From: an uncultured Acidobacteriota bacterium
Lineage (GTDB): Bacteria > Acidobacteriota > Thermoanaerobaculia > Thermoanaerobaculales > Sulfomarinibacteraceae
Assembly: GCA_963814875.1 (NCBI GenBank)
Contig: CAWFFJ010000026.1
Coordinates: forward strand, 82,184-146,183
Reading direction: 5' to 3'
Length of the DNA stretch: 64,000 nucleotides
Shown here: positions 1 to 64,000 of the stretch, one piece after another
Position numbering within the stretch: the first letter of the stretch is position 1
How the letters are laid out: the number at the start of each line of letters is the position of its first letter
Program-made: the position numbers and the translations under genes
Notes under the pieces: model-generated
What the model saw: the letters and a program-made list of their open reading frames with translations, nothing else
What the model was told of the DNA's origin: nothing
Databases searched by the model: none

Positions 1-1
1 C

Positions 2-812
2 GGCTTCGTCGACGTCATCTACTTCGGCACCACCAACGGCTACATCTACAAGCTCGACCTCACCGACGAGGCTGTTCTCACCGATGACGGGACCAACGTG
101 CCGACGGGCATGCGGGTCAGCAACTGGACTTTGCAGCCGATGTACTCCTTCGGAGCCGACATCAAGTTCTACACGAGGCCCGTCCTCGTCCCGTTACGCT
201 TCGACGTCAACGGTTACCAATACGCCCTCGCGATGGGATCCGGCGACCGCGACAACATCGACCAGGAGAGCGCCATGGTCGAGAATTTCTACTTCGTGCT
301 CGAGAATACTCCGGAGGGCAGAGGTAACGAGGCCAACCTCCAGGGTGTCGCCTACGATGCCGACCCGGCGACCGCTGGAACGAACTACTTCAATCCCAAC
401 GGCGACGGCGGGGTGGACCCGACCTTCGGGTGGTACCTCATCCTGCGCGCCGGCGAGAAAGTCTCGACCGATGCCGTGGTGGTGGGTCAGACCGTGGTCT
501 TCCCGACCTTCGTGCGCACGCCGCTAATCCGGACAACCCGCCGCACCGATGGCGACGGCAACGTCATCTGCCAGGCCTCGGGCCTCGGACGCCTGTACCA
601 GGTCAACTACCTCAACGCCAATCCGATCGGCGATGTGCGCGGTGTGGATACCGACTCGGGCTGATCACCGGTCTCGTGCCGGCCGGCGGTGGCGGCACCT
701 CTGGCAATGGCGACGACACCGACTACATTGCCACCGGCCAGGCGGCCGGGTTCGAGGTAGGCCGCTGCCGAACAACAGCGGAACACGCGTGACGAACTGG
801 CGGCAGGAGTAA
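2..812 (+). pseudogene. pilY1: PilY1-like type IV pilus tip adhesin, C-terminal beta-propeller part. The 5' end lies outside the window. The intact ORF stops at 664, but coding signal appears to continue to TAA 810-812 through two 1-nt frame changes.
   Basis: The translation GFVDVIYFGTTNGYIYKLDL...GRLYQVNYLNANP is typical of PilY1/PilC propeller blades. After TGA 662-664, GC3-rich codons continue in frame 1 (LITGLVPAGGGGTSGNGDDTDYIATGQAAGFEV). From about 765 they continue in frame 0 (LPNNSGTRVTNWRQE, then a stop). Confidence 0.6.
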
Positions 813-815
813 GGC

Positions 816-1621
816 ATGCGGATCACGAAGGTCGTCATTGGACTGCTCAGCGGGCTCCTCGTCGCCGCCGCGGCGCGCGGTCGAGATCCCGCTGAAGAAC
901 GGCCCGACGCTCGATGCTTCGTCCTACACGATCACCGGCTCCTACCTGATGGCAACCCTCACCAATGGGCAGCGGGTCGCTTACGACGTTGCGGATGTCG
1001 ACCTCGAGGCGCTCCAGCGCGCCGAGGCGGCCACCGATGCGCCGGCGGAGATCGCGGCGCAGCCGGAGGAGGCCAGGCCACCATCGATTATGGATGCGCG
1101 CGCTGCCGAGGACCGTCCTCGGTCCGTCGTCACGATCACCGACGACGACGTGGCGCCTGCACGTTCCGAGGAGGAGGCGGGTGCCGCAGGAGAGCCAGCC
1201 GTCGCGGCGGGGCCGCCGGCTGGATATACCGAGGGCAGCGGGGTGGTGGTCGACCGGCTTCGAGTCGATCAGGTCGATGAAGGGATCTGGGACGTCCGCG
1301 GCGTCATCGTCAACCGCGGTTCTGCGCCCGCTCGGGATGTCCGCGTTCGGATCGACCTCACTAACGCGGCGGGCGAGGCGCTGGCCTCGCCGACCCTCGA
1401 GCTGTCGCCAGAGCTCGGCATCGGGGAGACCGCGTCTTTCTCCCACCACGTCGAGGCCCCGGAACAGCCGGCGGCGAAGATCCGGGTGTTCTGGACGCAG
1501 GCATCGACGCCAACACAGGCGAACGAAGGTGCGCGCGATACGGGCCCTGCCGCGGCGAAGCCTCAGGGAACGGGAGATACGCCGCAGCCGGTGCCGCAGC
1601 GCCGCAATTCGAGGCTGACCG
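816..1621 (+). pseudogene. Secreted protein of unknown function with an FxLYD/DUF3426-like beta-sandwich C-terminal part. There is an apparent frameshift inside the signal-peptide coding region, and the 3' end is unresolved.
   Basis: ATG 816 has an AGGAG Shine-Dalgarno 7 nt upstream and encodes the signal peptide MRITKVVIGLLSGLLVAAAA. That frame turns to Arg-rich junk after about 876. The plausible mature protein (AVEIPLKNGPTLDASSYTITG...VRGVIVNRGSAPARDVRVRIDLTNAAGEAL) is in the +1 frame (formal ORF 838-2136). GC3 bias in that frame is lost after about 1620. Confidence 0.45.
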
Positions 1622-2140
1622 GTGCGACGTTTCGGCCGCCTGTCAGCTCTGATTGCGGCAGCCCTCGTGCTGACTGTCGCTGCTGTTGCCGTCGTTCTGC
1701 TGCACCGGCACTGGGCCGGGCGAGTCCAGTCGCCTGCAGGCGGACTGTCGCCATCGCCGAGCCCGTCGAGCGTTTTCCTGTCCACCGTCAAGGTGACGAC
1801 GGACGGTCCTCGGGTCGCTATCGGCAGACTCTACGCGTCTCCCGAGCGGATGGGAACGTGGTGGGAGTTCACTGTCATCTGCAAGGAGATCGAGGGCTGC
1901 CACGACGAGCTCGAGTTCGAAATCGAATACCGAGAGGGCGGCCATGCGGGCCGTGTGACCCATCGAAGGGTCGTCGACCTTCCATCTCTCGGGCAGATGA
2001 AGATCCGCTTCATGGAGCGTCAACAGCACCCGGTCGATGCTGTCGACAGTGTCACCGTGCACTCGCTTCGGAAGATCACCACAGAGCCGGGTCAGCGCGG
2101 GCCGGCGGCAACACCGAGGCCGCGCACCATTCATGATTAG
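1622..2140 (+). CDS. Hypothetical membrane-anchored protein with an N-terminal signal anchor and a roughly 120-aa domain
   Basis: GTG start 3 nt after a frame-2 TGA. The transmembrane segment is MRRFGRLSALIAAALVLTVAAVAVVLL, followed by non-repetitive sequence (TWWEFTVICKEIEGCHDELEFEIEYREGG) with reasonable GC3 bias. Confidence 0.6.
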   Translation: MRRFGRLSALIAAALVLTVAAVAVVLLHRHWAGRVQSPAGGLSPSPSPSSVFLSTVKVTTDGPRVAIGRLYASPERMGTWWEFTVICKEIEGCHDELEFEIEYREGGHAGRVTHRRVVDLPSLGQMKIRFMERQQHPVDAVDSVTVHSLRKITTEPGQRGPAATPRPRTIHD

Positions 2141-2226
2141 GGCGCCTGACGTGGACCTCGCCTCCGCGTGGCGACCTTCTCAGGGCATGCCCCTCGACTC
2201 CCGTGGACTCTCGAAGGGGCGCGGGA

Positions 2227-4122
2227 TTACTTCGACGCCCCGCCCTCCCGGCGGGCCAGGATCGCCTCGATCTCGTCCATGATCCGGTTCATCCGCGACA
2301 GCAGGGCCTGGTAGGGCGCCGGGGTCGCGAGGTCGACCCCTGCGTCCTTGAGGAGCTGGTAGGGGTAGGCCGATCCGCCCGACCTGAGCACGCTCAGGTA
2401 GCGCTCCCTGGCGCCCGGCTGGCCGGCGAGGACCTCGTCGGCGAACAGCGATGAAGCGGCCAGCGAGGTGGCGTACTGGTAGACGTAGAAGTTGTAGTAG
2501 AAGTGGGGGATGTAGGCCCACTCTACGGTGTAGGCGTCGTCCACGGTGAGCACGCCCTGGTCCTGGCCGTGATAGCGGCGCAGGAGCTCGCCGTACTCCT
2601 TGGTCAGGCGTTGGCCCGACAGCGCCTCGCCCTTTTCGACCAGCTCGTGGATCCGGAGCTCGAACTCGGCGAACATCGCCTGCCGGAAGAAGGTCCCGCG
2701 CAGGCCCTCGAGCGCCGAGCCCAGGTAGTACAGACGCTCGGTATCGTCCTTCGCGGTCGCCAGCATGTGGTCGAGCAGCAGCGCCTCGTTGAACGTCGAG
2801 GCGACCTCGGCGACGAAGATCGAGTAGTCGGAGGTCGCAAACGGCTGCGCCGCGTTCGCGAGGAAGGAGTGCATGGCGTGGCCCCACTCGTGGGCCATCG
2901 TGCTCACCGACTCGTAGTCGTCGTTGTAGTTCAACAGGACGTAGGGGTGGACGTCGTAGACGGAGCCGTTGGAGTAGGCCCCGGAGCGCTTGCCGGGCTG
3001 CGGGAAGACGTCCATCCAGCGCTGTCCGAAGCCGCGACGGACGGTGTCGACGTAGTCCTTGCCGAGCGGGGCGAGCGCGTCGAGCACGACCTTCTCGCCG
3101 GTTGCGACCGGAAACGTGAGGTCGGCGGAGACCAGCGGCGGGTAGATGTCGTAGTAGCGCAGGTCCGCGATGCCGAGCATTCGACCGCGCAGCTTGAAGT
3201 AGCGGTACAGGGTCGGCAGGCCGTCGTTGGTCGCCGCGATGAGTGTTCGGTAGACCGCCTCGGGCACGTTAGTGCGGTCGAGGGCGGCGGCGAGCGCGTT
3301 CGGGTAGTTGCGCGCCTTGGCGTAGAACATGTCGCGCTTGACCTGGGAGTAGAGGGTGACGCCGCAGGTCCGCTCCCACTCCTTCCAGGTCTTCCAGAAG
3401 GTGTCGAAGACCAGCTTGCGGTCGGCCCGGTTCTCCGTCGCGCGCCAGCGGGTGTAGCCGGACTGGTCGAGGCGTGCAGAGGTGCCGTCGGACAGCGTGA
3501 CCGTCGGCCACGGCATGTCGGCGTTGGCCAGGATCGAGTAGATCGAGTAGGGCGCATCGGACATCAGGGAGGCGTCGGCGATCACACCCTCGGCCTCCTC
3601 GCCGAGGGTGTGGGGCTTGCGCCGCAAGGTGTCCTCGAGGGCGTGGCGGTAGAGCTCGAGGCTCGGGTCGGCGGCGAGCAGCTCGTTGATGCGAGCCTCA
3701 CCGGCGGCGAGCAGCTCGGGCTCGATGAAGCTGGTCACGGAAGCGAAGTGGGAGCCGAGCAGGGAGGCTTCCTGGCGCAGCTCCAGGGGTCGCGCCGCAC
3801 GGGTGTCCTCGTCGGACAGCATCGAGGCGTAGGACTCGACGCGCTGCATCTCCTTGAGTGCGCCGTAGAGGCTGTCGAAGCACCCCTTGAGGCGCGCTGC
3901 GCTCTCGGTCAGGTGTCCCTGGCACTCGGCGAGGGGGACCAGCCGACTCTCGATGTCCTGCCGGGCCTGCTGCCAGGCCGCCTCATCGGGGTAGATGTCG
4001 GCCAGGTTCCAACGGTAGGCCTGAGCGTCGTCCATGCTGGAGTCCTCCTGCGCCGGCACGGCCGGCGCCACGAGCGCGAGCGCGAGCGCGGCGGGGATGA
4101 TCGACCGTCCGAAGAGCGTCAT
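2227..4122 (-). CDS. pepF: M3-family oligoendopeptidase F with a signal peptide
   Basis: 631 aa with the HEXXH zinc motif in MAHEWGHAMHS. Length and overall similarity pattern fit M3B PepF. The N-terminal signal peptide is MTLFGRSIIPAALALALVAPAVPAQ. Confidence 0.9.
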   Translation of the reverse strand: MTLFGRSIIPAALALALVAPAVPAQEDSSMDDAQAYRWNLADIYPDEAAWQQARQDIESRLVPLAECQGHLTESAARLKGCFDSLYGALKEMQRVESYASMLSDEDTRAARPLELRQEASLLGSHFASVTSFIEPELLAAGEARINELLAADPSLELYRHALEDTLRRKPHTLGEEAEGVIADASLMSDAPYSIYSILANADMPWPTVTLSDGTSARLDQSGYTRWRATENRADRKLVFDTFWKTWKEWERTCGVTLYSQVKRDMFYAKARNYPNALAAALDRTNVPEAVYRTLIAATNDGLPTLYRYFKLRGRMLGIADLRYYDIYPPLVSADLTFPVATGEKVVLDALAPLGKDYVDTVRRGFGQRWMDVFPQPGKRSGAYSNGSVYDVHPYVLLNYNDDYESVSTMAHEWGHAMHSFLANAAQPFATSDYSIFVAEVASTFNEALLLDHMLATAKDDTERLYYLGSALEGLRGTFFRQAMFAEFELRIHELVEKGEALSGQRLTKEYGELLRRYHGQDQGVLTVDDAYTVEWAYIPHFYYNFYVYQYATSLAASSLFADEVLAGQPGARERYLSVLRSGGSAYPYQLLKDAGVDLATPAPYQALLSRMNRIMDEIEAILARREGGASK

Positions 4123-4167
4123 CGCGAACCTCCCGGGCGCGGCGGTGCGGTCCGCCGCGAGCGGCCT

Positions 4168-4196
4168 ATCTTAGTGATCGCAACGGTCGGCGGCAA
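4168..4196 (-). promoter_or_regulatory. Candidate sigma70-type promoter of pepF
   Basis: On the minus strand: TTGCCG (4196-4191), 17-nt spacer, TAAGAT (4173-4168). It lies about 45 nt upstream of ATG 4122, which is preceded by GGGAGG. Confidence 0.4.
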
Positions 4197-4228
4197 GGTC
4201 GTTTCCGCTACGACGTCGTCCGTCCGGG

Positions 4229-4234
4229 TAGAAT
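4229..4234 (+). promoter_or_regulatory. Candidate -10 box (TAGAAT) for the M16 peptidase gene
   Basis: TAGAAT lies 18 nt upstream of ATG 4253. A G-rich Shine-Dalgarno (GGGGGGAG) sits between them. Confidence 0.35.
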
Positions 4235-4252
4235 GGCGCTCCCGGGGGGAGC

Positions 4253-6859
4253 ATGGCCCACGACTTCGAGCTCACCGACAGTGTCGACTCCGTTCGCGAG
4301 TGGCGTCATCGTGCCAATCGGCTGCGGGTACTGGTGTCCCCGACACCGGTGGCGCCCGTGGTCAGCTTCGGCGTCGTCTACGCCGTCGGCTCACGCCACG
4401 AGGGCGCCGGCCACACCGGCGCCACTCACCTCCTCGAGCACCTCATGTTCAAGGGGACGGAGCGCTTCAACCGCGACCGCGGGACCGAGATCGCGCGCGT
4501 CCTGCAGCGGGTCGGCGCGGCGTTCAACGCCACCACCTGGCTCGACCGGACCAACTACTACGAGACCGTGCCGATCGAGCACCTCGAGCTCGCGATCGAC
4601 ATCGAGGCCGACCGGATGCGCGGCGCGAGGGTCCGTCCCGAGGACCTCGAGAGCGAGCGCACGGTTGTCCTCAACGAGCTCGAGCGCGGCGAGAACGAGC
4701 CCTTCGACGTGCTCATGAAGGCCTCCTTCGCGCATGCCTTCCTCGAGCACCCCTACCATCACCCGACTATCGGGTGGCGCTCGGACGTCGAGAGCATCAG
4801 CGCCGAGGTCCTGCGCCGCTTCTACGACACCTACTACCACCCGGACAACGCCACCGTCATCGTCACCGGTGAGATCGACGAGGCGGCCGCGCTGGAGCAG
4901 GTGGAACGCCGTTTCGGTGCGATTCCCCCGGCTCCGGCTCCGGTGCCCGAGGTGCGCGCCCGCGAGGGCGTTCAGCGCGGCGAGCGCCGGTTCGTCCTCC
5001 ACCGGGCGGCGGAGGTCGGCGCCCTGGCGATGACCTGGCACATTCCGGCGGGGCTCCACCCCGACCTGCCCGCGCTGTCGGTGCTCAGCCAGGTGCTCTC
5101 CGAGGGCGTCACCTCGCGGCTCTACCAGCGCCTGGTCGAGACCAACCGCTGCCTCGGCGTGCACGCGTTCCCGATGGAGCTGCACGACCCGGGCGCGGTG
5201 CTCGTGTTCGCGACCCTCGCGCCGGGCGTACCCCACGCCGAGATCGAGGCGGTCCTGCGGGAGGAGATCACCGCGCTGGCGCACGTTCGTCCGCAGGAGG
5301 ACGAGATGGCGCGGGCCAAGATCCAGGTCCGCACCGACCTCGCGTTCCACCGCGAGTCGCCGGCGCAGATTCTCGCCGGCCTCACGGAGGCGGTGGCGAT
5401 GGGTGACTGGAGGAGGTTCCTGGGCGAGCTGGAGGCGGTCTCGGCGGTCACCGCAGACGACGTCTCCCGGGTTGCCGCCGAGCACCTCCACGAGCGCAAC
5501 CTGACCGTCGGATGGCTGGTGCCCGAGGACGGCAACGGCACGATGGCAGCCGATCCCGACCCGGGGCCGCGGCCGTGCTTCTTGAGCCGGCCCCTGGCCG
5601 ATCGGGTTGCGCTCAAGGACCTGCCGAGCGGCGGTCGGGTGGCGGTGCTGTCGAACCCGCACGCTCCCACGGTGACCATCGCCGGCAGTTTACGGGCGGG
5701 CCGGGCGATGGTCGAGGACCAACGGTTCGGCGTCGCAGGGTTAACGGCGGCGATGCTCGACCGCGGCACGGCGCACCACGACCGGCTCTCCTTCGCCCGC
5801 GAGATCGAGGACCACGGTCTACAGCTCGGGGTCGACACCTCCGGCAGCCTGCCGACCGTGGTGACGCTGTCGGTCCAGGGGCTCGCAGAGGAGCTTCCCC
5901 GGATGGCCGGCCTGCTGGCAGAGGTGCTGCGCGAGCCGTCCTTTGCCGCCGACCAGCTCGAGATCCTGCGCGAGCAGATCCTCGGCAGCCTCGCTCGCGA
6001 GCGCGAGGACACGTTTTCTCAGGGCTTCGCCGCCCTGACCCGTCTGCTCTACCCGGCGGGTCACCCGCACCATCGGCGATGCGTTGCGGCGCGCCGCGAG
6101 GAGGTGCTCGGCATCGCGCGTGAGGACCTGGTCGCCTTCCACGCCCGCGCCTACTCGCCGGCGTCGCTGATGCTGGCGGTGGTGGGGGCGGTCGAGGCCG
6201 GCGAGGTTCACGAGCTCCTGGGGGCGGCGTTCGACGGCTGGCTGGTCCCTGCCCCGTCGATCCCGAGCTGGCCGCCGGTCGGCGCGCCCAGCGGAGCGGG
6301 AGAACTGGTGCGGATCGCCGACCGTCCCAACCTCGACGCCTTCCTCGGTCGTGCCGGGAGCCTGCGGCGCGGCGATCCGGACCATCCGGCGGCGATCGTC
6401 GCCAACTCTTGCCTCGGCCAGTCCACCCTCACGTCGCGGCTCGGGGCGGAGGTCCGTGACCGGGCGGGGCTGACCTACGGGATCTACAGTCGCTTCTTCG
6501 GCACCCTCGAGCTGGCCGGGCCGTGGTCGGTCTTTCTCAGCGTGTCGCCGGACAGTCTCGACCGTGCAGTCGAGCTGTGCCGGGAGGTGATCACGCGCTA
6601 CTGGAGCGAAGGCCCGGCCGTCGACGAGCTCGAGGACGAGCGTCAGGCCTTGGCGGGGAGCTACCGCGTGTCGCTCGCGACCAACGCCGGCGTCGCCCGC
6701 GAGCTGGTCACGATGCTCACCGCCGGAGAGTCGGTCGAGAGCGTCGACCGCTACCCGGACGAGCTGCTCGCAGTCAGTCGAGAGCAGGTGATGGAGGCGA
6801 TTCGCACGCACCTGCACCCGGACGGACTTGTGGTCACAGCCGCCGGGAGCGTGCCGTAG
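4253..6859 (+). CDS. M16 (pitrilysin/insulinase) family zinc peptidase with fused active and inactive halves
   Basis: 868 aa with the inverted zinc motif HxxEH in GATHLLEHLMFKGTERF. A second M16-like half follows (about residue 450 onward). Confidence 0.9.
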   Translation: MAHDFELTDSVDSVREWRHRANRLRVLVSPTPVAPVVSFGVVYAVGSRHEGAGHTGATHLLEHLMFKGTERFNRDRGTEIARVLQRVGAAFNATTWLDRTNYYETVPIEHLELAIDIEADRMRGARVRPEDLESERTVVLNELERGENEPFDVLMKASFAHAFLEHPYHHPTIGWRSDVESISAEVLRRFYDTYYHPDNATVIVTGEIDEAAALEQVERRFGAIPPAPAPVPEVRAREGVQRGERRFVLHRAAEVGALAMTWHIPAGLHPDLPALSVLSQVLSEGVTSRLYQRLVETNRCLGVHAFPMELHDPGAVLVFATLAPGVPHAEIEAVLREEITALAHVRPQEDEMARAKIQVRTDLAFHRESPAQILAGLTEAVAMGDWRRFLGELEAVSAVTADDVSRVAAEHLHERNLTVGWLVPEDGNGTMAADPDPGPRPCFLSRPLADRVALKDLPSGGRVAVLSNPHAPTVTIAGSLRAGRAMVEDQRFGVAGLTAAMLDRGTAHHDRLSFAREIEDHGLQLGVDTSGSLPTVVTLSVQGLAEELPRMAGLLAEVLREPSFAADQLEILREQILGSLAREREDTFSQGFAALTRLLYPAGHPHHRRCVAARREEVLGIAREDLVAFHARAYSPASLMLAVVGAVEAGEVHELLGAAFDGWLVPAPSIPSWPPVGAPSGAGELVRIADRPNLDAFLGRAGSLRRGDPDHPAAIVANSCLGQSTLTSRLGAEVRDRAGLTYGIYSRFFGTLELAGPWSVFLSVSPDSLDRAVELCREVITRYWSEGPAVDELEDERQALAGSYRVSLATNAGVARELVTMLTAGESVESVDRYPDELLAVSREQVMEAIRTHLHPDGLVVTAAGSVP

Positions 6860-6867
6860 TAGCGCGA

Positions 6868-6924
6868 ACCGCGCAGCCCCTTGGCAGGCGTCCCTGTCGG
6901 GCAAGCGGGCGGAGGGGCTGCGCG
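6868..6924. terminator. Long-loop hairpin between convergent genes. A second 8-bp hairpin lies at 6938-6956.
   Basis: Perfect 12-bp stem CCGCGCAGCCCC (6868-6879) pairs with GGGGCTGCGCGG (6913-6924). GGATTCGC (6938-6945) pairs with GCGAATCC (6949-6956). There is no strong U-tract. Confidence 0.3.
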
Positions 6925-6981
6925 GCACGCGCTGCTTTGGATTCGCTGCGCGAATCCCGGTCAATGTCCTCGGCACGGGGC

Positions 6982-7056
6982 CTAGAAGCCCGTCGCGAGG
7001 TCGCCGCTTCCGAGGTGGGCGTCGATCCGGTACGGACCGATCTGTGTCCCGAGCAT
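6982..7056 (-). pseudogene. 24-codon mini-ORF resembling the N-terminus of a Ser/Thr kinase. It may be a gene relic or a small leaderless ORF.
   Basis: MLGTQIGPYRIDAHLGSGDLATGF then stop. IGxYRIxxxLGxG is the usual start of Hanks kinases and the Gly-rich loop (compare IGRYEIVRTLGRGAMG in the kinase at 7922-9868). No kinase-like sequence follows in any frame. Confidence 0.25.
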
Positions 7057-7063
7057 GCCGTTG

Positions 7064-7069
7064 ATTCTA
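7064..7069 (-). promoter_or_regulatory. Candidate -10 box (TAGAAT) placed 7 nt before the mini-ORF ATG 7056
   Basis: The minus strand reads GGCTAGAAT-caacggc-ATG. It lies 5 nt downstream of the MBL gene stop. Confidence 0.3.
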
Positions 7070-7073
7070 GCCG

Positions 7074-7925
7074 TCACTCCCAGTCCACCCACAGCGGATG
7101 GACCCGGCAGGAGAACGCGGGTCGGATGCGGCGCTCCAGCTCGCGCTCGACCTCGCGCAAGCGGTGGCGGCGCGAAGGGTGGAGCAGGACCAGGTGACGG
7201 CAGCCGAATCGGGGGGCCGCAGCCAGCAGGTCGTCGACGTGCAGGTGGCCATAGACGGAGGCGCGTTCCCGGTCTCCCTCCCGGTAGAAGGTGCACTCGA
7301 GCAGGACGACCTCGGCGTCGAGCACCTCCGGGTGGCTGGCGAACAGGCCCGGTCCGGTGTCGGCACAGTATGCGAGCAGACGGACCTCGTCCTCGGTGGT
7401 GACTGTCTCGCCGGCCGACGAGCGCATCGCGATCTCGCGCTCGGGGAGGTGGGCGAGCTCGGGTCGCAGGTGGCGGCGAGCCCAGATCAGGCTCGTGCCG
7501 AGGGTGGGGACCCAGTGGTCGGTGGTGAACAGCTCGAGATCGAGGTCTCGCCGCAGGCGGTGGCGGGTGCCGTCGTCGCCCTCGAGGACGGTGACGTCGT
7601 ACGGGCGCCCGCCTTCCAGACGTGCCGTGATCTCGAGCAGGGCGCGGACGTCCGCTGCGATCATCGTCGGGACCACCGCCGTGCCTCCCGGCATGGAGTT
7701 CAGAAAACGCTGGCTGGCCCAGTACGTCAGGCCGCCGATGTGATCCAGGTGGCCGTGGCTGACCATGACGGTCGGCAGCGGCGGAACCGCACGGTGTGGG
7801 CGGCCGGCATCCAGAGCCAGTCCGAGCTGCGGCAGGACCAGCACCGTTCCGTCGCCGGCCCGCGAGCCGCCGACCAGCTGCAGGGACCCCCAGGATGTGC
7901 TGAGCTCGAGATGGCGCAGGCTCAC
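7074..7925 (-). CDS. MBL-fold metallo-hydrolase (RNase Z-like)
   Basis: 283 aa with the HxHxDH motif in VMVSHGHLDHIGG. GTG start overlaps the kinase stop (GTGA). Confidence 0.85.
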   Translation of the reverse strand: MSLRHLELSTSWGSLQLVGGSRAGDGTVLVLPQLGLALDAGRPHRAVPPLPTVMVSHGHLDHIGGLTYWASQRFLNSMPGGTAVVPTMIAADVRALLEITARLEGGRPYDVTVLEGDDGTRHRLRRDLDLELFTTDHWVPTLGTSLIWARRHLRPELAHLPEREIAMRSSAGETVTTEDEVRLLAYCADTGPGLFASHPEVLDAEVVLLECTFYREGDRERASVYGHLHVDDLLAAAPRFGCRHLVLLHPSRRHRLREVERELERRIRPAFSCRVHPLWVDWE

Positions 7926-9868
7926 CGGCCGCTTGCCTTGACCAGGTAAAAGCTCGCGACCGCGGCGCCTTCCGGGAGGTCGGCGCGAAGCGTCCAGTCG
8001 CTGCCCGCTGAGAGATCGACGTGGAAGAGCTGCGAACCGATCGCTCCGCGATCCGCGTCGGTGAGCCTCACTCCGACGGCGTGCTCTCCCGAGGGGGCGA
8101 GCAGGATCCGACGGACCTGACCGGAGCCTCGCCGCTTGAGGCCGAGGAACCCGCTGCGGGTGAAGTCGAACGGGATCAGGCCGAGGGTCTCACTGTCGAG
8201 GGTGACCACGAGGTTGCCGGCGTTGATCGGCGAGCTGAAGTAAACGGTGATCCGGGCAACGCCGGGCGTCGGGCGCGGCGTCGGTATGGCGGACGGGACG
8301 ATCACGAGCTGGGTGCGCTTGGGCACTGTCGCGGCCGGAGCAGTTCTCACCCGCCCGCGCTCGGTGGCGAGCTCGAGGTAGCTGGTCGCGATCTCGTTGT
8401 CCGGTTCGAGCTCGAGCACCGCTCGGAAGCGCTCGCCGGCGGCGCCGTAGCGGCCCTGACGGTAGAGCTGGCGGCCTTCGGAGATCAGGCTTGCGATCCG
8501 CCCACCCACCTCCACACTCGATCTCTCGGCGGCAGCGGCCGCTCGGGTGTCGGCCGCGAGTCGGCGCACCGCCGGCGAGGCGGGGGCCTGGTCGAGGGCG
8601 GCGGCGGCCGAGGCTTGCGCGGCCTGGACATCACCCGCTTGGAGCTGGCTCTCGCCTCTGACCATGGCCTCGAAGGTGAGATGGAGGTTGCGGACGGAGC
8701 CGCTCGAGGGCGCCGGGAACGGACCCTCGTCCCGCATTGCGACGAGTACTCCGGCCACCGCCAGCCACAGGACGGCCCACACCGCCAGGATACGCACAAC
8801 CCACCGCGTCTCGACCTCGCGGCCGAGTGGCTCGGGTAGCCGGTCGATGAGGCGCTGCCGGAGGGGCGTCGCCGGCACCGTGCCGGTCATCGGGGGCGCC
8901 GGAGTACCCGCGGACGGTCCTCCTGCGTCAGGAACCGCCTGGGGCGCCGGCGCCCCGGGCTCGCCGTCGCCGGCGCCGGGCCGAGTGGCGAGATCCGCCT
9001 GGTGGACCTCGGTGCGACCGATGTCCGCCGGATCGCGTCCGACCAGGGCGCGGGCGAGGGCGCCGAGCACGCGGGCCAGCTCGGCACCACGCTGGAACCG
9101 CTTGTCGGGCTCCTTTTCGAGGCACTTGAGAACGATCGGGTTGAACCCGGCGGGCACGCCGGGGGCGACCGTCGACGGGATCGGCGTCGGCGCTTGAACC
9201 ACCTTGAGGGTGACCTCGTGAATCGACTCGCCGGCGAAGGGCCGCTCGCCGGCGAGCAGCTCGAACAGCACCACGCCGAGGGAGAACAGGTCCGAGCGGC
9301 CGTCGACGGGCCGTCCGGTCACCTGCTCCGGCGACATGTAGTTGGGGGTCCCGATGAACTGCCCTTCGGTGGTGAGGTTCGACGACTCCAGGCGAGCGAC
9401 GCCGAAGTCCATGATGCGGATGCGCCCGCTGTCGGTGAGGATGATGTTGGCCGGCTTGACGTCGCGGTGGACCACGCCCATCGAGTGCGCATAGTCGAGC
9501 GCCATCGCGATCTCGGCAACGACCCGCGCCGCCTCGGCTGGGCGGAAGCGATGGCCGGACTGCAGCACCTGCTTGAGATCCCGGCCGCGGGCGAACTCCA
9601 TCGCGATGAACACCAGGCCGGTGGTCGGATCCTCGCCGACGTCGTGGATGGTCACGATACCGGGGTGGCTCAGGCGGCCGGCGGCACGGGCTTCGCGCAT
9701 GAAGCGCTCCCGGAACTCGTCGGCGAAGTCCGAGTCGAGGTCGACGCGGAGCGTCTTGAGCGCCACCTCCCGGTCAATGATCGGGTCGCGGGCGAGGTAG
9801 ACAACACCCATGGCACCCCGGCCCAGGGTGCGGACGATCTCATACCTTCCGATTCGCTCGACAGGCAC
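7922..9868 (-). CDS. Ser/Thr protein kinase with one transmembrane segment, a TPR-like region and a C-terminal beta-rich domain
   Basis: Has the Gly loop LGRGAMGVVY, catalytic loop HRDVKPANIIL, and DFG and SPE motifs. A hydrophobic segment VVRILAVWAVLWLAVAGVLVA follows the kinase domain. Confidence 0.9.
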   Translation of the reverse strand: MPVERIGRYEIVRTLGRGAMGVVYLARDPIIDREVALKTLRVDLDSDFADEFRERFMREARAAGRLSHPGIVTIHDVGEDPTTGLVFIAMEFARGRDLKQVLQSGHRFRPAEAARVVAEIAMALDYAHSMGVVHRDVKPANIILTDSGRIRIMDFGVARLESSNLTTEGQFIGTPNYMSPEQVTGRPVDGRSDLFSLGVVLFELLAGERPFAGESIHEVTLKVVQAPTPIPSTVAPGVPAGFNPIVLKCLEKEPDKRFQRGAELARVLGALARALVGRDPADIGRTEVHQADLATRPGAGDGEPGAPAPQAVPDAGGPSAGTPAPPMTGTVPATPLRQRLIDRLPEPLGREVETRWVVRILAVWAVLWLAVAGVLVAMRDEGPFPAPSSGSVRNLHLTFEAMVRGESQLQAGDVQAAQASAAAALDQAPASPAVRRLAADTRAAAAAERSSVEVGGRIASLISEGRQLYRQGRYGAAGERFRAVLELEPDNEIATSYLELATERGRVRTAPAATVPKRTQLVIVPSAIPTPRPTPGVARITVYFSSPINAGNLVVTLDSETLGLIPFDFTRSGFLGLKRRGSGQVRRILLAPSGEHAVGVRLTDADRGAIGSQLFHVDLSAGSDWTLRADLPEGAAVASFYLVKASGR

Positions 9869-9874
9869 GGGCCT

Positions 9875-9880
9875 ATTCTA
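9875..9880 (-). promoter_or_regulatory. Candidate -10 box (TAGAAT) 6 nt before the kinase GTG start, in a leaderless arrangement
   Basis: The minus strand reads CGGTAGAAT-aggccc-GTG(9868). There is no Shine-Dalgarno sequence. Confidence 0.4.
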
Positions 9881-9984
9881 CCGGGAGACCGCCTGTTCTC
9901 TCCGCCGATGCCGTTCTGGCGGCGCGGGGCCGATTCGACGCGGCAAGCCCGCGGCTGGGTTGGTCGCCAGGCGGGCGCGATCCT

Positions 9985-9993
9985 TGCTAGATG
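9985..9993 (+). promoter_or_regulatory. Candidate extended -10 promoter (TGcTAGATG) of the moxR/bat operon
   Basis: TTGCTAGATG lies in the divergent intergenic region, 31 nt upstream of ATG 10025, with GGGGGAGG as the Shine-Dalgarno. Confidence 0.35.
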
Positions 9994-10024
9994 TCACCCA
10001 GGCCAACTGGCCGTTGGGGGAGGC

Positions 10025-11008
10025 ATGGAGAACTCTCAGGTCGAGATGCAGGTTGATCGTGCGGCGGCGCGGCTCGGCGAGATCCAGCGCGCGGTGAGCG
10101 ATGTCGTGGTCGGTCAGGAGCGCCTGGTGGAGTCGGTCCTGGTCGCACTGCTGTGCCGTGGCCACGTGCTTCTGGAGGGCGTCCCAGGGCTGGCCAAGAC
10201 GCTCACCGTGCGCACCGTCGCCCGGGTCGTCGGTGGGCACTTCCAGCGGCTCCAGTTCACTCCGGACCTGCTGCCGGCCGACGTCACCGGCACCCAGGTC
10301 TTCGATCCCAGCAGCGGGCAGTTCGTGCCCCATAGGGGCCCGGTGTTCTCCAACCTGGTCCTGGCGGACGAGGTGAACCGCGCGCCGGCCAAGGTCCAGT
10401 CGGCTCTGCTCGAGGCCATGGAGGAACGCCAGGTCACGATTGGCGGAACGACGTTCCCGCTCCCGGACCCGTTTGTGGTGCTCGCCACTCAGAACCCGAT
10501 CGAGCAGGAAGGAACCTACCCTCTTCCCGAAGCGCAGCTCGACCGCTTCCTGCTCAAGATCGTGGTCGGATACCCGGAGGCCGAGGACGAGCGGCGGGTG
10601 CTCGACTTTCACCTCGCGCAGAGCTTCCCGACCCCGCGTCCCACCGCGACCCTCGAGGAGCTTCGCGGGCTCGAGGGTGTCACCGCCCAGGTCTACGTCG
10701 ACGAGAGGATCAAGAGCTACATTCTCGGGCTCGTTGCTGCGACCCGCCGGCCCGCCGAGGTTGGCCTCGGCGACCTGGTGCCGCTGATCGCCTTTGGCGC
10801 TTCGCCGCGGGCGTCGATCGCTCTCGCCGTCACCAGCCGCGCGCTCGCGTTGGTTCGCGGCCGCGCCTTCGTCACCCCGGAGGACATCAAGGAGCTCGCT
10901 CCGGCAGTGCTGCGCCATCGTCTGGTGCTGACCTACGAGGCCGAGGCCGAAGGCACCACGGTCGAGGAGATCATCGAGCGGGTGCTGCTCGCGGTGGAGG
11001 TGCCGTGA
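10025..11008 (+). CDS. moxR: MoxR-family AAA+ ATPase
   Basis: Has the Walker A-like LLEGVPGLAKT, DEVNRAPAKVQSALLEAMEE, and the typical MoxR length from the MENSQ start. The formal ORF extends upstream to 9002 as antisense of the kinase gene. Confidence 0.9.
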   Translation: MENSQVEMQVDRAAARLGEIQRAVSDVVVGQERLVESVLVALLCRGHVLLEGVPGLAKTLTVRTVARVVGGHFQRLQFTPDLLPADVTGTQVFDPSSGQFVPHRGPVFSNLVLADEVNRAPAKVQSALLEAMEERQVTIGGTTFPLPDPFVVLATQNPIEQEGTYPLPEAQLDRFLLKIVVGYPEAEDERRVLDFHLAQSFPTPRPTATLEELRGLEGVTAQVYVDERIKSYILGLVAATRRPAEVGLGDLVPLIAFGASPRASIALAVTSRALALVRGRAFVTPEDIKELAPAVLRHRLVLTYEAEAEGTTVEEIIERVLLAVEVP

Positions 11009-11892
11009 CAGCTAGCCTGCGACGCTACCTGGGCCGGCCGGAGCCGCTCGATCCGTCAGTGGACGCCGGACCGGACCTGCGGGCGGACGTCCGCAGGCTG
11101 GAGATCCGTGCGCGTCAGGCGATGCAGTCCGGCCTTTCCGGCCAGTACCAGAGCGCGTTCCGCGGTCTCGGGCTCGAGTTCGAGGAGGTCCGCGAGTACC
11201 GGCCGGGCGACGACGTCCGCACGATCGACTGGAACGTCACGGCGCGCAGCGGCACTCTCCACGTCAAGCGCTATCGCGAGGAACGCGACATCACGGTCCT
11301 GCTGCTGGTCGACCTGTCGGCCTCGACCCGGTTCGGTTCCGGCGTGATGACGGTTCACGACCTCATCGCGGAGGTGGCCGGACTGTTCGCCCTGGCGGCC
11401 GCCCGACGCGACCGGGTCGGCGCGGTCCTCTTCGACGACGGCGTGCGGTCGGTCATTCCGCCGCGTTCGGGTTGGAGGCACGGCCTGCGGGTGGTCCGCG
11501 AAATCCTCGCCGCCCAGCCGGCGGGACGGGGCACGGCGATTGCCCCCGCCTTGCGGGCGGCAGGGCGGATCCTCCACCGCCGCGGCATCGTCGTGGCCCT
11601 GGTCGACCGCGCCTGCCCGTTGCCGCGACGTGACCTCGCCGCCCTCGGTGGACGCCACGAGCTGGTCGTGCTGCGGGTCGGCGATCCGCTGCTGGACCAT
11701 CATCCGCGCGGGCTCGCGCTCCCGGTGGTGGACGCCGAAGGCGATCGCCGGGACGACGTGATCGACCGCGTTCGACTCCCTCCGGGCGACCTCCCTCCCA
11801 AGGTGGACTGCGTCGATCTCGACACCGACAGCGACTACCTGCCCGTGGTGCGGTCCCTGCTCGAGCGGAGGGAGCGCCGCCGTGCGCGCTAG
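11005..11892 (+). CDS. DUF58 (vWA-like) protein, the usual MoxR partner
   Basis: Contains FEEVREYRPGDDVRTIDWNVTAR and VLLLVDLSASTRFGS. GTGA overlap with moxR. Confidence 0.85.
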   Translation: MTASLRRYLGRPEPLDPSVDAGPDLRADVRRLEIRARQAMQSGLSGQYQSAFRGLGLEFEEVREYRPGDDVRTIDWNVTARSGTLHVKRYREERDITVLLLVDLSASTRFGSGVMTVHDLIAEVAGLFALAAARRDRVGAVLFDDGVRSVIPPRSGWRHGLRVVREILAAQPAGRGTAIAPALRAAGRILHRRGIVVALVDRACPLPRRDLAALGGRHELVVLRVGDPLLDHHPRGLALPVVDAEGDRRDDVIDRVRLPPGDLPPKVDCVDLDTDSDYLPVVRSLLERRERRRAR

Positions 11893-12796
11893 GGCGACTA
11901 CCGCGACGCTGGCGGTCTGCCTCGCCGCGGTCGTCGTCTGCGCCGCAGAGCCGCCGCGCCTCGAAGCGAAGGTGCCCGCAGCGGCCGTATCGGTCGGCGA
12001 CCGGGTGAGCGTTCAGGTCACCGCAGTCGGGAGCCTCGACGCGATGTGGGGCGAGCTCAGCGTCGATCCTTCGCAGCAGTGGGCCGTGGTAGTGGGCCCG
12101 CGGGCGGTGGCTGCTGCCGAGCCGCCGGCGTGGACCGTCGTCCTCGCGCCCCTCGCGACCGGCAAGCTCGAGCTGCCGGCGATGAGCGCGAGCGTTCGCA
12201 GCGCCGACGGCACGTCGCAGGCCGCCACCCTCGCCGAGCGGCCCGAGCTGACCGTCGCTTCGGTGCTGCCGCCGGGCCAAGATCCCAAGCCCGCGGCGCT
12301 GCGCGCGCCGATCGGCGTGCACGGGATGCCGTGGGAGTGGATCCTGCCCGGCCTGCTGGCCGCGTTGCCGGTCATCGGCGTCGTCGCGTGGGCCCTGCAC
12401 CGCCGACGCCCGGTGGTACCCGCGCGTGCACAGCTGCTGACGCCGATGGCCGAGCTCGAAGCGGAGCTCGCCGGTGTTGCGGAGGCGCTCGGCGGCGAAC
12501 CTGCAACGGTCACCTGCGACCGGATGGCAACCGCACTCCGGCGCTACCTGGAGCGCCGTTCGGGAGAGCCGGCGCTCGAGATGACCTCCTTCGAGCTTCG
12601 GCTTGCGGCACGCCGCCTGAGCTGGCCGGAGCCGGTTCAGCGGACGATCCAGCGGGTCATGGCGATCGTCGACGGGATCCGCTTCGGACGTCGGCAGGCG
12701 TCCGGAGAGGACCTGCGGCGCGCACTCACCGACGCGCTCGAGCTCGGTCGGGCGCTCGAGGCCCACCTTGTCGTGCCCGAGGAGGCCGCGTCGTGA
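11882..12796 (+). CDS. Bat-operon membrane protein: signal peptide, BatD-like N-terminal part, and one transmembrane segment
   Basis: Signal peptide MRARATTATLAVCLAAVVVCAAEP and internal transmembrane segment WEWILPGLLAALPVIGVVAWAL. Its position between DUF58 and batA is typical of aerotolerance-type operons. Confidence 0.7.
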   Translation: MRARATTATLAVCLAAVVVCAAEPPRLEAKVPAAAVSVGDRVSVQVTAVGSLDAMWGELSVDPSQQWAVVVGPRAVAAAEPPAWTVVLAPLATGKLELPAMSASVRSADGTSQAATLAERPELTVASVLPPGQDPKPAALRAPIGVHGMPWEWILPGLLAALPVIGVVAWALHRRRPVVPARAQLLTPMAELEAELAGVAEALGGEPATVTCDRMATALRRYLERRSGEPALEMTSFELRLAARRLSWPEPVQRTIQRVMAIVDGIRFGRRQASGEDLRRALTDALELGRALEAHLVVPEEAAS

Positions 12797-13791
12797 TGCG
12801 CCTCGCGGAGCCTGCATGGCTCGCTGCCGCCGGCCTCGCGCTGATCGCTGGCGTGATGTGGTGGTTGCGCAGGCGATGGCAGCGCTATCCGTTTCCGGTG
12901 GTGGGCACGCGTCGGACGGGGGTGCCGATCGCGTCGATCGCCACGCTGACGGCGGGCTTGCTCGCCGCAGTTGCCCTGGTCCCCCTCGCGGTCGCCGCCG
13001 CGCGACCGCAGGAGGTGCTGGCTCGGCAGCAAGAGCATGCCGAAGGCGTTGACCTGGTGGTGGTTCTCGACGTCTCCGGGTCGATGGCTGCGCTTGACTT
13101 TCGTCCCAGCAACCGTCTTGCCGTGGCCAAGCAGGTCATCTCCGACTTCATCGAGGGCCGTCCCTATGACCGCATCGGCCTGGTCGCCTTCGCCGGCGCG
13201 GCGGTGACCCTGTGCCCGCTGACCCTCGACCACCACGTGGCGCTCGAGCTGCTCGACAAGGCCGGGCTGCGGACGTTGCCGGACGGAACTGCGATCGGCC
13301 TCGGTCTGGGGACGGCCGTGAACCGACTGCGCCACTCGAGCGCCCGCTCGAAGGTCATTGTGCTGGTGACCGACGGCGCCTCCAATGCGGGCCAGCTCGA
13401 CCCGATGTCGGCGGCCACTCTGGCGGCCTCGGAGGGCATCACCGTGCACACCGTGCTGGTCGGCTCGGGCGGGACTGTCCCGATCCCGATGGTCGAGCGC
13501 GACCCGCGTACCGGGGAGGAGCGGCAGCGGATTGTAGAGATGGAGGTCGAGACCAACCCCGAGCTGCTCGCGCAGATCGCTCGCACCTGCGGAGGTCAGT
13601 CGTTTCTGGCCCGTGATGCGAACTCCCTGGCTGCCGTGTTCCGGGAGATCGACGGGATGGAGAAGACTGAGTTCACCTCCACCCGTCTGGTGCGCTACAG
13701 CGAGCGCTTCGAGCCGTGGGCTCTGGCCGCACTCGGGCTGCTCGCCGCCGCACTGCTGATCGAGGGGGTTGGCGGGAGGACCCCGTGGTGA
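12796..13791 (+). CDS. batA: BatA-like vWA-domain membrane protein
   Basis: Has N- and C-terminal transmembrane segments and the vWA MIDAS motif VDLVVVLDVSGSM. ATG 12796 (or GTG 12793) overlaps the upstream stop. Confidence 0.85.
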   Translation: MRLAEPAWLAAAGLALIAGVMWWLRRRWQRYPFPVVGTRRTGVPIASIATLTAGLLAAVALVPLAVAAARPQEVLARQQEHAEGVDLVVVLDVSGSMAALDFRPSNRLAVAKQVISDFIEGRPYDRIGLVAFAGAAVTLCPLTLDHHVALELLDKAGLRTLPDGTAIGLGLGTAVNRLRHSSARSKVIVLVTDGASNAGQLDPMSAATLAASEGITVHTVLVGSGGTVPIPMVERDPRTGEERQRIVEMEVETNPELLAQIARTCGGQSFLARDANSLAAVFREIDGMEKTEFTSTRLVRYSERFEPWALAALGLLAAALLIEGVGGRTPW

Positions 13792-15566
13792 GCTTCGCCG
13801 ACCCCGGGCGCCTGTGGCTGCTGGTGCTCCCGGCGGTTGCGGCCGTGGCGGCGCTGTGGCGACACACCGTTCGCCGCCGCGAGCAGCGCCAGCTGGCGAG
13901 CCCGTCGGTGTGGCTGCGGGTGATGGGCGGGACACCGGCGACCGGCCTCGTCCGCCTGCTGGCATGGGTCGCCGCGGCGACCTGTCTCGTCCTCGCCCTC
14001 GCCCGTCCCCAGTGGGGCGAGGTCCAGGGGGAGAGGTCGGTGCGCAGCCGCGACCTGGTCGTCGCCGTCGATGTCTCCGACTCCATGCGCTGCGCCGACA
14101 TTCGTCCGTCTCGACTCGTCCGGTCCCTGCAGGTGCTCAGCCGGGCTTTGCCCGAGCTTGAGGGTAACCGGGTCGGCGTGCTCGTCTTCGCTGGCGATGC
14201 CTACCCACTGGTCCCGCTCACCACAGATTTGGAGGCGGTGGCGACCTTCCTCGACGGAGTCGAGCCGGGAATGGTCGGCCTTCCGGGCTCGAACCTCGAG
14301 CGGGCCGTCAACGGTGCGGTGGATCTCCTGCCCGACGAGGGCGAGGGGCGGGTGCTGGTCCTGGTCACCGACGGCGAGAACCTCCAGGGCGACGTCGACG
14401 CGGCGAAACAGAGGCTCGCTGACGCCGGTGTTGGCCTGATCGCCATGGTCGCCGGCACCGAGCCGGGAGGTCCGATCCCGATGACCGATGACGACGGGCG
14501 GGTGCACTACAAGCGTGACGGCTCCGGCGAGACGGTGATCACGAGGGCGCGGCCCGAAGTGATGGCAGGCCTCGTCCGCGACACCGAAGGCGAGGTCATC
14601 GCCGTCGGCGACCGTGATGCGGCCCGAGAGCTCGCGAGCGCCGTCGAGCGGCTGCGCACCCGCGAGGTTGCCTCGACCCACCGGGTGGAACGGGTCGAAC
14701 GGTTCCCGATTTTTCTCGCGCTCGCGATGCTCGGGTTGGTGGTCGGCTTTGCCGCCTCGCCGTGGCGCCGCCTGACCGCGGTCGCAGCGGTGGTCGTGCT
14801 CCTCACCGCCGGGACGACGGGTGCGCAACCGGCGAACCCAGCGGCGCCGCCGGCAGCGGGTGGCGCGCCGGCGGCGATCAATGCAGGCGGGACCTCGGCG
14901 CAGGCGCCGCCGAATGCGGCCGAGGTACCGATCCCGTGGTGGCAGCGCCTGATCCCCGGCGGCAGCCGTCGGCTCGCTCGCAAGGGGGTCACCCAGTACA
15001 ACGCCGGCAAGCCGGATGCGGCCGCGTCGGATTTCGCAGGCGCCGCCCGCTTGGCACCCGGGAACCCGACCCGGCTCTATGACCTCGGGACGGCGCTGGC
15101 GGCCGGCGGGCAGGTCGATGCGGCCAGCGGACCGTTGAGTGAGGCCGAGAGGTCCGGTGTTCCGGGCGCGGCTTACAACCTGGGGACAGCCGCACTCGCC
15201 GAAGGCCAGGCGGAGCCCGCCCTCCGCTGGCTTCGCAGCGCGCTGCTCGCGAACCCTGACGACCCCGATGTCAAACGGAACTACGAGCTCGCGCTCAATC
15301 TGAAAGAACAGCAGGAGCAGCAACAACAGCAGCAGCAGGACCGGCAGCCGACCCCGGCTCCGACACCGACCGCCGGGCAGCCGACCCCGAGCCCAGGCTC
15401 CGCGACGCCGACGCCTTCCGCCGGCGGTGTCGCCGAGCCGACCCCGACACCGACCCCCGATCCGCGCAATGCGCTCTACTCCGCGCTCGAGCGCGCCGAG
15501 GCCGAGGCCCGGCAGAAGATGCAGCGACCGACCCCGCAGCCGGTGAAGGTGGAGAAGGACTGGTGA
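13785..15566 (+). CDS. batB: BatB-like vWA + TPR protein with a poly-Gln and Pro/Thr-rich tail
   Basis: Has the vWA motif RDLVVAVDVSDSM and TPR-like repeats (AAYNLGTAALAEGQAEPALRWLRSALLANPDDP). The QQEQQQQQQQ run is at 15309-15338. Confidence 0.85.
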   Translation: MVSFADPGRLWLLVLPAVAAVAALWRHTVRRREQRQLASPSVWLRVMGGTPATGLVRLLAWVAAATCLVLALARPQWGEVQGERSVRSRDLVVAVDVSDSMRCADIRPSRLVRSLQVLSRALPELEGNRVGVLVFAGDAYPLVPLTTDLEAVATFLDGVEPGMVGLPGSNLERAVNGAVDLLPDEGEGRVLVLVTDGENLQGDVDAAKQRLADAGVGLIAMVAGTEPGGPIPMTDDDGRVHYKRDGSGETVITRARPEVMAGLVRDTEGEVIAVGDRDAARELASAVERLRTREVASTHRVERVERFPIFLALAMLGLVVGFAASPWRRLTAVAAVVVLLTAGTTGAQPANPAAPPAAGGAPAAINAGGTSAQAPPNAAEVPIPWWQRLIPGGSRRLARKGVTQYNAGKPDAAASDFAGAARLAPGNPTRLYDLGTALAAGGQVDAASGPLSEAERSGVPGAAYNLGTAALAEGQAEPALRWLRSALLANPDDPDVKRNYELALNLKEQQEQQQQQQQDRQPTPAPTPTAGQPTPSPGSATPTPSAGGVAEPTPTPTPDPRNALYSALERAEAEARQKMQRPTPQPVKVEKDW

Positions 15567-17236
15567 GTCCGGCTGCGCCGATGCGCCCGAGTGTGATCGT
15601 GTTCGCTGTCGCCACCCTGGTCGTGGTCGTGGTCGGGGGCGTGACGACGGTGTCAGCGGCCGGTCCGACGCTGGAGGTGCAGGTCGAGCCCCGACGGGTG
15701 GGGGTCGAGGACTACGCCCGGCTGATCGTCAGCGTTCGTGATGCCCAGGGGGACCTCTCGCAGCCTCGGCTGGGCGAGCTCGACAACCTCCAGGTGGTCT
15801 CGGGTCCCTCGCGTGAGCAGCAGTTCAACTGGATCAACGGCGTCAGCTCGTCGATGGTGCGGTTCGTCTACGTCGTGCAGCCTCTCGGCGTCGGACGCGC
15901 CACGGTCGAGCCGATCACGGTCATGCTGGCCGGGAAGCAGCTGAGCTCGAAGCCGATCGAGATCGAGGTCGTGTCGGGAAGCCTGCGCGCCTTGCCTCAA
16001 CAGCGTCACCTGCCGGCCAACCCATTTGATCCGTTTCCGGACATCATGGGCCGCCGCGACCTTCCCGAACCTCAGGTCGTGCTGCGCCAGCTGGTCGGCC
16101 ATCGCTCCCTGGTGCTGGGCGAGCCGGTGGTGGTCGTGGTGGCGCTCGACACCACGGTGGCGGGCATCGAGCGCTTCGAGTGGCGGACCCCCCCTGCCTA
16201 CCCCGGATGGTGGGCGCAGCGGATCGAGCTTCCCGATCCGGTGACGCCGGAGGCGGTCACGGTCGACGCCGTTCCCTTCCAGCGGTATCTGGTCTCACGC
16301 TCGGTGCTGATTCCCCTCAAGGTCGGAGAGCTCGCGATCCCGTCGGTGGCGGTCCGCATCGGTGTTCGCGGACGCGGCGCCTTCGCGCCCCTGCAGGCGG
16401 TGGAGCGATCGACCGAGCCGGTCGAGGTTGAGGTCCGAGACCGACCACCTGCGCCGGCAGGGTTCTCCGGCGCCGTCGGACGGCTACGCTACCGCGCCGC
16501 ACTGTCACCGGATCACATCGACCTCGGAGGGTCGTCGACCCTGACGATCTCCCTCGAGGGATCCGGCAATCTGCCGCTGGTGGAGGCGCCCGTGAGATGG
16601 CCGACCTCGCCAGACGTCGAGACCTACCCGCCCGAGGAGGACCAGAAGCTGAAGGTGGACGAGCGCGGCATCCAGGGCAGCAGGACCTGGAGGACGACCG
16701 TCGTGCCGCGGCGCTCAGGTAGGATCGAGCTCGCGCCGGTGACGCTGGCCGTCTTCGATCCGGCGGCCGGAACCTACACTGGTCAGACTCTGGGACCGCT
16801 CGAGCTCGAGGTGACCGCTCCGCCCGCGACCCCGACGCCGATCCCGCCCACGGTCGAGGAGGGTGCGGCACCCGCCGCCGTGTCCCCGACGACGGCGCCA
16901 AAGGGTTCGAACCGGCGTGCCTGGGTGCCGATTGCGGCGGCGCTTGCCGCCGGCCTCCTCGCCGGAGGACTCGTGACTGCGCTGCTCGTGCGCCGACGCA
17001 CGGGCGGTGTGCCGCCTCGCCGACCCGGCCAGAGCCCGGCGGACCGCGCGCGCGAGCTCCAGATCGTGCTCGAGCGGTGGTGGCACGCCGCCGGCGAGAA
17101 GACCGACCTGCGGGACGATATGGACGAGCTGCGCCGGGCACTCGAAGCGGTGCGGTTCGCGCCGGGCCGGGCCGACCATTCCCAGACTGTGGAGGACCTG
17201 GAGCAGGACCTGCGTCGCCTGATGCGGCGTGCGTGA
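15563..17236 (+). CDS. batD: BatD-like (oxygen-tolerance family) membrane protein
   Basis: Has a signal peptide, repeated beta-rich segments and a C-terminal transmembrane segment (WVPIAAALAAGLLAGGLVTALLV). It sits in the last position of a bat operon. GTGA overlap with batB. Confidence 0.8.
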   Translation: MSPAAPMRPSVIVFAVATLVVVVVGGVTTVSAAGPTLEVQVEPRRVGVEDYARLIVSVRDAQGDLSQPRLGELDNLQVVSGPSREQQFNWINGVSSSMVRFVYVVQPLGVGRATVEPITVMLAGKQLSSKPIEIEVVSGSLRALPQQRHLPANPFDPFPDIMGRRDLPEPQVVLRQLVGHRSLVLGEPVVVVVALDTTVAGIERFEWRTPPAYPGWWAQRIELPDPVTPEAVTVDAVPFQRYLVSRSVLIPLKVGELAIPSVAVRIGVRGRGAFAPLQAVERSTEPVEVEVRDRPPAPAGFSGAVGRLRYRAALSPDHIDLGGSSTLTISLEGSGNLPLVEAPVRWPTSPDVETYPPEEDQKLKVDERGIQGSRTWRTTVVPRRSGRIELAPVTLAVFDPAAGTYTGQTLGPLELEVTAPPATPTPIPPTVEEGAAPAAVSPTTAPKGSNRRAWVPIAAALAAGLLAGGLVTALLVRRRTGGVPPRRPGQSPADRARELQIVLERWWHAAGEKTDLRDDMDELRRALEAVRFAPGRADHSQTVEDLEQDLRRLMRRA

Positions 17237-17242
17237 TACAGT
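17234..17242 (+). promoter_or_regulatory. Candidate extended -10 (TGaTACAGT) 6 nt before ATG 17249, in a leaderless arrangement
   Basis: Reads TGATACAGT-gagctg-ATG. It overlaps the batD stop codon, and there is no Shine-Dalgarno. Confidence 0.35.
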
Positions 17243-17248
17243 GAGCTG

Positions 17249-18376
17249 ATGTCCGCTCCGGAGGTGCGCAGCCTACCGGTCGAGGACCTCGACCCCTTCC
17301 TCGACCGTCACCGATATGCAGCCTTTGCTCCGGCCCGCCTCCAGGTCGATGTGTTCCTTCGCGAAATCCTGCTCAAAGCCAATGATTTCGTTCCGTCAGC
17401 CGCGGGGTCGATTCTGCTCGATCGTCCGAGCGAGCGCGGGCTGACGCCTTCCGAAACTCCGCTCTACTTCGCCGCCACCTTTGGTCCGGCGGGGCCGGAT
17501 CTGCTCGGAAAGAGCCTGGCGGCGGACTGCGGCGTGGTCGGTCGCGTCTATCGCACCGGCGAGCCCTACCTGATGGACGACCCAGACCGGGACCCGAACT
17601 TCTACACCTACTTCGATGAGAGCCAGGGCTTCACGACTACCACACTGATCGCGGTGCCGATTCGGATCGAGCGCACGGTCTGCGGTGTGCTCGAGCTGGT
17701 CAACCGCGCCGACGGCCAGGCCTACACCACGCGGGACCTCGCCCTGCTGGAGATCTTCGCGCGCTACACCTCGGTTTCCATCGAGAACCTGCTCGATGCC
17801 CAACGGGCGGCTGAGATGGCCCGTCGAGACGATCTCACGGGTCTGTACAACGATCGCTTCTTCAACCACCGTTTGACCGAAGAGCTGGTCCGCGCGGACG
17901 TGACCTCGTCCTCGGTCGCGCTCCTGTTCCTTGACCTCGACGACTTCAAGAGCGTCAATGATACCCATGGCCACCTCGCCGGGTCACAGGTCCTCAAGGA
18001 GTTTGGCCTGCTCCTGCGCCAGGTCGTGCCGCAAGACTTCGGCGTCTCGGCCCGCTACGGCGGCGACGAGTTCGTCGTGATCCTCCCCGACCACGACTTG
18101 GTCGCCGCACTCGCAGTTGCGGACAACGTGAGCAAGGCACTCGCCGCGGCCCGGTTCCTGCGCGGGAGCTTCTCTTGGGCGGACGGCCCGGTCCACTGGC
18201 AACGCGCCCTGACCTGCTCGATCGGGGTCGCCGTGTATCCCGATCACGTCGGACGGGACGGCACCACCGATCAGCGCAAGAACATGCTTCTCCGAGAGGC
18301 GGACCAGGCCATGTACCGCGCGAAGGCGTCTGGCAAAGACCAGATCTGCGCCGCGTGTGGGGACCCTCTCGTCTGA
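17249..18376 (+). CDS. GAF-domain diguanylate cyclase (GGDEF)
   Basis: Has an N-terminal GAF-like region, then RDDLTGLYNDRFF...LLFLDLDDFKSVNDTHGHLAG...RYGGDEFVVIL. Confidence 0.9.
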   Translation: MSAPEVRSLPVEDLDPFLDRHRYAAFAPARLQVDVFLREILLKANDFVPSAAGSILLDRPSERGLTPSETPLYFAATFGPAGPDLLGKSLAADCGVVGRVYRTGEPYLMDDPDRDPNFYTYFDESQGFTTTTLIAVPIRIERTVCGVLELVNRADGQAYTTRDLALLEIFARYTSVSIENLLDAQRAAEMARRDDLTGLYNDRFFNHRLTEELVRADVTSSSVALLFLDLDDFKSVNDTHGHLAGSQVLKEFGLLLRQVVPQDFGVSARYGGDEFVVILPDHDLVAALAVADNVSKALAAARFLRGSFSWADGPVHWQRALTCSIGVAVYPDHVGRDGTTDQRKNMLLREADQAMYRAKASGKDQICAACGDPLV

Positions 18377-18387
18377 CGGACGCCGCA

Positions 18388-18403
18388 TGGTGCCAAAATG
18401 GCA
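18388..18403 (+). promoter_or_regulatory. Candidate sigma54 (-24/-12) promoter upstream of htrA
   Basis: TGGTGCCAAAATGGCA has GG and GC at the canonical 10-nt spacing of TGGCACG-N4-TTGCW. It lies about 120 nt upstream of ATG 18525. Confidence 0.25.
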
Positions 18404-18524
18404 TCTCTCTTCGTGAGCTCATTCATTTACCGGGATGGAAATCTGGCAGGCGAATTGCTGTTGAAGGAAGTGCTCGGTCCGGGCCGCTGCGCGGCTGACG
18501 GGCCGCTGCCTCGGAGGTTTCCCA

Positions 18525-20045
18525 ATGCAGAAAGAGACCCAGCGCTTGTTCTCGCTGGCGGCCATTGTCGTGGCCGCCGTCCTTTTCGGTATGGTCATTG
18601 CCGGCGGCCTCGACATGACGCCGCGGGCGGTGGCGGATCGTTCTGAAGCGAATGCGTCGTCGGCTCCGGCGGCCGTCGCCTCGACCCCGTCCGGGACCTT
18701 CGCCGCGCCGGACTTTGCGAGCCTCGCGGAGCGCGTGGTTCCATCGGTGGTGTCGGTGTACTCCAAGGAGATCCAGCAGCCCGGCGAACGCGGTCGCGAA
18801 ATGCCGATGGACCCGTTCCACTTCTTCTTCGGGCCCCGCGGTGGTGACCAGGGCGACCAGGAGCCGACGGTGCGCCAGTCGGCCGGATCGGGCTTCTTCA
18901 TCTCCTCGTCGGGTGAGGTCCTGACCAACAACCACGTGGTGGAGGACGCTGACGAGCTCGAGATCGAGCTTGACGACGGGACCCGCTACCAGGTCACCGT
19001 GGTCGGCCGCGATCCGGCCACGGACGTCGCGCTGGTCAAGGTCGTCAAGCCGGACCGCGAGTTTCCGGTCCTGCCCCTCGGCGACTCCGATGCCACCCGC
19101 GTCGGCGAGTGGGTGATGGCGGTCGGCAACCCGCTCAACATGGACCACACGGTCACCGTCGGCGTTGTCTCCGCCAAGGGCCGTCGCCTTGGGCTGTCCA
19201 CGGACTCCTCGTTCGAAAACTACATCCAGACCGACGCCGCGATCAACTTCGGCAACTCCGGTGGGCCGCTCGTCAACCTGCGCGGCGAAGCGATCGGCAT
19301 GAACACCGCGATCAACGCCCGCGGTCAGAACCTCGGCTTTGCGGTTCCGAGCAACATTGCCAAATCGGTGCTGCCGCAGCTGCGCGAGCGCGGCAAGGTG
19401 GTGCGCGGGTACCTCGGTGTAAGTGTGGCCGCGGTCGATCAGAAGAAACAGGAGGCCTTCGGTCTGCCGAACCGTGACGGTGCCTTCGTGGAGTCGGTCC
19501 TGCCCGGCCACGCGGCCGAGAAGGCCGGGATCCAGAAGGGCGACGTCATCGTCTCCGTCGACGGGGTGAAGGTGGGCGAGACTCGCGACCTGATTGACTA
19601 CGTGTCGTCGAAGTCCCCTGACAGCAAGGTGTCGATCGTCGTCCTCCGCGACGGTAAGCAGAAGACCCTCACCGCCACGCTCGAGCAGCGTGAGATCGAG
19701 GGCGACACCGAGTCCGAGCAGGGCCAGCAGGAGGGCAATGGTGATGCCGCCGAGCGCGTCGGCATCAGCGTGATGGAGCTGACGCCCCGCCTGCGGGAGA
19801 TGTACCGCGTTGGCGACGACATCTCGGGCGTGCTCATCACCCAGGTCAAGGCGGTCTCCGCGGCTGCCGACGAGGGTCTGCTGCGCGGAGATGTGATCAC
19901 CGAGGCCGGCGGCGAGCCGGTGCACACTCCGGAGGAGCTGTTCGCCCAGATCAACAAGGTCGCCAAGGGCGAGTACCTCAAGCTCTACGTCTATCGGCCG
20001 CGCGCCGACAGCTCGTTCTTCGCCCTGTTGAAGCTCGACAAGTAA
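18525..20045 (+). CDS. htrA: HtrA/DegP-family periplasmic serine protease with two PDZ domains
   Basis: Contains GSGFFISSSGEVLTNNHVV, the catalytic GNSGGPLVNLRGEAIGMNTAI, and two PDZ-like segments. GGAGG lies 8 nt upstream of the start. Confidence 0.9.
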   Translation: MQKETQRLFSLAAIVVAAVLFGMVIAGGLDMTPRAVADRSEANASSAPAAVASTPSGTFAAPDFASLAERVVPSVVSVYSKEIQQPGERGREMPMDPFHFFFGPRGGDQGDQEPTVRQSAGSGFFISSSGEVLTNNHVVEDADELEIELDDGTRYQVTVVGRDPATDVALVKVVKPDREFPVLPLGDSDATRVGEWVMAVGNPLNMDHTVTVGVVSAKGRRLGLSTDSSFENYIQTDAAINFGNSGGPLVNLRGEAIGMNTAINARGQNLGFAVPSNIAKSVLPQLRERGKVVRGYLGVSVAAVDQKKQEAFGLPNRDGAFVESVLPGHAAEKAGIQKGDVIVSVDGVKVGETRDLIDYVSSKSPDSKVSIVVLRDGKQKTLTATLEQREIEGDTESEQGQQEGNGDAAERVGISVMELTPRLREMYRVGDDISGVLITQVKAVSAAADEGLLRGDVITEAGGEPVHTPEELFAQINKVAKGEYLKLYVYRPRADSSFFALLKLDK

Positions 20046-20072
20046 CGTCGTCCCGAGCGACGTGGAACCGTC

Positions 20073-20100
20073 GGGGCGCGCCGAAAGGCGCGCCCCGTTT
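20073..20100. terminator. Intrinsic terminator hairpin between the convergent htrA and DUF3467 genes
   Basis: GGGGCGCGCC-GAAA-GGCGCGCCCC is a perfect 10-bp stem, followed by GTTT. Confidence 0.65.
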
Positions 20101-20171
20101 CGATGAGTGCGCCAGTCAGACCGGTTGCGACCGGGGAGGGAAACCGAGTTGGGAAGATGATGACGGTTGGG

Positions 20172-20477
20172 TCAATTCGCGGTTCCAGGGGGTGCGGGAG
20201 TCGTCGGGCCGGCCGGGGGTTCGCCGATCGCGCCATACGTCTTCTCGTACATCTGGAGGTTGTGGCCGAGGGCGCGCAGCAGCTGCTTCGCCTGGAACGG
20301 GCTCATGATCAGGCGTGCCACCACGGGGATGTCGGAACGCCCCGGAAGGGTACGGCCGAAGTCGAGCAGCACCTCGGTGTAATTGTGGGCGATGCTGACG
20401 AAGTTGGCGTACTGGCCGAGAGCGATCTCGGGGCTGACCGAGAGCTTCGGAGCGGCGGCTCCCTTGACGTCGTCCAT
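20172..20477 (-). CDS. DUF3467-family small protein
   Basis: 101 aa. EIALGQYANFVSIAHNYTEVLLDFGRTLPG...ARLIMSPFQAKQLLRAL matches the DUF3467 pattern. GGAGG lies 6 nt upstream of the start. Confidence 0.8.
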   Translation of the reverse strand: MDDVKGAAAPKLSVSPEIALGQYANFVSIAHNYTEVLLDFGRTLPGRSDIPVVARLIMSPFQAKQLLRALGHNLQMYEKTYGAIGEPPAGPTTPAPPGTAN

Positions 20478-20495
20478 GGTGGGCCTCCAGCCGCC

Positions 20496-20501
20496 ATTCT
20501 A
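20496..20501 (-). promoter_or_regulatory. Candidate -10 box (TAGAAT) for the DUF3467 gene
   Basis: The minus strand reads GATAGAAT, 18 nt upstream of ATG 20477, with GGAGG in between. Confidence 0.35.
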
Positions 20502-20621
20502 TCGTCCGCGACCGCCCGCTTCGGCGCAAATCCCTTCTCACGACGTCCCGACTGCAGGCGCCCCTCCGGGCAGCGTGGTCTTACCAGGCAGGACTGCAGG
20601 CTCAGGACCCGGCCAGGGTCG

Positions 20622-21383
20622 ATGGGGCTCTATGCTAGAGTACGCGCCGTGTCGAAGTCGCGCTTGCCCCAGCTGTTGCTCGGCCTTTTCGTGCTCGCGC
20701 AAGGCGTTGCCTGGTCTGCCGACGCGACGGTTCCGGCCCCATCACAGGCCGTCGACGCACTCGAGGGCGGCGACAAGCTGCGCGCGTTGATCAACGCCGT
20801 GGTCGAGGCTCAGCGTGCTCTCACTTCGATGCGAGCCGACTTCGCTCAGACCAAGCGCAGCGAGCTCCTGCTCCAGCCCGTGACTTCACGCGGCGATTTC
20901 CTGTTCCGGGCACCCGACTCTGTCCGATGGGACTATGTTGAGCCGGACGCGATGGTGGTCCTGTTCGTGGACGGAGAGCTCACGACCTACCACCCGGACC
21001 TCCGCACCGCGCAGCGGATCACGACATCGCGGCGCCAGCGGAGGCTGCTCAACGTGCTCGCCGGGACGCAGCCGCTCGACGAGCTCACGACCCACTTCGC
21101 GGTCTCCCTCGCGGACCCGGGAGCGCCGAAACCGTACCGGTTGACGTTGACCGCGACCGACCGCCTGCTCAAGCGCAAGCTCTCCTCGGTGGTCCTCGAC
21201 ATCGACCGTACGCTGATGCTCCCAGTCGTGGTCGAGTACCACGAGGCCGACGGGGACTCGACCCGTTACGAGTTCTCGCACATCGTGCTCAACCCGCCGC
21301 TGGACGACGCCGCCTTCCGCCTCGCGCTCGAACCGGACGTGAAGGTCGAAACGGTCAACGCGTCGTCCGCCGCGGGCGAGTGA
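20622..21383 (+). CDS. LolA-like outer-membrane lipoprotein carrier family protein
   Basis: Signal peptide SKSRLPQLLLGLFVLAQGVAWSA, then LTSMRADFAQTKRSELLLQPVTSRGDFLFRAPDSVRWDY, which fits the LolA fold family. The start is ambiguous: ATG 20622, or GTG 20649, which the promoter geometry favours. Confidence 0.75.
   Translation: MGLYARVRAVSKSRLPQLLLGLFVLAQGVAWSADATVPAPSQAVDALEGGDKLRALINAVVEAQRALTSMRADFAQTKRSELLLQPVTSRGDFLFRAPDSVRWDYVEPDAMVVLFVDGELTTYHPDLRTAQRITTSRRQRRLLNVLAGTQPLDELTTHFAVSLADPGAPKPYRLTLTATDRLLKRKLSSVVLDIDRTLMLPVVVEYHEADGDSTRYEFSHIVLNPPLDDAAFRLALEPDVKVETVNASSAAGE
20633..20641 (+). promoter_or_regulatory. Candidate extended -10 (TGcTAGAGT) 7 nt before GTG 20649
   Basis: Reads TGCTAGAGT-acgcgcc-GTG. 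This would make the lolA-like/tgt/yajC/secDF transcript leaderless if GTG 20649 is the start. Confidence 0.3.
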
Positions 21384-22546
21384 TGCTGTCGTTCACCGTC
21401 ACGCTTCTCGATCCGGGCACCGACGCACGCGCGTGTGAGCTCGTCACGCCGCACGGGACGGTTCGGACGCCGGCCTTCATGCCCGTGGGCACCGCCGGAA
21501 CCGTCAAGGGCATCGCCGCCTGGGAGCTTGACCGGCTGGCGCCGGAGATGGTGCTCGCCAACACCTACCACCTGCTCTTGCGCCCTGGTGAGGAGCGTAT
21601 CGAGCGGCTCGGCGGGCTCCACAAGCTGATGGCGTGGCCGGGGCCGATCCTGACCGACTCTGGCGGCTATCAGGTCTTCTCCCTCGCCGCGCGGCGACAG
21701 GTCGACGACGACAGCGTGACCTTCCGTTCGCACATCGACGGCAGCGAGTACCGTCTCACCCCCGAAGCCGTGGTGAGCAGCCAGGCCCGGTTCGGCGTCG
21801 ACGTCGCCATGCAGCTCGACGAGTGCGTGGCATCGACGTCGTCGTTGGCCGAGGTCGCAACTTCCATGCGGCGGTCGGCGGTGTGGGCCGCGCGGACGCT
21901 CGCGGAGGCTCGCCGGATCCGGGAACGGGCGACGTGGGGTGGCGGTCTCTTCGCCATTCAGCACGGGGGCCTCGACCCAGGGCTGCGCGCCGAGTCGACC
22001 GAACGCCTCGGTTCGGAGCCGTTCGACGGGTTCGCGATCGGCGGTCTGGCGGTCGGTGAGTCTCGACAGAGTCTGCATGGGGCAGTTGCCGCCTCGGCTC
22101 CGTTGCTGCCGGCAGAGCGGCCGCGCTACCTGATGGGGGTCGGGTACCCGGAGGATCTCTTGCACGCGGTCGCCTGCGGCGTCGATCTTTTCGACTGCGT
22201 CCTGCCGACGCGTTCGGCCCGTACCGGGAAGTTGTTCACATCCCGCGGCGAGCTGGTGATCAAGCACGCTCGGTTCGCAGACGACCCCGGGCCGCTCGAT
22301 CCCGCCTGTGCGTGCCCGACCTGTCAGCGCTACTCGAGGGCGGCGTTGCGTCACCTCTTCATCTCCCGAGAGGCGACTTCGGTGGTCCTTCTCACGGTTC
22401 ACAATCTCACCTACTTCCTCAACTTGATGCGGGGCGCCCGGGAAGCTATCATGGCGGGCCGCTACAGCCGCTTCCGAGCGGCGACCGAGGCCGCCCGACT
22501 CAACGGCGCGGACGAATCCGCTCCGAGCGGGAGAGGAGACTCGTAG
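21380..22546 (+). CDS. tgt: Queuine tRNA-ribosyltransferase
   Basis: Contains TPAFMPVGTAGTVKG, LTDSGGYQVFSL and the zinc site CxCxxC (CACPTC). The start overlaps the upstream stop. Confidence 0.92.
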   Translation: MMLSFTVTLLDPGTDARACELVTPHGTVRTPAFMPVGTAGTVKGIAAWELDRLAPEMVLANTYHLLLRPGEERIERLGGLHKLMAWPGPILTDSGGYQVFSLAARRQVDDDSVTFRSHIDGSEYRLTPEAVVSSQARFGVDVAMQLDECVASTSSLAEVATSMRRSAVWAARTLAEARRIRERATWGGGLFAIQHGGLDPGLRAESTERLGSEPFDGFAIGGLAVGESRQSLHGAVAASAPLLPAERPRYLMGVGYPEDLLHAVACGVDLFDCVLPTRSARTGKLFTSRGELVIKHARFADDPGPLDPACACPTCQRYSRAALRHLFISREATSVVLLTVHNLTYFLNLMRGAREAIMAGRYSRFRAATEAARLNGADESAPSGRGDS

Positions 22547-22548
22547 GT

Positions 22549-22845
22549 ATGCAAGGTGGAGCCCAAAGCCCGATCGCGATGCTGCTGCCCTTCGTGCTCA
22601 TCTTCGCGGTGTTCTACTTCATCGTCATCCTTCCTGCGCGCAAGCAGCAGAAGAAGAAGGATGCGATGATCGCCGCGCTCAAGAAGGGTGACCGGGTCGT
22701 GACGTCGGGCGGAATCTACGGCACCGTGGCCGCCGTCGAGGACCAGTCACTGCTCCTCAAGGTGGCCGAAAACGTCAAGATCCGCATCGCGAAGAGCGCC
22801 ATCGGGGGGACCGTCGCCGGCGACGGGAGCCCGTCGGCCGAGTAG
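22549..22845 (+). CDS. yajC: Preprotein translocase subunit YajC
   Basis: Contains LLPFVLIFAVFYFIVILPARKQQKK...GDRVVTSGGIYGTV. Sits in the conserved tgt-yajC-secDF order. Confidence 0.9.
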   Translation: MQGGAQSPIAMLLPFVLIFAVFYFIVILPARKQQKKKDAMIAALKKGDRVVTSGGIYGTVAAVEDQSLLLKVAENVKIRIAKSAIGGTVAGDGSPSAE

Positions 22846-22856
22846 CGGAGGCCCTC

Positions 22857-24416
22857 GTGGACAAGAAGGTTCTGTGGCGCGTCGTGCTGATCGTGGTGGT
22901 GGTCGGGCTCGCCGCCTGGTCGCTGTACCGCAAGCCCATCAAGTACGGTCTCGATCTGTCGGGCGGCATTCACCTGGTGCTCCAGGTCAACACCGACGAC
23001 GCGATCAAGGCAGAGCTGGACGACGCCGCGCAACGGATCGTCGCCCAGGCCAAGGAGAAGGGGATCCAGCTCGGCGCAGTCGAGGTCGAGCCGTCTCAGC
23101 TGCGTTTCAAGGTCGGGGTTCCGGGAGAGTTCGACCGTGCCGCCCTGCGCGACCTTGCGGAGACATACCTGAGCGACTACCAGATTACTCAGGGCGCAGA
23201 CTCGTGGACGTTCCGTTTCCCGCCGAATCTCGAGAAGACCGTTCGTGACCAGGCGGTGCGCAAGGGTCTGGAGACGATCCGGAACCGGGTCGACCAGTTC
23301 GGCGTCTCGGAGCCGGTCATCCAGCGCCAGGGCTCCGAAGGCGACCGTATCCTGGTCCAGCTGCCCGGTGTCGACGACCCTGCCCGGGTCAAGGAGATCA
23401 TCTCGTCGACCGCCTTCCTCGAGTTCAAGGAGGTCGCCGCCGGTCCCGCCGCCGACCGTCAGAGCCTGCTCGCCGCGACCGGCGGCCAGGTTCCGCCGGA
23501 CGACGAGCTCCTCCAGGGCACCCGTCGCGGGGTCGAGGGCCAGGCCGTGGGCAAGGAGTACTACCTCCTCAAGAAGGCCTCGATCATCGCGGGTCGCGAG
23601 CTGCGCATGGCGCGGCGAAGCCAGGACGAGTACGGCCAGCCTGTCGTCCGCTTCGACCTGGTGCCGTCGGCGGCCGACAAGTTCGGCCAGTACACCGGCT
23701 CGCACGTCGGGACCTTCATGGCGATCGTCCTCGACGGTAAGGTGATGTCGGCGCCGCGGATCAACGCGCGCATCACCGACTCGGGGATCATCGAGGGCAA
23801 CTTCTCGATCCAGGAAGCCGAGGACCTCGCGCTGGTGCTGCGCGCCGGAGCCCTGCCGGCGTCGATCACCTACCTCGAGGAGCGCACGGTTGGGCCGTCG
23901 CTCGGTCGCGACTCAGTCGTCCGCGGCGTGCGCTCCGCCATCGCCGGGCTGATCATCGTGATGCTGTTCATGGTGGTCTACTACAAGAAGTCTGGGCTCA
24001 ACGCGAACGTCGCGCTGATGCTGAACCTGGTGTTGCTGCTCGGTGCGATGGCCTACTTCGGGGCCACCCTCACCCTGCCGGGTATTGCGGGCGTGATCCT
24101 GACGATCGGCATGGCGGTCGATGCCAACGTGCTCATCTTCGAACGAATCCGTGAGGAGCTCGCGGTCGGCAAGACCGTCCGCGCTGCCGTCGACACTGGC
24201 TTTTCTCGAGCATTCGGCACCATTCTGGACGCCAACCTGACCACGCTCATCGCCGCACTCTTCCTGTTCCAGTTCGGTACCGGGCCGATCAAGGGGTTCG
24301 CAGTGACGCTCAGCGTGGGCATTCTCGCCAGCGTCTTCACCGCCGTCTTCGTGTCGCGGACCCTGTACATGATCGCCCTGGGCGGCAGGGACCGGGTCGA
24401 GAGCCTGAGCGTCTGA
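22857..24416 (+). CDS. secD: Protein translocase subunit SecD
   Basis: 519 aa. Has LDLSGGIHLVLQV, a periplasmic domain, and C-terminal 6-TM RND-like motifs. Confidence 0.92.
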   Translation: MDKKVLWRVVLIVVVVGLAAWSLYRKPIKYGLDLSGGIHLVLQVNTDDAIKAELDDAAQRIVAQAKEKGIQLGAVEVEPSQLRFKVGVPGEFDRAALRDLAETYLSDYQITQGADSWTFRFPPNLEKTVRDQAVRKGLETIRNRVDQFGVSEPVIQRQGSEGDRILVQLPGVDDPARVKEIISSTAFLEFKEVAAGPAADRQSLLAATGGQVPPDDELLQGTRRGVEGQAVGKEYYLLKKASIIAGRELRMARRSQDEYGQPVVRFDLVPSAADKFGQYTGSHVGTFMAIVLDGKVMSAPRINARITDSGIIEGNFSIQEAEDLALVLRAGALPASITYLEERTVGPSLGRDSVVRGVRSAIAGLIIVMLFMVVYYKKSGLNANVALMLNLVLLLGAMAYFGATLTLPGIAGVILTIGMAVDANVLIFERIREELAVGKTVRAAVDTGFSRAFGTILDANLTTLIAALFLFQFGTGPIKGFAVTLSVGILASVFTAVFVSRTLYMIALGGRDRVESLSV

Positions 24417-24428
24417 GCGAGGTGGACC

Positions 24429-25601
24429 ATGCGCATCATCGGTGAAACCCATTTTCCGTTTCTGAGCTACCGACGGATCGCCCTCGGCCTGTCGCTGCTC
24501 GTCATCCTCGCGGGTCTCGGTTACGAGGCGTTCGGTCCCGGGCTCAACCTCGGCATCGACTTCCTCGGCGGCACCCAGGTGACGGTCAAGTTCAAGGAGG
24601 CACCGGACCTCGGCGAGCTGCGCACCTCGGTGACCGGCCTCGGCGGCGGCGAGCCCATGATCCAGCGCTTCGACGAGCCGGAGAAACACGAGGTCCTGAT
24701 CCGAGTCCAGAACCCGGCCGGGACCGAGGGCGACTTCACCAAGCCGATCCTGGACCATCTCCAGAAGACCTACAACGGCGACCTGGGCGATCATTTCGAC
24801 CTCAACACCCAGGGGTCGAAGGAGCTCACTGACATGCTCATCGCCGCCGATCCTGACAAGGTCGGCGGGGACCAGGAAGGTCGTCGCCTGCACTACAGCC
24901 CGATGGCCGACGCCGTTCTCGCCTTCCGTAAGGCCAACGGCATCTTCGACTCGGTCGACCAGGTCGACCAGGTCGAGGGTCTCTCGGACGCAGCCCGTAC
25001 GGAGTTGAAGACACGGTCCGTCGCCGGCGCCTACTCGCTGCTCGGCGCGGAGAGCGTCGGGCCCTCGGTCGGCGCGGACCTTCGTAAGAAGGCCCAGCTC
25101 GCGATCGCGTTCTCTCTGGTCGGCATGCTGGTCTACATCTGGGTGCGGTTCCAGCTCCCATATGGCATCGGCGCGGTGGTGGCATTGTTCCACGACGTGT
25201 TGATCACGCTCTCAGCGCTGTCGCTGACGCACCGCGAGATCAACCTGCCGACCATTGCCGCGTTGCTCACTCTGGTCGGATACTCGGTCAACGACACCGT
25301 CGTGGTCTTCGACCGCGTGCGCGAGAACCTCAAGCTGCACCGCGGCGAGGACCTCGAGAAGACGATGGACTTGTCGATTAACCAGACCCTCTCGCGGACC
25401 CTGATAACGTCGGGGACCACGCTGATGGTGGTGATCTGCCTCTACCTCTTCGGCGGCGACGTCATCAACACGTTCGCCTTCGTGCTCCTGGTCGGAATCA
25501 TCGTCGGAACCTACTCGTCGGTCTTCGTGGCCTCTCCGGTCGCCTTGTGGATGAGCCGCATCCTCCAGCACCGACGGGAGCGCCGCCGCGCCCGTCGCTG
25601 A
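24429..25601 (+). CDS. secF: Protein translocase subunit SecF
   Basis: 390 aa. Contains GIDFLGGTQV and GYSVNDTVVVFDRVREN. Confidence 0.92.
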   Translation: MRIIGETHFPFLSYRRIALGLSLLVILAGLGYEAFGPGLNLGIDFLGGTQVTVKFKEAPDLGELRTSVTGLGGGEPMIQRFDEPEKHEVLIRVQNPAGTEGDFTKPILDHLQKTYNGDLGDHFDLNTQGSKELTDMLIAADPDKVGGDQEGRRLHYSPMADAVLAFRKANGIFDSVDQVDQVEGLSDAARTELKTRSVAGAYSLLGAESVGPSVGADLRKKAQLAIAFSLVGMLVYIWVRFQLPYGIGAVVALFHDVLITLSALSLTHREINLPTIAALLTLVGYSVNDTVVVFDRVRENLKLHRGEDLEKTMDLSINQTLSRTLITSGTTLMVVICLYLFGGDVINTFAFVLLVGIIVGTYSSVFVASPVALWMSRILQHRRERRRARR

Positions 25602-25623
25602 AAGTCGTCTCTTCACGGTCCTT

Positions 25624-25654
25624 GCGCCGCCGCAACCGTACGGTGCGGCGGCGC
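25624..25654 (+). terminator. Hairpin terminator after secF
   Basis: Perfect 11-bp stem GCGCCGCCGCA / TGCGGCGGCGC with a 9-nt loop, followed by TTGCTT. Confidence 0.5.
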
Positions 25655-25672
25655 TTGCTTGACCGCGCCCAG

Positions 25673-25678
25673 TAGAAT
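25673..25678 (+). promoter_or_regulatory. Candidate -10 box (TAGAAT) 3 or 6 nt before the tandem ATGs of relA
   Basis: Reads CAGTAGAAT-gaa-ATG-ATG. There is no Shine-Dalgarno, so the arrangement is leaderless. Confidence 0.4.
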
Positions 25679-25681
25679 GAA

Positions 25682-27883
25682 ATGATGAGCGGCGCGGTGA
25701 AGGTCCGCTTCGAGGACATCCTCAACTCCGTCGAGTCCTACCGGCACGACATGAATGAGGATCTGCTTCGCCACGCCTACGTCTTCGCCGCCAACCGCCA
25801 CCAGGGACAGGTCCGGCGTTCGGGCGAGGCGTACATGGTGCACCCGCTGGCCGTGGCCCTGAGTCTCGCCGAGATGGAGCTCGACGAGGTCGCCATCGCC
25901 GCTGGGCTGCTCCACGACATCCTCGAGGACACAGCCTGCACCGTCGACGAGCTGGCGGTCGAGTTCGGACCGGAGGTGACGCGGCTGGTCGTTGCCCTGA
26001 CCAAGATCTCCGGCTATGAGTCCAGCTTCTCGAGCCGCGAAGCGACCGAGGCGGAGAACTTCCGTCGCCTGCTGCTGGCCTCGATGGACGACGTGCGGGT
26101 GATCTTGATCAAGCTTGCCGACCGGCTCCACAACATGCGAACGCTCGAGTTCCTGCGCCGCGAGCGTCAGGTCTCGATCGCACGCGAGACACTCGAGATC
26201 TATGCGCCGATCGCCAACCGGCTCGGTATCGGTGCGATCAAGGGCGAGCTCGAGGATCTCTGTTTCCGCTATCTCCACCCCAAGGAGGCCGAGCGCCTCG
26301 AGCAGGAGGTGGAGGGCCGCGCGAACGCCGCTCAGCGCTGGTTCACCGAGATCCGAACCGAGATCGAGCAGATGCTCGCGGAGCACGGTATCCACCCGAT
26401 GGTGAAGGGCCGGGTCAAGCACCTGTACTCGATCTTCCTCAAGCTGCGCCAGCAGGGAATCGACGTCTCGAATGTGTTCGACTTTCTTGCCTTCCGTGTG
26501 ATCGTCGACACCGTCGCAGAGTGCTACGCGACCCTGGGGCTGATCCACCAGAAGTGGTCGCCGCTTCCTGGTCGGATCAAGGACCACATCGCAATTCCAA
26601 AGCCGAACGCGTACCAGTCATTGCACACCACGGTAATCGGGCCTGAGGGGCATCCGTTCGAGATCCAGATCCGCACCTGGGACATGCACAAGATCGCGGA
26701 GTTCGGGATCGCCGCGCACTGGAACTACAAGGAGAAGGGCTCGGGCACGATCTCGAACGACTCGCGCATCTCGTGGCTGCGCAGCCTGATGACCGACATC
26801 GAGGGGTCGACGCCGCGCGAGTTTCTCGACTCGCTCAAAGTCGATCTCTACCCCGACGAGGTCTACTGCTTCACACCGAGGGGCGACGTCTTCTCATTTC
26901 CGCGCGGTTCGACGATTCTCGATTTTGCCTATCGTGTCCACACCGAGGTCGGCCACCATTGCGTCGGCGGCCGGATTAACGGCCGGTGGGTACCGATCAA
27001 GACCGAGCTCACCAACGGCGACATCATCGAGATCACGACCTCACCCCAGCAGAACCCTCACCACGACTGGCTCAACCACGTCGTCACCAACCGCGCGCGG
27101 TCGAAGATCCGCGCCTGGCTCAAGCGCGAGGAGAAGGCGCGCGCGGTCGAGGTCGGGCGCAAGCTGCTCGAGCGCGAGCTGCGAAAGGGAGGCGTCGGGC
27201 TCCGCAAGGCGACGAGCGCCGAAGCCCTGCAGAAGGTCCTCACCACCCACGGTCTCGCCGCCGAGGAGGACATGCTGGCGGCGATTGGCTTCGGCCGCCT
27301 GGCGGCGTCCACGATCGCCGCCGAGCTGTGCCTTGAAGAGGCGCCGGCCGGCGGTGTCGAATCGGGCATTCCGCGCAGCGAACGGGTCGTGCCGCTTGGA
27401 CGCGAGCCGGCTGTGCTCGAGGTCACCGGTGACGCCGACTTCCTGGTCTACGTGGCCAAGTGCTGCAGTCCGTTGCCGGGCGAGGAGATTGTGGGCTTCG
27501 TCACACGAGGCAAGGGGGTCGCGGTCCACTCCCGCCAGTGTCCGAACGTGAAGAACCTGCTCTACCACCCGGAGCGGGAGATCGAGGTCCGGTGGGCGTC
27601 GTCCGCCGGCAGCGCGCGGTCGCAGGCGACCCGGGTCGACCTCGACATGGTGTTCGAGGACCAGCCTGGGATGCTCGCGGCGATCTCCCACCAGATCTCG
27701 TCGGAAGGGTGCAACATCCTCAGCGGGCAGCTGCGCACGGACGGCGACCACACCGGATTCGCCGCCATGACGATCGCGGTGCGAGACGCAGCCCAGCTCA
27801 ATCGGGTGCTGGAGAAACTGTTGGAGCTGAACGGGATGCAGCAGGTCGAGAGGCGAGGAGCCCCTACGCGAGCGCGGGCTTGA
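25682..27883 (+). CDS. relA: Bifunctional (p)ppGpp synthetase/hydrolase (RelA/SpoT homologue)
   Basis: 733 aa. Has the HD hydrolase motif (MVHPLAVA...LHDILEDT), a synthetase domain, TGS (YCFTPRGDVFSFPRGST) and a C-terminal ACT-like domain. Confidence 0.92.
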   Translation: MMSGAVKVRFEDILNSVESYRHDMNEDLLRHAYVFAANRHQGQVRRSGEAYMVHPLAVALSLAEMELDEVAIAAGLLHDILEDTACTVDELAVEFGPEVTRLVVALTKISGYESSFSSREATEAENFRRLLLASMDDVRVILIKLADRLHNMRTLEFLRRERQVSIARETLEIYAPIANRLGIGAIKGELEDLCFRYLHPKEAERLEQEVEGRANAAQRWFTEIRTEIEQMLAEHGIHPMVKGRVKHLYSIFLKLRQQGIDVSNVFDFLAFRVIVDTVAECYATLGLIHQKWSPLPGRIKDHIAIPKPNAYQSLHTTVIGPEGHPFEIQIRTWDMHKIAEFGIAAHWNYKEKGSGTISNDSRISWLRSLMTDIEGSTPREFLDSLKVDLYPDEVYCFTPRGDVFSFPRGSTILDFAYRVHTEVGHHCVGGRINGRWVPIKTELTNGDIIEITTSPQQNPHHDWLNHVVTNRARSKIRAWLKREEKARAVEVGRKLLERELRKGGVGLRKATSAEALQKVLTTHGLAAEEDMLAAIGFGRLAASTIAAELCLEEAPAGGVESGIPRSERVVPLGREPAVLEVTGDADFLVYVAKCCSPLPGEEIVGFVTRGKGVAVHSRQCPNVKNLLYHPEREIEVRWASSAGSARSQATRVDLDMVFEDQPGMLAAISHQISSEGCNILSGQLRTDGDHTGFAAMTIAVRDAAQLNRVLEKLLELNGMQQVERRGAPTRARA

Positions 27884-28061
27884 CCACCTTGCCGGAGCGG
27901 ATGCAGCGGGTGCACACCCGCACCGTCTTGGTCGATCCGTCAACCACCGCGCGGACGCGCTGCAGGTTGGGCAACCAGCGCCGCTTGGAGACGTTGTGGG
28001 CGTGAGAGATCGTATGTCCAGTCATCGGGCCCTTGCCGCAGATTTCACATCGCTGCGCCAT
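27864..28061 (-). CDS. rpmB: 50S ribosomal protein L28
   Basis: MAQRCEICGKGPMTGHTISHAHNVSKRRWLPNLQRVRAVV. GGAGG lies 7 nt upstream of the start. Confidence 0.92.
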   Translation of the reverse strand: MAQRCEICGKGPMTGHTISHAHNVSKRRWLPNLQRVRAVVDGSTKTVRVCTRCIRSGKVVKPALA

Positions 28062-28106
28062 CGCTGATCCTCCTCAGGAGTCTCCCCAGGCGCGGGGAGG
28101 CCAATT

Positions 28107-28135
28107 GTGATACCACAACCCGTGGCGGAAGGCAA
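28107..28135 (-). promoter_or_regulatory. Candidate sigma70-type promoter of rpmB
   Basis: On the minus strand: TTGCCT (28135-28130), 17-nt spacer, TATCAC (28112-28107). Confidence 0.35.
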
Positions 28136-28177
28136 GATCCAGCGTCCCGAGGCCGCTATTTGTTGGCGTCTATGTTC

Positions 28178-28207
28178 TTGACAGTTCGCCTCGCCGTTTG
28201 CTAGCCT
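28178..28207 (+). promoter_or_regulatory. Candidate promoter of the pil operon
   Basis: TTGACA (28178-28183), 18-nt spacer, TAGCCT preceded by TGc (TGCTAGCCT 28199-28207). It lies about 60 nt upstream of GTG 28266. Confidence 0.35.
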
Positions 28208-28265
28208 GCGACATAGAGGGGTTATGAATCATTCTGCGAAAACTTCGGGGAACAAGGTGTGAGCC

Positions 28266-29315
28266 GTGTTTGGAAAGAGTAAGAAGCAGGTCGTCGGCTG
28301 CGATATCGGTTCCTCGTCGATCAAGCTGGTGGAACTTAAGGCGTTGAAAAACGGCGAGTTCCAACTCCAGCACGCGGCGGTCTCCGAGCTCAGCCCGGAG
28401 GCCATCGTGGATGGCGCCATCATGGACTCGTCCCTCGTCGTCGACGCCTTGTCACGGCTGATTTCCGAGAGCAACGTCCGGAATCCCAACTTCGGAACGT
28501 CGCTTTCGGGGCACTCGGTAATCATCAAGAAAATCCAGCTTCCGTCGATGACCGAGGCCGAGCTGGCCGAGTCGATCCAATGGGAAGCGGAACAGTACAT
28601 TCCCTTTGACATCAACGATGTGAATTTGGACTACGTTGTTCTCGGCCAGACCGGTGGCGACACCATGGACGTGCTGCTGGTTGCGGTCAAGAAAGACCGC
28701 ATCGCCGACTACACCTCGGTCGTCGTACAGGGCGGAAAGGAGCCCGTGCTGGTCGATGTTGACGTGTTCGCTCTGCAGAACGCCTACGAGACGAACTACG
28801 GTATCGGCGACGAGACCGTGGCCCTCGTCAACGTGGGTGCTTCTGTGATGAACATCAACATAATCCACCACGGAGCGTCGATTTTTTGGCGAGACGTGGC
28901 GTTCGGCGGCAACCAGTTCACGGAGGCGATTCAGCGAGAGCTCAATCTACCGCGCGAAGACGCCGAGCGCGTCAAGCTCGGTGACCGGGTCGCAGAGCAC
29001 TCTATCCAGCAGGTACTCGGAGTTCTCAACAGTGTGTCCGAGGACCTCGCTGCGGAGCTCCAGAAAACTATCGACTTCTTCGTGGCGACCTCGTCGGTCG
29101 ATCGACTCGACAAGATCGTCCTCGCCGGCGGGTGCGCTCAGGTGCTCAACCTCGACGAGGTGCTCAAGGAGCGATTCCAGGTCGCCGTCGAAGTGATGAA
29201 CCCGTTCCGCAACATCCGGTACAGCGAGTCGGACTTCGATCCCGAGTGGATCAATCGGCACGCGCCGTCGATGGCGGTGGCGGTCGGCCTGGCCGTGCGC
29301 ACGCTCGGAGAATGA
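28266..29315 (+). CDS. pilM: Type IV pilus assembly protein PilM (actin-like ATPase fold)
   Basis: Begins MFGKSKKQVVGCDIGSSSIKLVELK. The length and the downstream pilNOPQ genes support the call. AAGGTG lies 6 nt upstream of the start. Confidence 0.9.
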   Translation: MFGKSKKQVVGCDIGSSSIKLVELKALKNGEFQLQHAAVSELSPEAIVDGAIMDSSLVVDALSRLISESNVRNPNFGTSLSGHSVIIKKIQLPSMTEAELAESIQWEAEQYIPFDINDVNLDYVVLGQTGGDTMDVLLVAVKKDRIADYTSVVVQGGKEPVLVDVDVFALQNAYETNYGIGDETVALVNVGASVMNINIIHHGASIFWRDVAFGGNQFTEAIQRELNLPREDAERVKLGDRVAEHSIQQVLGVLNSVSEDLAAELQKTIDFFVATSSVDRLDKIVLAGGCAQVLNLDEVLKERFQVAVEVMNPFRNIRYSESDFDPEWINRHAPSMAVAVGLAVRTLGE

Positions 29316-29319
29316 CGCG

Positions 29320-29922
29320 ATGATCAAGATCAACCTTGTCGCTGAGGCACCACAGGCCGCGGCCTCCCGTCGCCAGCGCCCCCAGGTCTCGCTCGGCGCG
29401 CGACAGGGAGACGTCATCCTGCTCGGCATTCTCGTGCTGGCCGCCGCGATCACCGGCGGCCACTACTATCTTCTGCACTCGAAGCAGGAGCACGTGAAGC
29501 AGATCGAGAGAGCCCGCAAGCAGGAGCGCGACGAGCTGCAGGTATTCATTCTGAAGGTGCAGGAGTTGGAAAAGAAGCGCACCATCCTCAAGCACAAGAT
29601 CGACGTCATCAACAACCTCAAGGACAGCCAGCAGGGTCCGGTGCGGATCATGGACGAGGTCTCCCGCGCGCTTCCCGACCTCGTATGGCTTGAGCGCCTC
29701 AACCTGAGCGGCGACCTCCTGACTCTCGTGGGTCGCGCCGTGGACGAGAACAACGTCGCGAACTACATCTCGAACCTTGACGCGTCGCCCTTCTTCCAGG
29801 AGCCCACACTCAAGGACCTCGCCCGCGCGGACACGGACACCTTCCGGTTCACGCTGACGTGCGTCTTCACCTATGCGCCGAAGGAGATCGCCGGGGCCAG
29901 CGGCGAGCGCTCCGGGACGTGA
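29320..29922 (+). CDS. pilN: Type IV pilus assembly protein PilN
   Basis: Begins MIKINLV, followed by a single transmembrane segment, a coiled coil, and VWLERLNLSGDLLTLVGRAVDENNVANYISNL. Confidence 0.85.
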   Translation: MIKINLVAEAPQAAASRRQRPQVSLGARQGDVILLGILVLAAAITGGHYYLLHSKQEHVKQIERARKQERDELQVFILKVQELEKKRTILKHKIDVINNLKDSQQGPVRIMDEVSRALPDLVWLERLNLSGDLLTLVGRAVDENNVANYISNLDASPFFQEPTLKDLARADTDTFRFTLTCVFTYAPKEIAGASGERSGT

Positions 29923-29941
29923 GCAGGGGAGGAGCGAAGCC

Positions 29942-30538
29942 ATGGCGCTCGACCTGAACGACAAACCCTGGTACGTGGCGCTGATCGTCGGCCTCGTCCT
30001 CGGTGGCGCGCTGTATGCCGCGATGCACTTCTACGTTTTCGAGGACATCCGTGCGGACATCGCGAGCCGCGAGACGAACATCGCCAAGCTCGAGCGCGAG
30101 ATCGAGAAGGGACGCGCGGCCCAGCGCGACCTGCCCAAGCTCGAGGAGGAGATTCGCAACGATGAGCTCGAGCTCGACCGGCTGAAGCAGATCCTGCCGA
30201 CGCGGCGCGAAACCGACCGGCTGATCAAGAAGGTTCGCCAGCTCACCGAGGCCGGTCACTTCACGCTCGTCCGCTTCACGCCTCAGCCCTTCGTCGAGAA
30301 AGACTTCTACTACGAGTGGCCGATCGCAGTGAACCTGGAGGGTACCTATCACGAGCTCGGACTTCTGTTTGACCGTCTGAGCCGCTTCTCACGAATCATC
30401 AACGTCACCGAGCTCACGATCCTGCCCGCCCGAGCGAAGGGCACGGACGCGACCATCACTGCGACATTCACCGCGCGCACCTTCATCTACAAGGACGAGA
30501 ACGCCGGAAGCCCCAAGGCGGCGGGAGGTGCCCGATGA
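29942..30538 (+). CDS. pilO: Type IV pilus assembly protein PilO
   Basis: Has a transmembrane segment, a coiled coil, and EWPIAVNLEGTYHELGLLFDRLSRFSRIINV. AGGGGAGGAG lies upstream of the start. Confidence 0.85.
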   Translation: MALDLNDKPWYVALIVGLVLGGALYAAMHFYVFEDIRADIASRETNIAKLEREIEKGRAAQRDLPKLEEEIRNDELELDRLKQILPTRRETDRLIKKVRQLTEAGHFTLVRFTPQPFVEKDFYYEWPIAVNLEGTYHELGLLFDRLSRFSRIINVTELTILPARAKGTDATITATFTARTFIYKDENAGSPKAAGGAR

Positions 30539-31056
30539 GCGTGCGGACCCTGCCACTGGCGGCCCTCGTCGCGGTCGCCGCATGGAGCGGCCCGGCGTTC
30601 GCCCAGGCGCCCGCCTCGCCGACTCCGGCGATGGCCGAGCAGCCGTTCGATGACGAGGACCTCGACGTGTCGCGCATCGACCAGATCCTGCGCGGCGAGC
30701 AGCAGGTTCTCCAGGGCGATATGTTCACCTACGATCCGGCCGGACGGCGCGACCCGTTTCAGTCCCTGCTCAATACCCGGCCCGGTGAGAAGGAGCCTGA
30801 AGTCGCGCGTCCTCCAGGCCTTGCCGGGATGTTGATCGAGGAAGTCCGGGTACAGGGCATCGTGTCGACCACGAGCGGTATACTGGCCTTCGTCCAAGGG
30901 CGCGACAAGCTCAGCTACATCATTCGGCCCGGGACCAAGCTGTTCAACGGCGAGGTCGAGCGGATTACGCCGTCCGAGGTCGTGTTCAAGCAGCAGGTGA
31001 GCGATCCGAAGCAGCTGAAACCCTACGAAGAGGTCGTCCGCAGGCTGTCGGATTAG
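30535..31056 (+). CDS. pilP: PilP-like pilus assembly protein
   Basis: Has a signal peptide. Its size and its position between pilO and pilQ fit PilP. It has a C-terminal beta-domain (GIVSTTSGILAFVQGRDKLSYIIRPGTKLFNGEV). ATGA overlap with pilO. Confidence 0.7.
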   Translation: MSVRTLPLAALVAVAAWSGPAFAQAPASPTPAMAEQPFDDEDLDVSRIDQILRGEQQVLQGDMFTYDPAGRRDPFQSLLNTRPGEKEPEVARPPGLAGMLIEEVRVQGIVSTTSGILAFVQGRDKLSYIIRPGTKLFNGEVERITPSEVVFKQQVSDPKQLKPYEEVVRRLSD

Positions 31057-31078
31057 CGTGAGGGTGAAGGAAGTTCGG

Positions 31079-33570
31079 ATGAAAGTGGGGGATGGCATGA
31101 TGATCAAGAACGCCCGCATCCTGGTCGTAGCGGCGGCTTCCTTCGTGCTGCTGGGATCTGGCATCGCGGACGCGGCCACGAGCGCCGTTCCCGTTCTCGA
31201 GGGCTTGGCCACCGAGTCCGGGCCCGACGGGCCGGTGATCCGACTGCGGACGAGCGGCGACCTCGATACCGTGCACTACAGCCCGCAGCCCGGCGTGTGG
31301 ATCGTGGAGATGCCCGAGGCGACGTGGGCCGAGGCAGCGGGAGTGGTCAGCGACCCGGCCATAGGTCTCGATCGCGCGGAGCTCGCCCATGTTGAGGAGT
31401 TTGGCAAGCGGGTGACCCGCCTCACGGTCTGGCTGGCCGAACCGGCCCAGCTCGACGTCGAGCGAGCGGCGGATGGTCTCGAGCTCCGCTTCCAGCCCCT
31501 GCAGGGCCCGCGGGCGGTGGTGCCGCCTAAGGTTGAGAATGACGGCGTAGAGGTCGCGTCGGCACGTGCGCCTGCGGAACCCGCAGCAGACGAGATCGTT
31601 CCCAGTGAGCGTCCGGCACTGCCTCCCGTAGTGATCGCCTCTGCCGATCAACCGGCGCCCGCCGATTCCAGGACCACCAGCGCCGCCTCCGGAGAGAGCC
31701 TCCTCGAGGTCCTCCCCGTCGCGGTCGGCGACGGCGTCCGGATCGAGCTTCGAGCCGACGGCGAGCTCGTCGGTCAGGCATTCACGCTGCCGGAGCCCGA
31801 CCGGATCGTGGTCGACCTGCCGGGGGTCGTCAACCGGGTCTCCCAGAGTGTGGTCTCGGTTGCCTCGCCTCTGGTCCGCCGAGTGCGCGTGGCCCAGTTC
31901 CGCTCTGCTCCCAACCCGGTGACTCGGGTGGTGATCGATCTCACGAGCAAGGCCGCCCACCAGCTCGTCGAAACGCCCAACGGGGCGGTTCTCATCGTTG
32001 GCGACGCCACCTCTTCCGGAGCTGGCGCCGTCGCTGTGGCGGCCGCGAGCGGCGACACCGCCGTTCGGAAGGGTGCCGGGACCATCGAGATGCACCGCTC
32101 GGCTCCGGTGGAGCCGGATCCGGCAGTCGCCGATCCGGCGACCGCCGCCCAGCCTGCAGGCCTGCCTGCCGAGCTGTTTGAGGTGCCCGAGCGCCAGGCC
32201 GCGGCCCCTGAGGCTCCGGCGCCCGACCGCAACCCGTTCGTCGCCGACCCTTCGCAGCTGATCGAATCGGCGACTCCGGGGAGGGTGCTCGATCTCCCCA
32301 CGACCACGGCGGAAACCTACAGCAGCACTGAAGTTGCCAGCCAGGAGCAGCAGTTCACCGGGGAGCCGATCACGCTCACGCTGAAGGACGCTGACATCGC
32401 CGATGTGCTCAAGACCTTCTCTGCGCTGACCAACCTCAACATCGTTCTCGACCCGGGTGTGCGCGGCTCGGTCACGGTCGAGCTGCACGACGTGCCCTGG
32501 GACCAGGCGCTCGACCTCATCCTCAAGATCAACAATCTCGACTATGTCCTCGAGAACAACGTCCTGCGCGTCGCCCCGACCAGCAAGCTTGCCAAAGAGA
32601 AGGCCGACGCGGTGAACTTCCTCAAGCAGCAGGAGTCGGCGCGACCGCTGAAGACGGTCATCAAGCCGGTCTCCTATGCCAAGGCCCAGGACATCAAACA
32701 GATCCTCACCCAGGACTCGACCCTGCTGTCCGACCGCGGCACGGTCACCATCGACGCGCGGACCAACACGCTCATCCTTCGCGACACCGTGGACCGCGTC
32801 GAAGGCGTGCTGCGACTCGTCGACATCCTCGACCAGCCGACACCGCAGGTGGTCATCGAGGGCCGGATCGTCGAGACGACCCGTGACTTTTCCTACAGCC
32901 TCGGCGTCAACTGGGGGTTCAGCGGAGTCAAGGACGCCGCCCACGGCAACGACACCGGGCTCGACTTCCCGAACAGCGCCACCGCCGACGGCAGGGTGGG
33001 GCTCGAGACCGCGGGCAACGGCACCCTGTCCTTGACCTTCGGCGACATCCTCAACACCTTCAACCTCGACTTCCTGCTCTCGGCGGCGGAGTCGGACGGC
33101 GTTGTCAAGATCGTCTCCACGCCGCGGGTGACCACCCAGAACCTGCAGCGTGCATCGATCCGCTCGGGCCTTCAGCTCCCGGTCCAGACGGTCGCCAACA
33201 ACACCGTCACCGTGCAGTACGTCGACGCGACGCTGCGCCTCGACGTGCTGCCCCAGATCACGGCCGAGGGCACCGTGATGCTGGACATCAACATCCGCAA
33301 GCAGGAGGCTCGCAGGCCCTCGGAGCAGCGGTGGCAGGCGGGAACAACGTCCCGATCTTCACCCGCGACGCCCAGACGTCGCTGCTGGTGCGGGACGGCG
33401 GCACCACGGTCATCGCCGGGATCTACCAGATCAACGATCAGAACTCCCAGGACCGAGTCCCAGGACTGTGGAAGGTTCCGATTCTCGGGCATCTCTTCAA
33501 GAACAAGACAGTCTTCAATCGGCACGACGAGCTGCTGATCTTCATCACCCCGAGAATCGTCAAGTATTAG
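31079..33570 (+). pseudogene. pilQ: Type IV pilus secretin PilQ, interrupted by one apparent 1-nt frame change near 33300-33330. This is either a genuine disruption or a sequence error.
   Basis: Has a signal peptide, two AMIN-like segments (RIVVDLPGVV...TRVVIDLT), secretin N domains, and VVIEGRIVETTRDFSYSLGVNWGF. Homology in frame 2 stops after DINIRKQEA. The secretin C-terminus GGNNVPIFTRDAQTSLLVRDGGTTVIAGI...ELLIFITPRIVKY is in frame 1 (ORF 33331-33570). Confidence 0.85.
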
Positions 33571-33583
33571 GTGGAGGCAGACG

Positions 33584-34207
33584 ATGAAACCCTTCGTCCA
33601 GGTGAGCGTCATCGCGGTCGTCGCCGCTCTCGCTGTGTCGTGTGGCGGCAACAGCACGCTCAACGACACCCAGGCGGTGGTCGTGCTTTCGGTGAACATC
33701 GACAAGTACACGCCCGACGTCCCCGTCTGCTTCCCGATCGACCTCGTGATCGAGAACATGAGCGTCAACTCCCAGGCCAAGGACCCGACGACCGGGCTCA
33801 CCAGCAACCAGGACGTCGTCCTGTCACGGTGGGTCGTGACGCCCTACCGTACCGACGGCGGGACCGCGGTCTCGCCGGCGTGGAGCCACGACCTCGACGT
33901 CTACGTCCCTGCTGGCGGCACTGCGACCCTCAACAACTACCGGGTCTATCCGGCGGAGTACCTGACCCAGGCGCCGCTGATCTATCTGCTGCCGGAGAAC
34001 GGCGGCTTCGACCCCGAAACCGGCAACCGCAACATCCGGGAGACCCTCAAGGTCGAGATCTTCGGCCAGACCGTGTCCGGCAAGAGTGTCTCCGTCGTCT
34101 TCCACGTCGCCTTCAACTTCTCGTGCGATGGAGGCGGGACGCCCACCGGACCGACGCCCACGCCTCAGGCCACGCCGAAGGCGATGCTGGGCGACGGGCA
34201 GAACTAG
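33584..34207 (+). CDS. Lipoprotein of unknown function directly downstream of pilQ
   Basis: Has a lipobox (VVAALAVS-C-GGN) and the Shine-Dalgarno GGTGGAGG. It is beta-rich, with a Pro/Thr tail. I recognised no known family. Confidence 0.75.
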   Translation: MKPFVQVSVIAVVAALAVSCGGNSTLNDTQAVVVLSVNIDKYTPDVPVCFPIDLVIENMSVNSQAKDPTTGLTSNQDVVLSRWVVTPYRTDGGTAVSPAWSHDLDVYVPAGGTATLNNYRVYPAEYLTQAPLIYLLPENGGFDPETGNRNIRETLKVEIFGQTVSGKSVSVVFHVAFNFSCDGGGTPTGPTPTPQATPKAMLGDGQN

Positions 34208-34224
34208 GGCGGGGGGCAGGCACC

Positions 34225-37200
34225 ATGAAAAGAGCTCTCACCTGCATCGCAATTCTCGGGCTGATCGTGCTCGCCTCGTGCTCTGGCGACAGCCCGTCGC
34301 CGCCACCGGTGCCGACCCCGGCGAGCACGACCTGGGCGATCACCTCGCTCACCGTGTCGGACTCGACGCTCTACGTCGGCTCGACGGTCACCGTGACCGC
34401 GACGGTGACCAAGGACGGTTCCCCGGCGCCCGACGGGACCGCCGTCGAGTTTTCGATTGGCGGTGTTGTGCTGGCCAATGTCGCGACCAGCGGCGGTAGG
34501 GCAACGGCCGATTTCGTGGCGACAGCCAAAGGCATATACACGATCCAGGCCCGGGTCGTCGGCGTCACCCGCACGGTAGACGTGAGCTACGTCCTCCCCG
34601 AACCGGACGGCACCCTGCTGATCTACAACGTGAACCCCACCGAGGGCGCGATCGCGGGCGGCGAGCAGGTCACGCTCACCGGCAACGGTATCCGCGGCCC
34701 GGTCGAGGTCACCTTCACGGTCAACGGGACGGCGTTCCCGGCACGGGTACTGAGCGTGGTGCCGTCCACCTCGAGCTCGCCCGGCACGATCACCGTCGAG
34801 ACCCCGCGGGTCACGGTCGCCGACCCGACCATTGACAACCTTGCAACCATCACCGTCAAGACCGCGGTCGGGACGGGCAAGGACCAGAGTCAGGTCCTCA
34901 CCGATGCCTTCACCTTCCTGCGCGAGATCTTCACCCCGGTGATCTACAGCGTGTACCCGGACCAGGGCACCGCGCGCGGCGGTGACCAGGTGACGATCCT
35001 CGGCGCCAACCTCGTCGGCGTGACACGGGTGACCTTCGGCGGGCGCGAGGCCCAGGTGGTCAGCGAAAGCGCTGACGGCCACCAGGTGACGGTCATTACC
35101 CCGCCCTACGGCGCGACTCCGCTGCAAGACAACACTCCCGTGACGGTCGTGGTCGAGACTCCCGGCGGCAACGCCAGCAAGGACGACGCGTTCATCTACC
35201 TGGCCGACCAGCCGCAGCCGAGCATTGCGGGGCTCGCCCCCGCGGCCGGCCCGATCGACGGCGGCACCCGGGTCACCATCTTCGGCTCCGGCTTCCAGTT
35301 CCCGGCGCAGGTCTTCTTCACCGCTGGCGGGGTCGCCAAGGAGGCCTCGGTCATCAGCGTCAACGACGACACCTCACCGGCCGACAACGACGAGATCGTG
35401 TGCGTGACGCCGGACTTCTCGGACAGCACTCAGACGACCCCGTTCACGGCCGACGTCCGGGTGCTCAACGTCGAGACCGGCCGCGAGGGCAGCAAGAGCG
35501 CTGCCTTCACCTACGGCGACCGCCTCTTCGTCAGCGGCAACGATCCGGCCGACGGCGGCGAGGGCACCGAGGTGACGATCTTCGGCTCCGGCTTCGTCAG
35601 CCCGCTCCAGGTGGACTACCTCGGCTTCGGTAGCCCGCTGCGGGTCGATCCCACGTCCATCTCGGGTTCTCAGATGGTGGTCCGGATGCCGGCGCCGACG
35701 AACCCGAGCTGCGCGGCCGTGACCGGCGCATTCCGTGTGCGCCTGCTCGAGAGCCCCAACAACCCGGTCGAAGGCGGCTCCTTCACCTACTTCGGCAACA
35801 CGCCGACGCTCAGCTCCATCACGCCCTCCACGGTCGACGAGATTGCCGACGGTGTCGGAGTTGATCCGTCCTCCGCTGTGCTCACCGGAAAGAACTTCTC
35901 GACCTCGGTGCAGGTCGCGATCAACGACATCCTGCTGAACTCCGGCGCCGTCCAGGCGGTCAACGACACCACCATCAACATCACTCAGCTGCCGGCGCCC
36001 AACGACCTCGGTCTGGTGTTCGACACCGTCGCCTGTGTCAATGGCGACGGCGTGGCCGGCTTCCGTAAGGTGCCCACTTCGGTCGACGTCACCGTCACCA
36101 ACACCAACGCCAACTGCAGCGACACGCTGACCAACGGGCTGACCTACCAGCCCCAGAACACGGACTGCGTGGTCGAGCCCAACATCGTGCTCGTGCCGGG
36201 CGCCGGATCGACCCTGACCCTGCCCGCCACCGGCGCGGGGAGCTGCTCGACCTTCGAGCAGGTCACCGTGCGCAACACCGGAGGGTCGACCCTCGACTGG
36301 ACGGCCGCGATCACTGGACCGTTCTCGTTCAGCGGCAGCTCGGGCGACCTGAACCGAAGCGGCTCCCTCGTGCCGGGCACGTCGAGCACCCTCGAGGTTC
36401 ACTTCTGTCCGACAGTCGACGACAACTCCAACCAGTTCGGCCAGGTCCAGTTCCTCTCGAACGACCCGAACGACAATCCGGTGACCCTCACGCTCCAGGG
36501 CCAGGAGGCCGCCGGTCAGCTCGAGCTGACGCCGGGCAACCTCAACTTCCCGTCCACCGCTGGCGGCTCGTGCAGTGCCGCGAAGCAGGCAACCATCCGC
36601 AACACCGGGCTCGACGACCTGTCGTACAACTCGACGCTGACCGGACGGTTCTTCTTCGACGCTGGCGCGAGCCAGCAGGGACCGGTGGCCGGCAGCCTGC
36701 CGCCGGGGACCGATACCCTGGTCGACATCTACTTCTGTCCGAACCTCGGTGCCAGCGGGACACTGACCGGTCAGCTCAGCGTCGACAGCGACGACCCGGT
36801 GAACCCGGTGCGAACCATCGACCTCAGCGGCGACGCCGGTGCTCCGGACATCTCCGTAACACCCAACCCGCTGATCTTCACGGAGGCCATCCCGGCGGTG
36901 GGCCCGGGACCGACCTGCTCGAGCGCCAAGCAGCTCACGATCGCGAACTCTGCTGGTGCGAGCGACGACCTCGACTTCGGGCTCACACTCGTCGGCGACT
37001 TCTACCTCAACAGCAACGCGACCGGACAGGGTCCGCAGATCGGCTCGCTGGTGCCGGGCGCGAGCCAGCCGGTCAACATCTACTTCTGCCCGGCGATGGG
37101 CTCGGTGGGTCTTGTCACCGGGACCGCCCGCGTGACCAGCAACGATCCGGATCAGCCGCTGGTAGTCAACGACCTCCAGGGAACGGCCACCGGCCCCGAG

Positions 37201-37872
37201 ATCGATGTCCTGCCCGCCTCGCTCGAGATCGAGTTCACTCCCGACGTTCCCGCCGGGAGCTGCTCCGCCACCGCCAAGACGGTGACCATCCGCAACCTCC
37301 AACCGCCCGCCTCCCTGGTGCTCGACTACTCGGTCACCATTACCGGGCCGTACTTCCTGAACTCCAACGGCACCGGTCAGGCGACTGCGGGTCAGGTCTC
37401 GATCGGCGGCTCCAAGCCTATCGACGTCTACTTCTGCCCGACGGTCGACGACAACAACGTTCAGACCGGCGTCTTCCGGATCGACTCGAACGATTTCGAC
37501 GAGTCGACCGTCAACGTGCAGCTCACCGGCAAGGAGGCCGAGCCGGACATCGCAACCACTCCGGCCGACGGCGGCACGCTGACGCTTCCGACAACCGCCT
37601 TCGGCGTGTGCTCGGCGTACAGCGACATCACCGTTGACAACAACGGGCTCGCGGACCTCGTGTTCTCGGCCACTCTGTCGGGTGCCGCCTTCGAGCTCGA
37701 AACGACCTACACCAACATTGTGGTGCCGCCGAGCGGGAGTACCACTGTCAGGGCTCGGTTCTGCCCCACTGCGGACGACGGACAGCTCTACACCGGCTCC
37801 GTGAGCATCACCAGCAACGACGTCACGAACCCGACCGTGACCATCAACCTCGAAGGTCAGGAAACTCCCTGA
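34225..37872 (+). CDS. 1215-aa surface lipoprotein: a Big-like Ig domain, about six IPT/TIG-like domains, and five tandem choice-of-anchor-D / ASH-like modules
   Basis: Has a lipobox (IVLAS-C-SGD) and an invasin-like Ig segment (VGSTVTVTATVTKDGSPAPDGTAVEF). IPT/TIG signatures repeat (P.I.S..P..G...GG..VTI.G.GF). It ends with five modules of about 110 aa. Confidence 0.85.
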   Translation: MKRALTCIAILGLIVLASCSGDSPSPPPVPTPASTTWAITSLTVSDSTLYVGSTVTVTATVTKDGSPAPDGTAVEFSIGGVVLANVATSGGRATADFVATAKGIYTIQARVVGVTRTVDVSYVLPEPDGTLLIYNVNPTEGAIAGGEQVTLTGNGIRGPVEVTFTVNGTAFPARVLSVVPSTSSSPGTITVETPRVTVADPTIDNLATITVKTAVGTGKDQSQVLTDAFTFLREIFTPVIYSVYPDQGTARGGDQVTILGANLVGVTRVTFGGREAQVVSESADGHQVTVITPPYGATPLQDNTPVTVVVETPGGNASKDDAFIYLADQPQPSIAGLAPAAGPIDGGTRVTIFGSGFQFPAQVFFTAGGVAKEASVISVNDDTSPADNDEIVCVTPDFSDSTQTTPFTADVRVLNVETGREGSKSAAFTYGDRLFVSGNDPADGGEGTEVTIFGSGFVSPLQVDYLGFGSPLRVDPTSISGSQMVVRMPAPTNPSCAAVTGAFRVRLLESPNNPVEGGSFTYFGNTPTLSSITPSTVDEIADGVGVDPSSAVLTGKNFSTSVQVAINDILLNSGAVQAVNDTTINITQLPAPNDLGLVFDTVACVNGDGVAGFRKVPTSVDVTVTNTNANCSDTLTNGLTYQPQNTDCVVEPNIVLVPGAGSTLTLPATGAGSCSTFEQVTVRNTGGSTLDWTAAITGPFSFSGSSGDLNRSGSLVPGTSSTLEVHFCPTVDDNSNQFGQVQFLSNDPNDNPVTLTLQGQEAAGQLELTPGNLNFPSTAGGSCSAAKQATIRNTGLDDLSYNSTLTGRFFFDAGASQQGPVAGSLPPGTDTLVDIYFCPNLGASGTLTGQLSVDSDDPVNPVRTIDLSGDAGAPDISVTPNPLIFTEAIPAVGPGPTCSSAKQLTIANSAGASDDLDFGLTLVGDFYLNSNATGQGPQIGSLVPGASQPVNIYFCPAMGSVGLVTGTARVTSNDPDQPLVVNDLQGTATGPEIDVLPASLEIEFTPDVPAGSCSATAKTVTIRNLQPPASLVLDYSVTITGPYFLNSNGTGQATAGQVSIGGSKPIDVYFCPTVDDNNVQTGVFRIDSNDFDESTVNVQLTGKEAEPDIATTPADGGTLTLPTTAFGVCSAYSDITVDNNGLADLVFSATLSGAAFELETTYTNIVVPPSGSTTVRARFCPTADDGQLYTGSVSITSNDVTNPTVTINLEGQETP
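36169..37869 (+). repeat. Five tandem, diverged coding repeats of about 330-350 nt inside the large lipoprotein
   Basis: Module starts are at 36169, 36511, 36838, 37189 and 37540. Each has an N-proximal Cys (GSCS, TCS or VCS) and a distal (V/I/R)(H/Y/F)FCP motif, then an SNDP-like segment ending L.G.E/A. Confidence 0.75.
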
Positions 37873-37885
37873 CGACGAAGGAACC

Positions 37886-37912
37886 CGCCCCGGCCCTTCA
37901 AGGGCCGGGGCG
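37886..37912 (+). terminator. Hairpin terminator after the large lipoprotein gene
   Basis: CGCCCCGGCCC-TTCAA-GGGCCGGGGCG is a perfect 11-bp stem, followed by the pyrimidine/T-containing TCCTCATCTCT. Confidence 0.55.
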
Positions 37913-37924
37913 TCCTCATCTCTG

Positions 37925-39352
37925 ATGGACGAACGCATCGCCGAACTTCGTGCCGAGCTGCGGGAGGATCCGACCTCCCGCCTGTTCTATCAGCTCGGTG
38001 AGCTGCTGCGCCGCGAGGAGGCGCATGAGGAGGCGGTGCGCGTGCTGCGCGGCGGCCTCGAGCACAACCCGCGCTACGTCGCCGCCTGGGTCGCGCTCGG
38101 GCGCTCGCTGGCCGCGCTCGAGCGCCACGAGGAGGCCGAGAAGGCCGGCGCGAGGGCCCTCGAGCTCGACCCCGAGAACGCGGTCGCCGCGCGGATGATC
38201 GGCGAGAGTGCAGCCGCCCGCGGTGACCTCGTGCGCGCGATCAAGGGGCTCAAGCTCGCCCGCGTGCTCTCGCCGCGCGACCAGGACCTCGAGGACCGCA
38301 TTGCCGAGGTCGAGGCCGGGCTGGCCAAGCGCGGTCTGCTCGAGGCCCCGGCCCACCGGCATGAGCACTCGGGACCCGTGCCCCGGCTCGGGGCGGATCT
38401 CAGGCCGGGCCCCGGCGGACTGACGACGGTTTCCGTCCGTCGCCTCGAGCTGCCGCCGCTCGAGATGGCCCAGGTCGGGGACGGCGATCCGTTCCTCCTC
38501 GGGCGTACCGGCGACAGCGGGATCTGGCTGCTCGGCGACGACGTCTTCGAGGCGCCCGAGCCGGAACCGGAGCCCGAGGCATTCGGTCCGTCGGACGAGC
38601 CCGTCGAGCCGGACGTGGTCGATCTGCCGGACTGGGAGATTGGCGAGGCGCCGGCCGCCGCCAAGCGGTTCGAGAGTCCGTCCGCAGTCGACGAGCCCCC
38701 GCCAGACTGGGAGGTTGACGACTTCGAACAGCCCGAAGTGCCGATCCCCGACGAGACCGGTGGCTGGGAGGTCGCGACCCCGGTGGCGTGGGCAACGGCT
38801 CCAGAGGCAACCTGGCGACCACAGGAGGTCGTCGGTGAGCTCGAAGCGGCCGGGGAGACTGTCTTCCCAGGAGCCGACCAGCGTGATCTCTCCGGCGAGC
38901 CGGAGCTTCTCGAGGCCGGGCTGGAAACCGCATCGGAGCTTGTCGAGGTTGAGAGCGCCCAGGGCCGCTACGAGGTCGATCCCGGACACGAACTGGAGTC
39001 GGAGTCCGAGCCGCTGTCGGAGAGTGACGAGGAGGAGTGGTCCGAGTTCGAGGAGATCCCTCTGCCGACGTTGACCCTCGCCCGCTTGGCCTACGAGCAG
39101 GGCGATCTTCGGCTCGCGGAGCGCACGTTGCTCGGGGTGCTCGAACGCCAACCGCACTCTGCGGAGGCTCGCGCCCTGCTGGAGCAGATCCGCAGCGAGC
39201 GTTCGCCGGTCCCCACGACGGCTCCCGCGACGGATGAGGCTGCCGCCGCCGCTGAGGCGCAGGAGGTGGCGAGCCCTGCGATCGCGAAGATCGCTGCGTT
39301 GCGTGCGTGGGCGGACACGATTAGACTGGCTGCGGAGCAGCGGCACCCGTGA
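37925..39352 (+). CDS. TPR-repeat protein with a long acidic Pro/Glu/Asp-rich central region
   Basis: Has N-terminal TPRs (AVRVLRGGLEHNPRYVAAWVALGRSLAALERHEEAEKAGARALELDPEN). The acidic middle carries PDWE repeats. A C-terminal TPR is present (LARLAYEQGDLRLAERTLLGVLERQPHSAEA). There is no obvious Shine-Dalgarno. Confidence 0.8.
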   Translation: MDERIAELRAELREDPTSRLFYQLGELLRREEAHEEAVRVLRGGLEHNPRYVAAWVALGRSLAALERHEEAEKAGARALELDPENAVAARMIGESAAARGDLVRAIKGLKLARVLSPRDQDLEDRIAEVEAGLAKRGLLEAPAHRHEHSGPVPRLGADLRPGPGGLTTVSVRRLELPPLEMAQVGDGDPFLLGRTGDSGIWLLGDDVFEAPEPEPEPEAFGPSDEPVEPDVVDLPDWEIGEAPAAAKRFESPSAVDEPPPDWEVDDFEQPEVPIPDETGGWEVATPVAWATAPEATWRPQEVVGELEAAGETVFPGADQRDLSGEPELLEAGLETASELVEVESAQGRYEVDPGHELESESEPLSESDEEEWSEFEEIPLPTLTLARLAYEQGDLRLAERTLLGVLERQPHSAEARALLEQIRSERSPVPTTAPATDEAAAAAEAQEVASPAIAKIAALRAWADTIRLAAEQRHP

Positions 39353-39705
39353 ACTTCGAGAACACCCTGTCGGACCTCGTGGTCGCCTGCCCGGGAGCGC
39401 TGGGTGCGGCGATCGTGGACCCGGACGGCATCCCGTTGGCCTTCGCGCCCGACAAGGATCCAGCGCTTGAGGTCCTCGGGGCCGAGTTGAGCTCGATCCT
39501 GCGGGACATCGACCAGGCCGGCCGCGAGCTCGATCATGGTCCGCTGCACCAGCTCAGTGTCACCGCCGAGAGCGCAACCGTGGTCGTCACAACCACGGGC
39601 GGCGGCTACTTCATCGTCCTCGTTCTCTCGCCCGACGGAGTAGCCGGAAGGGCCCGATTCCTCTCCAGGCTGACCGGCGAGCGGCTCTACTCCGAGTTCA
39701 TCTGA
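39349..39705 (+). CDS. Roadblock/LC7 (MglB-like) domain protein
   Basis: 118 aa. LSDLVVACPGALGAAIVDPDGIPLAF...LHQLSVTAESATVVVTTTGGGYFIVLVLSPD fits the Roadblock/LC7 pattern. GTGA overlap with the TPR gene. Confidence 0.8.
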   Translation: MNFENTLSDLVVACPGALGAAIVDPDGIPLAFAPDKDPALEVLGAELSSILRDIDQAGRELDHGPLHQLSVTAESATVVVTTTGGGYFIVLVLSPDGVAGRARFLSRLTGERLYSEFI

Positions 39706-39716
39706 GGGATCGCTTC

Positions 39717-40223
<507 letters not shown>

Positions 40224-40227
40224 CGCC

Positions 40228-41574
<1,347 letters not shown>

Positions 41575-41604
41575 CGGCTGTCGCCGGAACGGACCCGTGC
41601 CCGG

Positions 41605-41613
41605 TGCTACCAT
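41605..41613 (+). promoter_or_regulatory. Candidate extended -10 (TGcTACCAT) 7 nt before ATG 41621
   Basis: Reads TGCTACCAT-gaggggg-ATG. It lies in the 46-nt accC-aroK spacer. Confidence 0.3.
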
Positions 41614-41620
41614 GAGGGGG

Positions 41621-42130
41621 ATGGCCAACAGCTTCCTGGTGGGCTTCATGGGAGCGGGCAAGACCGCGGTCGGGCAGGAGCTTGCGCGGATCCTCTGCTT
41701 CCGCTTCGTCGATCTCGACGACGCCCTCGTCGAGAGGTTTGGCGCCTCCATCCGTGAGGTCTTCGAGAGCCGCGGAGAGGCCACCTTCCGGCGCGAAGAG
41801 AGTCTCCTGCTCGAGCGGGTCGCCTGCTCGCCCCGATCGGTGGTCGCCACTGGAGGCGGTACTTTCTGCTCAGCTCGCAACCGTCACGTGATCAACTCAG
41901 CGGGCGGGTACTCGGTCTTTCTCGACGTGCCGTGGTCGGTCATTTTCCGCCGTCTTCCCGGCAAGAACTTCGACCGGCCAAAGTTCGTCGATCCTGAGCA
42001 GGCGAGGCAGCTGTACGAGTCCCGGCGGGCCGCCTACCTGCTCGCCGACACCAGCCTTTCCCTCGACGGCGACGAGCCTCCGGACCAGGTCGCACAGCGG
42101 ATCGCGTCCCTCCTTCCGGAGGTGGCGTGA
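41621..42130 (+). CDS. aroK: Shikimate kinase
   Basis: Has a P-loop (LVGFMGAGKTAVG) and DLDDALVERFGASIREVFESRGEATFRREE. An alternative ATG is at 41612. Confidence 0.88.
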   Translation: MANSFLVGFMGAGKTAVGQELARILCFRFVDLDDALVERFGASIREVFESRGEATFRREESLLLERVACSPRSVVATGGGTFCSARNRHVINSAGGYSVFLDVPWSVIFRRLPGKNFDRPKFVDPEQARQLYESRRAAYLLADTSLSLDGDEPPDQVAQRIASLLPEVA

Positions 42131-42882
42131 GGTATCTGATCCTGAGTGACATCCACGCCAACTGGGAGGCGCTGCACGCGGTGCTCAGCCACGTACGGCG
42201 CAAGCGTTGGGACCATGTTCTGTTCCTCGGCGACGCCGTCGGATACGGTGCGTCGCCGAATCAGGTCCTGGCGTGGCTGCGTGCGGTGCAGCCCCAGGCA
42301 ACCATGGTTCGCGGGAATCACGACCGGGTGTGCGCTGGCCTCGACAGCGGCGAGTACTTCAACCGCTACGCACTCGAGGCCGCCACCTGGACCTACGATC
42401 ATCTCGAGCCGCGCAACCTCGAGCTGCTCAGAGAGCTGCCTGAGGGACCGATCGCGGTCTCCGAGCGGGTCGCCGTGTGCCACGGCTCGCCGGTCGATGA
42501 GGACGCCTACGTGTTCTCGGCCTACGACGCCCAGGCCGCGTTCGACGCTGCGCCACAGCCAGTGATTTTCTTTGGCCACACCCACATTCCGTCGGTGTTC
42601 GTACTGCGACGGGTCAACGGCCGGACCACCCTCCACGCCCGCCTGCTCGCCGGATCGCGCCAGGTGATCGATCTCGACCCTAACAACCGCTACCTCATCA
42701 ACCCCGGCTCGGTCGGCCAACCGCGAGACCGGGACCCGAAGGCCGCTTATGCGATCTACGATGCCGAGCAGCGACGTCTGTTCGCCTACCGGGTGGGCTA
42801 TCGCGTGGGGAACGCCCGACGACGCATCCTCCAGGCGGGCCTGCCCCCCGTCCTCGGGGACCGGCTCCTCTATGGCGCGTGA
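42127..42882 (+). CDS. Metallophosphoesterase (YfcE/MJ0936-like)
   Basis: Contains MRYLILSDIHANWEAL, LFLGDAVGYG, GNHD and GHTH. GTGA overlap with aroK. Confidence 0.85.
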   Translation: MRYLILSDIHANWEALHAVLSHVRRKRWDHVLFLGDAVGYGASPNQVLAWLRAVQPQATMVRGNHDRVCAGLDSGEYFNRYALEAATWTYDHLEPRNLELLRELPEGPIAVSERVAVCHGSPVDEDAYVFSAYDAQAAFDAAPQPVIFFGHTHIPSVFVLRRVNGRTTLHARLLAGSRQVIDLDPNNRYLINPGSVGQPRDRDPKAAYAIYDAEQRRLFAYRVGYRVGNARRRILQAGLPPVLGDRLLYGA

Positions 42883-42895
42883 ACCCAGGGGGTGG

Positions 42896-45295
42896 ATGAT
42901 GACGTCTTGTGTGCGGGCAGTCCTTGGCGCCGCGCTCGCGCTCACAGTCGCTTCTGGAGCAGCGGCACAGGAGGGACGCGCCCTGCTGCGGGCCACCCTG
43001 CTCGAGGCTCTCGACCGTGGTGCCGTCCCCGACGCCCTGTGGGGCGGGCTGCTCCTCGACCCCGAGTCCCAGGTCCGTGTCCTGGCCGTCCGTGTGCTGG
43101 CCTCAAACCCCGGGCACGGCACGGTCCTGCGGCTGGCGATGCTCGCCCAGGATCGCGATCCCCGGGTCCGCGAGGTTGTGATGCTCACGGCGGGTCGGTT
43201 CGGGTCTCCAGCCGTGGAGCTGGCCGGCGCCGCGCTGCACGATCCCTCGCCGCTGGTGCGGCGGGCGGCGGTGTGGGCCTGCACCGAGATCGGAGAGCCG
43301 TGTGCCGACGCGGTCCTCGCTCACATGGCCGTCGAGCGCGACTCGAGCGTCCTTGAGATGGGGTTGGCGAACCTGTGGCGGCTGCCGTCGGGCCGGTGGG
43401 AAGGGACCGCGGGCGGCTTCACGGGACATCGGGACCCCCTGCTGCGTCGCGCTGCGGCGTACGGGCTGTCACGAGGGCGCTCCGAGCTGCGATTGGCGCC
43501 GCTTCGCCGCCTGGCAGCCGACCCGGAGCCGGTCATCCGGCTCACGGCCCTGCGGGGTCTCGGCGGCGACCCGCCGGACCCGTCGGACCTGAAGCGTCTC
43601 GTCGCTGCCCTCGACGATCCCGACTGGCGGGTGCGCGCTGCGGCCTGCCTGGTGCTGGCTGCAACTCCGGCGGAGGTTCCGGAAGGGGCGGATGTCCGGC
43701 TCAGCGAGCTCGCCGCTGATGCTCGAGCGCAGCTCGCGGTACCTGCGGCGCGGGCGCTCGGCGCGAGCCCCGCCCGCGGCGGGGGGAAGGTGCTCACCCT
43801 GCTGGCGCGAGAGGGTGATCCGTGGCCGGCTGCCGAAGCCCTGATCGCGCTCGCGCGCCAGGGCGGAGAGGCCGCCGGCGCCGTGGCCGCCGAGTGGATC
43901 ACGAGTCCGGAGGCGTGGCGCCGCCGAGCTGCCGTCCGCGCGTCCGTTGCTTCCGGCGGGGTCGAGACCAAAGTGGTCGTACGGGCGCTCGAGGACCCCG
44001 ACCCGAGCGTTCGGCTCGCGTTCCTCGATGCCCTGCCCCCGGGCGCTTCGGGCATCGACCGTACGCTTGCCGATCGGCTCGCCCGCGACCAGGATCCGGC
44101 GGTGCGGGCGAGCCTCATCGACCGGCTCGCGGGCGACGGCGCGCTGCCGGCCGAGCGGTTGCTCGGGCTCGCCGCCTCGTGGCACGAGGACGGCGCAGGG
44201 GATGCCCGGGCCGCGGCCCTTCTTGCGGCGTGGAAAGACGGTGACGCGACCGTGCGCGCTAAGGTCCTCAAGGCCGCCCTCGACGACCCGGATCGCGCGG
44301 TGTCGGCACAGGTGGTGGCTGCGGCGCGGGCGGCGGGGGCCGCCGTGGAGCTGCCACCGCGAGCGGCGCCTCACGACCTCTCGTGGTACCGGGGTCTGGT
44401 CACATGGTCCGAACGCGAGCACTGGCTGGACCTGGTGACGGTGCGCGGGACCGTCCGTCTTCGCCTCGAGTCGGCACGCGCTCCCCTGACGGCGCGCGCG
44501 ATCTGGGATCTCGCCGAGAAGGGCTTCTACAACGGGCTCACTTTTCACCGGGTGGTGCCGAACTTCGTGGTCCAGGGCGGCGACCCCCGCGGCGACGGGT
44601 GGGGGGGGCCGGGATTCACCCTCGTCGATGAACCGTCGCTCGAGCCGTTCGACTCGTGGCGGGTCGGGGTTGCGACCTCCGGTCCCAACACCGGCGGCTG
44701 CCAGCTCTTCGCGACCCTGACCCCGGCCGACCACCTCACCGGTCACTATACGAACGTCGCCGAGGTCACCCATGGACGGGATGTTCTGGAGCGGATCGAG
44801 GTCGGCGACGCGATCGTGCGGGTCGAGACCGTGGAGGGGGCCGAGCCGCCGCCCCCGGCGCCGACGCTGCTCGGAGCACTGGCGTGGTCGGATCTTGCAG
44901 GTATCGACGGTTGGGAAACGGAGCGTACGAACTACGTCCCAGACCCGGAGGTGGTGGACCGGCTGCGCACGGCCATAGGCCGCTACCGGATCGTGGTGGT
45001 GCTCGGCTCCTGGTGCGAGGACTCGAAGCGAGAGGTGCCTCGCCTGGAGAAGGTGGTGGATTCGGTCGGGGGCGGCGTCTTCACGGTCGAGCTCGAGGGT
45101 GTCGACAGAAGCAAACGCGTCTCGCCCACCAACCCGGTCGCCGGCCTGCTCCCGGGTCGCACTGCGGACCGGGTGCCGACCCTGGTCGTCCTCGACGCCA
45201 ACGGGCAGGAGCTCGGGCGCGTTGTGGAAACCGCACCGGAGCCGCTCGAGCACCTGCTCGTCGAGCTGATCGGTCCGGCGGAGGGCTGGAGATGA
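42896..45295 (+). CDS. Secreted fusion protein: HEAT repeats + cyclophilin-type peptidyl-prolyl isomerase + thioredoxin-like domain
   Basis: Has a signal peptide (MMTSCVRAVLGAALALTVASGAAAQ) and many DP.P.VR.AA HEAT-like repeats. The cyclophilin core is FYNGLTFHRVVPNFVVQGGDPRGDGWGGPGF. The C-terminal Trx-like segment has WCEDS (45011-45025). Confidence 0.8.
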   Translation: MMTSCVRAVLGAALALTVASGAAAQEGRALLRATLLEALDRGAVPDALWGGLLLDPESQVRVLAVRVLASNPGHGTVLRLAMLAQDRDPRVREVVMLTAGRFGSPAVELAGAALHDPSPLVRRAAVWACTEIGEPCADAVLAHMAVERDSSVLEMGLANLWRLPSGRWEGTAGGFTGHRDPLLRRAAAYGLSRGRSELRLAPLRRLAADPEPVIRLTALRGLGGDPPDPSDLKRLVAALDDPDWRVRAAACLVLAATPAEVPEGADVRLSELAADARAQLAVPAARALGASPARGGGKVLTLLAREGDPWPAAEALIALARQGGEAAGAVAAEWITSPEAWRRRAAVRASVASGGVETKVVVRALEDPDPSVRLAFLDALPPGASGIDRTLADRLARDQDPAVRASLIDRLAGDGALPAERLLGLAASWHEDGAGDARAAALLAAWKDGDATVRAKVLKAALDDPDRAVSAQVVAAARAAGAAVELPPRAAPHDLSWYRGLVTWSEREHWLDLVTVRGTVRLRLESARAPLTARAIWDLAEKGFYNGLTFHRVVPNFVVQGGDPRGDGWGGPGFTLVDEPSLEPFDSWRVGVATSGPNTGGCQLFATLTPADHLTGHYTNVAEVTHGRDVLERIEVGDAIVRVETVEGAEPPPPAPTLLGALAWSDLAGIDGWETERTNYVPDPEVVDRLRTAIGRYRIVVVLGSWCEDSKREVPRLEKVVDSVGGGVFTVELEGVDRSKRVSPTNPVAGLLPGRTADRVPTLVVLDANGQELGRVVETAPEPLEHLLVELIGPAEGWR

Positions 45296-46263
45296 CCCAA
45301 CGCCGCGAGGTCGCCGTGACCTCGCCGCTGCCGGGCCGTGCGGTTGAGCGCCTCGAGGCCTCGCACAGGGTCCGGCTCCACGAGGGGTCGCCCCTCGTCG
45401 ATCCCGGCGACCTCGCCGAGTTCATCGGCGGGGCGCAGGGCGTGGTGACCTTGCTCGCCAACCCGGTCACCGAAGCCGTGCTCTCGGCCTGCCCGTACCT
45501 CGAGGTGGTCGGGAACTGCGCCGTCGGCTACGACAACGTCGACATCGACGCTGCCTGCCGCCGCGGGGTGTGGGTGACCAACACCCCCAACGTCCTGACC
45601 GAGGCCACGGCCGACCTCACCTGGGCACTGATCCTGGCCGTGACACGGCGCATCGTCGAGGCCGATGGTCTGGTGCGTGCTGGGCGCTTCATGGGCTGGC
45701 GACTGGACCTGCTCCTCGGCCGCGGACTGCAGGGCCAGACCCTCGGGGTCGTCGGGTGGGGACGCATCGGCCGCGCGGTCGCCAGACGAGCGCTCGTCTT
45801 CGGCATGAAGGTGGTCTTCGCGACTCCATCCCCACCTCCGGAGCCCGAGCCGCCGGCCCGCGCGGTGGCCCTCGACGAGCTGCTCGCCGCGAGCACCGTG
45901 GTCTCCCTGCACTGCCCGCTGACGCCCGCGACCCGCCATCTGCTCGACCATACCCGGCTCGCGCAGATGCGGCCTGGCGCCGTGCTCGTGAACACCTCGC
46001 GGGGACCACTGGTGGACGAGGATGCCCTCGTTGCAGCCCTCGCCTCGGGCCACCTCGGTGGCGCCGGCCTCGACGTCTACGAGCACGAGCCGACGGTGCA
46101 TCCCGGGCTCCTGGGTCGAGCCGACGTCGTCCTCCTGCCCCACATCGGCTCGGCGACCTCCGAAACCCGCGCCGCCATGGCTGAGCTCGCCGCCGACAAT
46201 GTTCGCGCCGTGCTCGCTGGAGAAGAGCCGCCGACACCGGTGGTCCGAGGACGCATGGCGTGA
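45292..46263 (+). CDS. D-isomer-specific 2-hydroxyacid dehydrogenase (glyoxylate/hydroxypyruvate reductase-like)
   Basis: Has the NAD motif LGVVGWGRIGRAVARRA and LVNTSRGPLVDEDALVAAL...LDVYEHEP, plus HIGSAT. ATGA overlap with the upstream gene. Confidence 0.88.
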   Translation: MTQRREVAVTSPLPGRAVERLEASHRVRLHEGSPLVDPGDLAEFIGGAQGVVTLLANPVTEAVLSACPYLEVVGNCAVGYDNVDIDAACRRGVWVTNTPNVLTEATADLTWALILAVTRRIVEADGLVRAGRFMGWRLDLLLGRGLQGQTLGVVGWGRIGRAVARRALVFGMKVVFATPSPPPEPEPPARAVALDELLAASTVVSLHCPLTPATRHLLDHTRLAQMRPGAVLVNTSRGPLVDEDALVAALASGHLGGAGLDVYEHEPTVHPGLLGRADVVLLPHIGSATSETRAAMAELAADNVRAVLAGEEPPTPVVRGRMA

Positions 46264-46269
46264 CCCCTG

Positions 46270-46432
46270 GAGGCCCGGCCGGGAACCCCCCGCGAAGCGA
46301 GAATCGCGAGGAGGCGTGAGATGTGGCGCCGGAAGGGCGCAGATGTAGTCCTTCTACTTCAAGAACTTCCGGCGCCGCAGATTGCACCTCATTCGCGATT
46401 CGCAGCCGTGAGGAGGTTTCCGGCCGGGCCTC
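46270..46432. repeat. 163-nt intergenic nested inverted repeat: a candidate structured RNA or MITE-like element
   Basis: Three perfect complementary blocks in nested order. 46270-46282 pairs with 46420-46432 (13 bp), 46301-46309 with 46393-46401 (9 bp), and 46325-46335 with 46366-46376 (11 bp). They are separated by size-matched internal loops (18/18 and 15/16 nt), with a 30-nt AT-richer apical loop. Confidence 0.55.
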
Positions 46433-46538
46433 TGGGAGCGCGTACCGCAGAGCCCCATGAAGGGGATCCAGAAGGCGGCCGCATTGCACGGGCTCAACGG
46501 TACGTGCTGCTTGGGATGCGCCTGGATTGCCGACTCTT

Positions 46539-46547
46539 TGCTAGAAT
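46539..46547 (+). promoter_or_regulatory. Candidate extended -10 (TGcTAGAAT) 6 nt before ATG 46554, in a leaderless arrangement
   Basis: Reads TTTGCTAGAAT-ctgcac-ATG. There is no Shine-Dalgarno. Confidence 0.4.
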
Positions 46548-46553
46548 CTGCAC

Positions 46554-47327
46554 ATGGAGCAAGAGTTGGCTGATGCCCCGCCCGCAGCCGCTGCGATGAC
46601 CGCCCCCGATGAGCTCACAGTGCCCCCCCCGGCGACGCGCCCGATCCGCGAGCTGTCGGTAGTGATGCCGGCCCACAACGAGCAGGAGATTCTGCCGGAG
46701 TCGCTGGCGGAGGCGGTCGCGGCGCTGGACGCTCTGTGCGACACCTGGGAGTTGATCGTGGTCGACGACGGATCGACCGACCGCACGCCGGAGATCCTCG
46801 AGGAGTGGAGTCGCCGCGATCCGCGCGTGCGCGCGCTGCCCCTTCGGCCCCAGAAAGGCTACTCCAAAGCGATCGTGGCCGGCGTCGAGGCGACGCGCTA
46901 CCTCACGGTCTTCTACACCGACGCGGATGCCCAGTTCGACCTCCGCGAGATCATCGAGCTCTATCCGTGGCTGCGCGATGTCGACATGGTCGCCGGCTAC
47001 CGGCTCGATCGCCGGGACCCCTGGACCCGGCGTTTCGCGTCCGGCGTTTACAACCGAATCCAGGCCTGGGCGCTCGGGCTGCGGGGGGTGCGTGACGTCA
47101 ATTGCGCCTTCAAGCTGTTCCGCCGCTCGTTCTTCGAGCTTGTCACCCTGACCAGCGGTGGCTTCCTGATCGACGCCGAGATGTTCGCGCGCGCCTCTCG
47201 CGCCGGCCTTCGCTGGACGCAGGTCGGAGTGACCCACCGTCCGCGCACCCGTGGCAGCTCGACGGTGAGAGCTCGCACTGTCTCCGAGACCCTGCGCGAG
47301 CTACGCAGCCTCCGCCGCAGCCTGTAA
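46554..47327 (+). CDS. Family 2 glycosyltransferase (polyprenyl-phosphate sugar synthase-like)
   Basis: Contains LSVVMPAHNEQEIL...LIVVDDGSTDRT and a DAD motif (FYTDADAQFD). Confidence 0.88.
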   Translation: MEQELADAPPAAAAMTAPDELTVPPPATRPIRELSVVMPAHNEQEILPESLAEAVAALDALCDTWELIVVDDGSTDRTPEILEEWSRRDPRVRALPLRPQKGYSKAIVAGVEATRYLTVFYTDADAQFDLREIIELYPWLRDVDMVAGYRLDRRDPWTRRFASGVYNRIQAWALGLRGVRDVNCAFKLFRRSFFELVTLTSGGFLIDAEMFARASRAGLRWTQVGVTHRPRTRGSSTVRARTVSETLRELRSLRRSL

Positions 47328-47344
47328 CACCCGAAGCCGCCGCA

Positions 47345-48847
47345 ATGACACTGCACCGCGAGACCGCCTCCGATCGCTGGTTGTTCGCGGCCGTCGTGGT
47401 GGTCAGCGTTGCACTGCATGCGTGGCTCGCCGCCGCGTTGCCGCTGTCGGGCGATGAAGCCTACTACTGGGACTGCGCTCGGCACCTTGACTGGGCCTAC
47501 TTCGACCAGCCGGGTCTGGTGATCTGGCCGATCCAGCTCGCCCGTGCGCTGCTCGGAGACACCGCGCTTGCGGTGCGCTCGCCGGCGGTTCTCGCGAGCC
47601 TACTGTCCGCGCTCTTCCTGCTGCCGTTGGTGCGGCGCCTGGGCGGTGGCGCCCGCCAGGCGGCGGCTGCCGTCATGCTGCTGCACGTGATGCCGGCCTA
47701 CTTCTTCGGTGCCTTCTACGAGTCGACCGATGCCGGAATGATGGCGGCCTGGATCGGGGCGACGTGGGCGGCGGTGGCCCTGGCACAGGGCGAGCGACGG
47801 GCGTGGTGGGGGTTCGGCCTCGCGATCGGCCTCGGTTTCCTGGCGAAGTTCCCGATCGTCCTCGTGCTGCCGGCGCTGGTCCCGGCGCTGTGGGTGCCGG
47901 CGGTGCGCCGCCAGCTGGCGACGGTGACGCCGTGGCTCGCGGCGGCGATGTCCGTCGTGCTCACCGCTCCGGTGTGGATATGGGCGGAGCTCCACAGCTG
48001 GGACAACATCCGCTTCCAGCTCTCCGGGCGCCACGAGACCCACGCCTTCACTCTCCGCTTCCTGGGCGAGTTTGTCGCCGCCAACCTCGCCCTCGCGACG
48101 CCCTTTCTCGTGGCGGCTCTGGCGGTGGCCTGGTGGCGCGGCTGGCGGCGGTGCGACCCCGGATGGCGGGTGTTCCTGGTCGCCTCGGCATCGCCGCTGG
48201 TCGTCTTCGGCCTGGTGTCGCTGCGCGAGCGGGTCGGTGGGCACTGGGGCGTGCCCGGGCTGGTGGTGGCGGTGGCAGCGCTGGTGCTGGTCGAGTTCCG
48301 CGGCCGCCGGACACTGGTCGCCCTCGGCGCGGCGTTCGGACTTGTGCTGTCGCTGGCGCTGGTCGTGGCCGCCCTCCATCCGGAGCGACTGCTCGGGCTC
48401 CAGGTGCACCTTGCCGGCCGGACTCTCGAGGTGCCCGAGCGGCCGGTCGCGATGGCCTTCGGCTACCGCGAGGTGGCGGCGGACCTCGAGACCCGCCTGG
48501 CCCCTGGAGAGTGGGTCGCCTGCGAGAGCTACACCACGGTCCACCTCCTCGCGTTCCGCTCCGGCGGCCGCCTCCCGGTTCTGCTCGCGCGGCTGACTGG
48601 CGGCCGCCACGGGCTCGCGGCGCTGTACTGGCACCGGCCCGAGGCGCTTGAAGGCCGTGACGTGCTCTTCGTCACCGAGCGCGAGGGACTCGAAGACCGG
48701 CTCGCCGGTCTGTTCGCATCGGTCGAGGAGGAGGCGCCGATCGAGGTGCGCGTCGGCGGCCGGGTGATCCGGACCTTTCGGGTGCTGCGCTGCCGTGACC
48801 TCCTGCACCCGGAGGGTGTCTTCACCCTCCTGCCCAAGAGCGCCTGA
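47345..48847 (+). CDS. Family 39 (ArnT/PMT-like) membrane glycosyltransferase
   Basis: Polytopic membrane protein with the first-loop motif LSGDEAYYWDCARHLDWAYFDQPG. It is paired with the upstream GT2. Confidence 0.85.
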   Translation: MTLHRETASDRWLFAAVVVVSVALHAWLAAALPLSGDEAYYWDCARHLDWAYFDQPGLVIWPIQLARALLGDTALAVRSPAVLASLLSALFLLPLVRRLGGGARQAAAAVMLLHVMPAYFFGAFYESTDAGMMAAWIGATWAAVALAQGERRAWWGFGLAIGLGFLAKFPIVLVLPALVPALWVPAVRRQLATVTPWLAAAMSVVLTAPVWIWAELHSWDNIRFQLSGRHETHAFTLRFLGEFVAANLALATPFLVAALAVAWWRGWRRCDPGWRVFLVASASPLVVFGLVSLRERVGGHWGVPGLVVAVAALVLVEFRGRRTLVALGAAFGLVLSLALVVAALHPERLLGLQVHLAGRTLEVPERPVAMAFGYREVAADLETRLAPGEWVACESYTTVHLLAFRSGGRLPVLLARLTGGRHGLAALYWHRPEALEGRDVLFVTEREGLEDRLAGLFASVEEEAPIEVRVGGRVIRTFRVLRCRDLLHPEGVFTLLPKSA

Positions 48848-48888
48848 CTTTCGGTGGTGCTCCCCACCGCCATTGCGGTGAGAGAACC

Positions 48889-50115
48889 TCAGCCGGGCGG
48901 CGCAGGTCGGACGTGGAGTCGGGTGACGCGTCCCCCGTCGATCTCGCGAACCTCGAGCGCCAGACCTTCCCAGTGCACGACGTCGCCGACGGCGACCTCA
49001 GTCTCGACCAGCGAGCCGACGAGGCCCCCCACGGAGTCGATGTCCTCGGGTGGCGGCAGCCTGCGGTGGAGGATGCGCTCCAGCCGGCGCAGGGCGAGGT
49101 AGCCGGGCACGAGCCAGCCGTTCCCCTCAGCCACCACGGTCGTGCCGAGCTCGCGGTCGAACTCGTCCTCGATCTCCCCGAAGACCAGCTCGAGGATGTC
49201 CTCCATGCAGACGATGCCCGAGGAGCCGCCAAACTCGTCGAGCACGATGGCCAGGTGCTGGCCGCCGTGTCGCATGTCCTGGAGCAGGTCCGGGAGCGGC
49301 TTGGACTCGGGGATCAAGATCGGGTCAACGACGGTATCGGTCCAGCGGCTCCCAGGGGCGAGCCGGAGCAGATGTCGGGCGTGCAGTACGCCGACGATGC
49401 GGTCCGGCGAACCGTCCACGACCGGGAACCGGCTGTGCGGAGACTGCCCGACCACCGCGCGCAGCCTGGCGTCATCCCACGAAGAATCGACGGTCTCGAC
49501 TCGTGGCCTTGGGACCATGATCTGGCGTGCCGTCGCCTGCTGGAAGCGCAGCACCGACTCGATCACATGGCGCGCCTCGCGCGGCAGCTGGGCGTGCCGG
49601 TGGGCCAATCGGAGCATGAAGAGGAGATCCTCCTCGGTCACCGGCACCTCCTGCGGGGTGCGGGGCGACAGCGCCCGGGCGAGCAGTCCAAGCACCGCGT
49701 TGACCGGGCGCAGCACGACGTCGAGCAGGTACAGAACCGGAGCGACCCGGGCGACGACCCACTGTGCGTGGCGCTGGGCCAGGGTTTTCGGTGTGATCTC
49801 GCCGAAGACCAGGATGAACAGGGTGATGACGCCGACCGCAACGGCGACCGCCGAGCTCTGCACCAACTGATAGGCGAGAGTGGTGGCGAGGGAGGACGCG
49901 AGCACGTTGACCAGGTTGTTGCCGACCAGGATCGTGATCAGCAGCTCCTGGGGCGCGTGCGCCCACCGGTCGAGAGCGGCCCGGGTGAGCCGACCACTCT
50001 TCTCGCGCAACGCCTCCCGACGGGTGACAGGAAGCGACGTGAGTGCGGTCTCCGAGGCAGAGAAGAATGCCGAGCCGGCAAGGCAGAGGACGACCGCTAC
50101 GAGCTCAGCGTTCAT
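48889..50115 (-). CDS. CNNM/HlyC-CorC family transporter (DUF21 + CBS pair + CorC_HlyC)
   Basis: Contains MNAELVAVVLCLAGSAFFSASETALTSL, a CBS region and the C-terminal CorC domain. ATG 50115 was chosen over the longer formal ORF (50163). Confidence 0.88.
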   Translation of the reverse strand: MNAELVAVVLCLAGSAFFSASETALTSLPVTRREALREKSGRLTRAALDRWAHAPQELLITILVGNNLVNVLASSLATTLAYQLVQSSAVAVAVGVITLFILVFGEITPKTLAQRHAQWVVARVAPVLYLLDVVLRPVNAVLGLLARALSPRTPQEVPVTEEDLLFMLRLAHRHAQLPREARHVIESVLRFQQATARQIMVPRPRVETVDSSWDDARLRAVVGQSPHSRFPVVDGSPDRIVGVLHARHLLRLAPGSRWTDTVVDPILIPESKPLPDLLQDMRHGGQHLAIVLDEFGGSSGIVCMEDILELVFGEIEDEFDRELGTTVVAEGNGWLVPGYLALRRLERILHRRLPPPEDIDSVGGLVGSLVETEVAVGDVVHWEGLALEVREIDGGRVTRLHVRPAPPG

Positions 50116-50258
50116 GGCGTCCGGGTTCGGGGTCGGGATCCTCCATCGCGGCCATGCTACCACGGGACCGGGACCCGACCCGCCGTGCTATCCTGGCCGC
50201 GCTTTTCAACCTGACAGCGACAGGACGGTGTGACCGTCGACGAACAAGGAGGCGGGTT

Positions 50259-51014
50259 ATGGCGAACGGCGACGCGGCGCAAGGAAAGAAGGGGCTGCCG
50301 GCCCTGGCGTGGATCGGGATCGGGTGCGGCGTGATCGTCCTGATCGGTGCGATCGCCCTGGTCGCGGGTGGCGTTTTCGTGGCGAAGAAGGTCAAGGACG
50401 TGGCGGGCGACTTCGAGAAGAACCCCACTCTGGCCGGCGCCCGCATGATCGTCAAGCTCAACCCGGAGTGGGAGGAGGTCTCGGTCGACGAGAGGGCCGG
50501 TACCATCACGGTGCGGGAGAAGAAGACCGGTAAGGAGATGACGGTCGGCCTCGACGACCTCGCGAAGGGCCGCGTCACCTTCTCGTCAGAGGGCAAGTCG
50601 TACACGGTGGAGGCCCAGGGAGACCATGAGACAGGCCAGCTCAAGGTCACCGATGAGGGCGGGAAGACGGTTTTCTCCGCCGGCGGCGCCGGCGGAGCGA
50701 AGGCGCCCGACTGGGTACCGGCCTACCCCGGCACCAGCGCCAAGGGCGGGTTGGTGATGCAGAACGGGGCCAGCGTCAGCGGCAGCTTCCAGGTTGCGAC
50801 CGACGACGCGCCCGAGAAGGTCGTCGACTACTACCGCAAGACGCTCAGCGACGCCGGTTTCAAGGTCCGGGTCAACACCTACTCCGACGGCGAGGGCCCG
50901 TCAGGAGGTGTCGTCTACGGCGAGAACGAGGCGGCGAAGCGCACCGTAACCGTCATGATCAGCGTCGACGACGACCGCACCACGGCGGCCGTGAGCTACT
51001 CGCAGGGCGAGTAG
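50259..51014 (+). CDS. Hypothetical membrane-anchored protein
   Basis: AAGGAGG lies 7 nt upstream of the start. The transmembrane segment is LPALAWIGIGCGVIVLIGAIALVAGGVFVA, followed by a soluble beta-rich domain. I recognised no family. Confidence 0.7.
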   Translation: MANGDAAQGKKGLPALAWIGIGCGVIVLIGAIALVAGGVFVAKKVKDVAGDFEKNPTLAGARMIVKLNPEWEEVSVDERAGTITVREKKTGKEMTVGLDDLAKGRVTFSSEGKSYTVEAQGDHETGQLKVTDEGGKTVFSAGGAGGAKAPDWVPAYPGTSAKGGLVMQNGASVSGSFQVATDDAPEKVVDYYRKTLSDAGFKVRVNTYSDGEGPSGGVVYGENEAAKRTVTVMISVDDDRTTAAVSYSQGE

Positions 51015-51024
51015 GCGACCACCA

Positions 51025-52089
51025 TCACACCGTGTCCATGACGGCGCGGTCCACTGCGGTGGCGACCTCGAGGAAACCCCTGGCGGCCGCTGATTCGGGC
51101 CGGTCGGCGACCACCGGCCGGCCTGTGTCACCCGCGACCACGACCGCAGGGTCGAGCGGAATCGCACCGAGGAACGGTATCTCGAGCTGCTCCGCGGTGC
51201 GGCGTCCGCCGCCGGAGCCGAAGATGTGCTCGGTGTGGCCGCATGCCGGGCACTGGTAGTAGGCCATGTTCTCGACAATGCCGAGCACCGGCACGCCGAG
51301 CTTGACGAACATGTGCAGGGCCTTGCGCGCGTCGATCAGCGCGATGTCCTGAGGGGTGGTCACGATCACCGCGCCGGCGAACGGCAGGTTCTGGCATAAG
51401 GTAAGAGCCACGTCCCCGGTACCCGGCGGCAGGTCGACCACCAGGTAGTCCAAATCGCCCCACTCGACGTCGCCGACGAACTGCTCGAGGGCCTTGACCA
51501 GCATCGGGCCGCGCCAGATCACCGGCTGGTCGACGTCGATCATGAACCCGAGCGACATCACCCGGACTCCTCCGGGCACGATCACCGGGCTGATGCGACC
51601 GTCGGCACCTCCGCTCGGCTCCTGGGTGGCGCCCATCATCATCTGTTGGGACGGTCCGTAGATGTCGGCGTCGAGCAGCCCCACCGAGCGCCCGGACCTT
51701 GCCAGAGAGAGGGCCAGGTTGGCGGACACCGTGGACTTGCCGACCCCACCCTTACCGGAGGCGACCGCGACGATGTGGCGGACGCCACGGATCCGGTCGG
51801 CCCAGGTGGGGGCGGGCTCCGGACGGTCGCCGCCGACAGTGGCGAGCAGCGCCTGGACCCGGACCTCGGCCCTTTCAATGCCGGGCAGCGCGATCAGTGC
51901 CTTCTCCGTGGCGATTCGCAGGGTTTCGGTGTCGTTGGGTTGGCCGGCCTGGATGGCGAGCATGACCCGCACCGCGTTCCCCTCGACCTCGACGTGGCGC
52001 ACCGCACCGCTGTCGATCACGTTCGCAGACGTCCCCGGCAGTGTGATCCTGCGCAGGCAGTCAACGATCTCCTGTTCGGTCACTGGCAT
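51025..52089 (-). CDS. mrp: Mrp/ApbC-type Fe-S cluster carrier ATPase with an N-terminal DUF59 domain
   Basis: Has the deviant Walker A VASGKGGVGKSTVSANLA and the CxxC (CPACGH). ATG 52089 is preceded by GAGG. Confidence 0.9.
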   Translation of the reverse strand: MPVTEQEIVDCLRRITLPGTSANVIDSGAVRHVEVEGNAVRVMLAIQAGQPNDTETLRIATEKALIALPGIERAEVRVQALLATVGGDRPEPAPTWADRIRGVRHIVAVASGKGGVGKSTVSANLALSLARSGRSVGLLDADIYGPSQQMMMGATQEPSGGADGRISPVIVPGGVRVMSLGFMIDVDQPVIWRGPMLVKALEQFVGDVEWGDLDYLVVDLPPGTGDVALTLCQNLPFAGAVIVTTPQDIALIDARKALHMFVKLGVPVLGIVENMAYYQCPACGHTEHIFGSGGGRRTAEQLEIPFLGAIPLDPAVVVAGDTGRPVVADRPESAAARGFLEVATAVDRAVMDTV

Positions 52090-52186
52090 CTCGGGACCTC
52101 CCGCCCGCGGTCGCGGGCCGTTCATTGTAACGCTGCTGGCCGGCGGCCCCTGTTGGCCGGCGTACAATTCCGGGCGAGGAGGAGCC

Positions 52187-52984
52187 ATGCCCGAGACACG
52201 TTCCGAGGGAGTCCGTATCGCCTACCGCGACGAGGGCTCCGACCACCCGGTATTGCTGTTGCACGGCCACACCATGGACGGCCGCGCATGGGACGGCCTG
52301 GTCGAGCCGCTGACCAGAGCTGGGATGCGGCTGTTGCGGCCGGATCTGCGGGGTCATGGCGCCAGCGAGCGGCCGCCCGGGGGCTACCACTGGAGCCACC
52401 ACGGTACCGACATGGCTGCCGTTCTCGATGCCGCCGGCGTTGCGCGCGCGATCGTGGTCGGCTTCTCGCTCGGCGGAGGGGTAGCCCTCGAGCTCGCGCT
52501 GACTCGACCCGAGCGCGTCGAAGCGCTGGTTCTGATCGACCCCGTGATGCCCGATCGACCGTTCGAGGCTGCCTTCATGGACAACCTCCGGCAGGTGGCG
52601 CGGACGGCGCGCACGGAGGGCATCCGCGCGGCGATGGCCGGTCCCTGGATGGCGAGCCCGCTGTTTGCGGCATCGTTCGAGGCACCTGGGGTACGTGAGG
52701 CGACACAGGCGATCGTCGCCGACTTCCCGGGTGCGGAGTACCTCGCGAGCGAGCGCGACACGGTCGAACGCGGGTGGCGGACGCCGGACCGGCTGGCGGA
52801 GATCACGGTGCCGACCCTGGTCCTGGTCGGAGAGCGGGACATGCCCGGGTTCCGCGCGTTCGCGGAGGAGGCCGCTGCCGGCATTCCGGGGGCTTGCCTG
52901 GAGGTCGTGCCGGGGGCCGGTCACCTGGTCCCCCTCGAGCGGCCCGACCTCGTCGCCGAGCGCATTCTGACCATCGCGGAATGA
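52187..52984 (+). CDS. Alpha/beta-fold hydrolase
   Basis: Contains PVLLLHGHTMDGRAW and the nucleophile elbow GFSLGG. The C-terminal GAGHLVPLERP carries the catalytic His. Confidence 0.88.
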   Translation: MPETRSEGVRIAYRDEGSDHPVLLLHGHTMDGRAWDGLVEPLTRAGMRLLRPDLRGHGASERPPGGYHWSHHGTDMAAVLDAAGVARAIVVGFSLGGGVALELALTRPERVEALVLIDPVMPDRPFEAAFMDNLRQVARTARTEGIRAAMAGPWMASPLFAASFEAPGVREATQAIVADFPGAEYLASERDTVERGWRTPDRLAEITVPTLVLVGERDMPGFRAFAEEAAAGIPGACLEVVPGAGHLVPLERPDLVAERILTIAE

Positions 52985-53121
52985 ACCACAGAGGCACAGA
53001 GACACAGAGAAACACAGAGGGCTCCCGTCCGATGCCTCGCCGTGTGCCCGTGCCCCAGCACGGGCACACGGCGAGGCGTCTCGGGTGGGAGGGGGTTCTG
53101 TGCCTCTGTGCCTCTGTGGTT
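52984..53121. repeat. 138-nt near-perfect palindrome with CACAGAG heptad repeats: a REP/MITE-like element or bidirectional terminator
   Basis: The outer arms are AACCACAGAGGCACAGAG (52984-53001) and CTCTGTGCCTCTGTGGTT (53104-53121), an 18-bp perfect pairing. The inner stem, 53034-53052 with 53059-53077, is a 19-bp perfect pairing with loop CCCCAG. CACAGAG occurs 4 times on the left arm, and CTCTGTG occurs twice on the right arm with a variant TTCTGTG. Confidence 0.8.
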
Positions 53122-53131
53122 TGCCTGTCCG

Positions 53132-54463
53132 TCAGGCGAGGGCTCGGCGCAGGCTGTCCGCCAGGCGGGCCGCGAGGATCTCGATCTCGAGCGCGTCCTC
53201 ACCCTCGATCATCACCCGGGCAAGAGCCTCCGTGCCCGAGTAGCGCAGCAGGATCCGGCCGCGGCCCTCGAGCCTGCTCTGCCCGCCGACGAGCTCGGCT
53301 CGGACCTCCGGCAGCTGGTCGAACGGGGTCTTGCGCGCGACCGGGACGTTGACCAGCACCTGCGGCATCCGTTCGAGGTCGGACAGAGTGCCGAGGCTGC
53401 GCCCAGTGGCCGCCGCGAGGGCGAGCATGTGGGTGGCGGTGACGAGCCCGTCCCCGGTGACCGAGTGGTGCGCGCAGATCACGTGGCCCGACTGCTCGCC
53501 GCCGAGGGCGACGCCGTGCTCACGCATCGCGAGCCACACCGAGCGGTCGCCAACGGGACAGCGCTCGACGGCGATGCCGTCACGGGCGAGCGCCCGCTCG
53601 AGACCGAAGTTGCTCATCACGGTTGCTACCAGCCGGCGGCCTGGAAGTCTCTCCGCGGCGAGCAGGTGGCGGCCCCATGCGAGCAGGATGTCGTCACCGT
53701 CGAGGGTTTGCCCGTCGGCATCGACCAGAATCGCCCTATCCGCGTCTCCGTCCAGGGCGACGCCAGCATCAGTCCGGTAGTGGTGCACGGCGGCGGCGAC
53801 GTGTTCCGGGCAGGTTGCGCCGCAGCCGTTGTTGATGTTGGTGCCGTCAGGCTTCGAGGCGACCGTGACGACGCGGGCTCCGAGCCGTTCGAAGAGCGTT
53901 TCTGCCAGGCCGGAGGCAGCGCCGTGAGCGGCATCGACTGCAACCGTCAGGCCTTCGAGCGGCCGGTGTCGGTGGTGACTGGCCATCACCAGGTCGAGGT
54001 AACGCTCGGCGAGGTCGCTGTCCCGGGGCGGGAGGTCACGACCGTCGAGTACGGGGGTCTCGTCGAGGCGCTGCTCGAGTCGGCGCTCGACAGCGTCGGC
54101 AATCTTCTCGCCCGACGGCGCGAGGACCTTGATCCCGTTGTCTTGGGAGGGGTTGTGCGACGCCGAGATGACGACTCCAGCGGCCCACGATCCAGTGCGC
54201 AGCAGCTGGGAGACTGCGGGAGTGGGCAGGACACCGCCCCACGTCAGGCGACCGCCAGCCGCTTGGAAGCTGCCTCCGAGCCATGTCGCGAGGGTCTCGG
54301 TGGAGGCGCGGGTGTCGCCGGCGAGCAGCAGGTGTGGCTGATCACGGTTCGAGCCGAGCTCGGCCGCGAGAGCGGCGCCCAGGCGCCGCACCGTCGCCTC
54401 GTCGAGGGGCGGAGCGTACGCAGGCCCGCGGATGCCGTCGGTTCCGAAAAGTCTCAACTTCAT
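53132..54463 (-). CDS. glmM: Phosphoglucosamine mutase
   Basis: Begins MKLRLFGTDGIRG and has the active-site motif ISASHNPSQDNGIK. Confidence 0.92.
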   Translation of the reverse strand: MKLRLFGTDGIRGPAYAPPLDEATVRRLGAALAAELGSNRDQPHLLLAGDTRASTETLATWLGGSFQAAGGRLTWGGVLPTPAVSQLLRTGSWAAGVVISASHNPSQDNGIKVLAPSGEKIADAVERRLEQRLDETPVLDGRDLPPRDSDLAERYLDLVMASHHRHRPLEGLTVAVDAAHGAASGLAETLFERLGARVVTVASKPDGTNINNGCGATCPEHVAAAVHHYRTDAGVALDGDADRAILVDADGQTLDGDDILLAWGRHLLAAERLPGRRLVATVMSNFGLERALARDGIAVERCPVGDRSVWLAMREHGVALGGEQSGHVICAHHSVTGDGLVTATHMLALAAATGRSLGTLSDLERMPQVLVNVPVARKTPFDQLPEVRAELVGGQSRLEGRGRILLRYSGTEALARVMIEGEDALEIEILAARLADSLRRALA

Positions 54464-54694
54464 GGGCGCTTCCGTACTCGGACCCGTCGCGGGTATTTAC
54501 CCGCATCCGGTGAACTCGCTGCCTGCACGACCGGTCTCCGCGGGGCCGGTCGGTCTCGCGTCGCCGGATCGGGCGCGGGTGCCCGCGCAGCGTGGCACAG
54601 GCTGCTGAGACCGTCAAGTGCCGGGATTCCGTGGTCCATTAGATCCCGTGCGATCGTCCGTCGCCGGGCTTCCCCTCGTCCGTGCCGGCGCAGG

Positions 54695-55390
54695 CTAACG
54701 CGCGCGGCGGCGCGGGGGCGGGGTTGGAGCAGGCGTCGGCGTCAGGACCGGCGAGATCTCGACCACGACCAGCAGCGGGACTGCCGTCAGAGAGCGCAGC
54801 AGAGGATGGGGCAGCCTCGGCTGGACCGCGGCCTCGACCGCTCCAGTGGCACCGTCGATCGAGACCGGAGTGGTCTCGATCTCCTCGAGTGCGCCGACCA
54901 GGCTCGCGGGGCCTTGGACGTTGAGCCGGGCCGGAGCGACCCGGACCTCCGTGACCTCGTAACCCGGCGCCGGGGTTCCCTCCACGGTCGGTTTGACAGG
55001 CAGGCTGGTTCGCCGCAGCCGCTCGAGCTCGACCATCACGGCCGGGGGGTCGACGCTGACCACCGAGACCTCCGGCGGGAGCTGCATGTCCGACGTGTTG
55101 ATCGGGAAGTCAAAGATCCCGGGACGGGCGTTGGAGAGATCAAGGAGTACCTCGAGCGGTGAGGTCGGGTCGAGGGTTCGCGAAAGCGGACCCTGGAGCT
55201 GGACCGACACCGACTCGGGCACGTTCGACGTGATCACAAGGTCGCGCGGCACGTTGACCAGGGTGAGCGGGACCTTGACGCCGCGGACCGACATCTCCTC
55301 GCGGCTCCGCCGTGCGGGTCCGTACCAGAGCACGAACGCGACCACGACGGCAATCAGAAACAGGACAGGATGCCGAGGGCGCAGCCTCAC
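54695..55390 (-). CDS. cdaR: YbbR-domain protein (CdaR-like regulator of the diadenylate cyclase)
   Basis: Has an N-terminal transmembrane segment, then YbbR-like repeats (VKVPLTLVNVPRDLVITSNVPESVSVQLQGP). GTGA overlap with cdaA. Confidence 0.8.
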   Translation of the reverse strand: MRLRPRHPVLFLIAVVVAFVLWYGPARRSREEMSVRGVKVPLTLVNVPRDLVITSNVPESVSVQLQGPLSRTLDPTSPLEVLLDLSNARPGIFDFPINTSDMQLPPEVSVVSVDPPAVMVELERLRRTSLPVKPTVEGTPAPGYEVTEVRVAPARLNVQGPASLVGALEEIETTPVSIDGATGAVEAAVQPRLPHPLLRSLTAVPLLVVVEISPVLTPTPAPTPPPRRRAR

Positions 55391-56190
55391 GCCGCCTCCT
55401 CGCCCGCCGGACGAAGCTGGTAGAGCTGCTCGGCGAGGGCGTTGCGCAGGGTCGTGTCGTCCAGCGGCCGCAGCAGCTGGCCGTCGACGGCGAGCGAGAT
55501 CGTGCCGGTCTCCTCGGAAACGACGATGACGAGGGCGTCGGTCTCCTCGGACAGCCCGAGTGCAGCGCGGTGGCGGGTACCGAGCTCAGTGGAGAGCTCG
55601 TGCCGCGTGGTCAGCGGCAGGAAACAGGACGCCGCGACGATGGTCTCGCCGCGCAGGATCACCGCGCCGTCGTGAAGAGGCGTCCCGGGGATGAAGATGT
55701 TGAGTAGCAGGTCGTAGGAGAACCGCGCGTCGAGCGGGATACCGGTGTCGGCCCATGTCGCGAGGGTGTCGCGGCGCTCGATGGCGATCAGCGCCCCGGT
55801 GCGTTGTGAGGCCAGGGCCTGAGCCGCGAGGGCGAGCTCGTTGAGCAGGACCGAGCCCGCGCCGGAGCCACCGAGACGGAACCGGGCGGTCGAGCCGAAG
55901 ACCGTGAGCATACGCCGGATCTCCTGCTGAAAGAGCACGATGATTGCGATCGGCAGGAACCCGAGCAGGTAGTTGAGGATACGCGCGAGGGTCGCGAGCT
56001 TGAGCGCCGCGGCTGCCGCCGTCACCACGACCACGATCAAGAGGCCCCACAACATCTGCATCGCGCGGGTGTGTCGCAGCAGGACCAGCAGGGCATAGAT
56101 CAGGAGGGCGACTGTGAAGATGTCGATCGCGTCGGTGATTCGGAAGTCGAGCGCAGTGATCTCTCGCAGCAGTCCGAGGAGTGAGCTCAT
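55387..56190 (-). CDS. cdaA: Membrane diadenylate cyclase CdaA (DisA_N/DAC domain)
   Basis: Has three N-terminal transmembrane segments and the DAC motifs GALIAIER, PLHDGAVIL, GTRHRAALGLSEETDALVIVVSEETG. Confidence 0.9.
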   Translation of the reverse strand: MSSLLGLLREITALDFRITDAIDIFTVALLIYALLVLLRHTRAMQMLWGLLIVVVVTAAAAALKLATLARILNYLLGFLPIAIIVLFQQEIRRMLTVFGSTARFRLGGSGAGSVLLNELALAAQALASQRTGALIAIERRDTLATWADTGIPLDARFSYDLLLNIFIPGTPLHDGAVILRGETIVAASCFLPLTTRHELSTELGTRHRAALGLSEETDALVIVVSEETGTISLAVDGQLLRPLDDTTLRNALAEQLYQLRPAGEEAA

Positions 56191-57046
56191 CGACCCGACT
56201 CCAACAGCCGTTGCGCAACCGCCAGGAACTGGACAACCGCGGCAACGTCGTGTACCCGGACCACGGCTCGCTCGAGGCCGAGGCTCGGCAGGAGGGCGGC
56301 GAGAGTGCCCGGGATTCTCTCCGTGGTGGGCGCCCCGGTGATCCGACCGATGAACGACTTGCGCGAGGGCCCGACGACGACGGGATGGCCGAGTGCCGCG
56401 AGGTCGGGCAGCGCCGCGAGGAGGGCAAGGTTGCCGTCAAGGTCCTTGCCGAAACCGATGCCCGGGTCGAGCCAGATCCGCTCCGGGGAGATCCCGGCAG
56501 CGAGTGCGTCGGCAGCCCGGCCGGCCAGCTCGCCGTGAACCTCGGCGACGACGTCGCGGTAGTGCGTGTCGCGCTGCATGGTGCGCGGGTTGCCTCGCAT
56601 GTGCATGAGCACGATTGCGGCCCCTGCCGCCGCAACCGTGGGCAGCATCGCGGGATCCGAGGCGGCCGTCACGTCATTGACGAGATCGGCGCCGGCGGCG
56701 AGGGCGGCGCCGGCGACATCCGCCTTGGAGGTATCGACCGAAATCGTGAGCTCGGGGTGCCGGGAGCGAAGCGCCGCAATCACCGGTTGTACGCGAGCGG
56801 TCTCGACCTCGGCCGGTACGTCCTTGGCCCCGGGCCGCGTCGACTCGCCTCCGACGTCGAGAAGGTCGGCGCCGGCCGCCACCAGGACGTCGCCGTACGC
56901 AACGGCAGCGTCCGCAGCAAGATAGGGCCCGCCGTCGGAGAACGAGTCGGGTGTGCAGTTGACGATGCCCATGACGGCCGGCCGACGTCGTCGCCAGATC
57001 GCCGCGAGGCGGTCGGCCCGGACAGCAGCCGGAGAGGGACAGGTGC

Positions 57047-57050
<4 letters not shown>
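56187..57050 (-). CDS. folP: Dihydropteroate synthase
   Basis: Contains [16 protein letters not shown] and [11 protein letters not shown]. Confidence 0.92.
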
Positions 57051-58939
<1,889 letters not shown>

Positions 58940-59024
58940 GCCCTGTGTCCCTTCTGGGACCGCCAACCCCTGGCGCCCCTCGGCAAAACCCCAATGCAGG
59001 AGGGGTTGTTCCCCGGCCGGTGCG

Positions 59025-59549
59025 TTACGGAGCCTCTTCGAGAACGCATAGGTCGGGGCGGTTCGCGAACTGATTCCGACTGATGCCCAGGCCGTACCCG
59101 ACGAGGAACCCCTCGGGGACCTGAGTGAACAGTGCGTAGCGCGCAATCAGGTTCACGCTGCGCAGCTGGGGCTTGTCGACCAGCGCGAGAACCTCGATCG
59201 ACGCCGGGCGCTGCTGGCTGAGGTGAGTGATGAGGTAGTTTTCTGTGACACCCGAATGGAGGACATCCTTGAGAATCAGGACGTGTCGGTCCTTGACGTT
59301 GAAGTTGGTGGCGTAGGTCAGCAGGACGACCTCTCCACGTTCGCCGACTGTCGTCGTGACATCGACGAACTCGAAGTCGATCGGAATCTTCAAGGCACGG
59401 GCGAGATCGGGGAGCAGGAAGGCGATGCCTTTCAGGATTCCGACCAGTACCAACGGCGTGCCATGGTAGTCAGCCGCGATCTGCTCGGCTACTTCGGAGA
59501 CCCGGCGCCGGATCTCCTCCTCGGAGTGAACGACCCGCAGCCCGGTCAT
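59025..59549 (-). CDS. hpt: Hypoxanthine phosphoribosyltransferase
   Basis: Has the PRPP motif [13 protein letters not shown] and the usual tilS-hpt-ftsH order. GGAGGTGG lies upstream of ATG 59549. Confidence 0.9.
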
Positions 59550-60847
59550 GTGCAGTCCACCTCCATGGGAAACGTGCCGGGGCCGAGACGGCTCACGGCA
59601 GCCCATACTCCTGGAATCCAGGTAATTCTAGCATCCACGACGACCACGGGCCATGCGCCGCGCAGATGTCGGGGCAGCGCCTCCGCCATTCTCCGTCTGG
59701 CCGCAACCGGACCCTTCGATGTCTCGAGCACGTCATCCGGTCGGGGAGAGCGAACCAGTACTCTTTCGGTCGCGGGGAGTAGCGTGTGCCAGGCACTTGC
59801 GCCGGTGCAGCCAGTGCCGAGGCGGGCTTCCAGGCCGGGCACGGCGAGCGGAGCGCACTGGCCGGCGGTCAGCTCCTGACGCCATTCGGGCAAGGGGGCG
59901 GGAGGCTCCAGCCACACGCGGCCGCGGGCCAGGCGCAAGCGCCAGCGGCCGGCCAGAGCCAGCCCCCGCGGGGTTCCATTTTCGATCAACCCGTGGAGGA
60001 GCTCGATCTGGCGCCGGGTCACGGAGCCGATTCCCCACCGGAGCGCCTCGGCGTGGAGCCAGCGGGTCCGCAGTGCCCGCGGTGCGGCCGCGAGGTCGGC
60101 CGACGGCACGCCGCCCTGGGGGTGCCATGGGTCGAGCCGGCCGATCAAAGGCGCGGCGGCGGCGGCGAGGCAGGCGTCGTCCTCGGCCAGGGCCGCGGCG
60201 AGGGCGACCAGGTGATCGCGGACGCGTGGCGATGCGGCTTCGAGAGCCGGAAGGAGGTGGTGGCGCACCCGGTTGCGCGGATGGCGCAGGTCGCGGTTCG
60301 AGCTGTCCTCCCTCCAACTCAGCCCTTTCGCCTCGAGCCAGACAGTAATCTCGACGCGTCCCCACGGCAGCAGCGGGCGCACGATTCGGCCGTCTTGGCT
60401 GCGGGAAGCGATGCCGGCCAGGGCCCGCGGGCCCCCACCGCGGAGCAGCTGGACGAGAACGCCCTCGGCAACGTCATCGCGGTGGTGAGCAGTGGCCACC
60501 GCAGCCGCGCCGGTGCGCGACGCGAGCTCGAGCAGAGCCCGATAGCGCAGGCGCCGCCAACCGGCCTCACGTCCCTCGGCCGGGCTGCGCTCGGGCTCCA
60601 GGTGGACGACGTGAAAGCGCAACCCGAGATCATCGGCGAGCCTGCGGCAGAAGGCCTCGTCGCCGTCCGCCTCCGCACCGCGGGTGTGGTGGTGGACGTG
60701 AGCCACTTCGAGCTCGAACCCGGCGTCGGCCAGCAGGTGGAGCAGGGCGACCGAGTCCCGACCACCCGAGACGGCGACCATCAGCCGCCGCCCGACGAGG
60801 TCGGGAAACGCGCGCTCGATATGGCGGGGAAACCCGTCCAGAGACAT
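59546..60847 (-). CDS. tilS: tRNA(Ile)-lysidine synthetase
   Basis: Has the PP-loop VAVSGGRDSVALLHLL. The length is 433 aa. ATGA overlap with hpt. Confidence 0.9.
   Translation of the reverse strand: MSLDGFPRHIERAFPDLVGRRLMVAVSGGRDSVALLHLLADAGFELEVAHVHHHTRGAEADGDEAFCRRLADDLGLRFHVVHLEPERSPAEGREAGWRRLRYRALLELASRTGAAAVATAHHRDDVAEGVLVQLLRGGGPRALAGIASRSQDGRIVRPLLPWGRVEITVWLEAKGLSWREDSSNRDLRHPRNRVRHHLLPALEAASPRVRDHLVALAAALAEDDACLAAAAAPLIGRLDPWHPQGGVPSADLAAAPRALRTRWLHAEALRWGIGSVTRRQIELLHGLIENGTPRGLALAGRWRLRLARGRVWLEPPAPLPEWRQELTAGQCAPLAVPGLEARLGTGCTGASAWHTLLPATERVLVRSPRPDDVLETSKGPVAARRRMAEALPRHLRGAWPVVVVDARITWIPGVWAAVSRLGPGTFPMEVDCT
59625..59633 (-). promoter_or_regulatory. Candidate extended -10 (TGcTAGAAT) inside the tilS 3' end, serving hpt-ftsH
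   Basis: The minus strand reads GGATGCTAGAATTACC, about 75 nt upstream of ATG 59549. Confidence 0.35.
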
Positions 60848-60854
60848 CGGGGAG

Positions 60855-60929
60855 TGGTGGCGGTGGGTGGAATTGAACCACCGACACGGGGCTTATGAGA
60901 CCCCTGCTCTGCCGCTGAGCTACACCGCC
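60855..60929 (-). tRNA. tRNA with anticodon CAU, either elongator Met or the Ile2 lysidine substrate. CCA is encoded.
   Basis: The reverse complement is GGCGGTGTAGCTCAGCGGCAGAGCAGGGGTCTCATAAGCCCCGTGTCGGTGGTTCAATTCCACCCACCGCCACCA. It folds as a cloverleaf with a 7-bp acceptor stem, GTTCAAT T-loop and CTCATAA anticodon loop. The G1-C72 pair argues against an initiator. Confidence 0.88.
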
Positions 60930-60939
60930 GGGCCGCGGT

Positions 60940-60969
60940 ACTTTAACGCCGGGGTACGCGCCACGTCAA
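60940..60969 (-). promoter_or_regulatory. Candidate sigma70-type promoter of the tRNA(CAU)-tilS unit
   Basis: On the minus strand: TTGACG (60969-60964), 18-nt spacer, TAAAGT (60945-60940). It lies 10 nt upstream of the tRNA 5' end. Confidence 0.45.
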
Positions 60970-61002
60970 GGTGCTCCCGGCGGGGCGTGAGCGTCATCGC
61001 GG

Positions 61003-61008
61003 TATACT
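61003..61008 (+). promoter_or_regulatory. Candidate -10 box (TATACT) 7 nt before ATG 61016, in a leaderless arrangement
   Basis: Reads GGTATACT-ggcgtgc-ATG. There is no Shine-Dalgarno. Confidence 0.35.
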
Positions 61009-61015
61009 GGCGTGC

Positions 61016-61222
61016 ATGGCCGAGACGGAGCCTGAGGAGATTACAGCGTGCGGCAGGTGCGGTGTGGCGGTGTCGGAAGACTCGTTGCAAGCCTGCGCGA
61101 TCTGTCGTAGGCTATGCTGCCAACGTTGCGTCGTGGCTGGGTACGGTAGGATTTTCTGTTCAGTGAGTTGTCGCAACGTTTTCTTTTTCGGTGACGACGA
61201 TCTCGAGGACGTGGAGCCCTAG
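61016..61222 (+). CDS. Small (68-aa) Cys-rich, zinc-ribbon-like protein
   Basis: The sequence is MAETEPEEITACGRCGVAVSEDSLQACAICRRLCCQRCVVAGYGRIFCSVSCRNVFFFGDDDLEDVEP. It has nine Cys, including CxxC pairs. The local GC content is lower than its surroundings. Confidence 0.55.
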   Translation: MAETEPEEITACGRCGVAVSEDSLQACAICRRLCCQRCVVAGYGRIFCSVSCRNVFFFGDDDLEDVEP

Positions 61223-61245
61223 CGCCGCCGCGGTGGGTGAATTGA

Positions 61246-62457
61246 ATGGGTCAGAGACGTGACGAACTGCTGGAACGTGCCCGGGCACTGCCCGAGCTGC
61301 TGTTCCGCGCCGACCGTCAGCCGGTCGCGCTCAAGGCGCTTGGGGCGCGTATCTACGACGTCGACAACTTCGGCTACATCGACTACACGGGTGCCGGGGG
61401 TGCGGCGATCGTCGGGTACGCCAACCAGTTCATTCTCGACGCTGTGCGCAAGGTGCTCGGGAGCGGCCTGCCGGATGGGCTTCACGTCCCCCAGGAGGTC
61501 GAGCTCGCGGAGTCGCTGCAGCAGTTCCTGCCGTGGGCGTCGAGCTTGTGGCTGAGCCGGAACCAGGAAGAGGCGCTTCGCCGTGCCCTGCAGTGGGTTC
61601 GACGGCGCACCGGTCGCGACGGGATCCTGGTCCTCGATGGCGGCGCTCGGCTGCCGGTGGACGTCGTCGGAGGCGCTACGGAACGTGAGCGCGCACCGGT
61701 ACGTGAAGTGCCCGGGTGGGACCTGGCACGCATCGAGGCCTCCCTCACCGCGGGCGCATCCAAGATCGGCGCGCTGGTGGTGGACCCATTGATGACCCGT
61801 TTCGGCGTCATCCCGCCGCCCGAGGGCGTGGTGCGCCAGCTCGCTGAGCTGTGCCGGCGGATCGGCGTGCTCGTGGTGCTCGACGAGCGCGTCTCGGGCT
61901 TTCGGGTCGATCGTGGGGGCGCCGCGGCCTGGCTCGACGTGGTGCCTGATCTTGCGGTCTACGGCGGCGCGCTCGGCGGCGGGTTCCCGATCGGGGTGGT
62001 CGCCTTCCGTGAGCCGGCCGAGGTCGTCATGGATGTCGACAACGGTCCAGTGCCGGCGCCGCATCCGGTGTCGTTGGCAGCTGCCGACGCGGTCCTGTCG
62101 ATCCTCAAGAACAATACTATCTATGGCCGCCTCGAGGAACGCACCGAACAGCTCTCGAGCGGCATCTCGGCGCTCGCGGCGCGGTTCCAGAGGCCGATGA
62201 TGGTCAACCGCATCGGTTCAGTCTTTGCCCTCTTCATGAGTCGCGAGCCGGTGTGCAATGCCACTGCGGTAGAAGCAGCCGATCCGGCGGCCTACCGTCG
62301 GCTGGCGGATGCGCTCCAGGGGGAGGGCGTGCTGCTGCCGCATGAGCCAGGCGGGACGGCGTTCGTGTCCTCCGCGCACGGCGCCAAGGACATCGAGGAG
62401 ACCCTTGCGGTCTTCGAGCGTGTCCTGATGCGGCTGCACAAGGAGGACCTCCCGTAG
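61246..62457 (+). CDS. Class-III aminotransferase fold protein related to glutamate-1-semialdehyde 2,1-aminomutase, but lacking the PLP-binding lysine
   Basis: Contains RIYDVDNFGYIDYTGAGGAAIVGY, VVLDERVSGFRV and PDLAVYGGALGGGFPIG, the last aligning with HemL PDLTCLGKIIGGGMPVG. Confidence 0.8.
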   Translation: MGQRRDELLERARALPELLFRADRQPVALKALGARIYDVDNFGYIDYTGAGGAAIVGYANQFILDAVRKVLGSGLPDGLHVPQEVELAESLQQFLPWASSLWLSRNQEEALRRALQWVRRRTGRDGILVLDGGARLPVDVVGGATERERAPVREVPGWDLARIEASLTAGASKIGALVVDPLMTRFGVIPPPEGVVRQLAELCRRIGVLVVLDERVSGFRVDRGGAAAWLDVVPDLAVYGGALGGGFPIGVVAFREPAEVVMDVDNGPVPAPHPVSLAAADAVLSILKNNTIYGRLEERTEQLSSGISALAARFQRPMMVNRIGSVFALFMSREPVCNATAVEAADPAAYRRLADALQGEGVLLPHEPGGTAFVSSAHGAKDIEETLAVFERVLMRLHKEDLP

Positions 62458-62598
62458 TCCGCATGCCGAGCTCGCCGAAAGCGCGCGTCCGAAACCGTCT
62501 CAGCTCGCGCCGCGACGGGCCGCGTCTGCGTGCATCGTTGGGCCGCACGCCGTGGGCGGACTGCACCGGCGCGTCGTGCCGGGCGAGGAGGTGAGGTC

Positions 62599-63891
62599 GT
62601 GGCAACGCTCTCTGCCGAGGTCGAGCGAGCAGCGATCGTCGGGCTTGCCGTCGGCGGTTTGCCGCGATCCCTTGTCGAAGAGCACTTGGACGAGCTGGAG
62701 CGGCTCGTCGAGACCGCCGGTGGGCAGGTCGTCGAGCGCTTCGTGCAGGAGCGGTCGGCGCCCGACCCCGCGACGGTGGTCGGCTCGGGCTTCCTGTCGG
62801 ACCTGGCCGAACGCTGCCGGGAGCTCGACGTCCGCTCGCTGGTCTTCGATGATGACCTCACCGGATCCCAGCTCCGCAACATCGAGCGGGTCCTCCCCGA
62901 CGACGTGAAGGTGCTCGATCGCGCCGCAGTGATCCTCGACATCTTCGCCCAGCGGGCGCGCTCGCGCGAGGCGCAGACCCAGGTTGAGCTCGCCCAACTG
63001 AGCTACCTGCTGCCGCGCCTGACACGTCGCTGGCGACACCTCGGTCGCCAGGCCGGCGGTATCGGCACCCGCGGCGTTGGCGAGACCCAGCTCGAGATCG
63101 ACCGCCGGCTGATCGGTGCCCGCATCAGCCACCTGAAGCGCAAGCTGGCCACCATCGAGCGCGACCGGAGGCTCCGACGCGAGCGGCGGACGGAGCTCGC
63201 GACAGTGGCGCTTGTCGGCTACACCAATGCCGGCAAGTCGTCGCTCTTCCGCCGCCTCACGAGTCAGGAGGTGTTGGTCGAGGACCGGCTGTTCGCAACC
63301 CTCGACCCTCGCACCCGACGCTTCGCGCTCGGTGACGGGGTGGTTGCGGTGGTGACCGATACGGTCGGGTTCATCCGCAAGCTGCCCCACGATCTCGTCG
63401 CCCCGTTCCGCTCCACTCTCGAGGAAGCGGCCAGCGCCGACATCCTGCTCCACGTCGTCGATGTCAGCCATCCCGGATGGCGCGACCATCTCGTCGTCGG
63501 GAGCAGCGTTCTCGACGGGCTCGAAGTCGACCCCGCGCGAGTCCTCGTTGTGCTGAACAAGATTGACCTGCTTCCCGGCGGGACCCGACCCGAGGCGCCG
63601 GACGGAGAGCCTGCGGCACGGGTGTCCGCAGCGACGGGGGCCGGGGTCGACTCCCTCCTCGTTGAGCTGCGTCGGCGGCTGCTCAATGCCGACGGCGTGA
63701 CCACGGTCAGGGTCCCCATTGATCAACCCGAGATGGTGGAGCGCGCTCTCGCGCTACCGCACCAGGTGGCGCGACGTTTCGATGACCAGGCGGTTTCGGT
63801 GGCCGCCAGGGTCGATGCGGCAGGTCTCGCCACGCTCGGCCTCGACCGCTATTGTGTCCCCAGCTGGACGGCCGCAGACGGCCACTGCTGA
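62599..63891 (+). CDS. hflX: GTPase HflX
   Basis: Has the HflX N-domain and the G1 motif LVGYTNAGKSSLFRRLT, plus DTVGFIRKLPHDLV and LNKIDL. GTG 62599 is preceded by GAGGAGGTGAGG. Confidence 0.88.
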   Translation: MATLSAEVERAAIVGLAVGGLPRSLVEEHLDELERLVETAGGQVVERFVQERSAPDPATVVGSGFLSDLAERCRELDVRSLVFDDDLTGSQLRNIERVLPDDVKVLDRAAVILDIFAQRARSREAQTQVELAQLSYLLPRLTRRWRHLGRQAGGIGTRGVGETQLEIDRRLIGARISHLKRKLATIERDRRLRRERRTELATVALVGYTNAGKSSLFRRLTSQEVLVEDRLFATLDPRTRRFALGDGVVAVVTDTVGFIRKLPHDLVAPFRSTLEEAASADILLHVVDVSHPGWRDHLVVGSSVLDGLEVDPARVLVVLNKIDLLPGGTRPEAPDGEPAARVSAATGAGVDSLLVELRRRLLNADGVTTVRVPIDQPEMVERALALPHQVARRFDDQAVSVAARVDAAGLATLGLDRYCVPSWTAADGHC

Positions 63892-63914
63892 GCAGGCCGC
63901 CACGGGAGGCTGCG

Positions 63915-64000
63915 ATGCCGATCTACGAGTTCCTCTGCAGTCGTTGCAACCGGATCTATAGCTTCCATTCCTTCCGGGTCGACACCGACAAGGTGCCGGT
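63915..64000 (+). CDS. FmdB-family zinc-ribbon protein, 5' part only (runs off the window)
   Basis: Begins MPIYEFLCSRCNRIYSFHSF. The MPIYEY.C..C start is typical of the FmdB/CxxC_CxxC_SSSS family. GGGAGG lies 5 nt upstream of the start. Confidence 0.7.
   Translation, partial: MPIYEFLCSRCNRIYSFHSFRVDTDKVP

Follow-up and report, generated by a model that had tools for sequence, protein, structure and literature searches.

A 138-bp palindrome between glmM and a hydrolase gene is probably an ORF-less member of a widespread family with tandem-octamer arms

The spacer between two convergent genes in the 64,000-nucleotide stretch of DNA analysed here (the window) is filled by a nested palindromic element of 138 bp (52984–53121, no strand assigned), delimited from its sequence, with a repeat finder and by folding. 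We consider it probable (about 0.65) that the element belongs, as an ORF-less copy, to a palindromic family that has spread horizontally and whose arms are built of 3–4 CACAGAG-N octamers ending in (T)GAACC or TTCACC. The best reading is of an element that is REP-, RPE- or MITE-like and that secondarily caps two transcripts. We regard the family as little-studied, selfish-looking DNA and not as a home-grown terminator.

Structure and setting of the 138-bp element

To the left of the element lies an α/β-hydrolase ORF on the + strand (51662–52984; start codon uncertain) with a Pfam hydrolase domain at residues 196–433. On the other side glmM (53132–54463, − strand) encodes a phosphoglucosamine mutase with four PGM_PMM domains and is the last gene of an apparent − strand operon, hpt-ftsH-folP-cdaA-ybbR-glmM, in which the genes other than glmM were named from their translations. 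The initial annotation had described a 138-nt palindrome between the two convergent stops, and this is what we find: the last base of the hydrolase TGA stop (52982–52984, + strand) is also base 1 of the palindrome (TGA-ACC), and the right end falls 10 nt before the glmM stop (53132–53134, − strand). The same TGAACC end also provides the stop codon of GxxExxY ORFs elsewhere (locus L436). The window copy is open in all six reading frames. In relatives 62–66% identical, the glmM–hydrolase spacer holds hairpins of another unit or a plain GC hairpin instead. None of the loci compared is near-identical to the window, and look-ups with the GlmM and CdaA proteins gave no exact match.

The left arm (52984–53019, + strand) starts with an AACC terminus followed by CACAGAG heptads at 52987, 52995, 53003 and 53013, spaced 8, 8 and 10 nt apart with G, A and AAA as spacer bases; in the minimum-energy fold the fourth heptad has no partner. 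The right arm (53096–53121, read on the + strand) is an inverted copy of the left and carries a degenerate TTCTGTG at 53096, perfect CTCTGTG units at 53104 and 53112, and a GGTT terminus. Thus the four left-hand heptads of the initial annotation are present, but their mirror on the right consists of two perfect units and one degenerate unit, not four. The perfect pairing claimed for the outer 18 bp holds and is followed by a single A/C mismatch at 53002/53103; the repeat finder pairs 25 nt of the outer arms (52984–53008 with 53097–53121) at 96%. The inner stem is also present, but its extent had to be corrected from 19 bp with a CCCCAG loop to 23 nt paired at 96% (53031–53053 with 53058–53080) with a CCCA loop (53054–53057). 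Between the arms, which are 88 nt apart, the interior forms a GC-rich hairpin (53022–53091, no strand assigned) of 32 pairs with a 2-nt bulge, in which 53022–53053 pairs with 53058–53078 and 53081–53091 around the same loop. The 15-mer core of this interior was absent from all 120 family loci compared.

Folding had been proposed as a check, and the result lies far beyond chance on both strands. As RNA, the + strand folds at −117.9 kcal/mol (z=−11.6) and the − strand at −113.5 kcal/mol (z=−9.9); folded as DNA, the element reaches −66.1 (z=−13.1), and 0 of 200 shuffles equalled the native fold. We rejected an intrinsic (Rho-independent) terminator: the GC-rich hairpin is present, but no T/U run directly adjoins it (the tails are GGTTTGCC and GGTTCATT), and the terminator scan did not call the element. 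An integron attC site was also rejected, since the ends read AATGAAC and GTTTGCC where R'' RYYYAAC and R' GTTRRRY are required, as were a CRISPR-like array, a CsrA-mimic and an SD-mimic, whose defining motifs the sequence does not match. No Rfam family reached its gathering threshold over the element (the best, mraW, scored 35.8 bits against 50, and the others were generic hairpins). The sole above-threshold Rfam match in the window is a tRNA elsewhere.

Arms shared across phyla and phages

In a pattern scan, at least 120 genome loci matched the heptad array; they represent more than 15 phyla as well as one archaeon, and the matches listed include Acidobacteriota, Planctomycetota, Gemmatimonadota, Proteobacteria, Verrucomicrobia, Spirochaetota, Chloroflexota, Bacteroidota, Bacillota and others. 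Among viral contigs, 89 contained the pattern, compared with 4 for the permuted-heptad control GACCAAG-N, which is thus ~20 times rarer. A different permutation, CAGACAG-N, was unsuitable as a control because it is a (CAGA)n microsatellite, found at a minimum of 120 viral loci in same-strand and not inverted runs. Arrays usually come as inverted pairs enclosing a variable interior; such pairs numbered 87 among the genome matches listed and 57 in the viral set, with interiors of 6 to 190 nt and, in some cases, more. From 301 arms we derived a consensus of ~30 nt, TT(C/A)AC-(CACAGAG-R)x3-AAA, and most family members have TTCACC/GGTGAA at their outer ends.

The arms in the window have the layout TGAAC-...-AAA, which fits the outer end, purine spacer and A-rich inner end of the family. 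Indeed, a profile (R1) made from 80 arms, all from genomes other than that of the window, matched the left arm at 52980–53012 (38.5 bits, E=5.5e-11) and the right arm at 53097–53123 on the − strand (30.6 bits, E=1.7e-8). The earlier view that the palindrome is more than a plain terminator is therefore upheld, as it has no T tail and its arms are those of a repeat family dispersed over many phyla and present also in phages. Within the 64 kb, both R1 and the heptad-pair pattern match only at the element (the pattern six times, against 0.59 expected), in agreement with the initial failure to see a second copy. Some other genomes carry several copies per 8 kb (loci L048 and L082). A BLAST search of plasmids with the window element returned nothing relevant, and the consensus element gave one good match, in Bacteroides finegoldii, with weak matches in unannotated gut phage records. 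No occurrence of 15-mers from the element was found in literature text.

Across copies the heptads are conserved and the spacer bases are not, and the number of units differs. In 83% of arms, the CACAGAG strand has a purine at the spacer position. Spacer bases of opposing arms can pair in 71 of 166 cases, where 71.0 are expected under independence. Because the spacer bases are not kept complementary, constraint acts on each arm and not on pairing alone. Mismatches between arms are of G.U type in 98 cases and of A.C type in 84, roughly equal numbers, and this strand test gave no sign that the RNA of either strand is the selected form.

Gene contexts were assigned from GC3-filtered greedy gene calls, a heuristic adopted since raw long ORFs are too noisy in high-GC DNA. 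By these calls, co-directional genes flank 66 of 138 short elements (from the matches listed), 35 of them in one orientation and 31 in the other; 12 more lie in convergent and 5 in divergent spacers. The gap from the upstream stop codon to the element is mostly 1–20 nt. Phage structural genes are also separated by such hairpins. Other copies lie within essential genes. In dnaE, encoding DNA polymerase III alpha, in-frame array hairpins occupy three sites in three related Acidobacteria (L045, L070 and L084) with the Pfam domains intact around them, and a solo array is in frame in lysS (locus L052). The arms are stop-free; taken whole, elements show no clear excess of open frames over the genome background (3.84 versus 3.56 of 6).

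The family also turns over at fixed positions. At orthologous sites with flanks 75–92% identical, a relative may have a hairpin of a different 7–8-nt unit or a plain GC hairpin, and arrays of other units are nested within family members. In one species the hairpin is single in some samples and present as two tandem copies in others. Hairpins with tandem-repeat arms occur with many units, at periods of 6, 7, 8, 10 and 12 nt. No flanking direct repeat of the target-site duplication type was seen at the window copy or the family copies compared, where pairing extends 2–8 nt outward, and no recognised transposase accompanies the family. We caught no transposition event: identical GxxExxY proteins were always at the same locus, and two such proteins found on many contigs each represent one locus across many samples.

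Association with GxxExxY nuclease genes

GxxExxY proteins (PF13366/TIGR04256) are PD-(D/E)XK nucleases with at least thousands of members, for which we know of no role. Longer copies of the family enclose or adjoin genes for these nucleases, and tandem arrays flank all 15 of the 15 GxxExxY loci inspected at the DNA level, some of the viral loci being duplicate contigs. The enclosed ORF encodes a 118-aa nuclease, and at some loci it lies between two complete hairpins, not inside one. A wider census of ORFs between inverted arrays mixed such cassettes with ordinary genes between separate hairpins and was excluded as evidence of cargo. The arms are common to the GxxExxY-bearing copies, in which GxxExxY is a candidate mobility enzyme; the left arm of L100 is identical over 28 nt. 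Additionally, the left end of the window element, ATGAACCACAGAGGCACAGAGACACAGAG, would translate as MNHRGTETQR, an end found in those nuclease cassettes.

The repeats can be followed in the annotated proteins themselves. Long annotated N-terminal extensions occur in 56 of the nearest 120 homologs of the L054 protein, and 32 of these 56 contain an NHRDTEAQR-like peptide, which is the translated CACAGAG array. Likewise SASPRL(C/G)G, the translated right arm, is present in 7 of 9 long C-terminal tails. In the L052-type clade, 31 proteins contain RQDAKTPRRQ, the translation of a ACGCCAAG array. Cross-cases between the CACAGAG-type and ACGCCAAG-type clades were found in neither direction. Thus nuclease clade co-varies with repeat unit.

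These observations suggest a broader reading, which we put forward tentatively and as something less than an even prospect: GxxExxY proteins may be the homing or mobility enzymes of pan-bacterial palindromic elements with arms of tandem 7–12-nt repeats, each clade recognising its own unit (CACAGAG, ACGCCAAG and AT-rich 12-mers being examples) or the hairpin or cruciform that the unit forms, and the ORF-less hairpins may be non-autonomous copies or empty homing sites. If true, this would explain why arms are identical across phyla, why elements are nested in loops and why they are replaced so rapidly at fixed sites.

Known repeats, competing explanations and significance

REP units are single imperfect palindromes of 20–40 nt with a conserved GTAG-type head and are lineage-specific; REP/BIME sequences have known side effects on mRNA stability. 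The present family resembles them in consisting of short palindromes outside genes, frequently arranged as inverted pairs and positioned after stops or between operon genes, and in being multi-copy and variable between species at conserved sites. It differs in that its arms are tandem octamers without a GTAG head, conserved across phyla, and the gene flanked by family repeats elsewhere is a GxxExxY PD-(D/E)XK nuclease and not a RAYT, the Y1 transposase associated with REP/BIME sequences and REPINs (Bertels & Rainey 2011, PMC3116915). The initial suggestion of a REP-, BIME- or MITE-like element is accordingly kept in its general sense, given relatives that are dispersed, in frame, nested, replaced and ORF-bearing; a strict REP/BIME (REPIN) unit is rejected, as the arms are tandem octamers with no GTAG-like head.

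Eukaryotic Foldback transposons have long inverted ends built of short tandem sub-repeats. Like these and MITEs, the family has terminal inverted repeats common to many ORF-less and fewer ORF-bearing copies, with a variable interior; unlike them, it shows no target-site duplication, and its ORF is the small nuclease, sometimes between two hairpins, and not a known transposase. Rickettsia palindromic elements (RPEs), a subject of Ogata and colleagues in 2000, are reportedly palindromes of ~100–150 bp, either intergenic or in frame in genes; in the latter case, translation turns them into extra loops. At the family level, the in-frame, stop-free copies in dnaE and lysS are comparable, the window copy being intergenic. 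However, the RPE sequence is unrelated, and RPEs are confined to Rickettsia and have neither tandem-repeat arms nor an associated ORF. Cyanobacteria are said, after Elhai and colleagues (2008), to have STRR heptamers and small dispersed repeats. With these and with the TAACTGA repeats of Beggiatoaceae, Cyanobacteria and Bacteroidetes (MacGregor 2015, PMC4679880), the family shares intergenic 7–8-nt arrays near start or stop codons, a patchy cross-phylum distribution and suspected horizontal spread. In contrast to the family, those heptamers form mainly direct arrays, not hairpin-forming inverted pairs, from other units, and a nuclease link is not reported for them. In 23S rRNA intervening sequences such as the Coxiella IVS with S23p (PMC4990558), a small selfish ORF reportedly lies within stem-forming inverted repeats and is tolerated because the host RNA can be processed around the stem. 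The enclosure of a small selfish-type ORF is alike; S23p is a four-helix bundle and not a PD-(D/E)XK protein, the IVS is located in rRNA, and its arms are not tandem octamers.

A further comparison bears on how the arms are to be explained. In Geobacter metallireducens, 'class 2 predicted global regulator binding sites' comprise 21 pairs of sites, each site made of three tandem TCTCCGTS[Y] repeats and the two members of a pair lying on opposite strands a variable distance apart (Aklujkar et al. 2009, PMC2700814). They were given for one genome, in a supplementary figure, and read as IHF/HU or regulator sites, and the sister species had a different sequence at the same spacer. Judged from the published consensus, TCTCCGTS[Y] is the reverse complement of CACGGAGA, and the paired inverted layout with a variable interior is the same; the window likewise has inverted CAC(A/G)GAG-N arrays, four units on the left and two perfect plus one degenerate on the right, separated by 88 nt. 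The phylogenetic spread, the in-frame copies and the GxxExxY link come from the present analysis and are absent from the class 2 description.

Following the Geobacter proposal, the arms could be rows of sites for a DNA-binding protein, for instance an IHF/HU-like nucleoid protein or a global regulator; the palindrome would then consist of two opposed binding arrays with a role in regulation or chromosome organisation. The purine spacer and the chance-level spacer pairing, which places constraint on each arm, are in keeping with this, and conservation of heptads but not spacers could equally reflect selection of each copy for protein binding. We nevertheless judge such an array improbable. No such regulator is shared by the carriers, which span over 15 phyla, one archaeon and phages, copies lie in frame within dnaE and lysS, unrelated units are swapped in at the same sites in close relatives, and the elements are mostly placed after stop codons and not at promoters, only 5 of 138 being divergent. 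Should there be a binder, GxxExxY, the nuclease that co-varies with the repeat unit, is the better candidate. Selection for a functional RNA hairpin, that is, a long bidirectional terminator, an mRNA 3'-end stabiliser or an RNase III site in which the repeats merely build the stem, is likewise unlikely, even though the fold is extreme on both strands and begins 0 and 10 nt past two convergent stops. Family copies also fit snugly into the gap from a stop to the next start with no preferred orientation, almost all relatives have a long hairpin of some kind at the corresponding spacer, and the hairpins between phage structural genes recall the RNase III sites of phage T7. Against it stand the missing T tail, the negative terminator scan, the sub-threshold Rfam scores, the spacer pairing that is not maintained and the similar numbers of G.U-type and A.C-type mismatches. 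Additionally, selection on a stem leaves unexplained an identical 30-nt sequence with the same termini across phyla, the in-frame copies in ORFs and the link to one nuclease clade.

Growth in place, by slipped-strand duplication of 8 nt and template switching from arm to arm with nothing mobile or horizontal involved, is strongly disfavoured, and we give it very little credence. Tandem-repeat-armed hairpins do occur with many units and periods, and unit number is variable, as such growth would produce. But it cannot converge on the same heptad, purine spacer and TT(C/A)AC/GGTGAA termini in unrelated phyla, the permuted heptad is far rarer in viral contigs, and arm-to-arm copying predicts complementary spacer bases, which are not found.

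For the preferred reading, of a horizontally spread palindromic family, the following course can be proposed. The short copies would be non-autonomous derivatives, or target sites, of nuclease-bearing cassettes, and their spread or replacement would work at the DNA level, through the arms or the hairpin. The window copy may have arrived, or been retained, where two convergent transcription units share their 3' end; there it would be harmless and even provides the final base of the hydrolase stop. A transcript arriving from either side would form a 25-bp-plus-32-bp hairpin, predicted to stop 3'-exonucleases, impede read-through and serve as a good substrate for RNase III. Such a REP-like effect would be a by-product and not the reason for the existence of the sequence; at the glmM–hydrolase locus, an effect at the RNA level is purely what we infer.

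Locally the import is modest: the palindrome is probably carried along as a passenger and serves also as a hairpin at the 3' ends of glmM and the hydrolase gene. The family reaches further. Bacterial intergenic repeats are lineage-specific as a rule, and it is unusual for a non-coding 30-nt arm to be conserved in over 15 phyla as well as in an archaeon and in phages. For annotation, many GxxExxY proteins in databases bear spurious N- or C-terminal extensions that are translated repeats, and dnaE, lysS and similar housekeeping genes contain translated repeat insertions. The tie of CACAGAG and its sister repeats to GxxExxY offers a testable partner for a protein family of no known role.

The CACAGAG palindrome and its family

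The initial annotation described a 138-nt CACAGAG palindrome between convergent genes, which the sequence, a repeat finder and folding all confirmed. The element (52984-53121) reads AACC-(CACAGAG-N)x4 ... GC-rich hairpin ... (N-CTCTGTG)x2-3-GGTT, with outer arms of 25 nt (52984-53008 and 53097-53121, 96%) and an inner stem of 23 nt (53031-53053 and 53058-53080, 96%, loop CCCA); the interior is a private GC hairpin enclosed by CACAGAG arms. Predicted RNA folds reach -117.9 kcal/mol (z=-11.6) for the + strand and -113.5 kcal/mol (z=-9.9) for the - strand, and the DNA fold -66.1 (z=-13.1), values equalled by no shuffled sequence. The left end is the final base of the hydrolase TGA, and the right end lies 10 nt short of the stop of glmM, the last gene of an apparent hpt-ftsH-folP-cdaA-ybbR-glmM operon (names other than glmM were taken from translations). 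Both flanking identities are Pfam-supported.

No T tail lies beside the hairpin, and an Rfam scan gave nothing above threshold at the element; the sole such match in the window is a tRNA gene at 60858-60929 (-). A scan of the 64 kb found no further copy, intact or degenerate, which bears out the earlier impression that the window holds only one. Other long inverted repeats, at 6858-6936 (37-nt arms, 76%), 45299-45422 and 46270-46432 (21-nt arms, 86% and 90%), are unrelated to the CACAGAG element in sequence.

To find CACAGAG arrays elsewhere, one genome per species was scanned with the pattern CACAGAGNCACAGAGNCACAGA, yielding at least 120 genome loci. Among the matches listed, most hosts are Acidobacteriota; the others are Planctomycetota, Gemmatimonadota, Verrucomicrobia, Spirochaetota, Chloroflexota, Alpha-, Beta- and Deltaproteobacteria, Chlorobiaceae, Parachlamydiaceae, Nitrospinota, Bacillota, Bacteroidota, Actinomycetota and one Methanotrichaceae archaeon, cultured isolates included. 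Viral contigs contributed 89 loci, several per contig, versus 4 for a permuted-heptad control. The majority of arrays form inverted pairs around unrelated interiors of 6-190 nt. The consensus of 301 arms, aaaTT(C/A)AC-CACAGAG-R-CACAGAG-R-CACAGAG-AAA, agrees with the window arm (TGAAC-...-AAA), and a profile built from 80 arms, all from other genomes, gave E=5.5e-11 (38.5 bits) for one window arm and E=1.7e-8 (30.6 bits) for the other. By sequence, these matches show the window element to be a member of a widespread palindrome family. One cultured host, Bacteroides finegoldii, carries a copy with miaB on one side and a convergent, unannotated ORF on the other (NZ_OY725921.1 15285-15358; 2488-2574 of fetched locus L424) that has a 9-nt period (CACAGAGGA), yet keeps the family ends TTCACC/GGTGAA unchanged.

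A text search for the element's 15-mers found them in none of the papers covered. Under the label "class 2 predicted global regulator binding sites", the Geobacter metallireducens genome paper (Aklujkar et al. 2009, PMC2700814) lists 21 pairs of sites that it takes to be bound by IHF/HU or a regulator; each site has three TCTCCGTS[Y] repeats in tandem, and the two sites of a pair lie on opposite strands a variable distance apart. The paper also lists sister classes made of other octamers and heptamers, and reports that in the sister species another sequence occupies the same spacer. The published class 2 consensus, read on the other strand, gives CACGGAGA; the family was therefore noticed once before, in one genome, without follow-up. 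The CACAGAG family is a palindromic dispersed repeat, barely described so far, of unusually wide distribution.

Turnover, gene context and constraint

In related contigs with flanks 75-92% identical, the counterpart of a CACAGAG hairpin is either a plain GC hairpin or one built of another unit. Replacement units at such orthologous sites are GTGGCCA, CGAGTAC, ATTGCCA, TTTGGTAA and GGGGAGA, and the sites include several within dnaE. The window's own locus shows such turnover too: among its closest metagenomic relatives, whose GlmM is 62-66% identical, the convergent hydrolase likewise follows glmM, and the spacer hairpins consist of TTAGAAnC, TTTTGAGT or GAACGTTn units. Just downstream of glmM in four fetched loci (L121, L125, L126, L127), an outer GC stem (GGGTGCCAGGC/GCCTGGCACCC) surrounds a TTAGAAnC array hairpin, while L128 has the short outer stem alone, closed by a loop of 4 nt. 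The two states resemble an occupied and an empty site, with a hairpin loop as the point of insertion. Additionally, two CACAGAG elements (L014, L223) hold nested arrays of different units.

Context was surveyed for 138 short family elements using GC3-filtered gene calls. Sixty-six lie between co-directional genes (35 and 31 in the two orientations), 12 between convergent genes, as in the window, 5 between divergent genes and 10 inside called genes; the rest lay at contig edges or too far from any gene. Distances are mostly 1-20 nt to the upstream stop codon and 0-30 nt to the next start. At least 4 of the 10 elements inside genes are genuine. Array hairpins occur in frame in the DNA polymerase III alpha gene of three related Acidobacteria (L045 3990-7523; L084 3717-7358 (-); L070 1199-4003 (-)). 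Of the three sites, one is in the PHP domain, one in HHH_6 and one past HHH_6; the Pfam domains are split around the hairpins, and the unit at any one site varies among the three genomes. A Phycisphaerae lysS (L052 3128-4861 (-)) carries a solo in-frame CACAGAG array at 3739-3760 (…AIHHRDTETQSQNEG…), and another repeat-like insertion (…SGEGRGEGGSAIRNSQSEIRN…) may lie farther upstream in this ORF. Stop codons cannot arise within the CACAGAG arms in any reading frame, since the purine arm lacks T and its partner lacks A; frame openness of whole elements was not clearly above genome background.

Stem mismatches across the family are G.U-type in 98 cases, A.C-type in 84 and other in 78, which gives neither strand an advantage. 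On the CACAGAG strand the spacer base, eighth in the unit, is a purine in 83% of arms, and spacer bases of the two arms pair no more often than chance (71/166 vs 71.0 expected), which argues against both pure perfect-stem selection and arm-to-arm copying. This pattern favours a constraint on each arm, in which the unit itself is recognised or generated.

Association with GxxExxY nuclease genes

Two CACAGAG elements (L054, L100) enclose a 114-118-aa ORF matching TIGR04256 "GxxExxY" (E=6e-44) and PF13366, and the GxxExxY gene of L052 is flanked by inverted ACGCCAAG arrays. Ten viral-contig GxxExxY genes, some of them on duplicate contigs, have tandem arrays on both sides in 10/10; the unit is CACRRAG with TTCACC/GGTGAA ends in one and AT-rich 12-mers in all the others. 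In L436 and L425 a complete CACAGAG-type hairpin stands on each side of the ORF, whose stop is the TGA within terminal TGAACC (L436), the same arrangement as at the window hydrolase, or the TAA within terminal TAAACC (L425). Upstream of the GxxExxY gene in one peat species, a hairpin unit of ~164 nt occurs twice in tandem (L435, L436, L440) or once (L439) in different samples. Several contigs end immediately upstream, as would be expected at a repeat.

Among the 120 closest homologs of the L054 protein, 56 have long N-terminal extensions, and 32/56 read like NHRDTEAQR, the translated array; among long C-tails, 7/9 contain SASPRL(C/G)G, which is the right arm in translation. The translated ACGCCAAG array, RQDAKTPRRQ, appears in 31/120 nearest L052-protein homologs, and neither homolog set contains the other's peptide. 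The array unit co-varies with the GxxExxY clade, and ORF and arrays are thus inherited or moved as one unit. Many database GxxExxY proteins (P0001-P0240) carry N-terminal MNHRDTEAQR…, …RQDAKTPRRQEP… or C-terminal …SASPRLCGE, which are translated flanking repeats; public start and stop calls for the family are probably often wrong.

The protein model is, with high confidence, a minimal PD-(D/E)XK fold (pLDDT 94.6) with invariant E22, D62 and E72-x-K74. Its closest solved structures, every match weak, are Cas4, RecB-type nuclease domains and lambda exonuclease, and a superfamily survey lists PF13366 as "unknown, multiple transfers". One viral CACAGAG element (L248 2816-3073) encloses, in place of GxxExxY, a 60-aa ORF that bears two CxxC pairs and is zinc-ribbon-like. 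In viral contigs L261, L266, L277, L215 and L252, heptamer-array hairpins (CCAAAGA, GAGAACT etc.) separate consecutive phage structural genes, judged by eye from translations to be head-tail connector-like, tail-completion-like and tape-measure-like.

Interpretation

Three other explanations each account for part of these data. Selection for an RNA hairpin at the window palindrome and a regulator-binding array in the CACAGAG arms are both unlikely, and local slippage as the source of the palindrome is very improbable. No single one of them covers all four of the following: arms and termini identical across phyla, copies in frame inside genes, swaps of the unit, and co-variation with the nuclease. 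As judged from sequence comparison, the family is shown to behave like selfish palindromic DNA tied to GxxExxY cassettes. The REP- or MITE-like reading first proposed for the element holds in substance, but strict REP membership fails.

We infer that the window copy either derives from GxxExxY cassettes as a non-autonomous form or is an empty target of them, and that it is tolerated at the convergent 3' junction of hydrolase and glmM. At the RNA level it would cap the two transcripts and present RNase III with a substrate. For the family as a whole, GxxExxY offers a testable protein partner.
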